DNA from: an uncultured Poribacteria bacterium | GTDB taxonomy: Bacteria; Poribacteria; WGA-4E; WGA-3G | NCBI GenBank assembly: GCA_958296135.2 | Contig: CATQHZ020000001.1 | Location: forward strand, 1,664,001-1,728,000 | Direction of reading: 5' to 3' | Length of the DNA stretch: 64,000 nt | In this document: one piece after another, positions 1 to 64,000 of the stretch | Layout: each line of letters opens with the position of its first letter | How positions within the stretch are numbered: position 1 is the stretch's first letter | The notes under the pieces: generated by a model | Databases searched by the model: none | The model's input: only the letters and a program-made list of their open reading frames with translations | Told to the model about the DNA's origin: nothing | Position numbers and translations under genes: made by a program

Positions 1-2
1 GT

Positions 3-1385
3 TCTCGGCCCGGTGGCTTGCCAGCAAATCTACAAGGCATCTGGAACGAGCACATGAACGCGCCGTGGAACAGCGATTTCCACACCAACATCAACCTCCA
101 GATGAACTATTGGGTGCCCGAGGTCTGCAATCTCGCCGAGTGCCATACGCCGTTGTTTGATTACATGGATACACTCGTTGAATCGGGGCATCGCACGGCG
201 CAACGCCATTACGGTGCCGATGGTTGGGTTGTGCATCATCTCTCGGATGTGTGGGGCTTCACAACACCAGCGGATGGCATCTGGGGCATCTGGCCGGTGG
301 GTGCGGCGTGGTTATGTCAGCATGTGTGGGAGCATTATCTTTTCGGCGGTGACAAGGAATTCCTTGCAAAACAGGGCTATCCGTTGATGAAAGGTGCCGC
401 CCGTTTTATCCTTGATTTCCTCGTTGAGGCACCGGCAGGCACGCCTGTCGCCGGGAAACTCGTGACGAATCCGTCGCATTCGCCGGAAAACAGTTTTTTG
501 AAACCTGACAGAACGCGCTCGTTGTTCACCTATGCCGCCACCATGGATCTGGAGATTATCCATGAGTTGTTTACGAATTGCATCGCGTGTCTTGATGTCC
601 TCAGGGATGACGCAGAAGATGGGCGGATATGGAAATCTGCCGTTACAGGCCGCCTGGCAGACGATGCAGATTTCCGCGAGGAGTTGGTATCTGCACTGGA
701 GCGGCTCGCGCCCTTGCAGATTAGCGGGAAGACCGGGCGGCTTCAGGAATGGGTGTTTGACTACGACGAGCCGGAGCCGGGACATCGGCACATGTCGCAC
801 ATGTATGCGCTGCATCCGGGTTGCCAGATTACGTTGCGTGGCACCCCAGCGCTGGCAGCAGCGGCGAGGAAATCGTTGGAATATCGGTTAGCGCACGGCG
901 GTGGGCATACGGGATGGAGTCGCGCGTGGCTCGTCAATTTCTGGGCGCGTCTTGAGGAGGCAGAAGAAGCACATACGCACCTTCAAGCACTGCTGGCGAA
1001 ATGCACTTTGACGAATCTGTTTGATACGCATCCGCCGTTCCAAATCGATGGCAATTTTGGGGGAACCGCTGGCATCGCGGAGATGTTGCTACAGAGTCAC
1101 GCCGGAGAGATTCATCTGTTGCCAGCACTGCCGAAAGCGTGGCATACTGGACATGTCAAGGGATTGCGTGCCCGCGGCGGGTTCACGGTAGACATTGCGT
1201 GGGAGAATGGCAATCTCACTGAAGCGAACATTTATTCCACGCTAGGGAGAGACTGCACGGTACGGAGTGCCTCGGCAGTTAACGTCACCTGCACTGATGA
1301 AGCGGTTGAGACAGCGCGGTCGGACTCGGTTGTGAAGTTTCAAACGGAGGTTGGGAAGCCCTATTTGCTTGGCGTGCTCGTGTGA
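3..1385 (+). CDS. GH95-family alpha-L-fucosidase-like glycoside hydrolase (5'-truncated by window)
   Basis: Motifs [58 protein letters not shown] typical of GH95; frame is open from the window edge. Confidence 0.92.
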
Positions 1386-1507
1386 AGGAACCTCCACGGA
1401 ACCGTAGGGCGAGGGAAAACCTGTCCCTCGCCATTTTGTTTGGCCTGAGCATTCTCGCGCGCTCAGTTGAAAAAGGATAATCGGGAACACACCAGCCAGA
1501 CTCATGC

Positions 1508-2725
1508 TCAATACCGGTCCGGTGCCCAGAAGAGGACATCGCGTTTCGGGAACAGCGCGGTTAAAAACGCCGCCGTTTTTGGCGACACTGAAGTTCTGGG
1601 GTTTGCCTGTTCCCAACCGAATTCTCCAAACAAGAGTTTCCAGAGTTCGTCTTCGGTTACGTCTAATTCAACAGCATCGGCATCGTCGTTCACGATTTGC
1701 AGCGTTTCATCTCCATCAAACCGAATTACTGCCTGCTGGTTATTGAGCGCAAATTTGACAGCAAGTGTGGGAAACGTCTCTTCAGATGCGGCAAGGCGCG
1801 ATTGCCATTCCAACACCAACCGCCGCAGGAGAACCTGAAAGTTCACGGCGTAGAGCATCATAGCGGAGTCCTCGGTTGTTTCGGAAGTAGAAGTCCCTCC
1901 TTTCGAGAGTTGCGCTACAAACGGATGGCTAGGCAAGAACGTGCCGGTTATGTTCCAAATGCCGTGCTCCTTGCACACGCGTAGCAGATGCGAGGCAAGC
2001 GCGTCTAAAACCCCCGGGTCTTCGTGACGATACGCTACCTCACGCACCTCCGCGGTCTCGCCATTCATCAGATAGTTGAGATACCCATCGGTAGGCGCGC
2101 GCTCCCGGTCGCGATACGCAACGACGGTAGGTAGCACCTCGCGGATGCGGGAAGGTTGCATATCCCAATAGGCGCGCGTCCGCACGATACTGCCGCTCTG
2201 CTCAGCATTGCAGCTGTCATAAAGGGTTGCTACCGAATCTAAATGGGGTGCCACATCGAAAGGGACGACTTGCCAGAGGGCTCTGTTGGGAATAGGGGTT
2301 GCTGCGCCGTGCGATACTTGGAAGCCTTGCAACGGGAACGTTGTCCACCCGAGTCGATGGTAAAACGCGTTCGGAATAATGGTAAAAAGCACGCCGATGT
2401 CGCATCCGATCTTCCGAAGATAACCGATGGTATTCCGCATGAGCGCGGAGGCATAGCCGACCCCGCGATATTTCGGATGCGTGCAGACACCGCCGATGCC
2501 CCCCATAGTTACGATGGAGGTGCCCATCCGGATGCGCCGCTCCCAGACCCGGAGTGTTGATACCACCCGTTCGTTAACAACGACAACGCGCGTTTGCGAG
2601 GGACGATAACTGCTGTCCCCATGCACGTATTGCCAATAGCGTTCATGCCCATCGGGATTGAATGCTAGGCATGAGAGTTCAACTACCTGTTCTAATTCTG
2701 ATTCGTGAGCTGCTCTAATTTCCAT
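1508..2725 (-). CDS. Eis-like GNAT acetyltransferase with C-terminal SCP2-like domain
   Basis: GGIGGVCTHPKYRGVGYASALM acetyl-CoA motif; ~400 aa Eis architecture; ATG 2725 or TTG 2734. Confidence 0.8.
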   Translation of the reverse strand: MEIRAAHESELEQVVELSCLAFNPDGHERYWQYVHGDSSYRPSQTRVVVVNERVVSTLRVWERRIRMGTSIVTMGGIGGVCTHPKYRGVGYASALMRNTIGYLRKIGCDIGVLFTIIPNAFYHRLGWTTFPLQGFQVSHGAATPIPNRALWQVVPFDVAPHLDSVATLYDSCNAEQSGSIVRTRAYWDMQPSRIREVLPTVVAYRDRERAPTDGYLNYLMNGETAEVREVAYRHEDPGVLDALASHLLRVCKEHGIWNITGTFLPSHPFVAQLSKGGTSTSETTEDSAMMLYAVNFQVLLRRLVLEWQSRLAASEETFPTLAVKFALNNQQAVIRFDGDETLQIVNDDADAVELDVTEDELWKLLFGEFGWEQANPRTSVSPKTAAFLTALFPKRDVLFWAPDRY

Positions 2726-2816
2726 ATTTTTCAAGATTTACCGTAGGAGAACCCCCGCCTGCGCGCTTCGTAAACGCGCCTACCGAGTTGCCCGGTTTGC
2801 GTTCGGAAGAGCGTGC

Positions 2817-3857
2817 CTACATGGTAAAGATAACCCCTAACGCTTCGTTTGGGTGTTGGATTAACTTCTCGCACCCTTCCGCCGCCCGGTCGATCGGCAG
2901 GATATCCGTGATTAGCGGTTTCACCTGAATTTTTCCTTCAGCCATCAGCCGTAGGGAGAGTTCCAAGTTGCGCTGCGTCGGCCATGGAACGAAGACCGGG
3001 GGATAATCTGCGCCGTGTTCATAAGCCTCATCGTGGTAGCCGGGGCCGGTGCGCGCCGCGCTAATCACGTCCACATTGCCGAGCCCTGCCGCAAAGCCGT
3101 GCGTAATGTTCGCGCCACCGACGATGACGATGCGTCCTACCTTATGCGTATCGGGTGCTGTCTTGAGCATCGCGCGGATTTGTTGGAACGCGCTCGTCGC
3201 ATCGCCACCGAAAGCGATGATACCGCAATCCATGCCATATCCGTTCGTAAATTCTGCCGCGATGGGAACCGGGTCTGCTTCCGAAACGTTTATGGCGCGA
3301 TGAATACCAGCGGATTCGGCGATTTTTATCCGTAACGACAGCCGGTCTATGCCAATAACGTAGGCACCCGCCGCCTTGGCTATCTGGGATGCGAATTGCC
3401 CGACGATACCTAACCCTGCGACAACGACGTTTTCACCGATGCGGATGCGCCCCCGTTGCACGGCGTGCAGTGCTGTCGCGGCGAGATGGTTTGAAGCGGC
3501 TTCCGCGTCACTAACGTTCTCCGGAATCTTCGCGCAAAGATTATGCGGCACACACGCGTGAGTGGCATGTAGTGCGTAGCCGCCGCCCATGCCGGAAACC
3601 CGGTCGCCTATTTCAAACTCATCGCAGTCGCCTTCTTTGCCAATGACGACACCGGCGTTGGTATACCCGAACGGACGTTGTCGCGCTTCAGAGCCCGGAT
3701 TCTCCCTGCGCCGTTTGACTCCGCCGAGTTCCGTGCCGGGGCTTACCATAGAGGCGCGCACTTCGATGCGCAGCTGCCCCGGTTTCGGTGCGGGTGTTTC
3801 CTGCTCCTCTGTCCAAATGTGGCCGGCTTCGTTCATCATTACAACTTTTCGGTTCAT
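2817..3857 (-). CDS. Zinc-binding (MDR) alcohol dehydrogenase family protein
   Basis: SMVSPGTE, GYTNAG, Rossmann GLGIVGQ; ATG at 3857 preceded by AAGGA. Confidence 0.85.
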   Translation of the reverse strand: MNRKVVMMNEAGHIWTEEQETPAPKPGQLRIEVRASMVSPGTELGGVKRRRENPGSEARQRPFGYTNAGVVIGKEGDCDEFEIGDRVSGMGGGYALHATHACVPHNLCAKIPENVSDAEAASNHLAATALHAVQRGRIRIGENVVVAGLGIVGQFASQIAKAAGAYVIGIDRLSLRIKIAESAGIHRAINVSEADPVPIAAEFTNGYGMDCGIIAFGGDATSAFQQIRAMLKTAPDTHKVGRIVIVGGANITHGFAAGLGNVDVISAARTGPGYHDEAYEHGADYPPVFVPWPTQRNLELSLRLMAEGKIQVKPLITDILPIDRAAEGCEKLIQHPNEALGVIFTM

Positions 3858-4043
3858 AAATGTTTTCCTTTCTGCAAGCAATTTTCTCTGTGCCTTTATG
3901 TATGCTAATCTATTTTCCAGTTATTGTCATTCAAAACGAGATGCTCTGAGGGCCATCTAGTTCTCCCATCTCTGTCGTTTGAGTTCGCCCGAGCGCGAAT
4001 AGGACAAGTTCAGGCGAGTTTGCCCTACGCGGGCTTTAGAATT

Positions 4044-5255
4044 TCACACCACTTTTATCGTGGCGCGAATGTAAGTGCCATTCACCTCAAACTCCAAGGC
4101 CGGATGTCCGGCTTCCATGAGTAGCCTTCTGGCTATCGGTATCCCCACGCCAAATCGCTGCACATAGGCGAGGGTTTTCATCGCTTCTGCCAGATTGGGG
4201 TTGCGATACCCGGTAATTCCGGGCTTGCCGAAATTTTCAGTGGTTGCGTCTCCAAACGGGCCGCCCGAATTTAAAACTTCAATCCGGTCGTTGAACCAAT
4301 ACACACGGATAGGCGCGTTCGTTGCTTCGTAAGTTCTGTGCATAATGGCGTTCCGCGCGATTTGCTGCACTGCCTCCATTGGGTAAAGTGCCGTCCGTTT
4401 CTCAATAGGCCCCGAGGTAATGTCAACAGCGACGCGATTATGCGCGAAGAGTTTATCATCCAATCGATGGATGAGGTTTGGAATAGAGCCTCTGATTTCC
4501 GCGCTATCAATAATCTCGTCTGCATACTCAACACCGTTAATTCTGAGGAACTGCACGTAGGCACCATATAGGAAATTCTGCGGATTTTTCCCCAGTATGA
4601 GGATGCCGAGCACGGTGGGTATGGGCCGGTCGGCGGCATCAATCATCTTCGTCGCCGCTAACTGCTCATGGAGACGCCGGTCGTTAGCATCAAGAACCTC
4701 GGCGGAAAACGCCTTTGGCAGATATTCATGTTCAAAGTATGCCAGACTCAAATCGGATATATCGGCAGCAGGAACCGGCAGCAGGTCAAAAGGGCGTTCT
4801 CCGTGCCGACGTTTTTCGTTGAGGCTCCGCTCATCCTGCACCGTGGCAATGCCGCGGCGGGGGCCGATGCGGATATGAATTGTACCCTTGAACCGAACCG
4901 GTGGCGAGTCAGACGGTTGCACCGTGACTACGGCAATTTCCTTGCCTCGCAGCACCCACTTTTGAACAGTCAGCGATGGCGGCGGCACGATATTGCCATC
5001 GGTTTTCATATCCGCTAACTGTATGAGCAATTCATCCGTAACCGAGAGACCGAGGATAGTTCTGTCGTTGTTCACACCAACGAAAATGAGCCCCGGTTCC
5101 TCTTTTCCGTAGTTTGGCAAATCATTGGCGAAAGCACAGATTGCCTCTCTAATTCTATCCGGGGCACTGCCGGACAAATTCGCCTTGAACTCAACGCGGT
5201 CTGCCTCGCCAGTTTCAATCTCGTGCAGCAGTTCCTCGTCAGTAAGATGTGGCAT
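4044..5255 (-). CDS. AlbA_2 (Schlafen-like) domain plus HATPase_c_4 (RecG-C-like) protein
   Basis: N-terminal GEADRVEFK...ICAFAN...GLIFVGV; C-terminal NAIMHRTY...RIEVLNSGG...RNPNLA...GVGI. Confidence 0.82.
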   Translation of the reverse strand: MPHLTDEELLHEIETGEADRVEFKANLSGSAPDRIREAICAFANDLPNYGKEEPGLIFVGVNNDRTILGLSVTDELLIQLADMKTDGNIVPPPSLTVQKWVLRGKEIAVVTVQPSDSPPVRFKGTIHIRIGPRRGIATVQDERSLNEKRRHGERPFDLLPVPAADISDLSLAYFEHEYLPKAFSAEVLDANDRRLHEQLAATKMIDAADRPIPTVLGILILGKNPQNFLYGAYVQFLRINGVEYADEIIDSAEIRGSIPNLIHRLDDKLFAHNRVAVDITSGPIEKRTALYPMEAVQQIARNAIMHRTYEATNAPIRVYWFNDRIEVLNSGGPFGDATTENFGKPGITGYRNPNLAEAMKTLAYVQRFGVGIPIARRLLMEAGHPALEFEVNGTYIRATIKVV

Positions 5256-5419
5256 CGTGATTCCTCTGAATTGTGACGCATGTTTTTTGTATAGATAGCC
5301 CGGACAGTCTTTGCTTCCATAACCTCACTCGTAAATCTCGCCGGAGTTTTGACGCAACTCCAATCCCCTACCATAGTTAATAATACCTTAAAAAATAGTT
5401 TTGTGCAAACTATTTTTCA

Positions 5420-7942
5420 CTATCGCAAACCCAATTCGTTTTCAGCAACATGAGACCGGAACCAACACCGCTTTCCATCTGTCTTCAGTGTGATGGCCCC
5501 CAGTTCATCAGTGCGCAACAGCACACACCCGCGTTCTCTATACCGCGCAACGACACCCGCATCTGGAAATCCATATCGATTCCGAATGCCTAGCGAAAAG
5601 AGGGCATACTTCGGTTGGACTGCATCTAAAAACGAAGTTGTGCTTGAGGTTCGGCTTCCGTGATGTGGTACCTTCAAGACCTCGGCATGCAAATCTTGTC
5701 CGGTGGCGATGAGGCGCGTTTCTGCCTTCGCGCCAATATCACCCGTAAACAAGATGTCCACCTCGCCATAACTGAGTCTCATAACCAGGGAGTCATCGTT
5801 TGTATCGCTGTCCATCAGGTCTGTGGATGCGGCATCGATGGGATGCAAGAGATTTAGGGTGGCTGTCGGAGTCATTTCGATTTCTCCCGCGTATTCAAAC
5901 GCGTAGTCAATCTCATCATCTTGGGCAATTTTACGCAATCGCTCAAGTGTTGCGGAAGAGCGCGCCTTATCCGCCTCCGCTATTCCGAGGACGCGTTTCA
6001 CCTTAAAGTTCTCCAAGATATACGCGAGCCCACCACCGTGGTCGCTGTCTTGATGCGACAGCACTACCAGAGCTAGTTCCCGAATCCCGTTAGCGTCAAG
6101 GTAAGGCGCGACAACCCGTTCGCCTACGTCATAGTCTACCCCTTGTTTCTTCTTTTCATTGTAATAGGAACGCCGGTCGCCGCCATCAACAAGCATCGTG
6201 CGTCCATCAGGAAACTTCACCACGGCCGCATCGCCTTGCCCGACATCCAACGTGACTACCTCTAGCAGCCGTCCTTCTTCATGAAACGCCCTGTCCCATA
6301 CCCAGATTGCCACGACAGTTAGTCCGATGAGTGTCGCGAGTCTCCACTGTTCACGGCAAAACCGCCAATGCGTTATGCCTAAACAGACAGCAATGTAAAC
6401 GACAAAGATGCCAAACGTAGGCGGTGTCATCTTCAGGACAACCGATGCGTTTCCAAACAGCCCGATGATTGCTAAAAAGAGGGAGATAATCGCTGCGTTG
6501 AAAGAGGCGAGAAGTTTCGCTAGCGGCAACAGCGAGAAAAGTCCCGCGCCTACCGAACCCAGGCCTATCGCGAGAATAAGTGAAACAAGCCCGACAGCAA
6601 ACGGCCCGACAATTATGCCAATCGGATACGCTCGAAAAAAGTGGAATGCGATGATAAGCGTAGTGCCGAGCAGTGCAGCTAACGTCACAAGATAGGAGAG
6701 AATGAGCCATTTTAAGACACCACGTCCTAAAGTGACACTGAGGTTCGGAGATTCAGGAGGTTCCCATAGTTGGTGAAACAGTTTTTCCATTTTGGGCACA
6801 AAATAGAGAATCGCTGTCACGGCGACAAACGACAATTGGAAACCGATGTCCCACAGTTGCGTCGGATTCAACAGGAGTAAAATTAAGGCGGCGAAAGCGA
6901 GTAGGTTGAAGATGTCTGCATCCCTGTCAATGATGGTTGCAAGGAGGAAGAGGATTGCCATCAGCGAGGCGCGGCAGACGGAAGGACGAAACCCGACTAA
7001 GCAGGCGTAAATGCACACAGCCCCGATTGTCAGGAGAGCTATCCCCTTTTTTGTCAGGTGTGGGTGCTTAGCTAGCATGCCGAGGACAGTCGCCAACGTT
7101 GACAGCCCGAAGTAACAGAACGCCGCGATGAACCCAACGTGCAACCCCGATACCGCCAATACATGAAAATTGCCGCTGTTTCGGAAGGTTTCCAAGGTAT
7201 CTGTCGGTAAATCGCTCCGTTTTCCCAAAAGGATGCCTTTGATGAGTTGTGTGTGCAGTTCATCAGTGTAGGCTTCATCAATAACCTCCTCGGTCCGAAG
7301 GCGGAGCCTTTCTATCCACCGGAGTGGTGGAAATCCGGCTTGCTCGCCGAGTTTGAAAAGCCCTTGATGATAGATTATCCCGGAAACATCTTTCCGGGCG
7401 AGGTATGCGCGATAATCAAAGCCGCCGGGGTTGCGTTGCGGTTGTGGCCGATGTAGCGTTCCCGTTAACGTCAAGCGTTTGCCGTATCGGAGGGGCATGA
7501 GCCCCTGAAATCGGATGAGAACCTTTGTCTGCACTGTCTCGCCTGTCTCAAGCAGTTGCAGTTCTCCCTTCGCGTAGCAAGCTTCCCACTTTTTGCCGCG
7601 CTCGGGTTGATACTCAGTCCGGCCTGAAAAACTAACAGGCTGATCGTAAAAATACGTTGGAATTGATGACAGGGTGCCGATGTCTAGCCGTAGGATGCCG
7701 CTCACAAAAACGGCGAGATGGATCAGAACGTAGAGAATTACTTTGCTCTGCAAGCGTGCACGCCACGTGTCTCCTGTTGCCACTTTTAAGCGTACAAACC
7801 ACTGAAACAGCGCGGCGCAACTCAGACATATCAGCGTGAAGAGCCACGTCCAAAACAGCGGCACGGTGGTGTATTCTCCCACAATAATGCCGAGCAGATA
7901 CGGGATAAGGAAATAGATAGCTGGGCGTGGTTTAAGTCTCAT
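5420..7942 (-). CDS. comEC: DNA internalization competence protein ComEC/Rec2
   Basis: RNPGGFDY, HVLAVSGLHVG, GFQLSF, DVGQGDA, SHQDSDHGGG, KVPHHGS motifs; many TM segments. Confidence 0.95.
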   Translation of the reverse strand: MRLKPRPAIYFLIPYLLGIIVGEYTTVPLFWTWLFTLICLSCAALFQWFVRLKVATGDTWRARLQSKVILYVLIHLAVFVSGILRLDIGTLSSIPTYFYDQPVSFSGRTEYQPERGKKWEACYAKGELQLLETGETVQTKVLIRFQGLMPLRYGKRLTLTGTLHRPQPQRNPGGFDYRAYLARKDVSGIIYHQGLFKLGEQAGFPPLRWIERLRLRTEEVIDEAYTDELHTQLIKGILLGKRSDLPTDTLETFRNSGNFHVLAVSGLHVGFIAAFCYFGLSTLATVLGMLAKHPHLTKKGIALLTIGAVCIYACLVGFRPSVCRASLMAILFLLATIIDRDADIFNLLAFAALILLLLNPTQLWDIGFQLSFVAVTAILYFVPKMEKLFHQLWEPPESPNLSVTLGRGVLKWLILSYLVTLAALLGTTLIIAFHFFRAYPIGIIVGPFAVGLVSLILAIGLGSVGAGLFSLLPLAKLLASFNAAIISLFLAIIGLFGNASVVLKMTPPTFGIFVVYIAVCLGITHWRFCREQWRLATLIGLTVVAIWVWDRAFHEEGRLLEVVTLDVGQGDAAVVKFPDGRTMLVDGGDRRSYYNEKKKQGVDYDVGERVVAPYLDANGIRELALVVLSHQDSDHGGGLAYILENFKVKRVLGIAEADKARSSATLERLRKIAQDDEIDYAFEYAGEIEMTPTATLNLLHPIDAASTDLMDSDTNDDSLVMRLSYGEVDILFTGDIGAKAETRLIATGQDLHAEVLKVPHHGSRTSSTTSFLDAVQPKYALFSLGIRNRYGFPDAGVVARYRERGCVLLRTDELGAITLKTDGKRCWFRSHVAENELGLR

Positions 7943-7992
7943 CTTTTTTGTTGTTCGCCGAGCGTTGTTTGGCAATTTTTGTTGTGGGAACC

Positions 7993-8216
7993 TGGCGAGG
8001 GACAGTGGACATCTCTGCAGCGAGGCTGCAGAGATGACAAAGTTAAAGTAAGTAAGGTAGCGTGTTTACGCGGGGCGACACACGCACTTTTTCTGTAGAC
8101 GTGACCGTGCTTTCGCGAGGCGACACACGCACGTTTGCTGTAGGCGTGACCGTGTTTACGCGTGGCGACACACGCACATTTTCAGTAGGCGTGACCGTGA
8201 CGGCCCGCGCCCTACG
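7993..8216. repeat. Composite repeat: REP-like palindrome interrupted by a nested hairpin element with three 45-bp tandem units
   Basis: tggcgagggaca[gtggacatctctgcagcgaggctgcagagatgacaaag...]ggcccgcgccctacg; 45-bp units start at 8061, 8106, 8151. Confidence 0.85.
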
Positions 8217-8407
8217 CTGAGCCGGCCGTTTTCACGTTGTAATACCAAATGAACTTCTGTAGCTCGGGCTCGTCCTGCTGCGCAGGAAAACCAAAACGGT
8301 CAGGTTCAGGCGATTCTGCCCTACAGGCTCGAGAACATTCAGACGAATTTGGTATAAGTTCTGCACAGTCGTAGCTGAACAACGCATTGCGAACGACGAA
8401 AAGAGCA

Positions 8408-9718
8408 TCAATTAGAGAGGCGGGTTTGCAATTCTTCTAGTTGGACGGGGCGCGTGAAATCCATCAGATAAATCCGCATGTGATCACTCCGGTCTGAACT
8501 GAACACCAGTTTCTGGCCATCTCGCGACAGACTCGGTTCAAAATGCGCGCCGATGTGGTTCGTCAACTGCCTTTTGTTGCTTCCATCGGCATCCATTACC
8601 CAAAGTGTGTAGTGCCCACGTGCATTTGAGACATAAATAATCCGTTCACTATCCGGCGTGAAAATGGGTTGGTAATGGCTATCGGCGGACGCGGTGAGCC
8701 GTTCTATGTCTCCCCCTTTTGCACTGATAACGCAGACCTGATAGGTATCCTGAACGCTGGAGATGAATGCAATCTGTTCGCCGGTCGGTGCCCATGCGGG
8801 GTGTCCATCGTCACCCTCGTTGTCTGTCAACTGCACTTTGCCGGTGCCGTCTGTGTTGACAACGTAGATTTCCAATTCATCGCTATTTTCATTGGATTCA
8901 AAGGCGATTTTTTCGCCATCGGGTGAAAAGGCGGGAGCACTTTGCATCCCCTGCATCTCTACGAGAGGCCGTTGATGCCGGCCGTCGATGTCCATCAGAT
9001 AGATTTTGGCGGTGCTTGGCACGGAGCCGCTCGCCTGAATCGGCGGCAGCATCATCATCCCTTTGGTGCGTTCCGCCACGAAGGCAAGCGTCTTGCCATC
9101 TGGGGAGAAAATAGGCATGTATTCGTCAAACTCTTCCGTATGCGTGAGCTGCCGAAGTTCGCGCGTCTCAAGGTTCATCATATAAATTTCGCCATTTTGA
9201 AGCCGATAGGAGGCGAACGCGAGCCATTCCCCATCAGGCGAAATAGCCGGACTGTAATCGTCTGCATATTTTGCCGTGAACGTCATGAGGTTGCCCTTTT
9301 CGGTGAAGGCTTGCTCGTAGTCGTCGCTCCCTTCGGTGCGGAGGCGTTGGACATGATACGCATCGCCAGTGAGGCCTGCCACCTTTAAAATAACATCGCG
9401 TGACGGAGTGCCTGCGAGCAGTTGGCGGAATTGCGCGAGGGCGAGCGAGTGCCTATCCGCAAACCAGTAAGCGCGTCCGCGCGCGAAACCCTGTGTCTCT
9501 TCTTCTAACTGCGCGCGAATCAATTTGAGTTGATACGCCGCTTCAGCGTTATCCGGGTCGCGCTGAAGGGCAGCCTCAAATTCTTGGGCTGCTGCTATCA
9601 TCTCTCCATTTGCGGCGAGTTGCTTGCCGCGCTCAATGCTCGGGCCCTCGCCACATCCGAAGAGACAGAGGAGGCATACAACGATGAATGTTTTGTAAAG
9701 AGCGTTTCGCATTTTCAT
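8408..9718 (-). CDS. Lipoprotein with TPR and TolB-like PD40 beta-propeller repeats
   Basis: Lipobox-like LFGC; TPR-like AAQEFEAALQRDPDNAEA; repeated P(A/I)(I/F/W)SPDG..LAF. Confidence 0.85.
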   Translation of the reverse strand: MKMRNALYKTFIVVCLLCLFGCGEGPSIERGKQLAANGEMIAAAQEFEAALQRDPDNAEAAYQLKLIRAQLEEETQGFARGRAYWFADRHSLALAQFRQLLAGTPSRDVILKVAGLTGDAYHVQRLRTEGSDDYEQAFTEKGNLMTFTAKYADDYSPAISPDGEWLAFASYRLQNGEIYMMNLETRELRQLTHTEEFDEYMPIFSPDGKTLAFVAERTKGMMMLPPIQASGSVPSTAKIYLMDIDGRHQRPLVEMQGMQSAPAFSPDGEKIAFESNENSDELEIYVVNTDGTGKVQLTDNEGDDGHPAWAPTGEQIAFISSVQDTYQVCVISAKGGDIERLTASADSHYQPIFTPDSERIIYVSNARGHYTLWVMDADGSNKRQLTNHIGAHFEPSLSRDGQKLVFSSDRSDHMRIYLMDFTRPVQLEELQTRLSN

Positions 9719-11400
9719 GGCTCCTGGTGAATCTCTATCCGTTGATTTATCGCTATGCTATCAAGCACCCGTTGCGTTTCGCCGTTCGGCCATGTGACTT
9801 CAATCCACTCAATCTCGGCGGCTGCGCCTAAGCCAAATTCGGCGATGTAACTATTAGACGACAGGTAACTCTCACCGGCACAGATTTCTCGCATCTGGAT
9901 AGCGTCCGCCGTTTTAACCCGAATCTTCGCGCCGATGGCATTTGGGTTGGCCCCCAGACTGCGCAATTTCACGTGCAGCCAATTCCTGCCGTTGGTATTA
10001 TTTCGCAACAGCGTCGGCTGCGCATGGTTATTGACGATAAAGATGTCTACGTCGCCATCGTTGTCATAGTCACCGAAGGTGGTGCCGCGCCCGACGCGGA
10101 GAGGCAACTGCGCAATGCCGGCCTCCGCGCAGACATCGGTGAAGGTGTCATCGCCGTTGTTGCGGAACAACGCATCCTGCTGTGGAATAAGGACTTCGGG
10201 CTGATGTAATTCTTGGAAGGTGCTCCCGTTCGCGACGAAGATATCCAAATCGCCATCGTTGTCGTAGTCAAAGAGAGAAGTGCCCCAGCCGATCTGCTTA
10301 ATACTCACCTCCGCCAGCATCGCAGAGTAGGATTCATCGACAAATCGGATGCGCGTCGGGACCCCATTCTCCTCTTTTAAAAGATTCCGATAAAGCGCGT
10401 TCTCCTCATCCACCCAGTGGCTCATAAAGAGATCGGTGTCACCGTCGTTATCATAATCCCCAGTGGTAACACCCATAGAGCCGCGGAAGTCCGCCGCCCA
10501 CGAATCGTCACTCACATCGGTGAAGGTGCCATCGCCATCGTTGCGATAGGCATGGTTGACAGTGGTATCGTTTGCGACATACAGCTCCAGATCGGTGTCT
10601 CCATCAAAATCGCTAAAGATTGCCTGCATGCTTCTGCCGCCGGAGGCGGCGATACCTGCCTTTGCAGTGATATCGGTGAAGGTGCCATCGCCGTTGTTGC
10701 GGTAGAAAACGTTATCCTGTGGTTCAAAGACATGCGGATTCAGCGCGCTCGGCACCGGTTTCCCAGATTGCAAGGACTCCGCTTGCATCGCCTCTAGTTT
10801 CTCCAAATCATAAGTGACGTAGTTACAAACGTAGAGCTCTAAGTCGCCATCTCCATCGGTATCGGCGAAGGCGGCACCGGTACTCCACTGTGAGGCGTGC
10901 TTGGAAAGCGCGCCTGCCGCATTCGGGAAAGCAACATCGGTTACGTCCGTGAACGTGCCATTCTTGTTATTGCGGTAGAGAACGTTTGGGCCGTAATTGG
11001 TGACATAGAGATCGAGGTATCCATCGCCATCGTAATCGGCGAAAACGCAGCCCATGCCGTACCCGGTGTCACCCACGCCGGCGGTTTTGGTTATGTCGGT
11101 GAAGGTGCCATCGCCGTTGTTGCGATAGAGCGCGTTGCGCGCCGGGCTCTGGTAGTCCCCGCCGAACGGGCCAGGGATATTGACAATGTAAAGATCTGTG
11201 TCTCCATCGTTATCAATGTCGGCGAAAGCTGCGCCGGAGCCCATATCTTCCGGCAGCAGCGAAGTGCGTTTTGCATGCGCGCCCGCGTGCCGGAAATCGA
11301 TACCCGCTGCGCGCGTCACATCGGTAAAGGTTGCGGCGTGCGCAATAAGCGGTGTTATCGCAAGAGAAAAGATGAAGAACAGCGGTATCATTCTTAGCAT
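9715..11400 (-). CDS. CRTAC1/ASPIC-UnbV family protein with FG-GAP repeats
   Basis: Signal peptide; repeated DYDNDGDxDL and LYRNNGDGTFTD; C-terminal NAIGAKI...SYLS...FGLG...WPNG. Confidence 0.9.
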   Translation of the reverse strand: MLRMIPLFFIFSLAITPLIAHAATFTDVTRAAGIDFRHAGAHAKRTSLLPEDMGSGAAFADIDNDGDTDLYIVNIPGPFGGDYQSPARNALYRNNGDGTFTDITKTAGVGDTGYGMGCVFADYDGDGYLDLYVTNYGPNVLYRNNKNGTFTDVTDVAFPNAAGALSKHASQWSTGAAFADTDGDGDLELYVCNYVTYDLEKLEAMQAESLQSGKPVPSALNPHVFEPQDNVFYRNNGDGTFTDITAKAGIAASGGRSMQAIFSDFDGDTDLELYVANDTTVNHAYRNDGDGTFTDVSDDSWAADFRGSMGVTTGDYDNDGDTDLFMSHWVDEENALYRNLLKEENGVPTRIRFVDESYSAMLAEVSIKQIGWGTSLFDYDNDGDLDIFVANGSTFQELHQPEVLIPQQDALFRNNGDDTFTDVCAEAGIAQLPLRVGRGTTFGDYDNDGDVDIFIVNNHAQPTLLRNNTNGRNWLHVKLRSLGANPNAIGAKIRVKTADAIQMREICAGESYLSSNSYIAEFGLGAAAEIEWIEVTWPNGETQRVLDSIAINQRIEIHQEP

Positions 11401-12755
11401 GAGTCTAAAAAATTGGTGAAGACGGGCCCGTTCAGAAAGCGTTCGTCGTTCAGAATATTTTGGTGGAGCGGAATTGTCGTCTTTATTCCCCCGATTTTGA
11501 ACTCCGAAAGCGCGCGTTTCAAGCGCGTAATCGCCTCCTCCCGGTCCCTCCCGACTGCGATGAGTTTCGCGACGAGAGAGTCATAATGCGGCGGTACCCG
11601 ATAGCCCGCGTAAATATAGCCATCGACGCGGATGCCAATTCCCCCCGGGGGTTGATAGTCTGTCACTAACCCCGGCGACGGCATGAACCCGTTGCTCGGG
11701 TCTTCGGCGTTAATGCGGCACTCAATAGCGTGTCCCTCGTGGCGAATATCAGATTGTCCATAGCCGAGTTCTTCGCCCATGGCTATCCGAATCTGCTCCT
11801 TAATCAGATCGATGCCGGTGATGCATTCCGTAATCGTATGCTCCACTTGGATACGGGTGTTCATTTCAAGGAAGTAGAAGTTATCGTCTGTATCCACGAC
11901 GAATTCTATCGTGCCAGCGTTGGTGTAGCCGATTGATTTGACTGTTTTTGCAGCGGCTTTGCAGATCTCCGTGCGGAGTTTGGGGGGGATAGATGCCGCT
12001 GGTGCCTCTTCTAGAAGTTTCTGTTGATTCCGCTGGATAGAGCATTCGCGTTCGCCTAAATGGACAGAATTTCCGTGCGTATCGGCTAAGACTTGCACTT
12101 CAATGTGCCGCGCTTCTTCAATCCACTTCTCAATGTAAACTTCACCGTTGCCGAACGCCGCTTCCGCCTCGGCCTTCGCCGTGTGAAATAGGTTGAAAAG
12201 GCTGGGCCGGTTGTAGGCAATACGGATGCCGCGGCCGCCACCCCCCGCGACAGCTTTGATGCCGACTGGGTAACCGATTTTCTCGGCGAGCTGCACCGCT
12301 TCTTCAGCTATATCAACCGTGCCTTTTTTGCTATTTTTCCGTTTGCCGCTCCGGCTGCCAGGCACGAGTTTCAGACCGGCCTTCGCGACTTTCTCCCGCG
12401 CTTGGACTTTGTTGCCCATCGTGGCCAGGTCTGTGATAGAAGGACCGATGAAGCGGATCTGGTGCGCTTCGCAAATCTTAGCGAACTGCGCATCCTCCGC
12501 CAGAAATCCTGCACCGGGATGGATAGCATCGACGTTGGCAAGATCAGCGACGGCGATAATGTTGGCATACTTCAGATAACTGTCCGCGGACAGGGGCGGC
12601 CCGATGCAGTAAGCATCGTCCGCATACTGAACATGCAGCGCATCTGCATCCGCCGTGGAAAAGATAGCGACGGTTTTAATGCCCATGTCTTTGCACGCGC
12701 GGATAATGCGAACGGCTATCTCACCCCGATTCGCTATAAGAATTTTTTGGAACAT
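11394..12755 (-). CDS. accC: Acetyl-CoA carboxylase biotin carboxylase subunit
   Basis: KILIANRGEIAVR, GGGGRG, RECSIQR, EMNTRIQVEH, ECRINAED. Confidence 0.97.
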   Translation of the reverse strand: MFQKILIANRGEIAVRIIRACKDMGIKTVAIFSTADADALHVQYADDAYCIGPPLSADSYLKYANIIAVADLANVDAIHPGAGFLAEDAQFAKICEAHQIRFIGPSITDLATMGNKVQAREKVAKAGLKLVPGSRSGKRKNSKKGTVDIAEEAVQLAEKIGYPVGIKAVAGGGGRGIRIAYNRPSLFNLFHTAKAEAEAAFGNGEVYIEKWIEEARHIEVQVLADTHGNSVHLGERECSIQRNQQKLLEEAPAASIPPKLRTEICKAAAKTVKSIGYTNAGTIEFVVDTDDNFYFLEMNTRIQVEHTITECITGIDLIKEQIRIAMGEELGYGQSDIRHEGHAIECRINAEDPSNGFMPSPGLVTDYQPPGGIGIRVDGYIYAGYRVPPHYDSLVAKLIAVGRDREEAITRLKRALSEFKIGGIKTTIPLHQNILNDERFLNGPVFTNFLDSC

Positions 12756-12872
12756 TTTTGTATTTCGCAATGTGTTGTTTCGCTTTTGCTTGGCTGATGA
12801 GGCTGCCTGAGCAGGCCATCTTCACTTTGTGAAGACTTACGTTTCTAACGGATAACAACGAATGACAAGACA

Positions 12873-13080
12873 TGGCGAGGGCCGTTACGGGCACGCCTAC
12901 AGAAAAAGTGCGTGTGTCGCCCCGCGTAAGCAAGCTACCTTACTTTAACTTTGTCATCTGCTGTCGATCGTGTTGGCGTTCTGTTTACAGAACGCCGAAG
13001 ATGTGTCTTCCATAAACGGAAGACACTGCACGATCGACTGAGCTGCCGCCTCGCTGCAGAGATGTCCACTGTCCCTCGCC
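12873..13080. repeat. Composite REP plus nested structured element (long variant, inverted relative to the 7993-8216 copy)
   Basis: tggcgagggcc[gttacg...gatgtccac]tgtccctcgcc; shares blocks with 7993-8216. Confidence 0.85.
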
Positions 13081-13102
13081 GGACGATGACTGCGTGCTCC
13101 GT

Positions 13103-13573
13103 TCAGGTGATACGAGCAACGCGGAAGAGCGGTTCTCCGTATTCAACCGCCGCGCCATCTTCAGCAAGGATTTCGAGAATCTCACAGCTGAAGGGTACCT
13201 CCACGGGGTTGTAAGTTTTCATCACTTCGAGGACAGCTAGTGCGTCTCCGGTGCTGACGGTATCGCCTACCTGAACGAAGGGCGGTTCACCGGGGGCCGG
13301 CGAACGATAGAACCGGGAAGGCATCGGGGCGTTAATAAATTCCGCATCGTCTGGTCCAGCGGTTTCAGTGGAGGTTCCAACCGGCACCATCGGCTGCGAG
13401 ACTATCGGCTGCGGTTGCAGGGGTGCCGCCGCAACCTTCCGTGAGAGCTGCACCTCCAACTCGCCATCGCGAACGCGCAGCTCAGCGAGTTCGGCCCGCT
13501 CGGCGATGGTAATCAGGTTTTCAACGAGCCTCAGGAGATGGTTCTCATCCTGCTCGTGTTTTTTTCGGTTCAT
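13103..13573 (-). CDS. accB: Biotin carboxyl carrier protein
   Basis: FYRSPAPGEPPFV and the EVMKT biotinylation motif; lies between efp and accC. Confidence 0.93.
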   Translation of the reverse strand: MNRKKHEQDENHLLRLVENLITIAERAELAELRVRDGELEVQLSRKVAAAPLQPQPIVSQPMVPVGTSTETAGPDDAEFINAPMPSRFYRSPAPGEPPFVQVGDTVSTGDALAVLEVMKTYNPVEVPFSCEILEILAEDGAAVEYGEPLFRVARIT

Positions 13574-13576
13574 AAG

Positions 13577-14134
13577 TTAGACCCTTTCCACATATTTTCC
13601 TGTCCGCGTGTCAACTTTGATGGTAATTTCGTTTTGAACGAAGAGGGGGACGTTAACGACTGCGCCGGTCTCCAGTGTGGCACGCTTAGAGCCCCCGCTT
13701 ACTGTGTCGCCGCGCAACCCGGGATCGGTCTCGACGATTTGGAGTTCAACGAAGTTCGGCAATTCAAGCGCGAGCGGCACAGCCCCCTCCATTTTGACGG
13801 TGACAGTTCCGCCTTCCTTCAGAAACTTCAACCCATCGCCGACGAGGGAGATTGGGAGCAAGTGTTGTTCAAAGGTTTCGTTGTCCATAAAGCACAGCAT
13901 CTCGCCATCGCGGTATAAATACTGCATCTCGTGGTCCATCAGGCGTGCGGTTTCTATGGTTTCGTTGGCACGGAACGTCCGGTCCAAAACCGCGCCATCG
14001 GTAATGCGCTTGATTTTCGTCCGGGCGAAGGCACCGCCTTTGCCCGGCTTGACATGCTGACAATCTACAATCGTGTAGAGCGTATCGTTGAGTCGGATAA
14101 CCAACCCATTTCTTAAATCGTTCAGTGCTGCCAT
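13577..14134 (-). CDS. efp: Elongation factor P
   Basis: HVKPGKGGAF, PGLRGDT, KVDTRTGKYVERV. Confidence 0.98.
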   Translation of the reverse strand: MAALNDLRNGLVIRLNDTLYTIVDCQHVKPGKGGAFARTKIKRITDGAVLDRTFRANETIETARLMDHEMQYLYRDGEMLCFMDNETFEQHLLPISLVGDGLKFLKEGGTVTVKMEGAVPLALELPNFVELQIVETDPGLRGDTVSGGSKRATLETGAVVNVPLFVQNEITIKVDTRTGKYVERV

Positions 14135-14284
14135 AAATGTTCCTTTTCTCCTTCTCTTTTTTTGTAGGTGCGGTTTTTAACCGCGATTCTTATACCAAAT
14201 GCATCAAAATAGTTCGGGCTTGCCCAATCGCAAACGACAGAAATGAGACAACTAAATGCCGCTGATAATGAGGGATGAATCCTG

Positions 14285-15034
14285 TTAAGAAAACAACAAA
14301 GGCAGTGCTAACTGCAACGCCTTGGCTCTGTGGCTGATGCGGTTCTTGCGCTCCTCTCCTAATTCTGCAAACGTTTTGTCATAGCCGTTGGGAATAAAAA
14401 CCGGGTCATAGCCGAAGCCGCCTGTTCCCATCGGAGACAGGGTAATGTGCCCTTCGCAAACCCCGATAACTACCTGGGGGTTATCTGCATGGCTGTCGTC
14501 TGCCCTAGTCCCTCGCTCTACGGTTGCAAGAGTGCGAGGGACAGGTTTGGCGATAGCAACGGCCGCGACGAAACGCGCGGCTCTATTCGGATTTCCCTCA
14601 AGTGCTTCCAGCAACTTTGCAATCCGCATCGCGTCGGAAGCATCCTCGCCGGCCCAGCGTTTTGACTGAACCCCCGGGGCACCGCTGAGTGCCGCGACTT
14701 CTAATCCTGCATCGTCGGCGAGGGTGAGATGGCCGGTGTAATCCGCGATGACCTCGGCTTTTTTACAAGCATTCTCCGCGTAAGTCTCGCCATCTTCGAT
14801 GATTTCTGGCGCGCTCGGAAAATCCTGCAATGTGCAAATCTGCAGCAACGGCGATTTGGCATCGTGGCGAGGGACAATGGACATCCCTGTTGGGAAACCT
14901 GCAGAGATGCCAACGTTTCGGCGTGGCGGCCCTCGCCCTACGGTAACCGAATCTTCCAGCTTTACAGCGTCGTGCAGCATATCTGTCAATTCACGCACTT
15001 TGCCGGCGTTACGGGTTGCCAAGACGAGCTTCAT
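14285..15034 (-). CDS. rdgB: Non-canonical purine NTP pyrophosphatase (RdgB/HAM1) with two repeat-derived insertions
   Basis: [36 protein letters not shown]; follows rph; 249 aa versus ~200 typical. Confidence 0.93.
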
Positions 15035-15767
15035 CTAAATTCTCCAACATCATACGGTTTTGCAAGCGGATGAGCTGCTGGATGCCACTGACAGCCAGAT
15101 CTAACAGTTTGTCGGTATCCTCGCGCGAGAAGGGCTGCTCCTCGGCGGTGCCTTGCACCTCTATGAACTTCCCTGTCCCAGTCATGACGATGTTCATATC
15201 GACATCGGCGGTTGAATCTTCGGCATAACAGAGGTCCAGCATCGGTTCGCCGTTGATAATCCCGACGCTCGTGGCGGCGATGTTATCCTGTATCGGAAAC
15301 GCCTTGATTCGCTTCTGCTCCACCAAATATTGGCATGCGTCCCAAAGTGCGATGAAACCCCCGGTAATCGCGGCGGTTCGAGTGCCGCCATCTGCTTGGA
15401 TGACATCACAATCTATCCAGATTGTCTGTTCCTCCAAAGCGTTGAGTTCTACCGCGGCGCGTAGGGAACGTCCAATCAGGCGTTGGATTTCCTGTGTTCT
15501 GCCACCGAGGCCGCCGCGCGTCGCTTCACGCTGCATCCGTTCGGACGTAGAGCGCGGGAGCATGGAATATTCCGCTGTCACCCAGCCTTTATGCCGAATC
15601 CGCTGTTCCCGCATAAACCGCGGCTGCGCATCTTGAACAGAGGCGGTGCAAACGATTCGGGTATCCCCCGCTGTGATGAGGACAGAACCTTCCGCATGTT
15701 TGATGTAGTGCCGCTGGACGGTAATCGGGCGCATTTCATCTGGACGGCGGCCGTCAGTTCTTTTCAT
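15009..15767 (-). CDS. rph: Ribonuclease PH
   Basis: [49 protein letters not shown]. Confidence 0.97.
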
Positions 15768-15793
15768 GTGTCGGTTCCTCAGTGTCTGTCGCG

Positions 15794-15997
15794 CTACATC
15801 TCTTGCAAAAACGCCAACGCCTTCGTGTAACTCCGGCGTTCGAGGTAGTGCTTGAGCATTGCAGGCGCAGTGGGAGCAATCTCCTGAGCCAGCGTGTCAA
15901 TGTGCAGCAGCTGGTCGGTGATGTCTTCCCCGGCTTCAATTCGCGCAAACATCGTGGATAACGTCTGTTTGAGCTCCAAGGTTGTATCAGTTACCAT
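15794..15997 (-). CDS. Small hypothetical helical protein
   Basis: 67-aa ORF with AGGA upstream, co-oriented with rph; [14 protein letters not shown]. Confidence 0.6.
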
Positions 15998-16104
15998 TTT
16001 TTGTTGTTCCTAGCGGTGGTTCCGCTGCCACTTGGCAGCGGATGTTGTCCTATCAGGCCGTCTTCACGTTGTGAAGACTTACGGTTCTGTGGGTGTGACA
16101 GATG

Positions 16105-17028
16105 TCACCCCATTTCCTGCACCGCTTTGCAGGTGCGCAGGTGGACATTTTTCGGCGGCGCATCGTAGCCTTTCCACGCGTAAGGGTCGACACCAGAAAC
16201 CGGGATGACGCAGCGCCTGTCCGCGCTCGCCGGCCGCTCACCTTCTCGGAGCGTCCACGGTAACAGCGACCAGGAATTACAGTAATGGTTCACTAAAACG
16301 CGCCGGAAGGTATCGCCGCGATTCTTGCGGGAACGATGGAGTAAATATCCGTTGAAGAAAACGAGCGAACCCGTTTCCACTTCCACAGGCACTTCATCGT
16401 TGTCATTGAAGCCGAAACTCTCCTCGGCGAAGTCAAATTCATCGGGGTTCTCGTGCGCTTTCTGTGGATAGAGATACCCTTGCCGATGCGAGCCGGGCAG
16501 AATCCAGAGACATCCGTTCTCAACCGTCGCGTTGTCCATCGCAATCCACGCGCCTATCAGCGACCGGTCGCGAGTCGGAATGTAAATCTCGTCCTGATGC
16601 CACGCCTGCCCCTGAAAATTGGGCGGCTTAACGAAGAGCATGGACTGCATGCACTTCACGCTGCCATCCCAATGGGGGAGATGCGCGGCGGTTATCTGAC
16701 TCAGGATACCGCAGATTTTCGGGTGCTTGACATATTTCTCCATCACCGGGCTGACAAAATGCGGTTGATGGACGCAGAGAATGCGGCTGATTGCCTCTTC
16801 ATCGCTAACGGTATCCGGAAGCGGTTTGATGCTATCGCACGGATATCCGCCACGTGCGAGGGCGGCAGTGTCTTGCCGCAACTCCTCGATTTCGTCAAGC
16901 GACAGCAGTTCTGGGACGACAAGGTAGCCGTTTTCGACAAAAAACTGCGTCTGCTCGTCTGATATGATTTTCGGCACCTCAATGGCGTTGCCATTGACAA
17001 TTGCGCCTTCTATAAACTTTTCTGTCAT
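16105..17028 (-). CDS. Phytanoyl-CoA dioxygenase (PhyH) family Fe/2OG dioxygenase
   Basis: WHQD, AWIAMDNATVENGCLWILPGSH, LLHRS. Confidence 0.9.
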   Translation of the reverse strand: MTEKFIEGAIVNGNAIEVPKIISDEQTQFFVENGYLVVPELLSLDEIEELRQDTAALARGGYPCDSIKPLPDTVSDEEAISRILCVHQPHFVSPVMEKYVKHPKICGILSQITAAHLPHWDGSVKCMQSMLFVKPPNFQGQAWHQDEIYIPTRDRSLIGAWIAMDNATVENGCLWILPGSHRQGYLYPQKAHENPDEFDFAEESFGFNDNDEVPVEVETGSLVFFNGYLLHRSRKNRGDTFRRVLVNHYCNSWSLLPWTLREGERPASADRRCVIPVSGVDPYAWKGYDAPPKNVHLRTCKAVQEMG

Positions 17029-17365
17029 GATGTTGTCTCTCAACGTTGGTTGACCTTTTAAGGTGTCGCTGGAGCCCTGTTACACTCGGGTTTTCGCAAA
17101 ACCAAAAGTTAACATATTTTTTTTTGCGATTTTCCGAGCGGTTTTGTGATGGCGGTTGCATCCTTGTGTCACAGGGGTTTCTCGCGCTTTGGGACAATTT
17201 GCGCCAGGTCAACTACGGGCGAATAGTTGACCTTTGCGCGGATTGCGGCTTTGGTTCGTTCACGGCCGATATCGCGGTAGTGTTGGAAGTATTCCCAACA
17301 GGGTTTTCTCTCTCCCTCGCGCTACGATAATATGACGTTCTTGTGACGTTTTGGTTCTGATATTT

Positions 17366-17394
17366 ATTGTATAAAAATATGCAAAAATTGTCAA
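17366..17394 (-). promoter_or_regulatory. sigma70-type promoter upstream of phyH-like gene
   Basis: TTGACA-17-TACAAT on minus strand. Confidence 0.65.
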
Positions 17395-17427
17395 GAATTC
17401 TTTTTCGGGGGATTCTTCAGGGAGGCG

Positions 17428-17619
17428 TTAGAAGAAGATTTCGGAGAAGCCGCAGGAGAGGCACTCGTAGAAATCGGGGAGGTCTGCTGCCTGTTCTGGC
17501 ACAGGCACTTCGGGGAGCGATGCATCAAACCGCTTCATGTCCCACTGGGCGTAAAAGTGCAAGTCGAGACAGACCGCGAGGATGAGGCTTATTCCTACAA
17601 TGAGGGTTCGTTTGTTCAT
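17428..17619 (-). CDS. Short membrane-anchored peptide or gene remnant
   Basis: GGAG/AGGA upstream; MNKRTLIVGISLILAVCL signal anchor; 63 aa. Confidence 0.4.
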   Translation of the reverse strand: MNKRTLIVGISLILAVCLDLHFYAQWDMKRFDASLPEVPVPEQAADLPDFYECLSCGFSEIFF

Positions 17620-17656
17620 GTTCCTGATGTCTCCGAAAAAATCGCGATTCTGTCTG

Positions 17657-19786
17657 CTATAAACGGTTCGCGAAAAACATCTCAATTATTACGAGTGCTA
17701 GCACCGCGAACATCAGATATGTCCAAACGTTTTGGTTCTTCTCAACGTCTTTTCGGTATTGCGCGACCAGTTCTCCCTGAGTTCCACCATTTTCTGCATC
17801 GGCATCCGTCGGCGTTCCGATGAGCATGCTGGTGAGCTCTTCAACGTCACGGGATGCCAAGTCGGATTCAGTTGCATCGACGTTAACGACGAAATACTGA
17901 GGTTCTGTCGCGGATGCATGCACGGAATAGATGCCGGGGAGGTGCGTGGTTTTATAGATTAACATATCTTCTTCGGCAAGCGTGCGCGTCTCGGCTTTGC
18001 TCGGGTCGAAAATGGCCACCTCCTGGCCGATATGCTCGTCAAATCCGTGCAGGGTGATGCTGTCGCCGACCTGGTGCGCAGGCGTATCTTCCGCTCGCAC
18101 CAAGGCGAGATATTTGATGCACTCGTGCAGGAACGGCAAATAGACTGCACGGATGGGCAAATCGTTCCACTCTCTGTCAATCGTTGATGTCCAGCAGAGG
18201 ACGCGCCCGGTTCCGTGGACTTTCTCAAGGAGTGCTGGGTTGTCATCGTCGTAAGCGGCGAGGACGGTTGCTTCTGCTGTCAGCACGGCCTGAAAATATC
18301 GGTAGATGCGCGCCTTGCCGAAATCACCGTGGTTAGGTTCTTTGAACGGTGCGAAAATCGGGTGCTCGTAGTTAACAGTGGCGATGACACGAAATTGTTC
18401 CCGCACGATGGCATCGCCGACAGCTTGAACAAAAGTGCAAGGCATTAGTTCGTCAAGCGTCTGCTGATACGCTGTGCTATCCACCCGGTCTCCTGCTGTA
18501 ACAATCAGTCCTCCGCCTGCACTGACGTAAGTCTTCAAGCGTTGTGCTTCCGCTGCCGTGAGACTCGGCACATTCGCGAGGATGACGACATCGTAGTTCG
18601 CCAGATGCCCTTCCGGCAACTTCGCCGATTCTGTCACGTCGATGGGAACGGCAGTGTTACCCACTTCAATCGCCCGTTTTAGAAAGAAGAGTTCATCGTC
18701 ATGCTGCGCGTCGGATTCGCCGTTGACACAATGCACTTTAATCGCCTTTAAACTTTGTAACATAAAATAGCGTTTGTTGTCAACAGCGAGTGCATCGTCC
18801 GGAATTTCCACCCAGCCGGTATGTGTTGTTCCTAGCGGTGATGTGGCCTGGCGAGGGCCTGGCCCTCGCCCTACGGTTCTCGCTAGAGGCAGTTTGAAGA
18901 CTGCATCTGCGATGTCGTCGGGTTCAATGTCCACCTCTGTCGTGCTAACGGTTTGTCCATCAATGATAAGTTTCACCGTCACATCTTCTGCCGACTCATT
19001 CCCAAAATTATGGACGCGCGCGATGAGCTGCGCCGTTTTCTGTTCAGTCAGAACCACAGGCGGCACACTCATGCCGGTGATGGCAACATTGCGTGGTGCT
19101 TCAGCACGCACATCGACAAAGACGATGGTGACATCAGGACTCAGTTTATCAGTCTCAACCACGTTCTCCCATCCCTTTTTTTGCATGTCCGCGACTAGGT
19201 AAATCTCCTTTCTTCCGATGAGGAGCGGCTGAAGGAGTTCATCCGCTGTCTGGAGCGCGTCAAGATAGTCTGTTGTCTCGTTCGTGGCCTCGGCACTGTT
19301 GATAGCGGTGCTGATATGCGAAAACTCGGAACCGAGGGGCGCGACGACGCGTGCTTTATCCGATGAGAGGATAAGGCACGCGGCATCGGCGGTATCAAGT
19401 CCACCTAGAATTTTTAACGCCTCTTTTTTCGCAGTCACGAACGTATCGGCTCCGCCACCAAAATACTGCATGCTGTAGGAAGTGTCAAGGACAATGATGA
19501 CGTTCCGTTTTCCACCTGTCTGCTGTGTGTTTGACACCGGGTCTGCTGCGAAATAGGGCCGCGCGAAGGCAGACCCGAGCAGCAGAACGATGAGGATGCG
19601 CATCAGCAGGAGCAGCATCTGCTTCAGTTTGTGCCGCTGCACGTTAGTCTGATGCGACATCTGAATGAAGCGCACTGTGCTGAAAATCAGCCGCCGTGCG
19701 CGTTCCCGATTTAGCAGATGGATGATGAGCGGCAGGGCGGCACCTAGCGCGCCTGCCGCTACGAATAAGGGTGTCAAAAATCCCAT
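17657..19786 (-). CDS. BatA/VWA domain membrane protein with Ig-like and glutamine-amidotransferase-like domains
   Basis: LPLIIHLL..FST.RF BatA N-terminus, MIDAS DTSYSM, DALAVDN, YDVVILANV, C-terminal TM. Confidence 0.85.
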   Translation of the reverse strand: MGFLTPLFVAAGALGAALPLIIHLLNRERARRLIFSTVRFIQMSHQTNVQRHKLKQMLLLLMRILIVLLLGSAFARPYFAADPVSNTQQTGGKRNVIIVLDTSYSMQYFGGGADTFVTAKKEALKILGGLDTADAACLILSSDKARVVAPLGSEFSHISTAINSAEATNETTDYLDALQTADELLQPLLIGRKEIYLVADMQKKGWENVVETDKLSPDVTIVFVDVRAEAPRNVAITGMSVPPVVLTEQKTAQLIARVHNFGNESAEDVTVKLIIDGQTVSTTEVDIEPDDIADAVFKLPLARTVGRGPGPRQATSPLGTTHTGWVEIPDDALAVDNKRYFMLQSLKAIKVHCVNGESDAQHDDELFFLKRAIEVGNTAVPIDVTESAKLPEGHLANYDVVILANVPSLTAAEAQRLKTYVSAGGGLIVTAGDRVDSTAYQQTLDELMPCTFVQAVGDAIVREQFRVIATVNYEHPIFAPFKEPNHGDFGKARIYRYFQAVLTAEATVLAAYDDDNPALLEKVHGTGRVLCWTSTIDREWNDLPIRAVYLPFLHECIKYLALVRAEDTPAHQVGDSITLHGFDEHIGQEVAIFDPSKAETRTLAEEDMLIYKTTHLPGIYSVHASATEPQYFVVNVDATESDLASRDVEELTSMLIGTPTDADAENGGTQGELVAQYRKDVEKNQNVWTYLMFAVLALVIIEMFFANRL

Positions 19787-19788
19787 TT

Positions 19789-20721
19789 TTACGAGATTCC
19801 CTGGCGTTTTGCCAAATAGGAAGTGAGCGCGAAATCGATTGGCGTTGACGTGTTTATCAGGTTGTAATCGATATCCGCCTGACGTAACGCCACGCTGTAG
19901 TCGTTGATAAACTGGTTGAAATGGCTCAAATAACTCTCCTGAATCGCCGCCGGGGTGGTGAGTATCTCCGCGCCGCTCTCCGAATCGACGAACCGAATGG
20001 GACGCTCATACGGAAAGGCGAGTTCTTGCTGCGCGAGCACGTGAAAGACAATAACCTCGTGCCCTTCGTGCCGGAGATGTTCTAAGCCTTTGACAACTTC
20101 GTCCTGGTGTTCGTCGTAGAGATCGGAGATGAGAATGACGAGCCCCCGTTTCGTGAGGCGTTCGGCAATCTGGTGCAGCGGTGCACCGAGTTGGGTGCCC
20201 TTCGCGGTTTGGAGTGTCTCCAAAGTTAACAAAATCGCGTGCAGATGCGATGCACTGCTGCGCGCCGGAAGATACTCGTGAAGCGTCTCATCAAAATAGG
20301 CGAACCCGATGGCATCGCGCTGGCGCGCCATGAAATAGGCGAGGGACGCGATGAGGAAACTTCCATATTGCAGCTTTGTTATCGGCGTGCGCTGCTCAGG
20401 TTCCATCGTTTCACGTTCATCATGCACCGGATGCATCATCGACTCACTTGTATCCAGCAACAGGTAGCAGTTGAGGTTAGTCTCTTCCTCAAACTGTTTG
20501 ATGTAATACCGGTCGGTGCGCGCGTAAGCCTTCCAGTCGATATGCTTGGTATCATCACCGGGCATATACTGGCGATATTGCGAGAACTCCACGCTGAAAC
20601 CGTGATAGGGGCTCTTGTGAAGTCCGGAGATAAATCCTTCCACCACAAATTTGGCAATCAATTCCAGATTGCCAATTCTGGCGAGGATTTCGGGATTTAA
20701 GTATCTGCGGCTATCTTTCAC
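19789..20721 (-). CDS. DUF58 (MoxR-associated VWA-like) protein
   Basis: GLHKSPYHGFSVEFSQYRQYMPGDD.KHIDWK, DTSESM; GTG start at 20721 with GGAG. Confidence 0.9.
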   Translation of the reverse strand: MKDSRRYLNPEILARIGNLELIAKFVVEGFISGLHKSPYHGFSVEFSQYRQYMPGDDTKHIDWKAYARTDRYYIKQFEEETNLNCYLLLDTSESMMHPVHDERETMEPEQRTPITKLQYGSFLIASLAYFMARQRDAIGFAYFDETLHEYLPARSSASHLHAILLTLETLQTAKGTQLGAPLHQIAERLTKRGLVILISDLYDEHQDEVVKGLEHLRHEGHEVIVFHVLAQQELAFPYERPIRFVDSESGAEILTTPAAIQESYLSHFNQFINDYSVALRQADIDYNLINTSTPIDFALTSYLAKRQGIS

Positions 20722-20817
20722 GGTGGATATTCTCCATTTTAATACGAATATGCGGCCTGATACGTCAACCTTTTCTGCACAGTAGCAGCCAAACAACGCA
20801 TTGCGCGGTATAAAAAA

Positions 20818-22683
20818 CTATTTTTTCTTGAGAACGAGGAGCGTCAGATCATCGAACTGGTCTGCCTCTCCTTGGAACGCTATTACTGCGTCGTAAACGT
20901 GCTTCATGATGTCCGCGGCTTGCGCGTTAGGTGCTTGACTCGCTTCTACCGCGTCTGGTTCAAGCCGTTCTTCATAATCCTCATCCGCAATGTTGATAGT
21001 TTCGGTGACACCGTCGGTATAGTAAATAACGACATCACCGCTGTTGAGCTGCACCTGCTCGGCGGCATAGTCGGCGATGAGCGGCACCATATCATTCGGG
21101 AACATGCCGAGGGGCAATCCGCCGATCTCTTCCCCTATCCACTGCGTTGTCCCATCCTTCCGCACAATCAAGGGTGGGTTATGCCCTGCATTGAGGACGG
21201 TGAGCATATCAGTTTCGGGGTTCAGATAGGTGTAGAAGAATGTGGCGAATTTTTCCTCTGTTCCGCTTGCATAAAGCAGAGAATTGAGGGTGAGTGCCAT
21301 ATCACAGAGCCGTTTCGCTATGTCTCTGTCAGGATTCGCGCCTTCGTCGGTTTTTGCTACTTCGGAGAGGAGCCCCGCTCGGAGTGTTGCCATGAGGAGC
21401 GCGGCTTGCATCCCCTTTCCGGAGACATCGGCGATGGCGAGCCCCCAGCGATTCGCGGCGGGAAGTTCAAGGCAATCGAAATAGTCACCGCCGACGGGCC
21501 CGCGGGGTTCGTAATGCCCGGCGACATCATAGCCAGGAATGTCGGGTAGCGTCTCTGGGATGAGGTTTTCTTGAATTTTTCGGGCTTCTTCCATCTCTGC
21601 TTGCAAATGGCGCGCTTCCAATGCCTCTTGATGCAGTTGCGCGTTTTCAATAGCAACGCCGGCCTGCTTGGCAAAGGAATCCAGTAGGATTGCATCTTCA
21701 TCGGTGAACGCCGTGATTCTGCCGCCGCGTTCTTCCTTATCGCCGACGACGAGCACCCCTAACACGTCTGCGTCGCGGCCGAGAATCGGCACTGCCATGA
21801 TGTTGTTCGCGCCAAGTCGCGCATCCTCGTGAGTGTCGGTGTGCGCGGTCTTCCCCTCTTTTGCGACATCTGCCAACGTCTTTTCTGTATGGCACTCTTC
21901 TCCCACACCCTCACCGTCTAGTTGGATTTTCGTTGGGAACTCGGAGGCAAGGGTTTCTGGAAAGGTGTATTTCCATTCAATCTCGGGCTGCTGCGAGTGC
22001 TTGAGTAGCAGCCCGCCGGCGTTTGCATCTAAGAGGGATACGGCTTGATGCACCACCTGCTGTGCTGCGTCTTCCGGCTGGAGCAGCTGGCAGATTTGCG
22101 GCGCGCTTTCAGCGAGCATAAACAGCCGGAACTTTTCGCCTTGGATGCCTTCCATCATCTGTGAATAGGCGATGGCTATTGAGAGTTGGTGCGCCAGAAT
22201 CGTTAGCAGTTCTTGCTCCCATGCCTCCAGTTCGGTTCGCCCTAAAAATCTGCCGAGGCTCAGGATGCCGAGCAGTTCATCGTGGATTTTCAGGGGTACC
22301 CAGAGGCGTGCATCTATGCCGGCGCAGAGCTCCGCATGCCGGGCGAAAAAACCTTCGAGCCCGGTCGGCGGTGAACCTATTTGAATAAACGGATGTTGCA
22401 GTAACTGCGCCACATCTTCCGGTTCCACGGCGATGATAAGGGATTTTTCATCGGCACGCCGTTCCGGTGCGGATGCGGCCACGGTGAGATAATTGTCTGC
22501 AGGATGGAAGCGCAAAATGGCACCGCGCGTGCTCTGAAGCGTGCCGAGTGCAATCCGCAAGTAGGTTTTGCTGGACACGTTAAAATTGCTATGTCCAGAG
22601 ATAAGCGTCTGCCCGAGTTGCTCCAACTCGGATAGACTGAAGATGAGCCGTTGTATTGTTTCTTCGGCTGTGCTGAGCTGCAT
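20818..22683 (-). CDS. GAF-GAF-SpoIIE (RsbU-like) PP2C phosphatase
   Basis: VGGDYFD, ADVSGKG, NAGHNPP, YTDGVTE, DDLT; two GAF-like segments. Confidence 0.92.
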   Translation of the reverse strand: MQLSTAEETIQRLIFSLSELEQLGQTLISGHSNFNVSSKTYLRIALGTLQSTRGAILRFHPADNYLTVAASAPERRADEKSLIIAVEPEDVAQLLQHPFIQIGSPPTGLEGFFARHAELCAGIDARLWVPLKIHDELLGILSLGRFLGRTELEAWEQELLTILAHQLSIAIAYSQMMEGIQGEKFRLFMLAESAPQICQLLQPEDAAQQVVHQAVSLLDANAGGLLLKHSQQPEIEWKYTFPETLASEFPTKIQLDGEGVGEECHTEKTLADVAKEGKTAHTDTHEDARLGANNIMAVPILGRDADVLGVLVVGDKEERGGRITAFTDEDAILLDSFAKQAGVAIENAQLHQEALEARHLQAEMEEARKIQENLIPETLPDIPGYDVAGHYEPRGPVGGDYFDCLELPAANRWGLAIADVSGKGMQAALLMATLRAGLLSEVAKTDEGANPDRDIAKRLCDMALTLNSLLYASGTEEKFATFFYTYLNPETDMLTVLNAGHNPPLIVRKDGTTQWIGEEIGGLPLGMFPNDMVPLIADYAAEQVQLNSGDVVIYYTDGVTETINIADEDYEERLEPDAVEASQAPNAQAADIMKHVYDAVIAFQGEADQFDDLTLLVLKKK

Positions 22684-22843
22684 GTTTCTTGTGCTCCTTG
22701 CTCATTTCCCACGGCGTTTTGGCCTGACGGCCCCGCCCGACGTAACATTTTATTGGAAAGCGCGCCTCCCGGTTTAATGCCGGTGGAGAATGGAAGGTTT
22801 CGGCAGGGGAACCCCGCGGCGGGATTCCCCTTACGCGCCCGCT

Positions 22844-23188
22844 CTATAGATTCTCAATAGCGGCTTGTTCGTCAGGGAAGATGCCGGCATACTTCGCGAT
22901 GGCCATCATACGAAATGTGCGTTCCTGTGTCGCGGACAGCCCACAGAAGTTCAGCGTTCCCTCGCGTTCGTCAAGTGCCTCAATGATTTCTATGAGAATT
23001 GATATGCCAATGCTGTTAATCAGTGCCGTTTTCTCAAGATTGATGACGAGTTTCGTGCGTCCTTCCTGGATGAGCCCGTGTGCCTTCGCTGACAGTGCTT
23101 CTCCAAGTGCATCGTTCAGGTAACCTTCCGTATCAATCACGGCGTAATCCTGTTCATCACGAATCTGTATATCAAATTTGTTCAACAA
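22844..23188 (-). CDS. STAS anti-sigma factor antagonist (RsbV-like)
   Basis: INSIGIS phospho-Ser motif, 114 aa. Confidence 0.88.
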   Translation of the reverse strand: MLNKFDIQIRDEQDYAVIDTEGYLNDALGEALSAKAHGLIQEGRTKLVINLEKTALINSIGISILIEIIEALDEREGTLNFCGLSATQERTFRMMAIAKYAGIFPDEQAAIENL

Positions 23189-23367
23189 AACAGAAGCCTC
23201 CTTCTCCTCCGTGTCGTCGGCGAGGAAATCGGAATCGCGCTCGTCTTCTCCAGCGCGTTTACAAATGGCGCGCTACAGCGCGCTTCCTGAAAATCGGAAT
23301 CGCGACTGGGAGCCCGCTCCTACCGGAAAAGGCATAAGCACTGCGGCGCGTGCGCAGCACTCACGCC

Positions 23368-23805
23368 TTAAGCCGTTTGTTTCCTTTTAATGACACTGAC
23401 AGTCGTCCCATTTGAGCCGCTCTCAATGTCCACTTCGTCCATGAGGGTTCTGACAATTTCTAACCCCCACCCGCGCTTATGCATGACAGGATCCAATAGT
23501 CCCGGCCGCTTCGCTGTGCTGGCACCAGGTTCATCGGATTCAAACCCGACTCCCTGGTCGGTGACTTTCAACTCCAGCTCATCATCCTTCATGATGAACT
23601 CAATGAACACCTGCTGGTCTTCGCTTTGGCTATGCTCAAAAGCGTTAATGCAGGTCTCGATGAGCGCGAGCTGAATCTCTTCAATCTGCCCCTCGTTAAA
23701 GTCCATCAATTCGGCGAGGACGGAGGCAATCTTGGCGGCGGCAAGCTCCATATCCGGGTACATCGGTATCGTCAGGAGCACTTCGTGTTTGGCTTTAAGT
23801 GACAC
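23368..23805 (-). CDS. Anti-sigma factor Ser kinase (RsbW-like, HATPase_c_2)
   Basis: ETCINAFEH, DQGVGF, RGWGLEIVRTLMDEV. Confidence 0.9.
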   Translation of the reverse strand: MSLKAKHEVLLTIPMYPDMELAAAKIASVLAELMDFNEGQIEEIQLALIETCINAFEHSQSEDQQVFIEFIMKDDELELKVTDQGVGFESDEPGASTAKRPGLLDPVMHKRGWGLEIVRTLMDEVDIESGSNGTTVSVIKRKQTA

Positions 23806-23914
23806 GCTGCGTTGCCCTCCTTTTCCAAAACTTATACGGAAGCTGGTTCCGATTATTGACGAAAATTTTTAGGAGAAATAACCGAATAATTGTCATTTCT
23901 CATATTACGTAACA

Positions 23915-23943
23915 ATAATATCACTTTTTTCAAAATATGTCAA
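23915..23943 (-). promoter_or_regulatory. sigma70-type promoter of the rsb-like operon
   Basis: TTGACA-17-TATTAT with TG extension. Confidence 0.7.
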
Positions 23944-23995
23944 GGTTAAAATATTTTCAACCTAACCCAACCGACGATGGAAGCGCGAGGGCCTG

Positions 23996-24058
23996 GCCCC
24001 TCATAACCCCCTCATAACCCCCTCATAACCCCCTCATAACCCTCCGCAACCCCCTCAA
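23996..24058. repeat. 11-bp minisatellite (CCCCTCATAAC x4 plus degenerate copies) between two REP halves
   Basis: Directly visible; flanked by gcgcgagggcctggcc and ggcgcgggacaggccctcgcg. Confidence 0.85.
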
Positions 24059-24120
24059 CTTGACATGGCGCGGGACAGGCCCTCGCGAAACGCCTGCACC
24101 AAGACGGAGGTTATTTAATG

Positions 24121-25134
24121 CTACTCCTGATGCAGCGTCACCGAGCGGCGCGGCGGACTGAATTCCTGCGGCGTTAACGGCACCGCCTGATTCTGGTAAA
24201 CCTGCACCCGATAGGAGCCGTTGTCCGGCACGAACATCAAGCCATCGTTACTGACAGCGACAGACTTCGGTTTCCGCAGGTATTTCTGCGGCTCCAAATC
24301 TGCCATATCGCGCATGCGGTTGGGACTGGCATTCGTCATCATATAGTCTAACGCGACTTTTGACAACGTCGCATCGCCAAGGAACTTTTGCACGTACCGT
24401 CCCTCCGCGTTGAAGAGTTGTATCCGGTCGTTGCCGGTGTCAGCGACGTAAATATCGCCGTGTGCGTCTACGTCAATGCCCGCCGGCCGGTTAAATTCGC
24501 CGTTGCCGCTGCCAGAGCTGCCGAATGCGAAGAGAAAACCTCCCTCAGCGGTGAACTTCTGCACCCGGTCGTTCCGCCAATCCACGACGTAGACATCGCC
24601 GAGTTCGTCAACAGCGACACCCCAAGGCATGTTGAATTCACCTTCGCCGGTGCCGTAACTGCCCCACTGCAAGAGGAACTTACCGTCTTTGGTAAACTTC
24701 TGCACCCTGTGACTCAGGCTATCAACGACGTAGAGATTTTCATCAGCATCGAAGGCGATGCCAGCGGGGCCGTTGAGTTTCCCTGCGTTGGTGCCGTGTT
24801 CACCCCATGTGCCAATATGTTCGCCCTCGCTGTTAAATGCGACGATGCGATGCAGAAATTCATCGGAGACGTAGAGGTTTTCCGCGCTATCGGCGATGAT
24901 GGTGACAGGCCATGTGAATTGTCCATCGCCTTTTCCGTAGCCGCCCATCGTGCCGCGGTCTTCGTCATCAACGGTATATTTCCGGATCATCGCGGTGCCA
25001 TCGCTGCGGCACATGATATATAAACGTCCCTCTTTTCCGAGGGCGATATCGATGGGAAAGTTCGTTGTTCGCCGCATGCTGAGACACTTGAGGTAAGGAA
25101 AGCCCGCACGTAAGAGCCCATAAGGTCTGGCCAT
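24121..25134 (-). CDS. NHL-repeat beta-propeller protein
   Basis: Repeated G.F..P.GIA.D..G..YV.D..N.RVQKF. Confidence 0.92.
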   Translation of the reverse strand: MARPYGLLRAGFPYLKCLSMRRTTNFPIDIALGKEGRLYIMCRSDGTAMIRKYTVDDEDRGTMGGYGKGDGQFTWPVTIIADSAENLYVSDEFLHRIVAFNSEGEHIGTWGEHGTNAGKLNGPAGIAFDADENLYVVDSLSHRVQKFTKDGKFLLQWGSYGTGEGEFNMPWGVAVDELGDVYVVDWRNDRVQKFTAEGGFLFAFGSSGSGNGEFNRPAGIDVDAHGDIYVADTGNDRIQLFNAEGRYVQKFLGDATLSKVALDYMMTNASPNRMRDMADLEPQKYLRKPKSVAVSNDGLMFVPDNGSYRVQVYQNQAVPLTPQEFSPPRRSVTLHQE

Positions 25135-25212
25135 GGTTCATCTCCAGTTCTGTCATAGGATAGGCGGATAAGGCGCCGGTAGGCGCGGCTGGCAACCGCG
25201 CCTATCTGAAAC

Positions 25213-26349
25213 CTACTCAGAAAACGGATAAATCTGCTCAAAATTCCCGTTGACTATCGGTGTCGGATCGATGCCCATCCACTGTTCGATGAGCGTTCCG
25301 TAGATGCCGCGGAAATCAATGGTATGCTCCAGGTCTTCGCCGTGCACCCATCGCGAGGGTTCTAGCGAGGGGTACTCGGCGTAGAGGCCACCCTTCACCT
25401 TATCGCCGATGATGAACGCGCCGCCGCCGGTGCCGTGGTCTGTCCCGCTGGCGTTGTCACGGATGCGCCGTCCAAATTCAGTGAAGACAAGCATTACCAC
25501 TTCTTCGGAGGTATGATGCGCGCGCAGATCGGTGAAGAACGCCTGAATCGCCTCGGTGAGGTCTTTCAATAAGCGCGGGTGCGCCGGGACTTCATTGGCA
25601 TGGTTATCGTAACCGCCGTGCTGCGCGTAAAAGACACGCGTACCGAGGTCAGCGAGGTGGACGCGCGCCACGTCTCGGAGACTTTTCGCGATACTGCTTT
25701 TTGGATACTCCACGTCGGAAGTGTACGTCGCCGGTGCCTTCTGGAGTTCGTCCGCGCCTTTGAGGACATCCATCCCGGTTTGGCTGAGGTAGTCCATCAC
25801 GATGCCGTTGCCGACGGTGCTGCTATACATTTGCTTGAACGTCTCAAGTGCCTGTTCGCGTTGCGATGTATCGCCGATGCTGGTGAGCAGGCCGTAGTTA
25901 TCCAAGTCGCCGACAGAAGTGACAGGTGTGCCTGCGAGGGCACATGCACGCGGGAGTCCCTGTCCGAAACTCACGCCAGTTAAGACGTTCTGCCCCCTCG
26001 GGTCCAATTCCCTCACGATTCGGCCCACCCAGCCTTCCGTGCCGATTTTTTCAGGCTCGCACGTGTGCCAAATATCCATTGCCCGGAAATGAGAGCGATT
26101 TGAATCCGGGTAGCCGATGCCTTGCACGACAGCGACCTCGCCCGCGTCAAACATCTCCATCAGGGGTGTGGCGTGCGGATTCCACCCGAGCGTATCGTTC
26201 GTCGGTAAGACATCTTCTGCCTTAATCCGTACGACGGGCCGGGAATCGTGGTAAATTCCGCTCGTGTAAGGGATGAGCGTGTTCATGAAGTCGTTGCCGC
26301 CTGTGAGTTGCACGACGACGAGGACTGGTGCTTTCGGGGTTGCAGTCAT
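25213..26349 (-). CDS. DUF1501 protein
   Basis: VVQLTGGND, NRSHFRAMDIW, TEFGRR, GTDHG; adjacent to DUF1800. Confidence 0.9.
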   Translation of the reverse strand: MTATPKAPVLVVVQLTGGNDFMNTLIPYTSGIYHDSRPVVRIKAEDVLPTNDTLGWNPHATPLMEMFDAGEVAVVQGIGYPDSNRSHFRAMDIWHTCEPEKIGTEGWVGRIVRELDPRGQNVLTGVSFGQGLPRACALAGTPVTSVGDLDNYGLLTSIGDTSQREQALETFKQMYSSTVGNGIVMDYLSQTGMDVLKGADELQKAPATYTSDVEYPKSSIAKSLRDVARVHLADLGTRVFYAQHGGYDNHANEVPAHPRLLKDLTEAIQAFFTDLRAHHTSEEVVMLVFTEFGRRIRDNASGTDHGTGGGAFIIGDKVKGGLYAEYPSLEPSRWVHGEDLEHTIDFRGIYGTLIEQWMGIDPTPIVNGNFEQIYPFSE

Positions 26350-26369
26350 TTCAGTCGTCTCCTTCCTAG

Positions 26370-27755
26370 TTATCCGAGTTGGTACTCGCGCGATGCGACG
26401 ATGAGCTGGAGCATGCTGACGACTCGGCTTTCCGTTTCCTCAGAAGCGTCTTCATCTTCAAAATTGAGCGGGCCGTTCGCCGCCGCGAACTGCGTGAGAT
26501 ACCCGTGCGTGGTGTCATTCACCTGCATCGGGCCGGCAAGTTCAAGACATTTGTCAACGAATTTCTCCGGCGCAGCATCGTTCCCTAACGCCTTCAGCTG
26601 CGCAATCACATCCTGAATGCCCGGTTTGGCCGCGTCGCTGACTTCCTTAACGGCGAAGTTGACGCGCGTTGTGAGCAAGCCGCCATCAATCCACTCTTTT
26701 CCAGTATGCCATCCCTCCACCGTTGGCGGATTGAGGAGCTGTTGCCCCATCAAACTTGTGGCCCCCGCATACTGTCCCATGCCGGGTTCCGGACGGTGAT
26801 GCGTCCCTACCAATTTCAAAATCCCTGTGACGAGCTCTGTCGGGCTCTTGATTTTGGCGAATCGCGCCGCCTTGAAAAAGTCAGCGTTGAAAAGCACACG
26901 CAGAATGTGCGACATATCGCCATCGGATTCTGTGAACGCGTTCGCGAGCGTCTCTACCGCGGCCGCATCCCGCGGTGGCGTGACGTTCCACGATGGCACC
27001 TGCGGTTCGTCTGCGACGAAGAAGTTGTAAAGATGCCGGGCAATGAACTGCGCGCAAGCCGGTTGCGCCGCGATGATGTCAATAATGTCATCACCGTTGA
27101 AGTTGCCCGTGTGCCCTAAAAAGGTCTTCTCGCCAGCGTCGTGTTCTTCTTCAACGAAGATGAAATCAGGCGAGTAGTAACCGTGTGGGTATAACGGAAT
27201 CGGCTGCGCGAACGTCCAGCCGGTGAAGGCGCGGGCGCAGTTCTTAATGTCGTCCTCCGTGTAGTTGCCTACCCCCAATGAGAAGAGCTCCAGCAATTCC
27301 CTGCCGTAGTTCTCATTGGGTTCACCCTTACGGTTCTCGTTGTTGTCGAGCCAAAAGAGCATGGCCGGGTCCTTCGATAGCGCGAGCAGGATATCCCGCA
27401 TCTTCCCCATACCGACACGGCGAAACGTATCAATCTGGTCCGACGATGCGAGGATGTGCTGGTTCTTTCCGAGCCCAGTAGCGAAGACATGGTGCCAGAA
27501 AAGTGCCATCTTCTCCTGCAGCGGACACTTGCTGTTGAGCATGCGGTATATCCAGAGCCCGACGTAGGCTCCCTCCCCGCCGAAGTAACGTTGTAAGATG
27601 TCCTCTGCAATCGGGGTCCCGCGTTCGGGGTGGACGAGTTCATCGACAACGTTTTCGTAGCCTTTTTGGACATAAGCCTCAAGTTCGGTTCGCGTGGTTC
27701 CAAATCCGGCGCGTCGCATCAGGTGCGCCATCTGTGCGACATCGTTTCCTGCCAT
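26370..27755 (-). CDS. DUF1800 protein
   Basis: HLMRRAGFG, EKMALFWHH, PNENYGRELLELFSLG, ARAFTGW, PPTVEGW; GGAGG before ATG 27755. Confidence 0.92.
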   Translation of the reverse strand: MAGNDVAQMAHLMRRAGFGTTRTELEAYVQKGYENVVDELVHPERGTPIAEDILQRYFGGEGAYVGLWIYRMLNSKCPLQEKMALFWHHVFATGLGKNQHILASSDQIDTFRRVGMGKMRDILLALSKDPAMLFWLDNNENRKGEPNENYGRELLELFSLGVGNYTEDDIKNCARAFTGWTFAQPIPLYPHGYYSPDFIFVEEEHDAGEKTFLGHTGNFNGDDIIDIIAAQPACAQFIARHLYNFFVADEPQVPSWNVTPPRDAAAVETLANAFTESDGDMSHILRVLFNADFFKAARFAKIKSPTELVTGILKLVGTHHRPEPGMGQYAGATSLMGQQLLNPPTVEGWHTGKEWIDGGLLTTRVNFAVKEVSDAAKPGIQDVIAQLKALGNDAAPEKFVDKCLELAGPMQVNDTTHGYLTQFAAANGPLNFEDEDASEETESRVVSMLQLIVASREYQLG

Positions 27756-27817
27756 GATGAGCCTCCCATCTAGCAAATTCATCGCGACTTTGCGGTTTTC
27801 CAAGCGGCATCTTATTT

Positions 27818-27846
27818 AGATTAACATCATTTGCAAAAAATGTCAA
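27818..27846 (-). promoter_or_regulatory. sigma70-type promoter of DUF1800 operon
   Basis: TTGACA-17-TAATCT. Confidence 0.6.
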
Positions 27847-27950
27847 GTTTTTTTATTTTTCTTTTCACAGAATTGTCCAACAAACAAAAAAAGCGCGGAC
27901 AGGGAACACTCCTCTGCCCGCGCTTTTGATTCCTTCAATCTTTCGTCAAC

Positions 27951-28520
27951 CCCGGACTACCGCCATCTCCTCTGCAGATCGACGCGTGGCGCGGCACAGG
28001 ACCGCGCCCTACGGACTAAGGGCATTTTCACTGAAGGGCCCTTTTCACCGTAGCGCGAGGGCCTGTCCCTCGCGATCGTTCGACCACACCAAAAACACCC
28101 GAAGCCCCGGGACTTCTCTGTAGGTCGATGCATGGCGCGGCACAGGACCGCGCCCTACGGACTAAGGGGCTTTTAACCGCTGCATGGCGCGGCACAAGAC
28201 CGCGCCCTACGGACTAAGGGGCCCTTTTTACCATCGCGCGAGGGCCTGTCCCTCGCGATCGTCCACGCGACAAGAAAGGCCCTTTTCACCGTAGCGCGAG
28301 GGCCCGGCGATCGCGAATCGCCGAGGGTTCCCCTCGCGATCGTCCGAACCACACGAACCCCCTTTCACCGTAGCGCGAGGGCCTGTCCCTCGCGATCCCT
28401 CTTGAGAGACCGATGCATGGCGCGGCACAGGACCGCGCCCTACGGTAGAAGGGGCCCTTTTTACCATCGCCTGGCGAGGCACAAGACCTCGCCCTACGGA
28501 CTAAGGGCCCCTCGCGATAG
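27951..28520. repeat. BIME-like cluster of REP-like palindromes
   Basis: Alternating ccgtagcgcgagggcctgtccctcgcga and tggcgcggcacaggaccgcgccctacgg units. Confidence 0.9.
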
Positions 28521-28532
28521 ACCTAACCACAC

Positions 28533-28572
28533 AAAAAAACAGCCGCAACCCCCAAGGGGCCACGGCCGTTTT
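28533..28572 (-). terminator. Probable intrinsic terminator of the lamin-tail gene
   Basis: Minus strand aaaacggccgtggccccttgggggttgcggctgttttttt: GC stem plus U7. Confidence 0.6.
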
Positions 28573-28604
28573 CTACATGGCGAGGGACAACCCTCACCCT
28601 ACAT

Positions 28605-31600
28605 CTATTTCGCCTGCTTTTTCACCTCACCGAACGTCGTCAACTGCCGATTGGCCGCAGAGACAGGCCCCCGCAACATCCGCGTCGCCAACGTCACCGG
28701 CCGCCCATCAAACGCGACCTCCTCGATCTGATAATAGTACTCAACACCCGGCTTCGCAGACGTATCCGTAAACGTATACGTCTGACGCTCACCCGTCGTG
28801 CCAGCACCCGCAATCAGCGCAGCATTCAGCAGCGTGAAACCGCTCGCGCGTTTCTCACTACGGCGCAGGTTAAAGCCAGCGTTGTCAACTTCGGACTCCG
28901 TCGTCCACGTCACGACAACCGCACCTGCCTCCGTGCGCGCCACGGTGAAACTTGACAATTCCACCGGCAAGGCACCGCCTTTCCGATACCCCGGCGTGCC
29001 GATATCCTCAGCATGCCCATAGTGGAGGTCTGACACAGCGAGTCGCTTGACGTTCGATGCCAGAGCCCAACTCGCACGCTGCTTCCCTTTCAGTGCAACG
29101 CCGTTGTCGTAACGCCGAATCAGCGAGCTCCGAACACCTTCCTCGGCACTCACCGGTAACGCCCACGCCGGCGCATCTTTCGTCCGACGATTGCCATCGG
29201 TGTTGCCGACTTCGTCTACGAGGTTACCGTTGCTATCGGTAAGCTTCAGGTAGAACCCTTCCGCGCTCAGGAACGTATCCCGCGCAATCTTGATACGCAG
29301 ATTCCTCGCATGCAATGCCAACAGGTTGTAAACCCGCGCCGCAGGAAACACCGTGCTTGATGACGCACGCGCCGGCCCCGCAACAATCAGCAGTGTCTGA
29401 TTCGGTTGAATCACCTTCTCTTGCAACGTCAACGCCACAATCGGCCGCCCTACCAAATCTTCCGAATCCACATTCTGGAACTCCAGTTCCCACCGGTTCA
29501 GATTGAGTGCCTCGGTTTTGGATTTATTATACAGCTCTATCCACTGCGGCAGTGTCCCACCACCCGAATCGAACATCACCTCGCTGATGGTGATACTGCC
29601 TTTCGGCGTAGCTGCTGCCGTTTTCACAGCACCATTCGGATACCCCGGGGTGCCAGCGGTGGCAGCAGACTTGGAAACATTCCTATCATAGCCGATACCG
29701 GTGAACGCCGCTTCTGCCCAGGCATCTTTGTGGTAACCCACAATATCCGCTTTCGCGCGCTGCCACACCTTACCGGAGCCGAGGGCCCCTTCGGTATCAC
29801 CACCCGGTGCCTGACGCACTTGCAACGGCCAGACGTATGTATCATAGTCACCTGTCTGCTCGCGAACGAACGCATCCGTGTCACTGCCACCGCCACCGGC
29901 GACATCCACGAACGCCTCGTTCAACCCCAACTTCTCTTTAGCGTTGCGCAGAATCAACAGGAACTTCCCATCATCCGGCAACGCGAGGCCCGAGGCAACG
30001 AGATACTGATGCGGCGAACCTTTCTGCTCTACGGCGGAAGTGGCAATATCATCGCCACCGGCGAGAGACGTTTTGTCCGGCGAGGTACTCACCAGCAACA
30101 GCAGCCCATTCGCCGGCACGCTCACATCCGCGAAAACGACAAGCGATGTATCTTCCTTTTTGTCATCTTGCACGACGCTCAGCTCCCAGTCTTTCAAGGA
30201 GACAGCCGCGCCCGTGACATTGCGGAGTTCCAGCCAGTCATTTGCAGCACCGCTGCCATTGCCCAACTCGTTGAAAACAATGGGCGAACGTGGCACAGCC
30301 GACGCAGCAGCCTTCGGCGAAGTCTCCTCGGGGAAAAACGGCACAAACGGCACAACCGGTGTCTCCTGGACGACAGGCGAACCCCCCGGGCCCGCCGCCG
30401 GCACCGAGGCCGGCGCAGCACCAGACGCAACCGCTGGTGCCGCTGTCCCAACCTGCTGCCCATCCGGCGCACCTAGGGGCCCAGACAACAACGTCGTCTC
30501 TTCCGGCACGAGTATCTCAACAGAGGGAGCACGCACTGTCTCTGCCACCGTGTCCGTGGCTGCCACCGTATACGCAAACGTCACTTTCGTCGAATTCGTG
30601 TCTTCCGCAGCCGTCCAAACAGCATGCCGCGCATTGGCTAACACTTGTTCACCCAGATACACCACCAGATACGGCGGGTTCGCCCCTTCATACCGTAGAT
30701 TCTCCTGGGCATACGTCACCGACACTTCAATCTTATCCCCGGCGGTATAGACACCCGCGGCGGGCGCAACAATCTCCGGCGTACCCACCACGCTGTCCAC
30801 CGGCACTGTTAACGTATTTGATACCAGATTCCCGTTGCCCGCAATGTCCTGCGTGGCACCCGCGGGAACCTGAATCGTCACATCGCCCCTAAAACCAGCG
30901 GCGGGCGTAATCCGCGCTTTGTAAACCAAGAACGATGCCGAATTCTTCGCATCACCGGGAGCATGCCCATCGGGAGGCGTCGTGTCACCATAATTCTGTG
31001 GTGCACGATGGTCAAGCCCAATGTAAACCGGGGCAGCAACCGTCCAGTCCAGCGAATTCCCGTTTGCATCGGTGAGGACGATGTCCTCCGCGCCAAACGT
31101 CGTCCCGATTTCCTCGGCGATGGCACTCGTCGATTTGTAATGGTTCGTAAAGCGGAATTCAACGTCAAACGCACCGTCCTGCGCCACCGATTCCGTAGTC
31201 CCTGCCGCAAAATCTGTCACAGAGCCGGCATCGGGATCCAGGTTGACTATCGCATTGCGCCTATCCTCGGTGTGCGTCTCCCCATTCTTGATCACGCCGG
31301 CAATCCACACCGTCGGCGGAAAGGTATCCACCATGTACTTGATGAGCCCCAGGTTGTATGCCTCAGTGAATTCCGGGTTATACAACGCATCACCATATCT
31401 CGTCTCTTTATAACTCGTGAGAGTGGGTTCCATAGCAACAAATGCCACGAACCGATCAAGAAGCCCATAACCAACTGTCGTCCTGATATTAAGCTCGTTG
31501 CCAGCCAAATCGGTTATCAACTTTGGATTAGAGATACGGGTATTACTCCATACGCGATCATAGACGTTATGCCATAGTTGTGAATGGAGATGCTCGACCA

Positions 31601-32714
31601 CAAAGTGGCTGAACTCTCGATCTCCCTTTTTCACCGTGTATCGGAAGATGAGCGTGTCGTCCCCATCCGTCGCATCTGCCTCGGTGAGCGTCATCTCCGC
31701 TCTGCTACCCTTGAGCCAGCTTCCTACTGGATGCATCGTCACACCGGGGTGTGCCTTTACCGGTTCATTAAACGTCAACTGAATTGCAATCTCGTCGCCG
31801 ACGTTGAAGAAGCCCGCTTCTGGGCTAGTGTCCAAATTCACCTCGTCGGGAAGGGCCCAGCCGTGAGTATGCACGAGGGCACAGGCGGCCGTGTAGGCCT
31901 CGCCGAAGATGCCGTGAAACTGCAAGCACTCCTGCCGCACTTGATAGTAGCGAGAGGGACCGGTTTGCCCACTAGGAGGAGAATTCACATGCCTAACCGA
32001 GAATTCACTGATAGGTTTCAGCACCGGGCTCACTCCGTCCACAGTGGGAGGTGCTGTGCTACCGATGACAGGGGGGGTAGCAGGAATATGGTTAGTCGAG
32101 TCAGTGCCTTCCCACTTTATCCAAAACGCATATTCGACATTGTTACTTCTCTCTGTCATATGACCGTGCCGCGCATTAGCGGTGGCATCGTGATAGGAGG
32201 TGCCTCTGACGATAGATTGCCAATGGTGACTCTTGAGGTATCTGCCATAGTTGCCATTACTGGTGGACACCGAACGCAGGGCGATCGCGCCACTGTTGCC
32301 CCCCGCGAGCGTATAGGCAAACCGAACAGTAGTCGCATCATCCGCGACTCTTTCTATATTCGGGTTGGCACCCGAGTAGATGGTACCGTCGGACTGGAGC
32401 GGTTTTGCTTCAACCCCAGCGGTGCCTACCGTTAGAAATAAGCCAGCTGAAGCATAGACATCAATAACCACCGGATTAGGATCCGAAGCAGGCTCCCTAA
32501 AACGCATCTCAATGATAACCTGATCGCCGGTGCCGAGCCTCGGCACGTTGCCGGAGGGCGAGTCCATGATGCTTCCGCCAACACGCTTGTACTGCCACTT
32601 CACATCCTTCACCGTGATGGTGGCTTGCGCGTGCACGTCTAGCGGGGTGGCCATGGAGACAACGCCGGCGATGAACAGAAAAACGCAAAGGTTGAGGAAA
32701 GATTTTCTAATCAT
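28605..32714 (-). CDS. Large secreted protein: Ig-like repeats, two lamin-tail domains, LPVELSSF Ig-like domain and C-terminal tail motif
   Basis: Signal peptide; IVFNELG..DWLELRN and ITISEVM..QWIELYN lamin-tail motifs; VPAGATQDIAGNGN Ig-like; WTTESEVDNAGFNL. Confidence 0.85.
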   Translation of the reverse strand: MIRKSFLNLCVFLFIAGVVSMATPLDVHAQATITVKDVKWQYKRVGGSIMDSPSGNVPRLGTGDQVIIEMRFREPASDPNPVVIDVYASAGLFLTVGTAGVEAKPLQSDGTIYSGANPNIERVADDATTVRFAYTLAGGNSGAIALRSVSTSNGNYGRYLKSHHWQSIVRGTSYHDATANARHGHMTERSNNVEYAFWIKWEGTDSTNHIPATPPVIGSTAPPTVDGVSPVLKPISEFSVRHVNSPPSGQTGPSRYYQVRQECLQFHGIFGEAYTAACALVHTHGWALPDEVNLDTSPEAGFFNVGDEIAIQLTFNEPVKAHPGVTMHPVGSWLKGSRAEMTLTEADATDGDDTLIFRYTVKKGDREFSHFVVEHLHSQLWHNVYDRVWSNTRISNPKLITDLAGNELNIRTTVGYGLLDRFVAFVAMEPTLTSYKETRYGDALYNPEFTEAYNLGLIKYMVDTFPPTVWIAGVIKNGETHTEDRRNAIVNLDPDAGSVTDFAAGTTESVAQDGAFDVEFRFTNHYKSTSAIAEEIGTTFGAEDIVLTDANGNSLDWTVAAPVYIGLDHRAPQNYGDTTPPDGHAPGDAKNSASFLVYKARITPAAGFRGDVTIQVPAGATQDIAGNGNLVSNTLTVPVDSVVGTPEIVAPAAGVYTAGDKIEVSVTYAQENLRYEGANPPYLVVYLGEQVLANARHAVWTAAEDTNSTKVTFAYTVAATDTVAETVRAPSVEILVPEETTLLSGPLGAPDGQQVGTAAPAVASGAAPASVPAAGPGGSPVVQETPVVPFVPFFPEETSPKAAASAVPRSPIVFNELGNGSGAANDWLELRNVTGAAVSLKDWELSVVQDDKKEDTSLVVFADVSVPANGLLLLVSTSPDKTSLAGGDDIATSAVEQKGSPHQYLVASGLALPDDGKFLLILRNAKEKLGLNEAFVDVAGGGGSDTDAFVREQTGDYDTYVWPLQVRQAPGGDTEGALGSGKVWQRAKADIVGYHKDAWAEAAFTGIGYDRNVSKSAATAGTPGYPNGAVKTAAATPKGSITISEVMFDSGGGTLPQWIELYNKSKTEALNLNRWELEFQNVDSEDLVGRPIVALTLQEKVIQPNQTLLIVAGPARASSSTVFPAARVYNLLALHARNLRIKIARDTFLSAEGFYLKLTDSNGNLVDEVGNTDGNRRTKDAPAWALPVSAEEGVRSSLIRRYDNGVALKGKQRASWALASNVKRLAVSDLHYGHAEDIGTPGYRKGGALPVELSSFTVARTEAGAVVVTWTTESEVDNAGFNLRRSEKRASGFTLLNAALIAGAGTTGERQTYTFTDTSAKPGVEYYYQIEEVAFDGRPVTLATRMLRGPVSAANRQLTTFGEVKKQAK

Positions 32715-32747
32715 TTCATTTTTTCTTTATTTTATCGAACTGGAGAG

Positions 32748-33068
32748 TCACTGCGCCGTTTGCGGTGGCTCTCTGCAAAGTTCACAAAGACCGGAGAGGA
32801 CACGCCGTGCCTTTCTTAACAAGATCACCTGCAGATTCAAGCGCAGCAGATGTCGTAGTCTCGGAGAAAACAGGGTAACCGTGGGCGAATGCCCACGGTT
32901 ATCCTGCCCCTTTATATCCCTAGTGGGGACAGAAATTTCCCCGGAACAACGCTGGTGGACCTCGACGGTGCAATGCGAAAAGCCCCGTGGCAGCCGCGTC
33001 CACGCGAACGTGAGCGGCTGCCACGGAGCAATGTGAGTCGCGCGTATGCAACGCGCGCGGTTTTTCAT
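32748..33068 (-). other. 106-codon leader ORF overlapping strong hairpins; coding status uncertain
   Basis: Same frame as the downstream giant gene, stops 33 nt before its ATG; frame stays open upstream to the C8 tract. Confidence 0.35.
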
Positions 33069-33127
33069 GTTGGAATTGTGAGCAGGGATATCCCCCCGGA
33101 GCCCCTGCCTGCCGAGTTTATCAAGGG

Positions 33128-33289
33128 TTAACTGGCGTAAAGTGAGGGGGGGGTAATCCGGTCTAGGGCATCGTCAACGGGAGGCGCAAACGCAAACGTA
33201 GACACGGAGTGCAGCCAGGGCGGCTGCTGCGTCGCTTTCACAGATATCTGCAGGCGAATCGGGTGATCCGCGCGGAATAGAGTGTTCAC
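33128..33289 (-). CDS. 53-aa upstream ORF (MNTLFRADHPIRLQISVKATQQPPWLHSVSTFAFAPPVDDALDRITPPSLYAS) containing a C8 tract
   Basis: AAAGGAG RBS 7 nt before GTG, about 50 nt downstream of a consensus promoter; below the ORF-track size cutoff, translated by hand. Confidence 0.55.
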   Translation of the reverse strand: MNTLFRADHPIRLQISVKATQQPPWLHSVSTFAFAPPVDDALDRITPPSLYAS

Positions 33290-33345
33290 GTTCGTGCTCC
33301 TTTATTAGTTGCGTTGAATGTCATGCCCCAAATGATAACATAAAT

Positions 33346-33425
33346 AGTATACCACATTTTTGCGTGTTTGTCAAATTAAAAATGTGATTTTTTTAGATGC
33401 TATCATTTTTTAACGTTTTTGTCAA
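33346..33425 (-). promoter_or_regulatory. Tandem sigma70-type promoters for the lamin-tail gene leader
   Basis: TTGACA-17-TATACT (33374-33346) and TTGACA-17-TAGCAT (33425-33397), both with TG extension. Confidence 0.75.
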
Positions 33426-33454
33426 GGTTTAGGTTACAGCATCCAGGTCCAGAG

Positions 33455-34010
33455 CGGCCCTTTTCACCCTTGCGCGAAAGAGGCCCCTTTTCACCGATGC
33501 ATGGCGCGGCACAGGCCCGCGCCCTACGGACTAAGGCGCATTTTTACTGACGGCCCCTTTTCACCGTAGCGCGGCGGCCTGTCCGCCGCGATCTCTCGAC
33601 CCACACAAAAAACGCGCGAAATCCCGGACTACCGCCATCTCCTCTGCAGATCGACGCATGGCGCGGCACAGGACCGCGCCCTACGGACTAAGGGCCTTTT
33701 ACCCAAGCACGGCGCGGCACAGGACCGCGCCCTACGGACTCAGGGCCTTTTCACCTTAGGCCCCTTTCACCGTAGCGCGAGGGCCTGTCCCTCGCGATCT
33801 CTCGACCCACACAAAAAACGCGCGAAATCCCGGACTACCGCCATCTCCTCTGCAGATCGACGCATGGCGCGGCACAGGACCGCGCCCTACGGACTAAGGG
33901 GCTTTTAACCGATGCATGGCGCGGCACAGGACCGCGCCCTACGGACTCAGGGGCTTTTAACCGATGCATGGCGCGGCACAGGACCGCGCCCTACGGACTC
34001 AGGCGCATTT
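33455..34010. repeat. BIME-like cluster of REP-like palindromes with an internal ~206-bp period
   Basis: Same units as 27951-28520; duplicated block at ~33591 and ~33797. Confidence 0.9.
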
Positions 34011-34036
34011 TGACTGATTGAGCGAAAAATATCCTC

Positions 34037-34065
34037 TTGATTTCCACGTTGCAATCTGCTATAAT
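34037..34065 (+). promoter_or_regulatory. sigma70-type promoter
   Basis: TTGATT-17-TATAAT with TG extension. Confidence 0.6.
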
Positions 34066-34105
34066 AAAATTGTTTAACTTCCAGAGTGCGAGAGGCATAC
34101 GTAAA

Positions 34106-34912
34106 ATGAAAATGAATTCGTGGTTTATCGCAGGTTTGTTCGTTCTATCGGCGGCAGGTACTGGGTTCCTCTACTGGTTCCGCGTTGAGACAGATGCGCG
34201 TGTTGGGCAGCAAGTGCCGCTCAGCACCGAGGTTCCAAATCACACGCTGTTTGACGAAGTGTTGCAAGCGCGCGTCAACGCTGAAGGTGAGGTAGATTAC
34301 GCCGAGTTGAAGGCACACCCGGAAAAATTGGAGGTATACCTAAATCAGTTGGCAGTGGCAGATCCGGCGGCGTTATCGTATCACGAGCAACTCGCGTTCT
34401 GGCTCAATGCCTACAACGCGCTTGTCATCAAAGGGGTTGTGGATAGATACCCGACGACGAGTGTGCGCAGAATCAAACCGTTCGGTGGGTTTTTCTCTCG
34501 CCTGAAATTTCAGGTGGCCGGCAAACCTTACACGCTCAACGAAATTGAACACGACGTTATCCGCGCCGAGTTTGTAGATGCACGCGTCCACTTCGCGCTT
34601 GTGTGTGCATCAGGAGGATGCCCGGTGCTGGAAAACCGCGCCTTTTTCGCCAATACACTTGAGGAACGGCTTGAAACTGCCACCTTTAACTTCGTTACCA
34701 ATCCCGAGAAGGTGCGGCTTGCGCGCAGCGAACGCCGAATCTATCTCTCCAAAATTTTCAAATGGTATGCCGCCGATTTCACGGAGGGATACGCGGATGT
34801 AACCGATTTTCTCGCGGACTACCTGCCGCCTGACGATGCAGCATTTCTTGAAACCGAAGAGGTCGAATTTCACTATCTGGATTACGATTGGACATTGAAC
34901 GATCAACGTTAG
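34106..34912 (+). CDS. DUF547 domain protein
   Basis: LAFWLNAYNA, TLNEIEH, RVHFALVCASGGCP, LSKIFKWY..DF, YDWTLN. Confidence 0.9.
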   Translation: MKMNSWFIAGLFVLSAAGTGFLYWFRVETDARVGQQVPLSTEVPNHTLFDEVLQARVNAEGEVDYAELKAHPEKLEVYLNQLAVADPAALSYHEQLAFWLNAYNALVIKGVVDRYPTTSVRRIKPFGGFFSRLKFQVAGKPYTLNEIEHDVIRAEFVDARVHFALVCASGGCPVLENRAFFANTLEERLETATFNFVTNPEKVRLARSERRIYLSKIFKWYAADFTEGYADVTDFLADYLPPDDAAFLETEEVEFHYLDYDWTLNDQR

Positions 34913-34925
34913 AAGGAGAATTTTG

Positions 34926-35963
34926 ATGATAAACACTGCAGTCATCGGCTACGGCTATGCCGGCCGCGCTTTCCATTCCTATCTTGTCGGTTTGGCAGAT
35001 GGCTTGAACCTTTACGCTGTCGCCACGAGAGATGCTGAACGGCGCGCCGCTGCACGCGAAGCATATCCAAACGCACAGATTTACCAAACTATTGACGAAG
35101 TCCTCATAGACGATGCGGTGGAGCTCGTCGTGCTCGCCACACCGCACGATACACACGCCGCGCTCGCTATCAAAGCGATGGATGCCGGCAAGCACCTCGT
35201 CACTGATAAAATCATGGCGATGAACACCGCCGAGGCAGATGCGATGATTGCCGCCAGCAAGCGGAATAACGTCTTGCTTAGCGTCTTCCACAACCGCCGA
35301 TGGGACTGGGACTACCTCACCGTCAAAAAGGTTATCGCTGATGGGCTGCTCGGCACGCCTTACCTCTTCCAGGTGGCGATTATGCGCTACGGGAAGCCTA
35401 GCGGCTGGCGCAGTATCAAAAAGCACAGCGGCGGTATCCTCTATGATTGGCCCGCGCACTTCGTCGATCAGGCACTGCAATTCGTGCAGGCCCCCGTCGC
35501 ATCTGTCTTCTGCGATATCCATTACAATTCAAAATGGGACATCGACATCGGCAACTACGCGAACCTTATTATTAAGTTCGAGAACGATGTGCGGTATCAG
35601 ATTGAGATAGGCAACCTCTCCAAGGCGGAGAAGCCGCGGTGGTATGTCGTCGGCGACGAGGGCGGCCTGATCAAATACGGGCTGGACCCGCAGGAGGGAC
35701 CGATGCGCGATGGCGATATTGATGCCGCGGCAGAAGACCCGGGCAACTACGCCAAAGTCTGGACCGAGGCGGGCGGCGAACCTCGTGAACTCGTGCTTGA
35801 GAGTGTGCGCGGCACATGGAAGTCCTACTATCAGAATATCGCAGATGTCCTGAACAACGGCGCGGAATTGGTTGTTAAACCGGAAGAGGTGCGCAAAGTC
35901 ATGCAGGTATACGATGCGGCGATGCAATCCGCGGAAACTGGGGAAACAGTATCTCTCCGGTAG
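34926..35963 (+). CDS. Gfo/Idh/MocA oxidoreductase (IolW/YdgJ-like)
   Basis: IGYGYAGRAFH, HNRRWD, GLDPQE. Confidence 0.9.
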   Translation: MINTAVIGYGYAGRAFHSYLVGLADGLNLYAVATRDAERRAAAREAYPNAQIYQTIDEVLIDDAVELVVLATPHDTHAALAIKAMDAGKHLVTDKIMAMNTAEADAMIAASKRNNVLLSVFHNRRWDWDYLTVKKVIADGLLGTPYLFQVAIMRYGKPSGWRSIKKHSGGILYDWPAHFVDQALQFVQAPVASVFCDIHYNSKWDIDIGNYANLIIKFENDVRYQIEIGNLSKAEKPRWYVVGDEGGLIKYGLDPQEGPMRDGDIDAAAEDPGNYAKVWTEAGGEPRELVLESVRGTWKSYYQNIADVLNNGAELVVKPEEVRKVMQVYDAAMQSAETGETVSLR

Positions 35964-36211
35964 GCGCGGTTTATCACCGCGCTATGGAGAATTCTGTCCG
36001 TTCAAATTCTGGCTGTTCAAATTTTGGACAGTCGTGTTCATTTTCTAACGGGGAGATATCGTTCATATCTGCCTATCGCGCCCAAGAAACGGGAGGACAC
36101 GGCAATCCATCTTGACGAAATGGCGCTGCAAAGTTGGCATCATCTTTGCTATAACGTTTAGTAAACAACGATGCGCACTGCGAAATCGCGCAAAATCAGG
36201 AGAGTAAAAAA

Positions 36212-37318
36212 ATGAAAAGGAACGTTTGGGGCACGAGCCTTGCATTGATGCTGATAATGTTCTTCGCGGGTGGGGTAGCGGCTGATAACCATGCTTCCCA
36301 GTCACCTTACCACGAACTCAACCAGCAAGTCATCGCAAGCATTGACAACGGCTTGGAATGGCTGAAAGCACAGCAGGGAGAAGACGGCCTCTTCCGCAAC
36401 CATCCGGGGATAACGGCCATCGTGGTTACTGCCTTTCTGCGGCACCCGCAGGGAAAATACACGGAGGCGAACAGTCCGTTCATCGCGAAGGCACTCCGGC
36501 GGCTCGTCGCGATGCAACAGCCGGACGGTGCTATCTACGACGCGGATAAGCAACCCGCGCTGCCGAATTACAACACCTCTATTTCCGTGATGGCACTCGC
36601 TTCAACGGGAAATCCGGCATACGCCGAGGTCATCGCGAAAGCGCAAGGTTTCCTGAAAGGCCTGCAAATCACGGACGAGGAGAGCGTCTATTACGGCGGC
36701 ATCGGCTACGGCAGCCGGCAAACCGTGCATGACCTTTCTAATTTGAACATTGCTATCCAAGCGCTTAAAGAGAGCGGTTCCGATGACGATGAAGTCTGGA
36801 ACAAGGCGGTTAAGTTTCTGGAACGGACACAGAATCGCAGTGAGAGCAATGACCAGGGCTGGGCAGGCAACGATGGCGGCTTCATCTATTCGCCAGATGG
36901 GGAGAGTAAGGCAGGCACGGATGAGGCAGGCAGCCCACGCAGTTATGCCAGCATGACATACGCCGGGTTGTTGAGTTTCATCTACGCGAACGTTGATAAA
37001 GACGATGCACGCGTGCAGGCGGCCGTTGATTGGATCCAGCAGCACTTCACGTTGGACGAAAACTACGGCGTGGGTGCGCAGGGGCTCTATTACCACTACC
37101 ACACAATGGCGAAAGCGTTGCAGCTTTACGGACAGCCCATTCTTGTTGATGCAAAGGGCATCTCACACGATTGGTACCAAGAATTCGCGGAAAATTTGAT
37201 GGAGCTGCAGAATCCAGAAGGCTTCTGGGTAAACGAGGAAAGCCGCTGGATGGAGGCAGACCCGGTGTTAGTTACGGGTTATTCGGTTCTCGCTCTTGAT
37301 ACAGCTTACCCGCGTTAA
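36212..37318 (+). CDS. Secreted prenyltransferase/squalene-oxidase-repeat (terpene cyclase fold) protein
   Basis: Signal peptide; QW-like repeats WLKAQQGEDG, AMQQPDGA, ELQNPEGFW; DLSN, SMTYAGL. Confidence 0.8.
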   Translation: MKRNVWGTSLALMLIMFFAGGVAADNHASQSPYHELNQQVIASIDNGLEWLKAQQGEDGLFRNHPGITAIVVTAFLRHPQGKYTEANSPFIAKALRRLVAMQQPDGAIYDADKQPALPNYNTSISVMALASTGNPAYAEVIAKAQGFLKGLQITDEESVYYGGIGYGSRQTVHDLSNLNIAIQALKESGSDDDEVWNKAVKFLERTQNRSESNDQGWAGNDGGFIYSPDGESKAGTDEAGSPRSYASMTYAGLLSFIYANVDKDDARVQAAVDWIQQHFTLDENYGVGAQGLYYHYHTMAKALQLYGQPILVDAKGISHDWYQEFAENLMELQNPEGFWVNEESRWMEADPVLVTGYSVLALDTAYPR

Positions 37319-37331
37319 CCTCGTGTCTCCT

Positions 37332-37356
37332 AGGGCGGATATCCCTATCCGCCCTT
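37332..37356 (+). terminator. Hairpin terminator (related to the GGGCGGATA repeat family)
   Basis: agggcggata tccc tatccgccct followed by a pyrimidine tract. Confidence 0.55.
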
Positions 37357-37461
37357 TCCCTTCCTCGTAGTAACTCTCTTCGGGAGATAACACCTTTAGC
37401 GAAACCTAATAACTGTCACGGTTCTATACGGTGCTAAGGTTTGAAAAACTGGTGTTGCTCC

Positions 37462-38338
37462 AAGGGGCCTTTTAACTGACGGGCCCTTTTCACCGTAGCG
37501 CGCGGGAAAACCTGTCCGCCGTGTAGGAGAGACCTCCCGGTCTCGATGTTCGGGACTGACGGGCCCTTTTCACCGTCGCGCGAGGTCTTGTGCCTCGCGA
37601 AGCCCTTGACAGCCCGATGCATGGCGCAGCACAGGACCGCGCCCTACGGACTAAGGGGCCTTTTCACCGTAGCGCGCGGGAAAACCTGTCACCCGGTAGG
37701 AGAGACCTCCCGGTCTCGATGTTCGGGACTGACGGGCCCTTTTCACCGTCGCGCGAGGTCTTGTGCCTCGCGAAGCCCTTGACAGCCCGATGCATGGCGC
37801 AGCACAGGACCGCGCCCTACGGACTAAGGGGCCTTTTAACTGACGGGCCCTTTTCACCGTCGCGCGAGGTCTTGTGCCTCGCGAAGCCCTTGACAGCCCG
37901 ATGCATGGCGCAGCACAGGACCGCGCCCTACGGACTAAGGGGCCTTTTAACTGACGGGCCCTTTTCACCGTCGCGCGAGGTCTTGTGCGTCGCGATTCCC
38001 CTTGACAGCCCGATGCATGGCGCGGCACAGGACCGCGCCCTACGGACTAAGGGGCCTTTTAACTGACGGGCCCTTTTCACCGTCGCGCGAGGGCTTGTGC
38101 GTCGCGATCCCCCTTGACAGCCCGATGCATGGCGCAGCACAGGACCGCGCCCTACGGACTAAGGGGCCTTTTCACTGACGGGCCCTTTTCACCGTCGCGC
38201 GAGGGCTTGTGCGTCGCGATCCCCCTTGACAGCCCGATGCATGGCGCAGCACAGGACCGCGCCCTACGGACTAAGGGACCCTTTTCACTGACGGGCCCTT
38301 TTCACCGTCGCGCGAGGGCTTGTGCCTCGCGAAGCCCT
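37462..38338. repeat. Tandem array of REP doublets (111-113-bp units, plus a 173-bp higher-order unit at the left)
   Basis: tgacgggcccttttcaccg recurs at 37477, 37557, 37730, 37841, 37952, 38064, 38176, 38289. Confidence 0.95.
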
Positions 38339-38377
38339 AATTTCATTGGTTGCACTTCCTTTACAAAGATTAGTGAC

Positions 38378-38406
38378 ATTGTACCCGAATCGCACGCAAA
38401 TGTCAA
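38378..38406 (-). promoter_or_regulatory. sigma70-type promoter pointing into the repeat array
   Basis: TTGACA-17-TACAAT on minus strand. Confidence 0.6.
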
Positions 38407-38737
38407 TAAAAAAATAAACCTATTCCCCCGACTAACGTTAAACAAGCAACGAATTCTGCAAGAAAGCCTTACGGAGGAAATAGGCGTATCGGTGAAGGCA
38501 TCTCTGTTGGCATTGCGGCGATTTCGGTGTCGCCGTTGGGCTGGCGACGATAGCTATCGGTGCGGTTCAACTGGAGTTTTGACAATTTAGGCATTGCGGG
38601 CGGATTAATGGAGTGTTCACAGCATATAAACCTATTTCCTCCAATTACGTCTAAAATTACAAAATCTGAACTTTATCTGTCCTTCTTTGTCTAAAGGTTA
38701 ACCGTAAAAATCTAATTTGAGGCTCAGGAGGAAAATA

Positions 38738-40042
38738 ATGCGCATATTGGAGGGGCTATCTGTTGGCATTGCGGCAATCCGCAGCAATAAACTGCGTTCG
38801 CTGCTGACGATGCTTGGGATTATCATCGGTGTTGCCTCAGTGTTGGCGATGATAGCTATCGGCGACGGTGCTAAAGTCATCGTGCTACAAGACGCACAAA
38901 AACTCGGCGGCGTGAACCAATTTACCATGTATCGCAGCAGCCATAAACGCGTGGGCAACCGGTGGGTGCGAAACCGGAGCAACGAATATTTTGAGTATGA
39001 AGACGTTCTCGCTATCGAAGCGGAATGTCCTTCAGTCAAGGTGGTTGTGCCGCGGATACCGGAATGGCGCAACGTGCTGGTGCAGACTGCTGACGGTTCC
39101 GAAACCCGCACCGGCTACAACGGCGTAAACGCCTCATTCTCGGAAGCGATGGAGTGGGAGACTGCGCAGGGCCGTTTTGTTTCCGAGGAAGACATGGATA
39201 ATGAAGCCAAGGTCTGCGTCCTCGGCTCTGAAGTGGCGGCCACGCTGTTCGGCACCGAGTCACCTATCGGCAAAGAGATAAAAATCGGCAGAGGCGCGGG
39301 GGGACGCTTTGACAGATACGGCAGAAAGGATCAGAAGCGGACAACCGAACGGTTTACTGTCGTCGGAACAATGGCATACCGAGGCAGAAGCCTCCGGTTT
39401 GGCTGGAACTTGGATGACATGGTATTCCTCCCGCTCACGACGACACAAGAACGCTTTACAGGCAATGACCGGATTGTGATGCTCTCTGTCCAAGCGCACA
39501 CCGTTGACGATGTGCCGAAGGCGATCGAAGAGGTGAAAGCGGTTGTACGGAAACGGCACCGCAACCAGGACGACTTTTTCAGTCTCTGGGATATGCGGGA
39601 AGGCATGGCGCAGTTGGAAAAAATCAGTAAGGTAATCAAAATCGCATTAGGGAGCATTGCCGGGTTTTCGCTCCTCGTCGGCGGCATCGGCATTATGAAT
39701 ATGATGCTCGTCGCTGTTACCGAACGCACTCGCGAGATTGGCTTGCGGAAGGCACTAGGCGCGAAGCGGATGGATATTATGATGCAATTCTTGATAGAGG
39801 CGGTAGTGCTGTGTAGCATCGGCGGCGCGCTCGGTGTCGCGCTCGGCATCGCGGCCGGCGAAGGCATGGCAATGCTCGCGGTGAACATCGTTCAGATCGT
39901 ACCGGAATGGCCCTCAGTAGTTTCAAAGGAGTGGATTGCGATTGCAGTCTCCTTTTCTGCGGGAATCGGTATCTCCTTCGGGCTCTATCCCGCGATAAAA
40001 GCATCTTCGTTATCACCGATCGAAGCCTTAAGAACGGAGTGA
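38738..40042 (+). CDS. MacB/FtsX-type ABC transporter permease
   Basis: RSLLTMLGIIIGV, VGGIGIMNMMLVAVTERTREIGLRKALGA, PIEALR. Confidence 0.93.
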   Translation: MRILEGLSVGIAAIRSNKLRSLLTMLGIIIGVASVLAMIAIGDGAKVIVLQDAQKLGGVNQFTMYRSSHKRVGNRWVRNRSNEYFEYEDVLAIEAECPSVKVVVPRIPEWRNVLVQTADGSETRTGYNGVNASFSEAMEWETAQGRFVSEEDMDNEAKVCVLGSEVAATLFGTESPIGKEIKIGRGAGGRFDRYGRKDQKRTTERFTVVGTMAYRGRSLRFGWNLDDMVFLPLTTTQERFTGNDRIVMLSVQAHTVDDVPKAIEEVKAVVRKRHRNQDDFFSLWDMREGMAQLEKISKVIKIALGSIAGFSLLVGGIGIMNMMLVAVTERTREIGLRKALGAKRMDIMMQFLIEAVVLCSIGGALGVALGIAAGEGMAMLAVNIVQIVPEWPSVVSKEWIAIAVSFSAGIGISFGLYPAIKASSLSPIEALRTE

Positions 40043-40085
40043 TAACACCCCAGATACCGTAATGGGCACCTTTACACGGTAAGAC

Positions 40086-40161
40086 CGCGAGGGACAGTGG
40101 ACAGCTCTGCAGCGAGGCTGCAGAGATGACAAAATTTCGGCTAACGGCCCTCGCGCTACGG
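40086..40161. repeat. Composite REP plus 50-bp nested hairpin element
   Basis: cgcgagggaca[gtggacagctctgcagcgaggctgcagagatgacaaaatttcggctaac]ggccctcgcgctacgg. Confidence 0.85.
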
Positions 40162-40269
40162 ACGCGGCGGAGCCTAAGGCACGGTTACACCGTAGGACGA
40201 GGGCCTGTCCCTCGTCATGTATTGAAAACTGAGGGAAGTCGTAAGACACAGCAGGAGGAACCTTAACAA

Positions 40270-41583
40270 ATGAACCTGATTGAATGTGTAATTCTCGGCA
40301 TTGCGAGTCTCCGGCGGAACCCGCTCCGTTCCTGCCTCACTATCTTAGGGATTATTGTTGGTGTCGGCTCTGTCGTGAGCATGGTATCTGTCGGCGACGG
40401 TTCAAGCGCAATGGTGCTACGCGAGATTGAGCGGACCGGTGGCACCAAAGTCATTGAAATCGTTCGCGACGAGTGGGACAAGCAGGCCGGTACCCTGAGC
40501 CGTGCCGCGGGGAGAGCCGTGCGGGGGAAAAGTCGATGGAAAAGGAACCGGGCTGAACATTTGGAAACCGACGATGCCCACGCGCTGCTGGATAACGTGC
40601 GCGGCATTGTCAATGTCGTTGCTGAAGACGATATGCCGGGGTGGAGCGTGAACTATGCGGGCCGGAGCAAGGAATCGCGCATCGTCGCCTCAACTGCTGG
40701 CTATGACCGGTCGCACAATTGGTATCCTCAGATGGGACGGTTCTTCACCGAGGAAGAAGTTGAATCCGCCAGTACCGTAGCGGTTATCGGCTCCAAAATT
40801 ATGGAAGAAGTCTTTTTGGGCGAAGACCCGGTAGGACAAGAGATTAAAGCCTCGCGCCCCTCTTATTGGCGCGGCCGCGGCCGCTACGATGTCCGCCTGA
40901 AGGTTATCGGTGTCATGGAGGCGAAAGGCGATGCGATGGATACCGACGGCTGGGATGACCGGTTTATCATTCCGATAACCACCCTGCAGCAGCGGTTTAA
41001 AGGGCGGGAAGATGTTGAACGCCTCCGCGTGGAGGCAGTGGATGTTGACACGATTCCACTCGCCATCGCGGATTCCAAGCGAGTTCTTGGAAGGCAACAC
41101 AACAACACAGGTGAAGAATATAACTATTGGACAGCCACAGAGGAGCTCGCAACCGCCAGGAAGGTGGGGACTGTCATGAAACTGCTGATGGGCGGTATCG
41201 CGGGCATCGCGTTACTCGTCGCGGGTATCGGCGTGATGAACATCATGCTTGTCTCTGTCACCGATCGGACGAAGGAGATAGGCTTGCGTAAAGCACTCGG
41301 TGCCACGCGTAACGACATCTTAGCGCAATTCCTGATCGAGGCATCTGTGCTCACGCTCACCGGCGGTATCCTCGGCGCAATCGCCGGTATCTTTATGGGG
41401 CAAGGGACAGCCGCCCTCATCTCCAAATTCGTGTGGGAAGGGAGCGATTGGCCCTCTGTCTTTTCTTATGGAACGATGCTCATCGCGCTGCTCGTTTCAG
41501 TCGCCATCGGTGTTTTCTTCGGGCTTTACCCGGCCAACAAGGCGGCGAAACTCACGCCGGTCGAGGCACTTCGTTCCGAGTAA
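40270..41583 (+). CDS. MacB/FtsX-type ABC transporter permease
   Basis: RSCLTILGIIVGV, GIGVMNIMLVSVTDRTKEIGLRKALGA. Confidence 0.93.
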   Translation: MNLIECVILGIASLRRNPLRSCLTILGIIVGVGSVVSMVSVGDGSSAMVLREIERTGGTKVIEIVRDEWDKQAGTLSRAAGRAVRGKSRWKRNRAEHLETDDAHALLDNVRGIVNVVAEDDMPGWSVNYAGRSKESRIVASTAGYDRSHNWYPQMGRFFTEEEVESASTVAVIGSKIMEEVFLGEDPVGQEIKASRPSYWRGRGRYDVRLKVIGVMEAKGDAMDTDGWDDRFIIPITTLQQRFKGREDVERLRVEAVDVDTIPLAIADSKRVLGRQHNNTGEEYNYWTATEELATARKVGTVMKLLMGGIAGIALLVAGIGVMNIMLVSVTDRTKEIGLRKALGATRNDILAQFLIEASVLTLTGGILGAIAGIFMGQGTAALISKFVWEGSDWPSVFSYGTMLIALLVSVAIGVFFGLYPANKAAKLTPVEALRSE

Positions 41584-41650
41584 TCGCAAACTAAGGGGAG
41601 GTGCCGCCTATCACAGGCACCTCCCAAAACACACATAGGAGAAATGAACC

Positions 41651-43534
41651 GTGAAAAAAGTTATTCTTAGCGTCGCTGTCCTCTTAGTGCTCGTCGTTGC
41701 AATCGGTTGGGCGGTACTTGGACGGGGGAAAAACGGCGCAGACCCGGCCCTTGAGAAAAGGATTGAGGTTGTTGAACGCGGCGACTTCCAAATGCGCATC
41801 AGCGCAACAGGAAACTTGGAACCTCTCCTCGACGTGGAAGTGAAAGCCCAAGTTGAAGGCGAGGTAGTCAACCTCTATGTTAACGATGGCGACTACGTGG
41901 AGCAAGACCAGGTGCTAGTTGAACTCAACCCGGAACTCTATGAAGAGGACAAGAAACAGGCACAAGCCGATGTCGCCGCCGCCGAAGCACAACTCACGCA
42001 AGCAAAATTGAACATCGAACTCAGAAAGGAGCAGCTTGAAAGCGAATTGACGCAGGCGGAAGCCTCTGTCAAAATGGCGCAAGCGAACCTAGAGACAACA
42101 CAGGCTACCACGATAACGCAAATTAGCCAAGCGCAGACAAATATTCAGACGACTAAAAACGCGCTCTCGCAGGATAATATCGCGCTGGAGCAGGCACGTA
42201 TTGCCGCCGAACAAGCGAAACTCACCCTCGCGGAGCAAGAATCCTTGCTGCAATCCGCCGAGATATCGTTGAACGGGAAAAAATCCGAACTGGAACGCAA
42301 CAGGGCACTCTTTGAAAAGAACCTCGTCTCCAAAAAGGCGTTGGAAGATGCAGAATCGCAGCACGCCAACGCGGTAACGCAATTTGACAACGCCAAAAAA
42401 CGGGTTGAATCCCAAAAGAAGAGTGTCGATTCGCAGAATCGAACCATCACGGCTCGCCAAGCCGCCATTAAGACGCGGCAGGCAACGCTGGAACAGGAGA
42501 AGTTAAACCTCGATAATCTGCAAAAAATGCGCGAAAAATCGGAGGAAGAGGTGCAACTTCAACTGGAAAATGCACAAACCCGCTTGCAAGAACAGACGAT
42601 GACTATCAACAACGAGAAATTGCTCACCCAGCAATCTAAAGTCAGCGCGGATGCTAACCTGCTTCGCCGCCAAAGCAGTCTGAAAAATCAGAATGAACGG
42701 CTCGGGTGGACGACTATTAAGGCACCTATGGCAGGCACCGTCACGCTTCTCGCCATCGAAGAAGGCGAAATTGTGACTTCCGGCCGTTCCGCTTTCTCGC
42801 AAAGCCCACCGCTTATGACGATTGCCGATCTCTCCAAAATGGTAGTCAAAACCTATATCAACGAGGTGGATATGGAACGCCTGAGCGAGAATCAGCGGGC
42901 AGAGATTAAGGTGGATGCCTACCAAGAAAAGAAGTATGAGGGACGTGTCTATGAAATCTCGCCGAGTGGACAGGAGCAGGACAATATCATCTCTTTTGAG
43001 GTAATGATAGAGGTAGTAGGTTCGCCCTCGGAACTGCGTCCAGGGATGAGTGCCGATGTTGACATCATTACCTACGAGGAGAAGAATGTGTTGTTGCTCC
43101 CGCTTGATGCGCTGATGAAACAGCCCTCGGCGACGCTCACTGCACAAGTTGACGATACGTCACCCTACAAGGCAGGACAGCCGATCGAGGTGCAGACTAT
43201 CAGCGAGAAAATCTTCCGGGGCACCGTCGCGAACGTCGGTGCAGGCGCGGTTACGATTAGTCTGGATAGTTCTCAGCGCGGCCTCCGCCCCGGCCCGACG
43301 ACGCTCTCATTGCTCGTCAAAGGGCAAAAGAAAGCGGACGGGGTGCGCGCGGATATCAAGATTTCAAAAGGGAAATCGGTTATGTTAGACAGCGGCGGTG
43401 GCCCTGGCACAAGCACACCTGTGGACGTTGGCATGCAAAACGAAACACACGTGATTGTCAAAAGCGGAGTCTCCGCCGGCGACCGGGTTGTCTTACAACA
43501 GCGAAAGCCGCAGCCGGGTGGTTGGGGAAGATAG
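41651..43534 (+). CDS. Periplasmic adaptor/membrane fusion protein (MacA/HlyD-like) with long coiled coil
   Basis: N-terminal anchor, ISATGNLEP..VEVKAQVEG, IKAPMAGTV, LRPGMSADV. Confidence 0.9.
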   Translation: MKKVILSVAVLLVLVVAIGWAVLGRGKNGADPALEKRIEVVERGDFQMRISATGNLEPLLDVEVKAQVEGEVVNLYVNDGDYVEQDQVLVELNPELYEEDKKQAQADVAAAEAQLTQAKLNIELRKEQLESELTQAEASVKMAQANLETTQATTITQISQAQTNIQTTKNALSQDNIALEQARIAAEQAKLTLAEQESLLQSAEISLNGKKSELERNRALFEKNLVSKKALEDAESQHANAVTQFDNAKKRVESQKKSVDSQNRTITARQAAIKTRQATLEQEKLNLDNLQKMREKSEEEVQLQLENAQTRLQEQTMTINNEKLLTQQSKVSADANLLRRQSSLKNQNERLGWTTIKAPMAGTVTLLAIEEGEIVTSGRSAFSQSPPLMTIADLSKMVVKTYINEVDMERLSENQRAEIKVDAYQEKKYEGRVYEISPSGQEQDNIISFEVMIEVVGSPSELRPGMSADVDIITYEEKNVLLLPLDALMKQPSATLTAQVDDTSPYKAGQPIEVQTISEKIFRGTVANVGAGAVTISLDSSQRGLRPGPTTLSLLVKGQKKADGVRADIKISKGKSVMLDSGGGPGTSTPVDVGMQNETHVIVKSGVSAGDRVVLQQRKPQPGGWGR

Positions 43535-43622
43535 GCTGAGTCTCCAAAAAACGTAAGGACAGATTTCCGTATCCGACTATCGCCCGATTGCAAGGGCGGA
43601 GAGAGACATCCGCCCTTACAAT

Positions 43623-44417
43623 TTACAGCCAAAGCACTTGTCCATCATACGCGAGGGCGGCATTATCGGGCAACTCGATTTGCTGCTCCGCGCACTGCTC
43701 TGGGAAATACCGCTGATCGAGCCGATGCATGATATGCGTAAAATAGGTGGCCTTCGGCTGCAGTGCCTCGCTAATTTCCAGAGCCTGTCCTACCGACAGA
43801 TGCGTGGGATGCCTCGGATTGAAACTCAGCGCGTCGATAACCAGCAACTCAATTCCCGCCAGCAGTGCCTGCGAAGCCTCTGGCAACCGCTTGACATCCG
43901 GCAGGTATCCAAAGTCATCTATGCGGTAGCCATACGTCTCCATGTTGCCGTGTTCAACCGGAATCGGCGTGATGTCAAAACCGAGCAGCTCAAACCGCTT
44001 GTCAATGACATTCGGCAGGAGATGCCCCACCCCACCGCCTTGGAACGTCTCTTTGGTGAACATATAGTCAAAGTTCCGTTGCAAGGTGCGGATAGTCTGC
44101 GCCGGTCCGTAGATAGGCATGTCCATCTGCTGTTTGCGGCACGGCATCACGATGTCGTTGGTGCCGCTGACGTGGTCCGCGTGGCAATGCGTGAAGATAA
44201 CCGCGTCTATCCACGCAATCCGGTTCCGGTCAATCTGATCCATGAAGTTCGGCCCGAGGTCAAACTGCAGATTTTTTCCATCCTTTTCAATATGGATGGA
44301 CGAACGGGTGCGATAGTTTTTAGAGCCGAACTGCCTTGCATCTTGGCAGGTTTCGCAGTCACATTTATACTCCGGTACACCGGTTGAGGTGCCTGAACCC
44401 AAAATCGTAATTTTCAT
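43623..44417 (-). CDS. MBL-fold metallo-hydrolase (PhnP-like phosphodiesterase)
   Basis: LGSGTSTGVP..C.C..C, THCHADHVSG, HPTHL, THIMH. Confidence 0.88.
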   Translation of the reverse strand: MKITILGSGTSTGVPEYKCDCETCQDARQFGSKNYRTRSSIHIEKDGKNLQFDLGPNFMDQIDRNRIAWIDAVIFTHCHADHVSGTNDIVMPCRKQQMDMPIYGPAQTIRTLQRNFDYMFTKETFQGGGVGHLLPNVIDKRFELLGFDITPIPVEHGNMETYGYRIDDFGYLPDVKRLPEASQALLAGIELLVIDALSFNPRHPTHLSVGQALEISEALQPKATYFTHIMHRLDQRYFPEQCAEQQIELPDNAALAYDGQVLWL

Positions 44418-44484
44418 TTGATCCTTTCATTTTGCCGAATTGTAAGGGTGGATTTCTCTATCCACCTGTCCGCACAAAAAGACT

Positions 44485-45252
44485 ATGCCAAAATTAACAC
44501 ACCCAGAATGCCTTGCACTCGCGAAGCACCTCGGTGATACTCCGATGACAGTCATTGCTGCGGCACGCTTGCAACAAGGAATGTGTCGCGCGTTCGTTTC
44601 AAAAGCAGGCGAAGCCGCGCCGCCCGCCGCCCTTGTCTTTGACGCGTTCTGTCCGGAGGAGCCCAGCGGTTTCGGGACAGATGCGGACATGCTGTGGGCG
44701 TTGCTCAAACCGCATCACGGATGGAGTTGTGTCAACGTTAACGCCGAGTGTGCCGAACCCCTCGGTCGCCTTATGGCGGCGGAAACAGGACAATCTGTCC
44801 GCTACTACGGCGATATCTATCATGCGCTCTTGGCACCTGTCCGCGCGCATTCCAACGAAGCGGTTCGCCTTTTAACAGCGGCGGATGGGGCACTACTCGC
44901 CAATGCCCCAGAAGAAGTGCAAGGCAGCGGTTACAAAACGCCCCATGAGATGGTTACAGCAGGCATCGCTGCCGCCGCCATCGTTGCGGGGAAAATCGTC
45001 GCGATTGCGCATGTCTATGCGGATACGCATTTGCATGCCGACATCGGCGTTTCCACGTTGGAGGCGTGGCGCGGAAAGGGATTTGCTACCGCCGCTGCAT
45101 CCCTCGTCGCGGAACAGATCCAAGCGCGTGGCAAAGTCCCTGCTTGGAGTTGCGGTGAGGATAACGCTGCCTCACTGCGGGTGGCACAAAAACTGGGCTT
45201 CACAGAAGTCGCTCGGCGGACTTACGTTATCCCAACTGCCGCTGTCTCGTAA
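44485..45252 (+). CDS. GNAT acetyltransferase
   Basis: IGVSTLEAWRGKGFATAAA, NAASLRVAQKLGF. Confidence 0.85.
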   Translation: MPKLTHPECLALAKHLGDTPMTVIAAARLQQGMCRAFVSKAGEAAPPAALVFDAFCPEEPSGFGTDADMLWALLKPHHGWSCVNVNAECAEPLGRLMAAETGQSVRYYGDIYHALLAPVRAHSNEAVRLLTAADGALLANAPEEVQGSGYKTPHEMVTAGIAAAAIVAGKIVAIAHVYADTHLHADIGVSTLEAWRGKGFATAAASLVAEQIQARGKVPAWSCGEDNAASLRVAQKLGFTEVARRTYVIPTAAVS

Positions 45253-45301
45253 GGCCGGATGTCCATAGCTGTCCGTGCCTACCCTGACGATGAAGATCTG
45301 G

Positions 45302-46561
45302 CTAACCGAACGCATCGTCAACCTTATTAATCGCCGCCGCCATCAGCCGCGCGTGTTCCTCCTGCATATTAACGTTGAACCCAAACCGTAGGGCGCGGCC
45401 GAGGATGGACAGCGTTTCCGGGCACATATCCCGCGCATACGTCACATCGCCTTTATAGTTTGGATTGTTCCACGGGTAGCCCGATGGGTGCGGCGAATGT
45501 TTGAACAAGATGGAATCCCAGTAGGCATAAATATGCCGGTCGGGAAAACCAGCGTTGTAGGCGGTTCCGGCGTTCAGTCCTTCTGCCTTGAGTGCCTCGG
45601 TATACTTTCGTGCGAGTTCCTTATCGCGCACAATAATTGCGGCACTGATGCCGCATTCGCCGCTCGGGTCATCGACGTGTTGCCGGCTGTAACCCTTCGG
45701 TGCCTCGGCGAGTTCGGCGAGAAACGCCTTCTTGAGCCGCCGCGTATGCCCCAGGATGTCTCCCAGTTTTGACAACTGCACGCGCGCGAGTGCCCCCGAG
45801 ATCTCGCTTGGACGGTAGCACTGGCACGAGAACGGTTTGTTCTGCCATTCGGCATCGCTCATCCACATCGGCAGGCCGGGCTCCGCGGCGAACGCTGCGC
45901 GTTCATAGACATCGTAATCGTCGCTGAAAACGAGGCCGCCTTCCCCACACGAGATAACCTTGTAGTAGTTGAGGCTCCACGCGCCGGCATCGCCCCAGGT
46001 GCCGGTGAGCTTCCCTTTATATTCTCCGCCGACGCACTGGCAGCAATCCTCTACAACCTTAAGGTTATGTCGCCGTGCGAGTGCTACGATTGCCTCAAGC
46101 CGGCACGGCACCCCTTGCATGTGCACCGGGAGAATCGCCTTCGTCTGCGGCGTGATTTTCCGTTCGACATCCCCCGGGTCTAAGCCAAGCGAATCGTCAA
46201 TCTCGGCGATTACCGGAATCGCGCCTACCCCGACGATGGCGGCCGCTGTCGCGATGAAAGTATAGCCCGGTAAAATGACTTCATCGCCGGGGCCCACGCC
46301 AATGCCGGTGAGGGCACAAATAATCGCGGATGTGCCTGAATTTACCATCAAGGCGTGCTTAACGCCGAGCCGTGCGGCTGCTTCTGTCTCAAACCCTGCT
46401 ACCTGCGAATTCTCGACGAACCGGAAAAGTTGCCCGCTCCGTAAGACTTCAGTAACTGCATTGATTTCTCGTTCGTCAATAACACTAGGACCGTGCATTC
46501 CGCCCGGAATCGGGTCGGTGATAACGGGTATTCCTCCATCTATGGCTAAACGCGCTGGCAT
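45302..46561 (-). CDS. DegT/DnrJ/EryC1/StrS PLP-dependent aminotransferase
   Basis: VNSGTSA, TFIATA, PVHMQG, VEDCCQ, SLNYYKVISCGEGG. Confidence 0.92.
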   Translation of the reverse strand: MPARLAIDGGIPVITDPIPGGMHGPSVIDEREINAVTEVLRSGQLFRFVENSQVAGFETEAAARLGVKHALMVNSGTSAIICALTGIGVGPGDEVILPGYTFIATAAAIVGVGAIPVIAEIDDSLGLDPGDVERKITPQTKAILPVHMQGVPCRLEAIVALARRHNLKVVEDCCQCVGGEYKGKLTGTWGDAGAWSLNYYKVISCGEGGLVFSDDYDVYERAAFAAEPGLPMWMSDAEWQNKPFSCQCYRPSEISGALARVQLSKLGDILGHTRRLKKAFLAELAEAPKGYSRQHVDDPSGECGISAAIIVRDKELARKYTEALKAEGLNAGTAYNAGFPDRHIYAYWDSILFKHSPHPSGYPWNNPNYKGDVTYARDMCPETLSILGRALRFGFNVNMQEEHARLMAAAINKVDDAFG

Positions 46562-46593
46562 TTTTAGTCCCTCCACAAGTTTTTTGTCGCTAT

Positions 46594-46622
46594 ATCTTAT
46601 CAGAGCTGTGGGGTTTTGTCAA
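46594..46622 (-). promoter_or_regulatory. sigma70-type promoter
   Basis: TTGACA-17-TAAGAT. Confidence 0.6.
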
Positions 46623-46645
46623 TAGATATTTTCAAAACTCTCGCT

Positions 46646-46723
46646 CGTAGCGCGGGGGCCGTTACGCCGAAACTTTGTCATCTCTGCAGCCTCGCTGCAG
46701 AGATGTCCACTGTCCCCCCGCGA
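46646..46723. repeat. Composite REP plus 50-bp nested hairpin element
   Basis: cgtagcgcgggggcc[gttacg...gatgtccac, 46661-46710]tgtccccccgcga. Confidence 0.85.
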
Positions 46724-46841
46724 GCTCCCGACGCAACGAAAAACGGCCGCAGCCGTTTTCTGATATGAGCGACGCATGGCGAGGCACAAGACCGCGCCCT
46801 ACGGTTCGCTGGCGATACCTTCTGATTCTTTTTAGAAAAAT

Positions 46842-46870
46842 TTGACAATTATGTTGCATCATGATATAAT
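46842..46870 (+). promoter_or_regulatory. Perfect-consensus sigma70 promoter
   Basis: TTGACA-17-TATAAT with TG extension. Confidence 0.85.
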
Positions 46871-46930
46871 AGAGATAAAATTTGATAAAACCGGGCGGAG
46901 AACTTTGCCCGGACGAAGAAACGAGGAAAC

Positions 46931-47473
46931 ATGTCAAGACAAGATCTGGTCAAACTCACCTTGGGGCAAATTGTTCTCGGAGGTGTCGTTGGCCTAGTCG
47001 GCGGCGGGGTGTGCCTGCTGCTTTTTGAAGGCGTGATTTGGGGGCTGCTTATCGGCGCACGAGTGACGCACGGGTTTTGGGTAGGCTTGCTGCTGTTCAT
47101 CTCGTTAGGTATTACTTACAGCGTAATGATAGGGGGAGCGAGCGAAGGGGTGCGCTTTGTCAGCAGGAAATTCGGCACCGAGCTTCCGTTTAAACCGGTG
47201 TTTTCCGGCGCGCTTTTAGGGCCGCCTGCGATAGTCGGTTTGCTGGCACTGCTGGATGTCCCGTGGGAAATTTTCGGTGCGCCCAACGTGCTTCTCGCGT
47301 TGATTCTTCCCGTGCTGAAGGCCGCGGCGTATATCGTCTCCTTACCGATGCGTGGCTGGGTAACTCTTGGATTACCAGTGGAAGTCTGCTATGTGCTCGC
47401 CGTGCCGATCAGCGCGATACTCGGCTACAGATTACCAACGGCAAAACGTGAGACGCGCGCCGAGTCGACGTAA
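46931..47473 (+). CDS. Hypothetical integral membrane protein
   Basis: GAGG RBS, 4-5 hydrophobic segments. Confidence 0.75.
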   Translation: MSRQDLVKLTLGQIVLGGVVGLVGGGVCLLLFEGVIWGLLIGARVTHGFWVGLLLFISLGITYSVMIGGASEGVRFVSRKFGTELPFKPVFSGALLGPPAIVGLLALLDVPWEIFGAPNVLLALILPVLKAAAYIVSLPMRGWVTLGLPVEVCYVLAVPISAILGYRLPTAKRETRAEST

Positions 47474-47594
47474 ACGGGCACCTATCATGCAAGTGCGCCG
47501 GATCCTGCCCGTTTGTAGTCCGGCGAACTCATCACAAACTACAGAAATCGGATAACTCAATGGTTCTGCGTAAATAGGCTTATCAACACAAATT

Positions 47595-49025
47595 ATGCAA
47601 TACGATGATAAACCAAAGGACGAATGCGGCGTGTTCGGCATCTTTGGGCACCCGAGGGCGGTAGAATTAACCTATTTAGGGTTACGTGCCCTGCAGCACC
47701 GAGGGCAAGAGAGCAGCGGCATTGTTGCATCAGATGGTAAACAGCTTACGTCCCACCACGGCATGGGGCTCGTCGCCGCTGTCTTCAACAGCGATGCGCT
47801 CGCGACACTCAAAGGGCACATTGCGGTGGGGCACAATCGATATTCAACCGCCGGGGAGAGCAGCCTTGATAACGCGCAACCGCTTGTGCGGAATTATCGG
47901 CATGGCCCACTCGCGCTCGGCCACAACGGAAACCTCGTCAACGCGATACAACTCCGGGACCAGCTGGAGAATGCGGGCTCCATCTTCAGCACAACGCTAG
48001 ATACCGAGGTTGTCTTCCATCTCATCGCGCGCTCACGGCACCCTGTCCTGCAAGACCGGATAGTGGACGCGCTGCGCGCGGTGCAAGGTGCGTATTCGTT
48101 TGTGATGATGAACCAAACGATGCTGATGGGTGCCCGCGACCCGCACGGATTTCGTCCCCTGTGGCTCGGACAACTCGGCGATGCTTATGTACTAGCATCC
48201 GAGACATGCGCGCTTGATGTCATTGAGGCGACACCGATTCGGGAGGTGGAACCCGGCGAATTGGTAGTCATGCGCTCAAGCCATCGCGGCATAGAGTCCG
48301 TTCAGTTCCAACCGAAACAGACAGAATTATCGCAATGCATTTTTGAATATATCTATCTCGCGCGCCCGGACAGCATGATGTTCGGGCAAAGCGTGAACAG
48401 CAGGCGTCGCGAATTCGGCAGGCAGCTCGCTCGCGAACATCCTGTGAAGGCAGACATCGTCATCCCAGTACCAGATTCGGCGACGATTGCCGCCCTCGGC
48501 TACGCGGAAGAATCCGGCATCCCGTTCGATCTGGGGCTCTCGCGGAACGCGTTCGTCGGACGCTCTTTCATGAACCCGGCGCAGACTATCCGCGAGCTCA
48601 TGGTAAAGGTGAAACTCAATCCCATCCGCGATGTGCTAGATGGCAAACGGGTTATTGTCGTTGACGATTCCATCATGCGCGGGACAAACGGCAGGAAATT
48701 GGTAAAAATCGTCCGACAGGGGGGAGCGAAAGCGGTGCATCTTCGCATCGCATCACCGCCGAATAAATACTCATGTTTCTACGGGGTGGATACGCCTACC
48801 CGAAGCGAATTGATTGCGAGCTCGCACACCATCGAGGAAATTCGCAAATATATCCGCGCTGACAGCCTCGGCTATTTGGGGATTGAAGGGATGCTCAAGG
48901 CGATGAGCGCGCCGCATAATTTTTGCACGGCGTGTTTTGATGGGGAATATCCTATCCCTTTTGAGGCGCAACGTTCGCAGGAGCTGCAGTTGCTTGGTGA
49001 TGAAAAAAATCGCTGTCATCCGTAG
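47595..49025 (+). CDS. purF: Amidophosphoribosyltransferase (propeptide and Fe-S type)
   Basis: ECGVFG, LQHRGQE, HNGNL, VDDSIMRG, CFYG, CTACF. Confidence 0.97.
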   Translation: MQYDDKPKDECGVFGIFGHPRAVELTYLGLRALQHRGQESSGIVASDGKQLTSHHGMGLVAAVFNSDALATLKGHIAVGHNRYSTAGESSLDNAQPLVRNYRHGPLALGHNGNLVNAIQLRDQLENAGSIFSTTLDTEVVFHLIARSRHPVLQDRIVDALRAVQGAYSFVMMNQTMLMGARDPHGFRPLWLGQLGDAYVLASETCALDVIEATPIREVEPGELVVMRSSHRGIESVQFQPKQTELSQCIFEYIYLARPDSMMFGQSVNSRRREFGRQLAREHPVKADIVIPVPDSATIAALGYAEESGIPFDLGLSRNAFVGRSFMNPAQTIRELMVKVKLNPIRDVLDGKRVIVVDDSIMRGTNGRKLVKIVRQGGAKAVHLRIASPPNKYSCFYGVDTPTRSELIASSHTIEEIRKYIRADSLGYLGIEGMLKAMSAPHNFCTACFDGEYPIPFEAQRSQELQLLGDEKNRCHP

Positions 49026-49162
49026 GGCGGGGCCTGTCCTTCGCCATGCCCACGGTGAAAAAAACCGTTGTCATCCGTAGGGCGGGGGCCTGTCCCCCGC
49101 CATGCCCACGGTGAAAAAACCGTTGTCATCCGTAGGGCGGGGGCCTGTCCCCCGCCATGCCG
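49000..49162. repeat. Three ~55-bp tandem REP-containing units overlapping the purF 3' end
   Basis: gaaaaaa(a)ccgttgtcatccgtagggcgggggcctgtcccccgccatgcc x3. Confidence 0.9.
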
Positions 49163-49289
49163 CGCGCCTCGGCGAACGGTTTCAGCCCCGCGGTTTTGGC
49201 CGTTTTTCGCGCCGGACCGGCGATTGCGAGGGACAGGTTTTCCCTCGCGCTCCGTTACTTAAGCAGTGTTTTTTACTAGGAGAATTTTG

Positions 49290-49604
49290 ATGCTTATTAT
49301 CAATAATAGTGGAAACAAACGAAGACCGAGTCCGATCGGCACACCACAGGGACAGCACACACTGATTACCCTCCTCATTTGCGCTATCCTCGGCATGGTG
49401 CTCAGCCGAGTGCTTCCACCGCTTCTGCTGAAATTGCGTCCGGCGATGACAGCGGCAGCGGCGCAAGACTTGGGCGTTATGATTGCCTTAGGCATTAGCG
49501 GCATTGTGTTGGTGGTGCGACTCCTCAAACCGCCTAAAAAGAAAAAGGCCACCTCTCTTCGGGAACAATTTTTAAAGGGGCAGGGAAAATCGGATGGCAG
49601 CTAA
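49290..49604 (+). CDS. Small hypothetical membrane protein
   Basis: GGAG RBS, two TM segments, overlaps the purM start. Confidence 0.6.
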   Translation: MLIINNSGNKRRPSPIGTPQGQHTLITLLICAILGMVLSRVLPPLLLKLRPAMTAAAAQDLGVMIALGISGIVLVVRLLKPPKKKKATSLREQFLKGQGKSDGS

Positions 49605-50628
49605 AAAACCGTTGACTTATGCCGATGCCGGCGTTTCATTTGAGGCAGAAGCGGAGGCGATAGCGCGCCTCAAAGGGTTAGTCCAAACGACATACCGGCC
49701 CGAAGTCCTCAGCGATGTCGGCAGTTTCGGCGGGCTCTTTGCCCTCGGCTCGTATCAACAGCCGGTCCTCGTCTCCAGCACGGATAGCGTCGGCACAAAA
49801 CTGAAAGTCGCGTTTAAAGCGGACCGGCACGACACCGTAGGGTTTGACATCGTCGCGCATTGCGGGAATGACATCGTCGTGCAGGGTGCAGAACCGCTCT
49901 TTTTTCTGGACTACATCGGCATTAGCAAGGTGGAGCCTGCCGTTATTGAACAGATTATCAGCGGCCTTGCAGCGGGATGCCGCGAGACCGGGTGCGCGCT
50001 CATCGGCGGGGAAATTGCCGAACTGCCAGAACTATATACCCCCGGAGAATATGACCTGGTTGGCACCATCGTCGGTGTAGTCGAGAAAACAGCTGTCATC
50101 ACCGGCGGTGCGATTGAACCGGGCGACATCCTCATCGGCTTGGGCTCCGCAGGCTTGCATACTAACGGCTTCTCGCTAGCGCGACGCATCGTGTTCGACC
50201 GGTGCAACTACGGCGTTGACACCTATCTGCCCGAACTCTCTGCTACGCTTGGAGAGGAACTGCTGAAGCCGCACAAGAGTTACGTCGCGTCCATTCTGGC
50301 ACTCCGCAAGGTATGCGATGTGAAGGGGCTCGCGCATATTACCGGCGGCGGACTGCCGGGGAACGTGCAGCGCATTCTGCCAGAGGGATGCATAGCTCAG
50401 ATTCGGAAAGGCACATGGAATATGCCGCCGGTTTTTCCGTTTTTACAACAGAAAGGCGGCGTTGCAGAGGAAGAGATGTATCGCGTTTTCAACATGGGCA
50501 TCGGCATGGTAATCGCGCTCGCGCCCGATGCTGTTGATGCTGCCCTTGCATCCCTCAACGCGTCCGGGGAGTCCGTTTACCAACTCGGTGAGGTACTTGC
50601 CGGCGGAAAGGGGGTGCGGTGTGTCTGA
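49594..50628 (+). CDS. purM: Phosphoribosylformylglycinamidine cyclo-ligase
   Basis: YADAGV, GSFGGLF, DSVGTK, GAEPLFFLDY, HITGGG, FNMGIG. Confidence 0.97.
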   Translation: MAAKKPLTYADAGVSFEAEAEAIARLKGLVQTTYRPEVLSDVGSFGGLFALGSYQQPVLVSSTDSVGTKLKVAFKADRHDTVGFDIVAHCGNDIVVQGAEPLFFLDYIGISKVEPAVIEQIISGLAAGCRETGCALIGGEIAELPELYTPGEYDLVGTIVGVVEKTAVITGGAIEPGDILIGLGSAGLHTNGFSLARRIVFDRCNYGVDTYLPELSATLGEELLKPHKSYVASILALRKVCDVKGLAHITGGGLPGNVQRILPEGCIAQIRKGTWNMPPVFPFLQQKGGVAEEEMYRVFNMGIGMVIALAPDAVDAALASLNASGESVYQLGEVLAGGKGVRCV

Positions 50629-51319
50629 TACCCAAGAATTGGAGACGCTGCTTGACGAAATACATCCGCAGGTGATTTTGGCGGCGTTTCAGACAGTAGA
50701 TGATGCCGATGCCGCGCTCTTTTTGCTGATGCTCAAAACTGCCTCCGATGCGCTCGCCGCGCACGCCGGGAAGATTTTCGCGCAGCTGCCTTTCGAGAAA
50801 CAGGTGAGCATCGCCGAAAAGGTGATTGCGATGGAGATTGTCGAATCCGAACGCGCGCAGCAACTCTGGCACACCCTGGTCGCGAAGATTAAGGAATCCC
50901 GCGAACAGACGTTATTTTTAGGCGAAGGCACAGAAAATCTAGCGAAACTGCTCTCGCACGCTGACATCGCTACGCAAAACCGGCTGTTGGAGGTGCTAGG
51001 AGAAAGACAGCCGGAAGTGGTGAACAGCGTCACGGAACAACTGTTCACCTTTGATGAATTGGCGCGCTTGGGAGATGAGGCGATAGTCACTATCCTGCAG
51101 GTGCTGGACACCTCCACGTTAGCTCTGGCCTTGCACGGTGCTCCCCCGGCGATTCGGGATAGGTTCGTTGAGAACATGTCGGCATCGCAAGCGGAGGCGA
51201 TTGAGGCAGAAACGGCGCAGTTGACGTTTGAACAAACGCAGATAGTTGACACGGCACGACAGTCAATTGTGACTTTGGTGCGCAACTTCGCGGCGAAAGG
51301 AATGCTGAAACTCCAATGA
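50621..51319 (+). CDS. FliG middle/C-terminal-domain-like protein
   Basis: EIHPQVI (cf. EHPQ), LFTFDELARLGDEAIVTIL..LALALHGA...NMS; GTG overlaps the purM end. Confidence 0.7.
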   Translation: MSDTQELETLLDEIHPQVILAAFQTVDDADAALFLLMLKTASDALAAHAGKIFAQLPFEKQVSIAEKVIAMEIVESERAQQLWHTLVAKIKESREQTLFLGEGTENLAKLLSHADIATQNRLLEVLGERQPEVVNSVTEQLFTFDELARLGDEAIVTILQVLDTSTLALALHGAPPAIRDRFVENMSASQAEAIEAETAQLTFEQTQIVDTARQSIVTLVRNFAAKGMLKLQ

Positions 51320-51364
51320 AAGACGGCCCGGGGCCTGTAAAGGCATGGGCAGTCTCTGGGTTCA

Positions 51365-51996
51365 CTAATCTTCCAACCTGAATTTAAAAGGAATCTGAAC
51401 CGTGACGCTCACCGGTTTTCCTACTTTCATGGCAGGAATAAAAGCGGATTTGCGCAATGCAGCGATTGCCGCCGCCTCAAATCCGATCCGAAGCCGAGGT
51501 TTGTCATCCCTACGATGTCCTGGGGAATACCATTCTCATCAATAGTGGCTTGCAGCATGACAGTGCCTTCCTTTCCCGCGCGCCTCGCGGGTGGCGGATA
51601 AGCAGGTTTCACTACGTTCTTAAACTTCGGGGTAGGTATCTTCTCTCCCCAAGTCTGACACAAGCCACCCCGGTAAATTAGGATGTTTCTTCGGCAAGCC
51701 AGGGCAGATCTTCTTAAACTGCGAGCCTTGCGAACGCTTCGGCCCGAAGTGAGTCGGCTTTCTTTTCATTTTCGGGGGAGCCTCTGGCCGTTGCAACTTC
51801 CTGTTGGGCTCTATCCGCCTCTGCCTGTCTGTTGTTGATGGGCCCGGGACATTCCAGTGTTGCGGGCTAACGCGCCCTTCATTTAATCTTGGTTCGTATC
51901 AAGCGACATCTTCTTTAACGGCTTGACACACCTCGGCCTTTTACGTTCTGTCCGACGCTGTTGGAGATGGGCGACGATACTAGAACTTCTCCTCAT
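51365..51996 (-). pseudogene. Decayed tandem duplicate of the adjacent tonB
   Basis: Both ends match tonB (start context, RRVKPLKKM, RAGKEGTV.LQATIDENG, IPF.F.LED); internal deletions and a 5-nt duplication frameshift at ~51482. Confidence 0.85.
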
Positions 51997-52083
51997 CTCT
52001 TTTTTCGCCTGTCGTGTGCGATGCCGGACAGCCTGCGACATGGCGAGGACCAGGTCTTCCTCGCCCTACGACTGCCGGTCCGC

Positions 52084-53034
52084 CTAATCCTCTAAGGTGA
52101 ACTCAAAAGGAATCTGGACCGTTTTGCTCACGGGCTTTCCACGCTGCATGGCTGGGATGAAAGTGGATTTCCGCAATGCCGCAATCGCTGCATCTTCAAA
52201 TCCGAAGCCTAGATTGGTGACTGGCACGATATCCTGGGCGATGCCGTTCTCATCAATAGTGGCTTGCAAAATCACGGTGCCTTCCTTGCCGGCGCGCTTG
52301 GCGGTTTTCGGATAAACCGGCTTCAGTTTGTATTTGAACTTCGGGTTGGTTCCCTTAGGTCCGAGCTCGATATCCCCAACGTTCAAATCCTGCGCGTCAT
52401 CTGCCGCGATAGGTTCAACCTTGTCAAGCAGCGATTCTGTCGAACGATCTGGTGCGAATTCAAGAGGCTTTATCGCTACTTCTTGTGCCCCCGTGGGCCG
52501 CTCAAGTCCTTTCCCAAAATCGATACCCTTCAGGCCACCCGTTGTTGATGGACCCGGGACATCCACCGTGGCATCCGGAGCCTGATCGATGGTGAACCCC
52601 GTATTCGCTAACGGCAGCGTGGTAGTCGTCTGCACCGGCTTCCGCTGAATGACCTGGGTTTCCTGCTGTTTCGTCTTGAACGTCTGCTTCGGTTTCGCTC
52701 GGAACCGGCGTTTAGTGGCCGCATTTTCTTTCACGACGAAAACACCACTGAACGTTTCTGTCTCGGAGACTACCCGGTCGGCGATGTAGTAGACGCTGAT
52801 AATGAACGCAACAATGACATGAAACGCCACGGACACCGTGAGTGCAGTGGAGTTGCGGCCTGCTGTTTTTTGCAGCGTGATCGGCGCGCTCATGGGGTGC
52901 GCCTGCACCTCGGACACAGCACTTCTCTGGTTCGCATTAAGCGCCATCTTCTTCAACGGCTTGACACGTCTCGGCTTTTTACGTTCCGCCCGACGCTGCT
53001 GGAGATGGGCGACAATGCCGGAACTTCTACTCAT
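52084..53034 (-). CDS. tonB: Energy transducer TonB
   Basis: SVAFH TM motif; PVYPKTAKRAGKEGTV...FIPAMQRGKPV TonB_C. Confidence 0.88.
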   Translation of the reverse strand: MSRSSGIVAHLQQRRAERKKPRRVKPLKKMALNANQRSAVSEVQAHPMSAPITLQKTAGRNSTALTVSVAFHVIVAFIISVYYIADRVVSETETFSGVFVVKENAATKRRFRAKPKQTFKTKQQETQVIQRKPVQTTTTLPLANTGFTIDQAPDATVDVPGPSTTGGLKGIDFGKGLERPTGAQEVAIKPLEFAPDRSTESLLDKVEPIAADDAQDLNVGDIELGPKGTNPKFKYKLKPVYPKTAKRAGKEGTVILQATIDENGIAQDIVPVTNLGFGFEDAAIAALRKSTFIPAMQRGKPVSKTVQIPFEFTLED

Positions 53035-53150
53035 CTCTTTTTCCTCCTATAGTTCTAATGCGCGATATCGGAACCTGCGATTTATAAGTATTCAACGTCA
53101 CAATTCGCAAAAGGTTTACGCATACGCGCGAATTTCTCCACGCTTGCACA

Positions 53151-53179
53151 ATTGTATCACTTTTCCGTTATTTTGTCAA
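53151..53179 (-). promoter_or_regulatory. sigma70-type promoter of tonB
   Basis: TTGACA-17-TACAAT with TG extension. Confidence 0.7.
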
Positions 53180-53610
53180 ATCTTTTTTATTTTTATTTGG
53201 AGTTTGCGCTCGCCCATCGCAAACAGTGAAAATCGATGCAGGAAGAGGGACGAGCGGGAATGGGAGAGAAGACCAGGGAAACCCGGTCTCCTTGACACGG
53301 GCAGGCTCAGGCAATCCTGCTCTATAGGGCGGGGGCCTGCTGTTCATTTTCTTGAGGATATCAAAGACAGAAAACTGAATGCCTCTGATTCTGCAACGGA
53401 GCGATTTAGTTTTTCATTTGGCGCGTTCCCCGCCCGCGTTGTTCGGGCTCACCTGAAGAGAAAAAAGAAATCGGTTCATTTTGACTGCTGGGCGGATAGA
53501 GACATCCGCCCTTACAGACGAGGACAGCCGGCACGCGTCTGGCCCTGTCAGACAGGTTCAGCTCAGGCGAGCACCACCTACAAAGGCCGGGGGCTCGCCG
53601 TCCAATTATG

Positions 53611-55827
53611 CTAAAGATTCCACCAATACGTGAATTTCCCCACTACCGTTGAATCTAGCAGGGCCGCCTTCGTGGTTCTGTCCGTATCGTAAGTCTGATT
53701 GAAAACTAAATAGAAATCGCTTCCCGGACGGTAAATGTAGTTAATCAGGAAGTTTGTCGACACCACCTGCGCGTCGGTGTTCCACTGTGCGAAGAGTTTG
53801 GCGAAGAGACTCGTGGAGAACGAATAGTTGAACCGGCTCGTGAAGAGGTTCGCGTCAAAATCGCCTGCGGGGAGGGTGACGCGGTTAAATTGGTAGAACG
53901 CCTCTAGACTCATCTGACCGGTCGGTTTTAGCGTCATGTGCACATAGAACTTCCGTATGTCGCCGTTATAGAAATTCCCCAACTCAAACCCGGTTGTGGT
54001 ATTGAACGGCCGGCTGTCGCTCGTGGAAATTCGTCCGCCGAACCCGCTGTATTGATAGTCGCCGATGGGGATAATCACGTCATCGCGAATCTCAAAATCT
54101 GCGTCAAGCCGCTCAAACTCCCGTTTCGCAAATAACATAAGGGAGTCGCCTGATGAGAAACTGAACCACTGCGTGTTGTTCACCTCCCACTGCTCCAATT
54201 CGTTATCCTGATTGAAGACCAGGTCGATTTCGGGTCCCGAGTAAATTTCACGGATGCCGTATTTCTGTGGTCTGGGGGCCCAACGGAATTGTCCTTGCAC
54301 GCGTCGGATGCCGCTTTGCCGGACATAACCCACTGCCGGGTTGAAATCCTCGTCAATATCGGTGTAAGAACCTGACGCGCGGAAAATGTCGTTCCGCCAG
54401 CGGGTGCCGAGATACCACGCATTATTTTTCCCAGACATTCCAGGTTCAAACGTCCGGGACCACATGCCGCGCACATCCAGCCTGTTGCTTGGCCGGTATT
54501 CAAAATCCACACCGCCGGCGCGATTGTAATCGCCGATTTCATCTTTGTTAACAGCAATCATGCCGATGCGCGAGCCGGAGGCGACATCCTTGGTAATCCG
54601 CATCACCGAATAGTTGGTGCGCGGAATTTCAACCAGTTCGTCAGTCCCATCATCGAAGAATTCATCGGTAAGCACGTTGAGAAACCCCACGCCGTAGGAG
54701 CCAACTTTGCCGGTGGATTTTCCGCCGAAGATAATCGGGATTGCGTTGCCTTGTGCGAGTCCGATGCGCCGGCTATAGAAGAGTAACATCGGCGGCGGCC
54801 GTCGGAAACTGCTCCGCGGCACCCCGAAATCAAACAACCCCGCGCCTTCTAAAAAGAAGGGACGCTTTTCTGGAAAAAAGAGGCTAAATCGGGTGAGGTT
54901 TACCTGCTCCTGGTCTGCCTCAACTTGTGCAAAGTCGGTGTTATAGGTGATATCGGCGATGAGGTTTGAGGTGATGCCGTATTTCGCGTCAAATCCCACC
55001 TTGAATTCGCGCGTCGTCTGCAGCAAGTCTCCGTCGCCATTTGCCTGCGTGATGCCGGGTAGCACATACGGTAGGACTTCCAGGTGACGCGAGGGCGCGA
55101 TACCCTCCAAACCGACAAGCGAACCGACATTCGCTGTCCGATACTTCGCCAGGCCGCCATAAGAGGCGGGAACCGGGGCCCAGATGGACTCCTCCTGGTT
55201 CCGCGGGAGCTCGCGTCCCACATTGATGCCCCATACCATCGGCTCGCGTTTATTAAAGCGGAGTTGACTGAACGGAATGCTGAACTCCAACGTCCAATAC
55301 CCATCGTTGATTTTCGCTTTGCATTTGACGATGGCATCCCAGTCGGTATTGAACGTGTCGCCGCTGTTCGTCACGGCTCTGTCCTGTATCGCGCCGAGGG
55401 CGTTCATGCGGAAGAAAAACCCGCTCCGTTTGTCGTTATAGGTATCCAACAGTAGAAAGACGTTGTCGTTCTCGTGTATGTCGCGGGCATCGCGGCGCAT
55501 CTCGTTCGCAATGAGTTTTGACATATCGGAGTCGTAGCAGGTAAATCCAAAATAGATATTCTCGTTATCGTAGAGGATGCGCACCTCCATCGGTTCGGTG
55601 AGGGCTTCGCCTTCATACGGTTCAATCTGCGCGAATCGCGTCATCGGTTCGGCGTTCTGCCAATCCGATTCGCCCAGGTCTCCGTCAATCTCAATGCTCT
55701 GGTATGTGCGATATGCTTCTGTCTGGTAGCCGTTTGCTTCAGCCTGCGCGCCGAGAGCAACGATGCACAGCAGCACGCCCATGCATAAGGCGATTCTAGC
55801 TGGTAAAGAAGATAGATAGTCGTCCAA
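53611..55827 (-). CDS. CBM9-like plus DUF5916 outer-membrane protein
   Basis: IDGDLGESDW, NTDFAQVEAD..VNLTRFSLFFPEKRPFFLEG; AGGAGG before TTG 55827. Confidence 0.88.
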   Translation of the reverse strand: MDDYLSSLPARIALCMGVLLCIVALGAQAEANGYQTEAYRTYQSIEIDGDLGESDWQNAEPMTRFAQIEPYEGEALTEPMEVRILYDNENIYFGFTCYDSDMSKLIANEMRRDARDIHENDNVFLLLDTYNDKRSGFFFRMNALGAIQDRAVTNSGDTFNTDWDAIVKCKAKINDGYWTLEFSIPFSQLRFNKREPMVWGINVGRELPRNQEESIWAPVPASYGGLAKYRTANVGSLVGLEGIAPSRHLEVLPYVLPGITQANGDGDLLQTTREFKVGFDAKYGITSNLIADITYNTDFAQVEADQEQVNLTRFSLFFPEKRPFFLEGAGLFDFGVPRSSFRRPPPMLLFYSRRIGLAQGNAIPIIFGGKSTGKVGSYGVGFLNVLTDEFFDDGTDELVEIPRTNYSVMRITKDVASGSRIGMIAVNKDEIGDYNRAGGVDFEYRPSNRLDVRGMWSRTFEPGMSGKNNAWYLGTRWRNDIFRASGSYTDIDEDFNPAVGYVRQSGIRRVQGQFRWAPRPQKYGIREIYSGPEIDLVFNQDNELEQWEVNNTQWFSFSSGDSLMLFAKREFERLDADFEIRDDVIIPIGDYQYSGFGGRISTSDSRPFNTTTGFELGNFYNGDIRKFYVHMTLKPTGQMSLEAFYQFNRVTLPAGDFDANLFTSRFNYSFSTSLFAKLFAQWNTDAQVVSTNFLINYIYRPGSDFYLVFNQTYDTDRTTKAALLDSTVVGKFTYWWNL

Positions 55828-56270
55828 AAAAGTGCCTCCTGCGGATAAAAATGGTAAGGGCAAATTTCTATATCCGCCCGTAGTTGGCGGAAAAATTACC
55901 CGTTTGTTTACTGAATCTTCATCTGATTTCGCCGTGCTTGGGAACTGGCGAGCTCCATCTACAGACGGTGATTTCGTCGCAATTAATTTTTAGACGCAAA
56001 AGAGGCAAATTGGGTTAATAATTTTTTTACCACAACTTGTAAGGGCGGCAATTTTTCCAATAGGCGCGATTTGATGAAGTTTAAAAAAGAAATCGGTTCA
56101 TTCCAACAGACAGGCGGATATAGACATCCGCCTTTACACTCGGGTGCAATGCGCGCGGAGACGCTGCACACTGCCCGAAAAAATTGTCCTATTGAATACA
56201 GAATTTTCATGCAAGTGCTTGTGCCAGAACGAGAGCGGTTGAAAACCGCGCATACCGGGTTTGTTTTGTG

Positions 56271-58379
56271 TTAAAATTCCAATGACACCGCCAAAAACGG
56301 CAGGATGGGCAATTGATAATTCGGCACCTCTTCAGTAAAGCCGCTGTCGTAACGGACTTGGAAGAAATTGGCGCGGTTATAGACGTTCCAGATTTCAAGG
56401 CTAACCTTCAATTTTAGCAAGTCGCCGAGCGGCCTGGCGTATGCCATCGACAGGTCCAAGCGGTGATACGGTGCAGTCCGTTTCTGCGCCGCGTAAATCG
56501 GCACCCACTTTTTCTCTTGCGTAAAGGGATTGGTATACCGTTCGCGCCCGGCAAGTGGTGCGTAGAGAGCCCCACTCATATATTGCCACTTTGCGCCGAT
56601 GTGCCACGATGCATTGCTGTAGCGCGCCGCCGCTGTCACCGAATGTGGTTTGTTGTAAGAATAGAGCCGCTCCGCTTCCGCCGGAAAATCGCGCCGCTTG
56701 GATACGGTGTTGGCATACGCCACCCACATCTCAAACGCCGCCGAAATTTTGTGCTGGAGTGACACTTCAACCCCTCGCGCGAAGCCGCCTTGGGCGTTCT
56801 GATATTGTCTGGCAATTTTGTTGTAAACAATCAGATCGCGGAGGTTTTTGTAGTAGCCGGCGAGATATATCTTCGTTTGGGAAGCGAGCTCCTGTTCCAA
56901 TTCCACGACATAATGCGTCGCGTGGCTCGGAGTCAAAAACAGATTGCTATTGCCAAGTACCGCCTGATCTAGCCGTGGACTCTGTGCATAGCGGCCGTAA
57001 CTGACGTGCAGGGAGGCATCTGAACTGAGCGCGAAGCTGAGCGACCCGCGCGGCTGAAGGGATAGGCTGTCTATCAGATTAAAGTAACTCAGGCGCGCGC
57101 CTGCCGTGCCAGATAAAAACGATAGCGGCTGATGGCGCGCCTGCACATATCCCTCAAAACGGTGAAGGGCTGCGGTTTCAATAACGGAGACTTTTTTGCC
57201 GCCGCGCCGAATCCTGTACTCGTAGTCCACGTCACCCTCTTCCACCCGGCGCGCGCCATCGCTGATAAGCGTCGTTGGGCTGCTGGAAAGCAGAAATCCG
57301 AACTCTACATCGGTATGGCCAGAAGCGGCGTAGGTTAAATCGTTGCGGAGAGCATAGTCAGACGCAGCATCGCGATAGAAATATCCCTCGCCAAACGCCA
57401 ACTCCTGTTCCGAAAACGAACGGGTGAGCGACACAATTGAACGCAACTCCGGGGAAAACTGCGAGTAGAGGTGAACTCCTTGAACGTCGAAGGGGTTATC
57501 GGAATCGACTTCCCCTCTGAGGTCACTCTCGTGTGTCTCTCTCGCGCTCAGTTCTAATTTGGAGGAATCATACGCCGAGACCGCGTTGATAACAACGCCA
57601 TGCGTGCTGTTCAGTTTGTAAACGCCTTTGAACTGATAGCTCCAGAAACTCGGCACCTCTCGCACCGGGTCATCCAACTCTACTAGCTGCGAGGCCAACT
57701 CGTAAAATGGCCCTAGATAACTACGTCTGCCGAAGGCATACCAATACCCGTGGCCGGGCACCTCATTTTCGAGGAATTCGGCATCTGTGGAAACTTGGAC
57801 TGGATGGCGAGGGACAGGCCCTCGCGCCACGTTTGTAGCGACGTTACGTGCTATTTTTCCACCTAAGAATGCTTCGGAATAGATAGGATTAACCTTCACT
57901 GTCCCGTGGGGCATCCATCTCCCGGGCGCGATTTTCGGACGGGAATGGATGTCAATCACCGCCTGTGAATCCGCGCCGAACTTCGCGTCAAACCCACCCG
58001 GATAAACGTCAATCCGTTCAATAACATCGGCACTGACGACAGAGACAATGCCGAGTAGATGATACGGAAATCGCAAGGGCAGCCGGTCGAAATAATAACG
58101 GTTATCGCCGGGCGCGCCGCCTCGGACAGAGAGTATTCCCATGAAATCGTTCAGTGGGCCGATGCTCGGATGGAGCGTAATGGCCCGAAACGGATCATCT
58201 GCACTGCCCGGGATATCCTGTAGCATTTCTGCGCCCATCGTCCGCGGATTTTTGCCGAGTCGCTGCGCCACAATTTCAATGGGGGCAAGTTGATGCATGT
58301 CAGCATCCGTTTCGGTGTCGTTTTGCGCGAAGGCCACCATCGGAATGATGAGCATGAGTAAGGTTAAATGAGACTTCAT
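56271..58379 (-). CDS. TonB-dependent receptor
   Basis: Plug VRGG..DN.YYFD, IERIDVYPGGF; YHRLDL, NVYNR, terminal F. Confidence 0.9.
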   Translation of the reverse strand: MKSHLTLLMLIIPMVAFAQNDTETDADMHQLAPIEIVAQRLGKNPRTMGAEMLQDIPGSADDPFRAITLHPSIGPLNDFMGILSVRGGAPGDNRYYFDRLPLRFPYHLLGIVSVVSADVIERIDVYPGGFDAKFGADSQAVIDIHSRPKIAPGRWMPHGTVKVNPIYSEAFLGGKIARNVATNVARGPVPRHPVQVSTDAEFLENEVPGHGYWYAFGRRSYLGPFYELASQLVELDDPVREVPSFWSYQFKGVYKLNSTHGVVINAVSAYDSSKLELSARETHESDLRGEVDSDNPFDVQGVHLYSQFSPELRSIVSLTRSFSEQELAFGEGYFYRDAASDYALRNDLTYAASGHTDVEFGFLLSSSPTTLISDGARRVEEGDVDYEYRIRRGGKKVSVIETAALHRFEGYVQARHQPLSFLSGTAGARLSYFNLIDSLSLQPRGSLSFALSSDASLHVSYGRYAQSPRLDQAVLGNSNLFLTPSHATHYVVELEQELASQTKIYLAGYYKNLRDLIVYNKIARQYQNAQGGFARGVEVSLQHKISAAFEMWVAYANTVSKRRDFPAEAERLYSYNKPHSVTAAARYSNASWHIGAKWQYMSGALYAPLAGRERYTNPFTQEKKWVPIYAAQKRTAPYHRLDLSMAYARPLGDLLKLKVSLEIWNVYNRANFFQVRYDSGFTEEVPNYQLPILPFLAVSLEF

Positions 58380-58568
58380 CTAATCTAGACCTGGTTGGGC
58401 TCCCGTTATCACTGACATCGGCGGGTTGCGAGCCCGAACTACAGAATTTGCCAATTTCATTAAGTATCGCGTATCTGAAAAGGTTTGTCAAGTCAAAGTT
58501 CGTAGGGCAAACTCGCCTGAGCTTGGACCCCGTTGAGCGTGCGAGTTCCTGAAGAAGTCAGGCTCGGA

Positions 58569-58640
58569 TGAAGTTTAAAAAAGGAACGGCTCATTTTTTT
58601 CGCGGGATCCGGGCGGATATGAACGACATCCGCCCTTACA
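58569..58640 (+). repeat. 72-bp direct repeat, left of ATPase gene
   Basis: Near-identical to 60439-60510; weaker relatives near 53455 and 56075. Confidence 0.85.
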
Positions 58641-58772
58641 AGCAAGAGCGAGGATTGCACGGTTTCCGCTGCGGGCCGCTTGGGAAAATTGTCCGAGTTA
58701 AGACTGAATCTTCAGGCGAGCCCGAACTACAGACGGGGAAAACTCAATCGTTCTGATAGTTCAGTAAATTGC

Positions 58773-58801
58773 TTGACCTTCACTGGAAAGTATGATAAAA
58801 T
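58773..58801 (+). promoter_or_regulatory. sigma70-type promoter
   Basis: TTGACC-17-TAAAAT with TG extension. Confidence 0.65.
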
Positions 58802-58848
58802 AGAGACACGTAGATTTCCACACGCAGCAAAACAGTAGAGGCTAGAAA

Positions 58849-60441
58849 ATGCGATATTTCCAAACAGCGGGCATCGTATACCCGGAAGAGAACTACATCG
58901 TCGCGCGCACAGCGGAGGTTACCGATTTCATCCAACGGGTGAAGAGAGGAAAATACATTGTTCTTTTTGCCCCACGCCAAACCGGGAAGACGACGTTCTT
59001 CCAAACCGCTCTGAATGAACTCGCATCCACAGCGCCGGACTATTTCTCCGTTTCACTGAATTTTGAGGCGTATGAGAAAGCCACACCGCTGGATTTTTAC
59101 CGTTACCTTTCCAACGATATTCGCGCGGAGATAGAGAAAGTTTTCCAGAGTCGCGGGCAGGTGCTACCCGACCTCTTTGCGCACTTTTTGGCGAACACGA
59201 CATTAACCGATGCCTTTTCAATGAAAGAGTTCTTTGGAGAATTGTCAAGGTTTCTGCCGAATCAGCGGGTTGTCGTTGTCATTGACGAATTTGATGGCAT
59301 TCCACGAGAGGTAGTCAGTGATTTTCTGCATACCCTCCGCCGCATCTATCTCTCTGATAGAAATCGGTGTCCCTACAGCGTCTCCATCGTCGGCGTGAAG
59401 AACATCACGCAACTCAACTACAATGCGTCCATCTCGCCCTTTAATATCCAAGATGAGCTCAAGTTGTTGAACTTCACTCTTGAACAGGTGCAGGAACTCC
59501 TTGGGCAGTATACCGAGGAAGTCGGACAGGCCTTCGCGCCAGAAGTCGTTGAACGCCTTCACCGGCAGACAGGTGGGCATCCGGTGCTCGTCAACTATCT
59601 CGCGCGGATTCTCACGGAGAAGATGGACATTCCAAAAACCGAGATAATCGGCATGGCGCACTTTTTCACTGCGCACCAGCAACTTCTTGAAGAAGGGAAT
59701 GTCAACCTGACACACCTCGCCACGAATGTTCGTCGAGAGCCACGTTTCCAACGCGTCCTCATGCAAATTACATCATCCGATAGAGGGAGAGCGTTCAATT
59801 TGTATGATGAAGTCGTCAGCGAACTCGCCACCTACGGTGTCATCAAGAGAGGAGCCGACCGGATGTGCGAGATTGCAAACCCTATTTACCTCTACTGCAT
59901 CCTGCAAACCTTCAAACCAGCGGTTAACGGATTGGAGGACGAATACTACCCGCAAGACACTGACAACGGTGTTGACGATTACCTCTCGGACGCGGGCGAA
60001 ATTGACATGACACGGCTCCTGGATAATTTCCGCGATTTCATCGCACGCGCAGGCTTCCGCATCCTACAGGTGCCACAGACACCGAAAGAATACGTCGGAC
60101 AGCACCTCCTGCTGGCCTATCTAGACCTGTTTGTCCGCCAGGTCCACGGCGTGATGCATCTTGAAGTGCAAACCGGGCGCGGACGGATAGATCTGATGGT
60201 GAATCACCGCGGGCGGAAGCACATCGTTGAAACAAAAACGTGGCAAGGCGAGAAATCCTACCGAGCCGGCAAGACGCAACTCGCCGCCTATCTCAAGTTA
60301 GAGGGTGTCGCTGTGGGATATTACGTAGTGTTTGACTACCGCAAAAACCCCGAATCGCGTGCTGAGACAGAGACGGTGGCCGGGAATCTGACGATTCGGA
60401 GTTACGTCATCCCCGTAGTGCAAGAAATGCCTTCAGAATGA
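58849..60441 (+). CDS. AAA-like ATPase fused to C-terminal PD-(D/E)XK nuclease-like domain
   Basis: Walker A APRQTGKTT, Walker B VVIDEFD, TGGHP; EVQTGRGRIDL..IVETK..QLAAYL. Confidence 0.82.
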   Translation: MRYFQTAGIVYPEENYIVARTAEVTDFIQRVKRGKYIVLFAPRQTGKTTFFQTALNELASTAPDYFSVSLNFEAYEKATPLDFYRYLSNDIRAEIEKVFQSRGQVLPDLFAHFLANTTLTDAFSMKEFFGELSRFLPNQRVVVVIDEFDGIPREVVSDFLHTLRRIYLSDRNRCPYSVSIVGVKNITQLNYNASISPFNIQDELKLLNFTLEQVQELLGQYTEEVGQAFAPEVVERLHRQTGGHPVLVNYLARILTEKMDIPKTEIIGMAHFFTAHQQLLEEGNVNLTHLATNVRREPRFQRVLMQITSSDRGRAFNLYDEVVSELATYGVIKRGADRMCEIANPIYLYCILQTFKPAVNGLEDEYYPQDTDNGVDDYLSDAGEIDMTRLLDNFRDFIARAGFRILQVPQTPKEYVGQHLLLAYLDLFVRQVHGVMHLEVQTGRGRIDLMVNHRGRKHIVETKTWQGEKSYRAGKTQLAAYLKLEGVAVGYYVVFDYRKNPESRAETETVAGNLTIRSYVIPVVQEMPSE

Positions 60442-60510
60442 TGTTTAAAAAAAGAAACGGCTCATTTTTTCGCGGGCTACGGGCGGATATGAACGACATC
60501 CGCCCTTACA
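60439..60510 (+). repeat. 72-bp direct repeat, right of ATPase gene
   Basis: Matches 58569-58640; its first TGA is the ATPase stop codon. Confidence 0.85.
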
Positions 60511-60534
60511 GACAGGCGCGAGGACCGCTCTGAA

Positions 60535-62763
60535 TCAAAATTCCGCCGAAACGCCTAAATACGGAATGAGCGGGAACTGATTGAGCGGCTCCTTTGTCTT
60601 GTAATCCGCACTGTAGTTGTATTGCAACAAATTCGCGCGGTTGTAGGCATTGAGGAGCTCCAAGAAGACACCCAGCTGCCACCCGCTAAATTTAAAGGTT
60701 TTACTGACGCGCAGATCCAACCGATGATAAGGCGGCAGCCGGTCTGAATTCGTCTCAGCATAAGTCGGAATCCAGATGGCTTTTCCGTTTCTCGGGTCAA
60801 TCCCAGAGGTGGCCCCAGTAATAGGCGTGTAAGGGTTTCCGGTCCGGTATTGCCATTTCGCGCCAATCTCCCACGTCGGCGAAAGGTTATAACTCGCGAC
60901 GAAAGTGGCGACGTGCGCCTGGTCAAACGAATAAAGACGATAGGGTTCTTCGGGCCGGTCGCGGCGCATCGAGAGCGCGTAGGCATAAGATACCCAGCCG
61001 AAAAACCGTTCGCCGATACGGTGCCGCAGGAAAATCTCAGCACCTTGCGCATAGCCGAGCCCTTGATTCAGATGACTACCCTCTCCATCGGAAGTTACGA
61101 GGCCGTTGAGGTCTTTATAGTAGCCAGCCATCTTAATCTCCGTATCGGACGACAGTTCCTGCGTTAATTCCACGATGTAGTGACTCGCCTCACTCGCGTT
61201 CAACTCCGGGTTTCCAATCGAAGAAGAGAGCAGCCAGGGCTGCGGGCTCTGGTTGTAAACGCCATAGGAGAATTGGAGCTCTGAACGATTTGGCAGTTCT
61301 ACCAGAATGCTGCCGCGCGGCTGGATGGAGAGTTCATCAATGCGATTGAAATAATCAAACCGCATCCCGAAAACAACGGATAACATCGGCATCAATGCGA
61401 ACCGATCTTGCAGGTATCCTTCAACCCGCTGTCCTCGGACGTACTCATCCACCTTCTGCCGTTCCTCAAAGCGGATGTCGTAATCATCTTCGCCTTCATC
61501 GGGTATGCGGCTGAAAGTGCCGGTGACTTTGCCGGGCTGCAAGGCGAGGACCAGGCCGGATTCCAGTTGATGCTCGGGTGTCACGTTGAATGTGAGATCT
61601 TCGCGGAGAACGTAACTCGGCGCGTCGAGGTTGAGTGAAAACGCATCCCCGACATCAAAGTTGAACAACAAATCCGAACGGGTTAAGGATAAAAAAGAGG
61701 TTAACCGGTCTGACAGAAGGGAGCGGAGGTGGATGCCCGCGCCGTTGAAACCGCTTTGAAACTGTGCGTCGCCCCGGAATTCTTCGTCCACGTCTTCGCC
61801 CTCCTGTCTGAACGCAAACCGGTCGCCGGATGCGAAGAGGTTCACCGACAATTGATGTTTGTCCCCCAAGTCATAGCCGCCTTTGAGTTGGTAATCCCAG
61901 AAGCGCGGAAATGCCGTAATCGCGCCGGTATCAAACGACAACGAATCAACAAACAGGTCAATGTAGCTGCGTCGTCCGGCGGCGTACCAGTATCCGTTGT
62001 CTCCGATATCGCCTTGAAGCACGCCTTCCGAGTAAAGCAGATTCAGGTTGAATTTTCCGTGCAGGCCGCCGCGGCTACTATCCTGCGAATAGATGTCAAT
62101 GACTGCCTGCGAGTCTATCCCAAATTCTGCGCCGTAGCCGCCGGCGTAGACATCAATCCGGTCGATAATCTCGGAGCTCACGGAGGAAACAAGCCCGCCG
62201 AAATGGTAGGGGTATCCAAACGGCACCCGGTCAAAATAGTAGAGATTGTCCTCGTCGGAGCCGCCCCGGATATAGAGCGCGCCGCTAAAATCGTTTGCTA
62301 CGCCGATGCCGGGGAGCGCGGGCAAGGCACGCAGCACATCACCGCCTGTGCCGGGCAAACGAGTCAGCTCCTTGGAACCGAGGCTCTTTTTGCTCACGGT
62401 TTTCGCATCCCGTTTATCCGTTACCTCTACTCCCTCCAATTGATACGTCTCCATATCGACGTTAATCTCAGGTTTCACCGTCTCCCCTGCGATGACAGTG
62501 ACAGTGGTTCGCATCGTCATTTGGGACTCCGGCACCGAGACAGCTAAGGTATAGGTGCCCTCGGGGATATCTGTGAAGACAAACCGCCCATTTTCATCAG
62601 TGGTTTGACGTTGGGCTGTCTGGATGAGGCGGACCTCCGCGTCAGCCAAAGGCGCACCGGTGTCTTGGCGAGAGACGGTGCCTTCAATTTGTCCGGTTTG
62701 TGCAAGGGAGGCTAATGGAAACCACAACACCACCAACACACCGTAAAAAAACTGCTTCGTCAT
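60535..62763 (-). CDS. TonB-dependent receptor with carboxypeptidase-regulatory-like N-domain
   Basis: TTDENGRFVFTDIPEGTY, YIRGG, YHRLDLR, terminal F. Confidence 0.92.
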   Translation of the reverse strand: MTKQFFYGVLVVLWFPLASLAQTGQIEGTVSRQDTGAPLADAEVRLIQTAQRQTTDENGRFVFTDIPEGTYTLAVSVPESQMTMRTTVTVIAGETVKPEINVDMETYQLEGVEVTDKRDAKTVSKKSLGSKELTRLPGTGGDVLRALPALPGIGVANDFSGALYIRGGSDEDNLYYFDRVPFGYPYHFGGLVSSVSSEIIDRIDVYAGGYGAEFGIDSQAVIDIYSQDSSRGGLHGKFNLNLLYSEGVLQGDIGDNGYWYAAGRRSYIDLFVDSLSFDTGAITAFPRFWDYQLKGGYDLGDKHQLSVNLFASGDRFAFRQEGEDVDEEFRGDAQFQSGFNGAGIHLRSLLSDRLTSFLSLTRSDLLFNFDVGDAFSLNLDAPSYVLREDLTFNVTPEHQLESGLVLALQPGKVTGTFSRIPDEGEDDYDIRFEERQKVDEYVRGQRVEGYLQDRFALMPMLSVVFGMRFDYFNRIDELSIQPRGSILVELPNRSELQFSYGVYNQSPQPWLLSSSIGNPELNASEASHYIVELTQELSSDTEIKMAGYYKDLNGLVTSDGEGSHLNQGLGYAQGAEIFLRHRIGERFFGWVSYAYALSMRRDRPEEPYRLYSFDQAHVATFVASYNLSPTWEIGAKWQYRTGNPYTPITGATSGIDPRNGKAIWIPTYAETNSDRLPPYHRLDLRVSKTFKFSGWQLGVFLELLNAYNRANLLQYNYSADYKTKEPLNQFPLIPYLGVSAEF

Positions 62764-62946
62764 TCAGGTAAATTTCTCCTCATTGCGCGAAAAATTAGAT
62801 ACGTGAGGACTGACGTAAAAATCGACAGAGTCCGGTAGGCACGGTTTCACCCCGCGCGCTTCATACTTACGGATACATCCAGCGTCAGTCCTCTACATTT
62901 CAATTGTACCATTTCCTTCATCCGAATTGCCAAGAATTGGCAAAAA

Positions 62947-63999
62947 CTAAAATTTATAGATGATGCCGGTAGAAACAAGAAAAGGGAACTGCGGTATTTC
63001 TGTTAAGACATCCAACTCTTCAGCGTCAAAGTCTTCGTCAACTGAAATCGATTCCAGAATCTCATCGGAGAAAGTGAGTTTCATCACATTTCTGCGGTTG
63101 TAGACATTCAACACTTCCACAGATCCGGTGAGCGGGAGGCCCCACAATTCCCTTTTGGCAGTCATCCGCAGATCTAGTCGATGATAAATGGGTAGATTTG
63201 TCAGGAAGGAAGAGCCAATCTCCCCAGAGAAAAGCGGGTGCATGCCTCGTGTCCCCGGGTCTTGAATGAGAATCAATTCGCTCAGTGGGACGGAGGCGGT
63301 GCCGCTTGAAAATTGCCACTTCGCGCCAACCTCAACCCTCGGCGTGAGGCTGTAATTGCCGACAATGCTGACGATATGGGTGTTATCAAAGAGATAGGGT
63401 TGATAGTCGGCATTCGGATGCGCGCGTCGCTCGGCATGCGTCCACGCATAAGAGAACCAGCCGAAGAACTTCTCGCTGACCCGGTGCCGCACGAAGACCT
63501 CGGCACCGCTAATAAACCCATCTCCCCGATTGAGATAGCCTTCGGTTTCATCACGGGTTACCATATCCGCCAATGTTTTGTAATACCCCGCCAACTTGAA
63601 CTCTGTCTGCGGCGACAGCGCGTGCTCTAATTCGGCGATATAGTGGTGCGCGATACTAGACTTCAGAGAAGGATTTCCCGTTTCAGCAAACAACTGAAAC
63701 GGTTTTGGACTCTGCTCATAGCGGCCGTAAGCCAACCGAAGATCGGAACCGTTCGGCAGCGTGAACACCACACCTGCCCGCGGCTGAACGGAAAGTTCCT
63801 CTGTCAGATTGAGATAATCCAGCCGCACGCCCGCGGCTGCTGACAGAAAGGATACAGGTTCATAGCGGGCTTGTAGGTAACCTTCAGTTCGGCGGACCTG
63901 GAGGTTGAAGTCGTCGCGTGTTTCTCGCCATTCTATCTCGATATCCTCCCCGGCCTCAGAAGGTATGGCGGGAACGCTTGACACTTCAAAACTTTTCGG
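62947..63999 (-). CDS. TonB-dependent receptor (C-terminal part, truncated by window)
   Basis: Paralogous to the neighbour: FFGWFSY, GAKWQ, YHRLDLR, LNVYNR, terminal F. Confidence 0.88.
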   Translation of the reverse strand, partial: PKSFEVSSVPAIPSEAGEDIEIEWRETRDDFNLQVRRTEGYLQARYEPVSFLSAAAGVRLDYLNLTEELSVQPRAGVVFTLPNGSDLRLAYGRYEQSPKPFQLFAETGNPSLKSSIAHHYIAELEHALSPQTEFKLAGYYKTLADMVTRDETEGYLNRGDGFISGAEVFVRHRVSEKFFGWFSYAWTHAERRAHPNADYQPYLFDNTHIVSIVGNYSLTPRVEVGAKWQFSSGTASVPLSELILIQDPGTRGMHPLFSGEIGSSFLTNLPIYHRLDLRMTAKRELWGLPLTGSVEVLNVYNRRNVMKLTFSDEILESISVDEDFDAEELDVLTEIPQFPFLVSTGIIYKF

Positions 64000-64000
64000 C

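Follow-up and report, generated by a model that had tools for sequence, protein, structure and literature searches.

A small hairpin cassette in the loop of GTAG-tagged REPs of an uncultured Poribacteria bacterium looks like a tiny mobile element

The described systems that come closest to the repeats considered here are the REP/RAYT systems, including REPtrons and REPINs, a REPIN being two inverted REPs in one long hairpin. The E. coli enzyme TnpA-REP cleaves CC^T (type I site TGCC^TGAT; the caret marks the cut) and needs both the GTAG tag and a mismatch in the stem (PMC3333891). Cleavage by the E. coli and S. maltophilia enzymes is at C^T, and only a C can serve as the attacking 3' base (PMC8266576). 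In some GTAG families the tag occurs as the variant GTGG (PMC3733652). REPs have also been found nested in larger palindromes, as with GTAG-15 of A. variabilis, GTAG-23 of T. roseum and CGTC-1 of H. neapolitanus (PMC3733652). How REPs spread has been described as unresolved (PMC8266576). A survey of insertion sequences that target REPs does not use the term 'non-autonomous' (PMC1525189), and a full-text search of the literature, with subscription journals and supplements outside its scope, found no account of a short non-coding insert in the loop of REPs.

The DNA analysed here is a window of 64,000 nucleotides (the whole stretch, C1:1664001-1728000) in the main contig, C1 (5.01 Mb, 54% G+C), of an uncultured Poribacteria genome, G000 (5.19 Mb assembly). 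Some of the repeats that it shares with the rest of the genome carry a short insert in their apical loop, called cassette A below. This cassette looks like a tiny mobile element and could show REP cutting and rejoining. For comparison, 30 relatives were searched: the sister species G001 and G002, which differ from G000 by about 15-18% in their genes, together with G004 and 27 others.

A cassette in the REP loop

The host repeat is a classical GTAG-tagged REP. Its consensus, CCGTAG-CGCGAGGG-CCTGT-CCCTCGCG, places the conserved GTAG tetranucleotide 5' of a short, imperfect palindrome. Copy number is high, arrays are seen, and most copies are extragenic as judged from crude gene calls. There is also a Y1 gene with flanking repeats, as expected of a REPtron: the L002 open reading frame lies among empty REPs and REPs filled with A or with a second module, B. 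A scan for GTAG plus stem finds 1714 left halves in G000, and for 1524 of them a right stem that pairs follows no more than 500 nt away. Of these stem-paired REPs, 803 have the empty 5-nt loop CCTGT and about 720 another loop; the loop state AAA(A)CCTGT has 79 copies. The window provides a reference for the uninterrupted loop, an empty REP right beside one of the filled copies (Table 1), with the empty-loop sequence GAGGGCCTGTCCCTC at 40199-40213. Its fold is a stem of 8 bp closed by a loop of 5 nt (z = -4.45), and it has an orthologous empty REP in G001.

Module B is a 28-nt REP loop (CCCGGCGATCGCGAATCGCCGAGGGTTC) with a small hairpin of its own, found for example at 28291-28338 of the window and at 139 other genome sites. 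There are 139 copies with the 28-nt loop and 46 with an extra AAAA, a total of about 185 in G000 compared with one in G001 and none in G002. The idea that B is a simple insertion was rejected, as 26 nt replace TGT and CC^TGT is not split.

Five window loci had been described in the earlier note as REPs split at the same point. All five are real and are confirmed by sequence. In each, the REP loop is divided between CC and TGT by cassette A, so that ...GGGCC stands on one side of the insert and TGTCCC... on the other, as the halves of an empty REP loop (Table 1). The 23-mer of the right end, GCTGCAGAGATGTCCACTGTCCC, has four matches in the window at up to 3 mismatches and none in 100 shuffles; the copy at 14866, outside these four, is a diverged fifth member. 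The insert sizes of about 50, 186 and 197 bp given before correspond to measured lengths of 197, 186, 51, 49 and 50 nt, the core hairpin CATCTCTGCAGC/GCTGCAGAGATG is present, and the three 45-bp tandem units of the copy at 7993 were recovered by TRF. Two points need correction. Of the proposed ends GTTAC...GTCCAC the right one stands, whereas the left one is GTYAC, with GTTAC and GTCAC occurring about 50:50. Likewise, REP halves are present at all five loci, but the copy at 12873 has no GTAG tag. Contigs from four runs of one sample that cover the region are interrupted at each repeat; examples are the gaps from 40115 to 40189 and from 46658-46675 to 46775.

Table 1. Filled and empty REPs of the window and their parts (window coordinates; rc, reverse complement)
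Feature	Position	Strand	Parts
Filled REP, copy 1	7994..8215	-	right stem (rc) 7994-8001; ACA 8002-8004; A 8005-8201 (197 nt); GG 8202-8203; left stem (rc) 8204-8211; CTAC (rc of GTAG) 8212-8215
C module, three tandem 45-nt units in cassette A of copy 1	8061..8199	-	TRF: period 45, 3.1 copies, 87% matches
Filled REP, copy 2 (no GTAG tag)	12874..13080	+	left stem 12874-12881; CC 12882-12883; A 12884-13069 (186 nt); TGT 13070-13072; right stem 13073-13080
Filled REP, copy 3 (diverged)	14866..14941	-	stem 14866-14873; ACA 14874-14876; A 14877-14927 (51 nt); GG 14928-14929; stem 14930-14937; CTAC 14938-14941
Filled REP, copy 4	40086..40159	-	stem 40086-40093; ACA 40094-40096; A 40097-40145 (49 nt); GG 40146-40147; stem 40148-40155; CTAC 40156-40159
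Empty REP beside copy 4	40193..40216	+	GTAG-GACGAGGG-CCTGT-CCCTCGTC; reference for the uninterrupted loop
Filled REP, copy 5	46647..46722	+	GTAG 46647-46650; stem 46651-46658; CC 46659-46660; A 46661-46710 (50 nt, consensus form); TGT 46711-46713; right stem 46714-46722

Copy 1 can be parsed as GTAG-GGCGCGGG...CCCTCGCC with a loop of 202 nt. The cassette of copy 2 consists of one C unit plus a nested hairpin, module D (~86 nt), in the left arm of the inner hairpin. Copy 5, folded as DNA, keeps the outer 8-bp REP stem and gains an inner 12-bp hairpin; a filled REP folds in this way as single-stranded DNA with z = -5.2 and -4.1 on the two strands, the former being the value for copy 5.

Across G000 the right end of A occurs 231 times, always on contig C1, and the number of copies is about 230. 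The second contig, C2 (143,886 bp), has none; its G+C content is 36.8% compared with 54.4% for the chromosome, and it may represent contamination or a replicon of foreign origin. For 134 of the 231 right ends the left end is found at a constant 37 nt. This is the basic form, 50 nt of near-invariant consensus running from GTYAC to GTCCAC, with a single 12-bp inner hairpin (3-nt loop) separated by 18 nt from the left end and by 5 nt from the right one, inserted at CC^TGT. The right end is followed by TGT in 212 of 230 copies and the left end is preceded by GGCC in 145 of 158 among those listed. A therefore has a fixed short target on its 5' side, as IS200/IS605-type elements do: GGCC in REPs, and GACC in a second family of hairpins, family S. 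Terminal inverted repeats are absent. The earlier note had seen no clear target duplication, and there is indeed none; the junctions read GGGCC^...^TGTCCC, with one ambiguous C.

Longer forms of A grow in steps of one first unit and then 45-nt units. Genome-wide there are 109 such units in 66 arrays, 64 of which sit directly behind GGGCC-GTYACGG. Module D represents a third level of nesting, with hairpins of its own inside the left arm of A's inner hairpin. It has nine sites in the genome (window 12961-13046, C1:1144626-1144715 and 4557033-4557068, plus six more), at least three of them inside A.

The inner stem is perfect in 46 of 111 basic copies, and one of its base pairs shows a compensatory change in four copies. 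Another 43 of the 111 share a single uncompensated C.T mismatch at the same inner-stem pair. Perhaps this mismatch matters for recognition, by analogy with E. coli, because binding by the RAYT there needs a stem mismatch (PMC3333891). Read on its reverse strand, A starts GTGG-A-hairpin. A genome search found no free-standing copy outside the loops of REPs or family S, and the G000 assembly contains neither another homologue of A nor a tandem joint of right end and left end such as a circle would leave. Copies are mostly intergenic according to crude ORF-based gene calls. Some of the ORFs called extend through REP arrays, which makes the 'in gene' classes unreliable, so relative to flanking genes the tandem classes alone were used; they give 41 copies in the same and 29 in the opposite orientation.

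Insertion, amplification and the sister species

A behaves as a discrete insertion and not as a REP variant: it is precise, occurs in multiple host contexts, is confined to one species and is oriented. With a little more than even confidence, and going by sequence comparison, we read it as a miniature non-autonomous hairpin module that has been inserted many times, in fixed orientation, into the apical loop of GTAG hairpins by a Y1/HUH enzyme of the RAYT type. The earlier note had put forward two origins, a non-autonomous element of REP loops mobilised in trans and an ancient insertion amplified together with the REP. The first is the best fit, in view of several stems, empty paralogues and empty sisters. 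The second is not, although composite spread probably also occurs (4/4 sites, discussed below).

What if A had entered a REP only once? In that scenario, one ancient insertion or rearrangement would have produced an A-bearing REP variant, the composite would have been amplified by the REP's own RAYT, and the other stems would have arisen later. We consider this unlikely, yet part of the evidence does point that way. Among the 117 basic copies, 83 have one stem, CGCGAGGG, and are nearly identical, the remainder being divided between GGCGAGGG (22), CGCGGGGG (11) and TGCGGGGG (1). A RAYT-like gene lies amid A-filled REPs, as in a REPtron, and a weak outer flank consensus is common to A-filled and empty REPs. 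However, the three commonest A-bearing stem types are listed among the empty REPs of G001, and the degenerate pattern for empty REPs (a 25-mer with at most one mismatch, as for the G002 count) is abundant in both sisters. It has 937 matches in G001 and 4157 in G002, with 536 in G000, two in G004 and none in the other 27 relatives. This argues that the stems are not later derivatives. Three or four of the A-bearing stem types are present within the window alone, and the four types among the basic copies settle an earlier question, whether the REP flanks belong to different subfamilies, in the affirmative. A single monophyletic REP flank with no empty alleles, the outcome that the earlier note had named as speaking against an insertion, is not what the genome contains, as there are several stems and empty paralogues. 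The load of 4157 empty REPs in G002 is unusually high; the Y1 genes found in that genome are one intact and one broken.

The cassette has a much narrower distribution than its host. In the same-search comparison there are 217 copies of A in G000 and none in all 30 relatives. An exact 20-mer of A has one chance coding match each in ~185,000 species genomes and in a metagenome contig collection, public scans that may leave out the window's own genome. A is thus restricted to the species of G000, and the host REP is older than A.

Another observation that does not fit amplification of a composite comes from paralogues within G000. BLAST of 150-nt flanks yields five pairs of an A-filled and an empty REP, and in 5/5 the stems are identical and the loop indel alone differs. 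In the two pairs that were aligned it is a clean 50-nt indel between flanks up to 99% and 97% identical. B-filled and empty paralogues behave in the same way (4/4 pairs), even in one pair whose mismatched stem is rare. Nor do the haplotypes of A follow the stem: nine variable sites show no association with stem class (111 copies, permutation p = 0.88).

A is also found at the same CC^TGT in family S, which is unrelated to the REP and resembles it at the junction in CC and TGT only. This, too, goes against a composite. Family S is a hairpin of about 60-70 nt present across the genus, CTCTGTAGGT.GAGAT.CGCC...GACC-TGT-TCGGG...GGCGAGCCCGAACTACAGAG, with GTAG on the 5' side and CTAC on the 3' side, and it is often flanked by ATACCAAAT upstream and ATTTGGTAT downstream. 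Examples on C1 of G000 are L014, L016, L020, L023 and L026-L028; those in G001 and G002 include L063, L065 and L069. The family is low-copy: a 19-nt motif has 14 matches, and three more S-like loci that bear A were included. The cassette lies at GACC^TGT in the apical loop of at least seven S copies, five complete and two partial, whereas in G001 and G002 the family is empty. An Rfam search with the 17 loci, seven of them with the cassette, gave no match except for a chance hit (E = 0.098). Family S may be REPIN-like, because S-like repeats flank a RAYT gene in G002, whose protein is 56% identical to that of L001, a Y1 gene of G000.

The orthologous sites tell a different story. The earlier note had proposed looking for empty sites in relatives, and the same stem types are indeed empty in the sisters, but at 4/4 orthologous sites there is no REP at all. 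Intergenic alignments of the four sites examined place no REP at the positions of 14866, 40086 and 46646 in G001 or G002. At 12873 the sister sequences align poorly, no REP aligns with the G000 copy, and the longer gap in G002 holds an unrelated REP-like sequence. Because the sisters have no REP there, the four window copies are no evidence that A entered an empty REP already in place. REP and A may have arrived together, or the REP first and A afterwards; turnover is to be expected because the species are ~15-18% apart in their genes, and at this gene divergence the sites are compatible with both. REP plus A being wholly new at all four sites is nevertheless what amplification of a composite would predict, and REP+A composites probably also spread as units, as a parallel process.

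Orientation provides a further clue. With clusters collapsed and local GC skew taken as an irregular proxy, copies of A are distributed +6/-25 where the skew is positive and +30/-16 where it is negative (p = 8e-5). Module B shows the same bias (p = 4e-5, clusters collapsed). In contrast, empty REPs are evenly distributed (61/71 where positive, 92/90 where negative, p = 0.49, clusters collapsed). A bias in filled but not empty REPs is expected if a strand-specific event picks its targets from an unbiased pool, and it speaks against amplification of the composite. As for the skew itself, in 100-kb bins along C1 it is positive at ~0.4-1.6 Mb and 2.9-3.2 Mb and negative elsewhere, an irregularity that points to replichores of very different length, to inversions in the past or to faults in the assembly.

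A third possibility is that A spreads by homologous recombination or gene conversion over the short REP arms, with no dedicated transposition. All eight combinations of three biallelic sites inside A occur, a reticulate pattern that also fits gene conversion among copies, and REPs are dense and often arrayed, which would offer many partners. However, the conversion tract would have to end in the loop each time, and the recipient stems are kept in 5/5 A pairs and 4/4 B pairs. The CC and TGT shared with family S are too short for homology, and conversion predicts no orientation bias relative to GC skew. For these reasons it seems improbable. It is more improbable still, to the point of hardly being credible, that filled REPs are host-selected structures (terminators, mRNA stabilisers or protein-binding sites) maintained by selection and not by mobility: good folding on both strands, the compensatory change in four copies and the mostly intergenic location (by crude gene calls) would fit, but perfect inner stems are found in fewer than half of the copies and nearly as many share the uncompensated mismatch, orientation relative to flanking genes is weak, sisters with the same genes and REPs have no A, and the family S loci are without an Rfam match.

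Candidate enzymes and a proposed reaction

If A is a non-autonomous module moved in trans, which enzyme might act on it? G000 has two Y1 genes, L001 and L002. L002 (C1:4791068-4791610) encodes 181 amino acids with an HUH motif and a C-terminal Tyr motif. Its product, a diverged RAYT-like protein, scores 57 bits against the NCBIfam RAYT model, below the cut-off of 80, and lies above the Pfam Y1_Tnp cut-off. Six REPs flank the gene, four filled with A, one with B and one empty, the four A copies being within 1.5 kb; as background, 0.27% of 3.5-kb windows have at least four copies of A. No match to L002 is found in G001 or G002. L002 is therefore a species-specific candidate enzyme for A, which we infer from its position and from three genomes of one genus. 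The L001 protein scores 125 bits and passes the NCBIfam RAYT cut-off, and no copies of A are near its gene. The REPs that flank L001 (C1 ~3.734 Mb), at L001 880-1420 and 1900-2320, belong to another family, GTAGGAGGGACATCC(C/T)TGTCCC, with 170 copies genome-wide.

An autonomous relative was sought as well. The check proposed in the earlier note, whether both ends of A bracket an ORF for a transposase or recombinase, came out negative genome-wide when 160 left ends were paired with right ends, and the 17 far end pairs are separate truncated or variant copies, so an autonomous copy of A was rejected. The note had also pointed out that IS110-family elements and IS1397 target REPs. REP insertion has been published for such elements (PMC1525189), but this does not supply the enzyme here, as the IS110-family domains PF01548 and PF02371 have no matches in G000 (completeness 94.7%). 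C1 also contains 34 TnpB-like genes of several subfamilies with conserved 3' regions, and there is no IS200-type TnpA besides the two RAYT-like genes. TnpB elements were rejected as a source of A, their 3' ends and downstream regions being unrelated to A and to family S.

The chemistry of A is read as that of a RAYT-type Y1/HUH enzyme, and not of IS110, because of the junction and the anatomy. In the orientation of the GTAG strand, A targets GGCC^TGT and its last bases join T as ...CAC^T. Each of the three cuts that A implies would follow a C; what comes next at the left junction is G and not T (C^G). Clues to the active strand conflict. The C^T rule points to the GTAG strand, whereas by the skew bias the GTAG strand would be on the leading-strand template; for IS200/IS605 elements the introduction of PMC3333891 gives the contrary, a preference for the lagging template.

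These features suggest a possible reaction. In a single-strand cut-and-join, a Y1/HUH tyrosine transposase of the RAYT type would open the loop of an extruded REP hairpin at C^T and link the 3' C ends to cassette A. Because of this proposed mode of joining, neither target duplication nor inverted repeats would be expected. The L002 product would be the candidate enzyme, its own gene being flanked by A-filled REPs, and composites of REP and A, once made, would probably spread as units too. Which enzyme acts, which strand it processes and whether a given event inserted A or excised it precisely are what we infer.

A further reading goes beyond this proposal and is put forward tentatively, with less than even confidence. 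Filled REPs might be in vivo footprints of RAYT strand transfer, in which REP, A, 45-nt units and nested hairpin have accreted in that order and in which the orientation bias records the strand at the replication fork. If true, it would provide a defined donor, a defined target and a candidate enzyme for the question of how REPs move.

Comparison with known systems

Among known REP-targeting insertion sequences (IS1397, ISKpn1, IS621, ISPpu9/10 and ISPa11, among others), specific insertion into REPs is a feature shared with A (PMC1525189). However, they are full-length elements of the IS3, IS110, IS4, IS256 and IS5 families with their own transposase, whereas A is 50 nt and non-coding. An IS110/IS621-like element is also distinguished by its DEDD transposase (PF01548 plus PF02371), neither domain of which has a match in G000, in cis or in trans. 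A differs from a MITE in having no terminal inverted repeats and no target-site duplication. The nested-REP palindromes mentioned at the outset likewise have a palindromic repeat in the centre of another. In those, however, the REP is the guest and its targets were not found empty, while here the REP is the host and empty copies are abundant in G000 and its sisters; the literature searched notes the former arrangement and not the latter.

The REP/RAYT systems have in common with the host repeat a GTAG tag, a palindrome that is short and rich in G+C, a very large number of copies and a Y1 gene amid the repeats. In addition, the cassette junction conforms to their rule of a C before the cut, with C^T at the target and on the right side, and the reverse strand of A reads GTGG followed by a hairpin, GTGG being the reported tag variant (PMC3733652). 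What sets A apart is that a foreign cassette in the loop is not described for known REPs or REPINs, and that A never occurs alone. Unlike the second half of a REPIN, A is unrelated to the host REP and is not an inverted copy of it, and the outer stem is a single REP's own.

REP families can host their own parasites. The combination of a precise junction that matches the in vitro RAYT rule, targets that are both empty and filled, empty sister species and a species-specific candidate enzyme could turn REP mobility into a testable reaction.

The IS200/IS605 elements and their palindrome-associated derivatives resemble A in having no inverted repeats, no duplication, a fixed short target and a dependence on hairpins, as well as in what may be a strong orientation bias relative to replication (GC skew, irregular here, being the proxy) and in apparent precise gain or loss. 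There are differences. A has one hairpin, which would have to serve both ends in place of two subterminal hairpins, its target is the apical loop of another hairpin, and G000 has no IS200-type TnpA beyond the two RAYT-like genes, with 34 TnpB elements whose ends are unrelated. A is not a MITE, a REPIN or an IS110 relative; by analogy it would function like a non-autonomous element of the IS200/IS605 type, minus the two subterminal hairpins.
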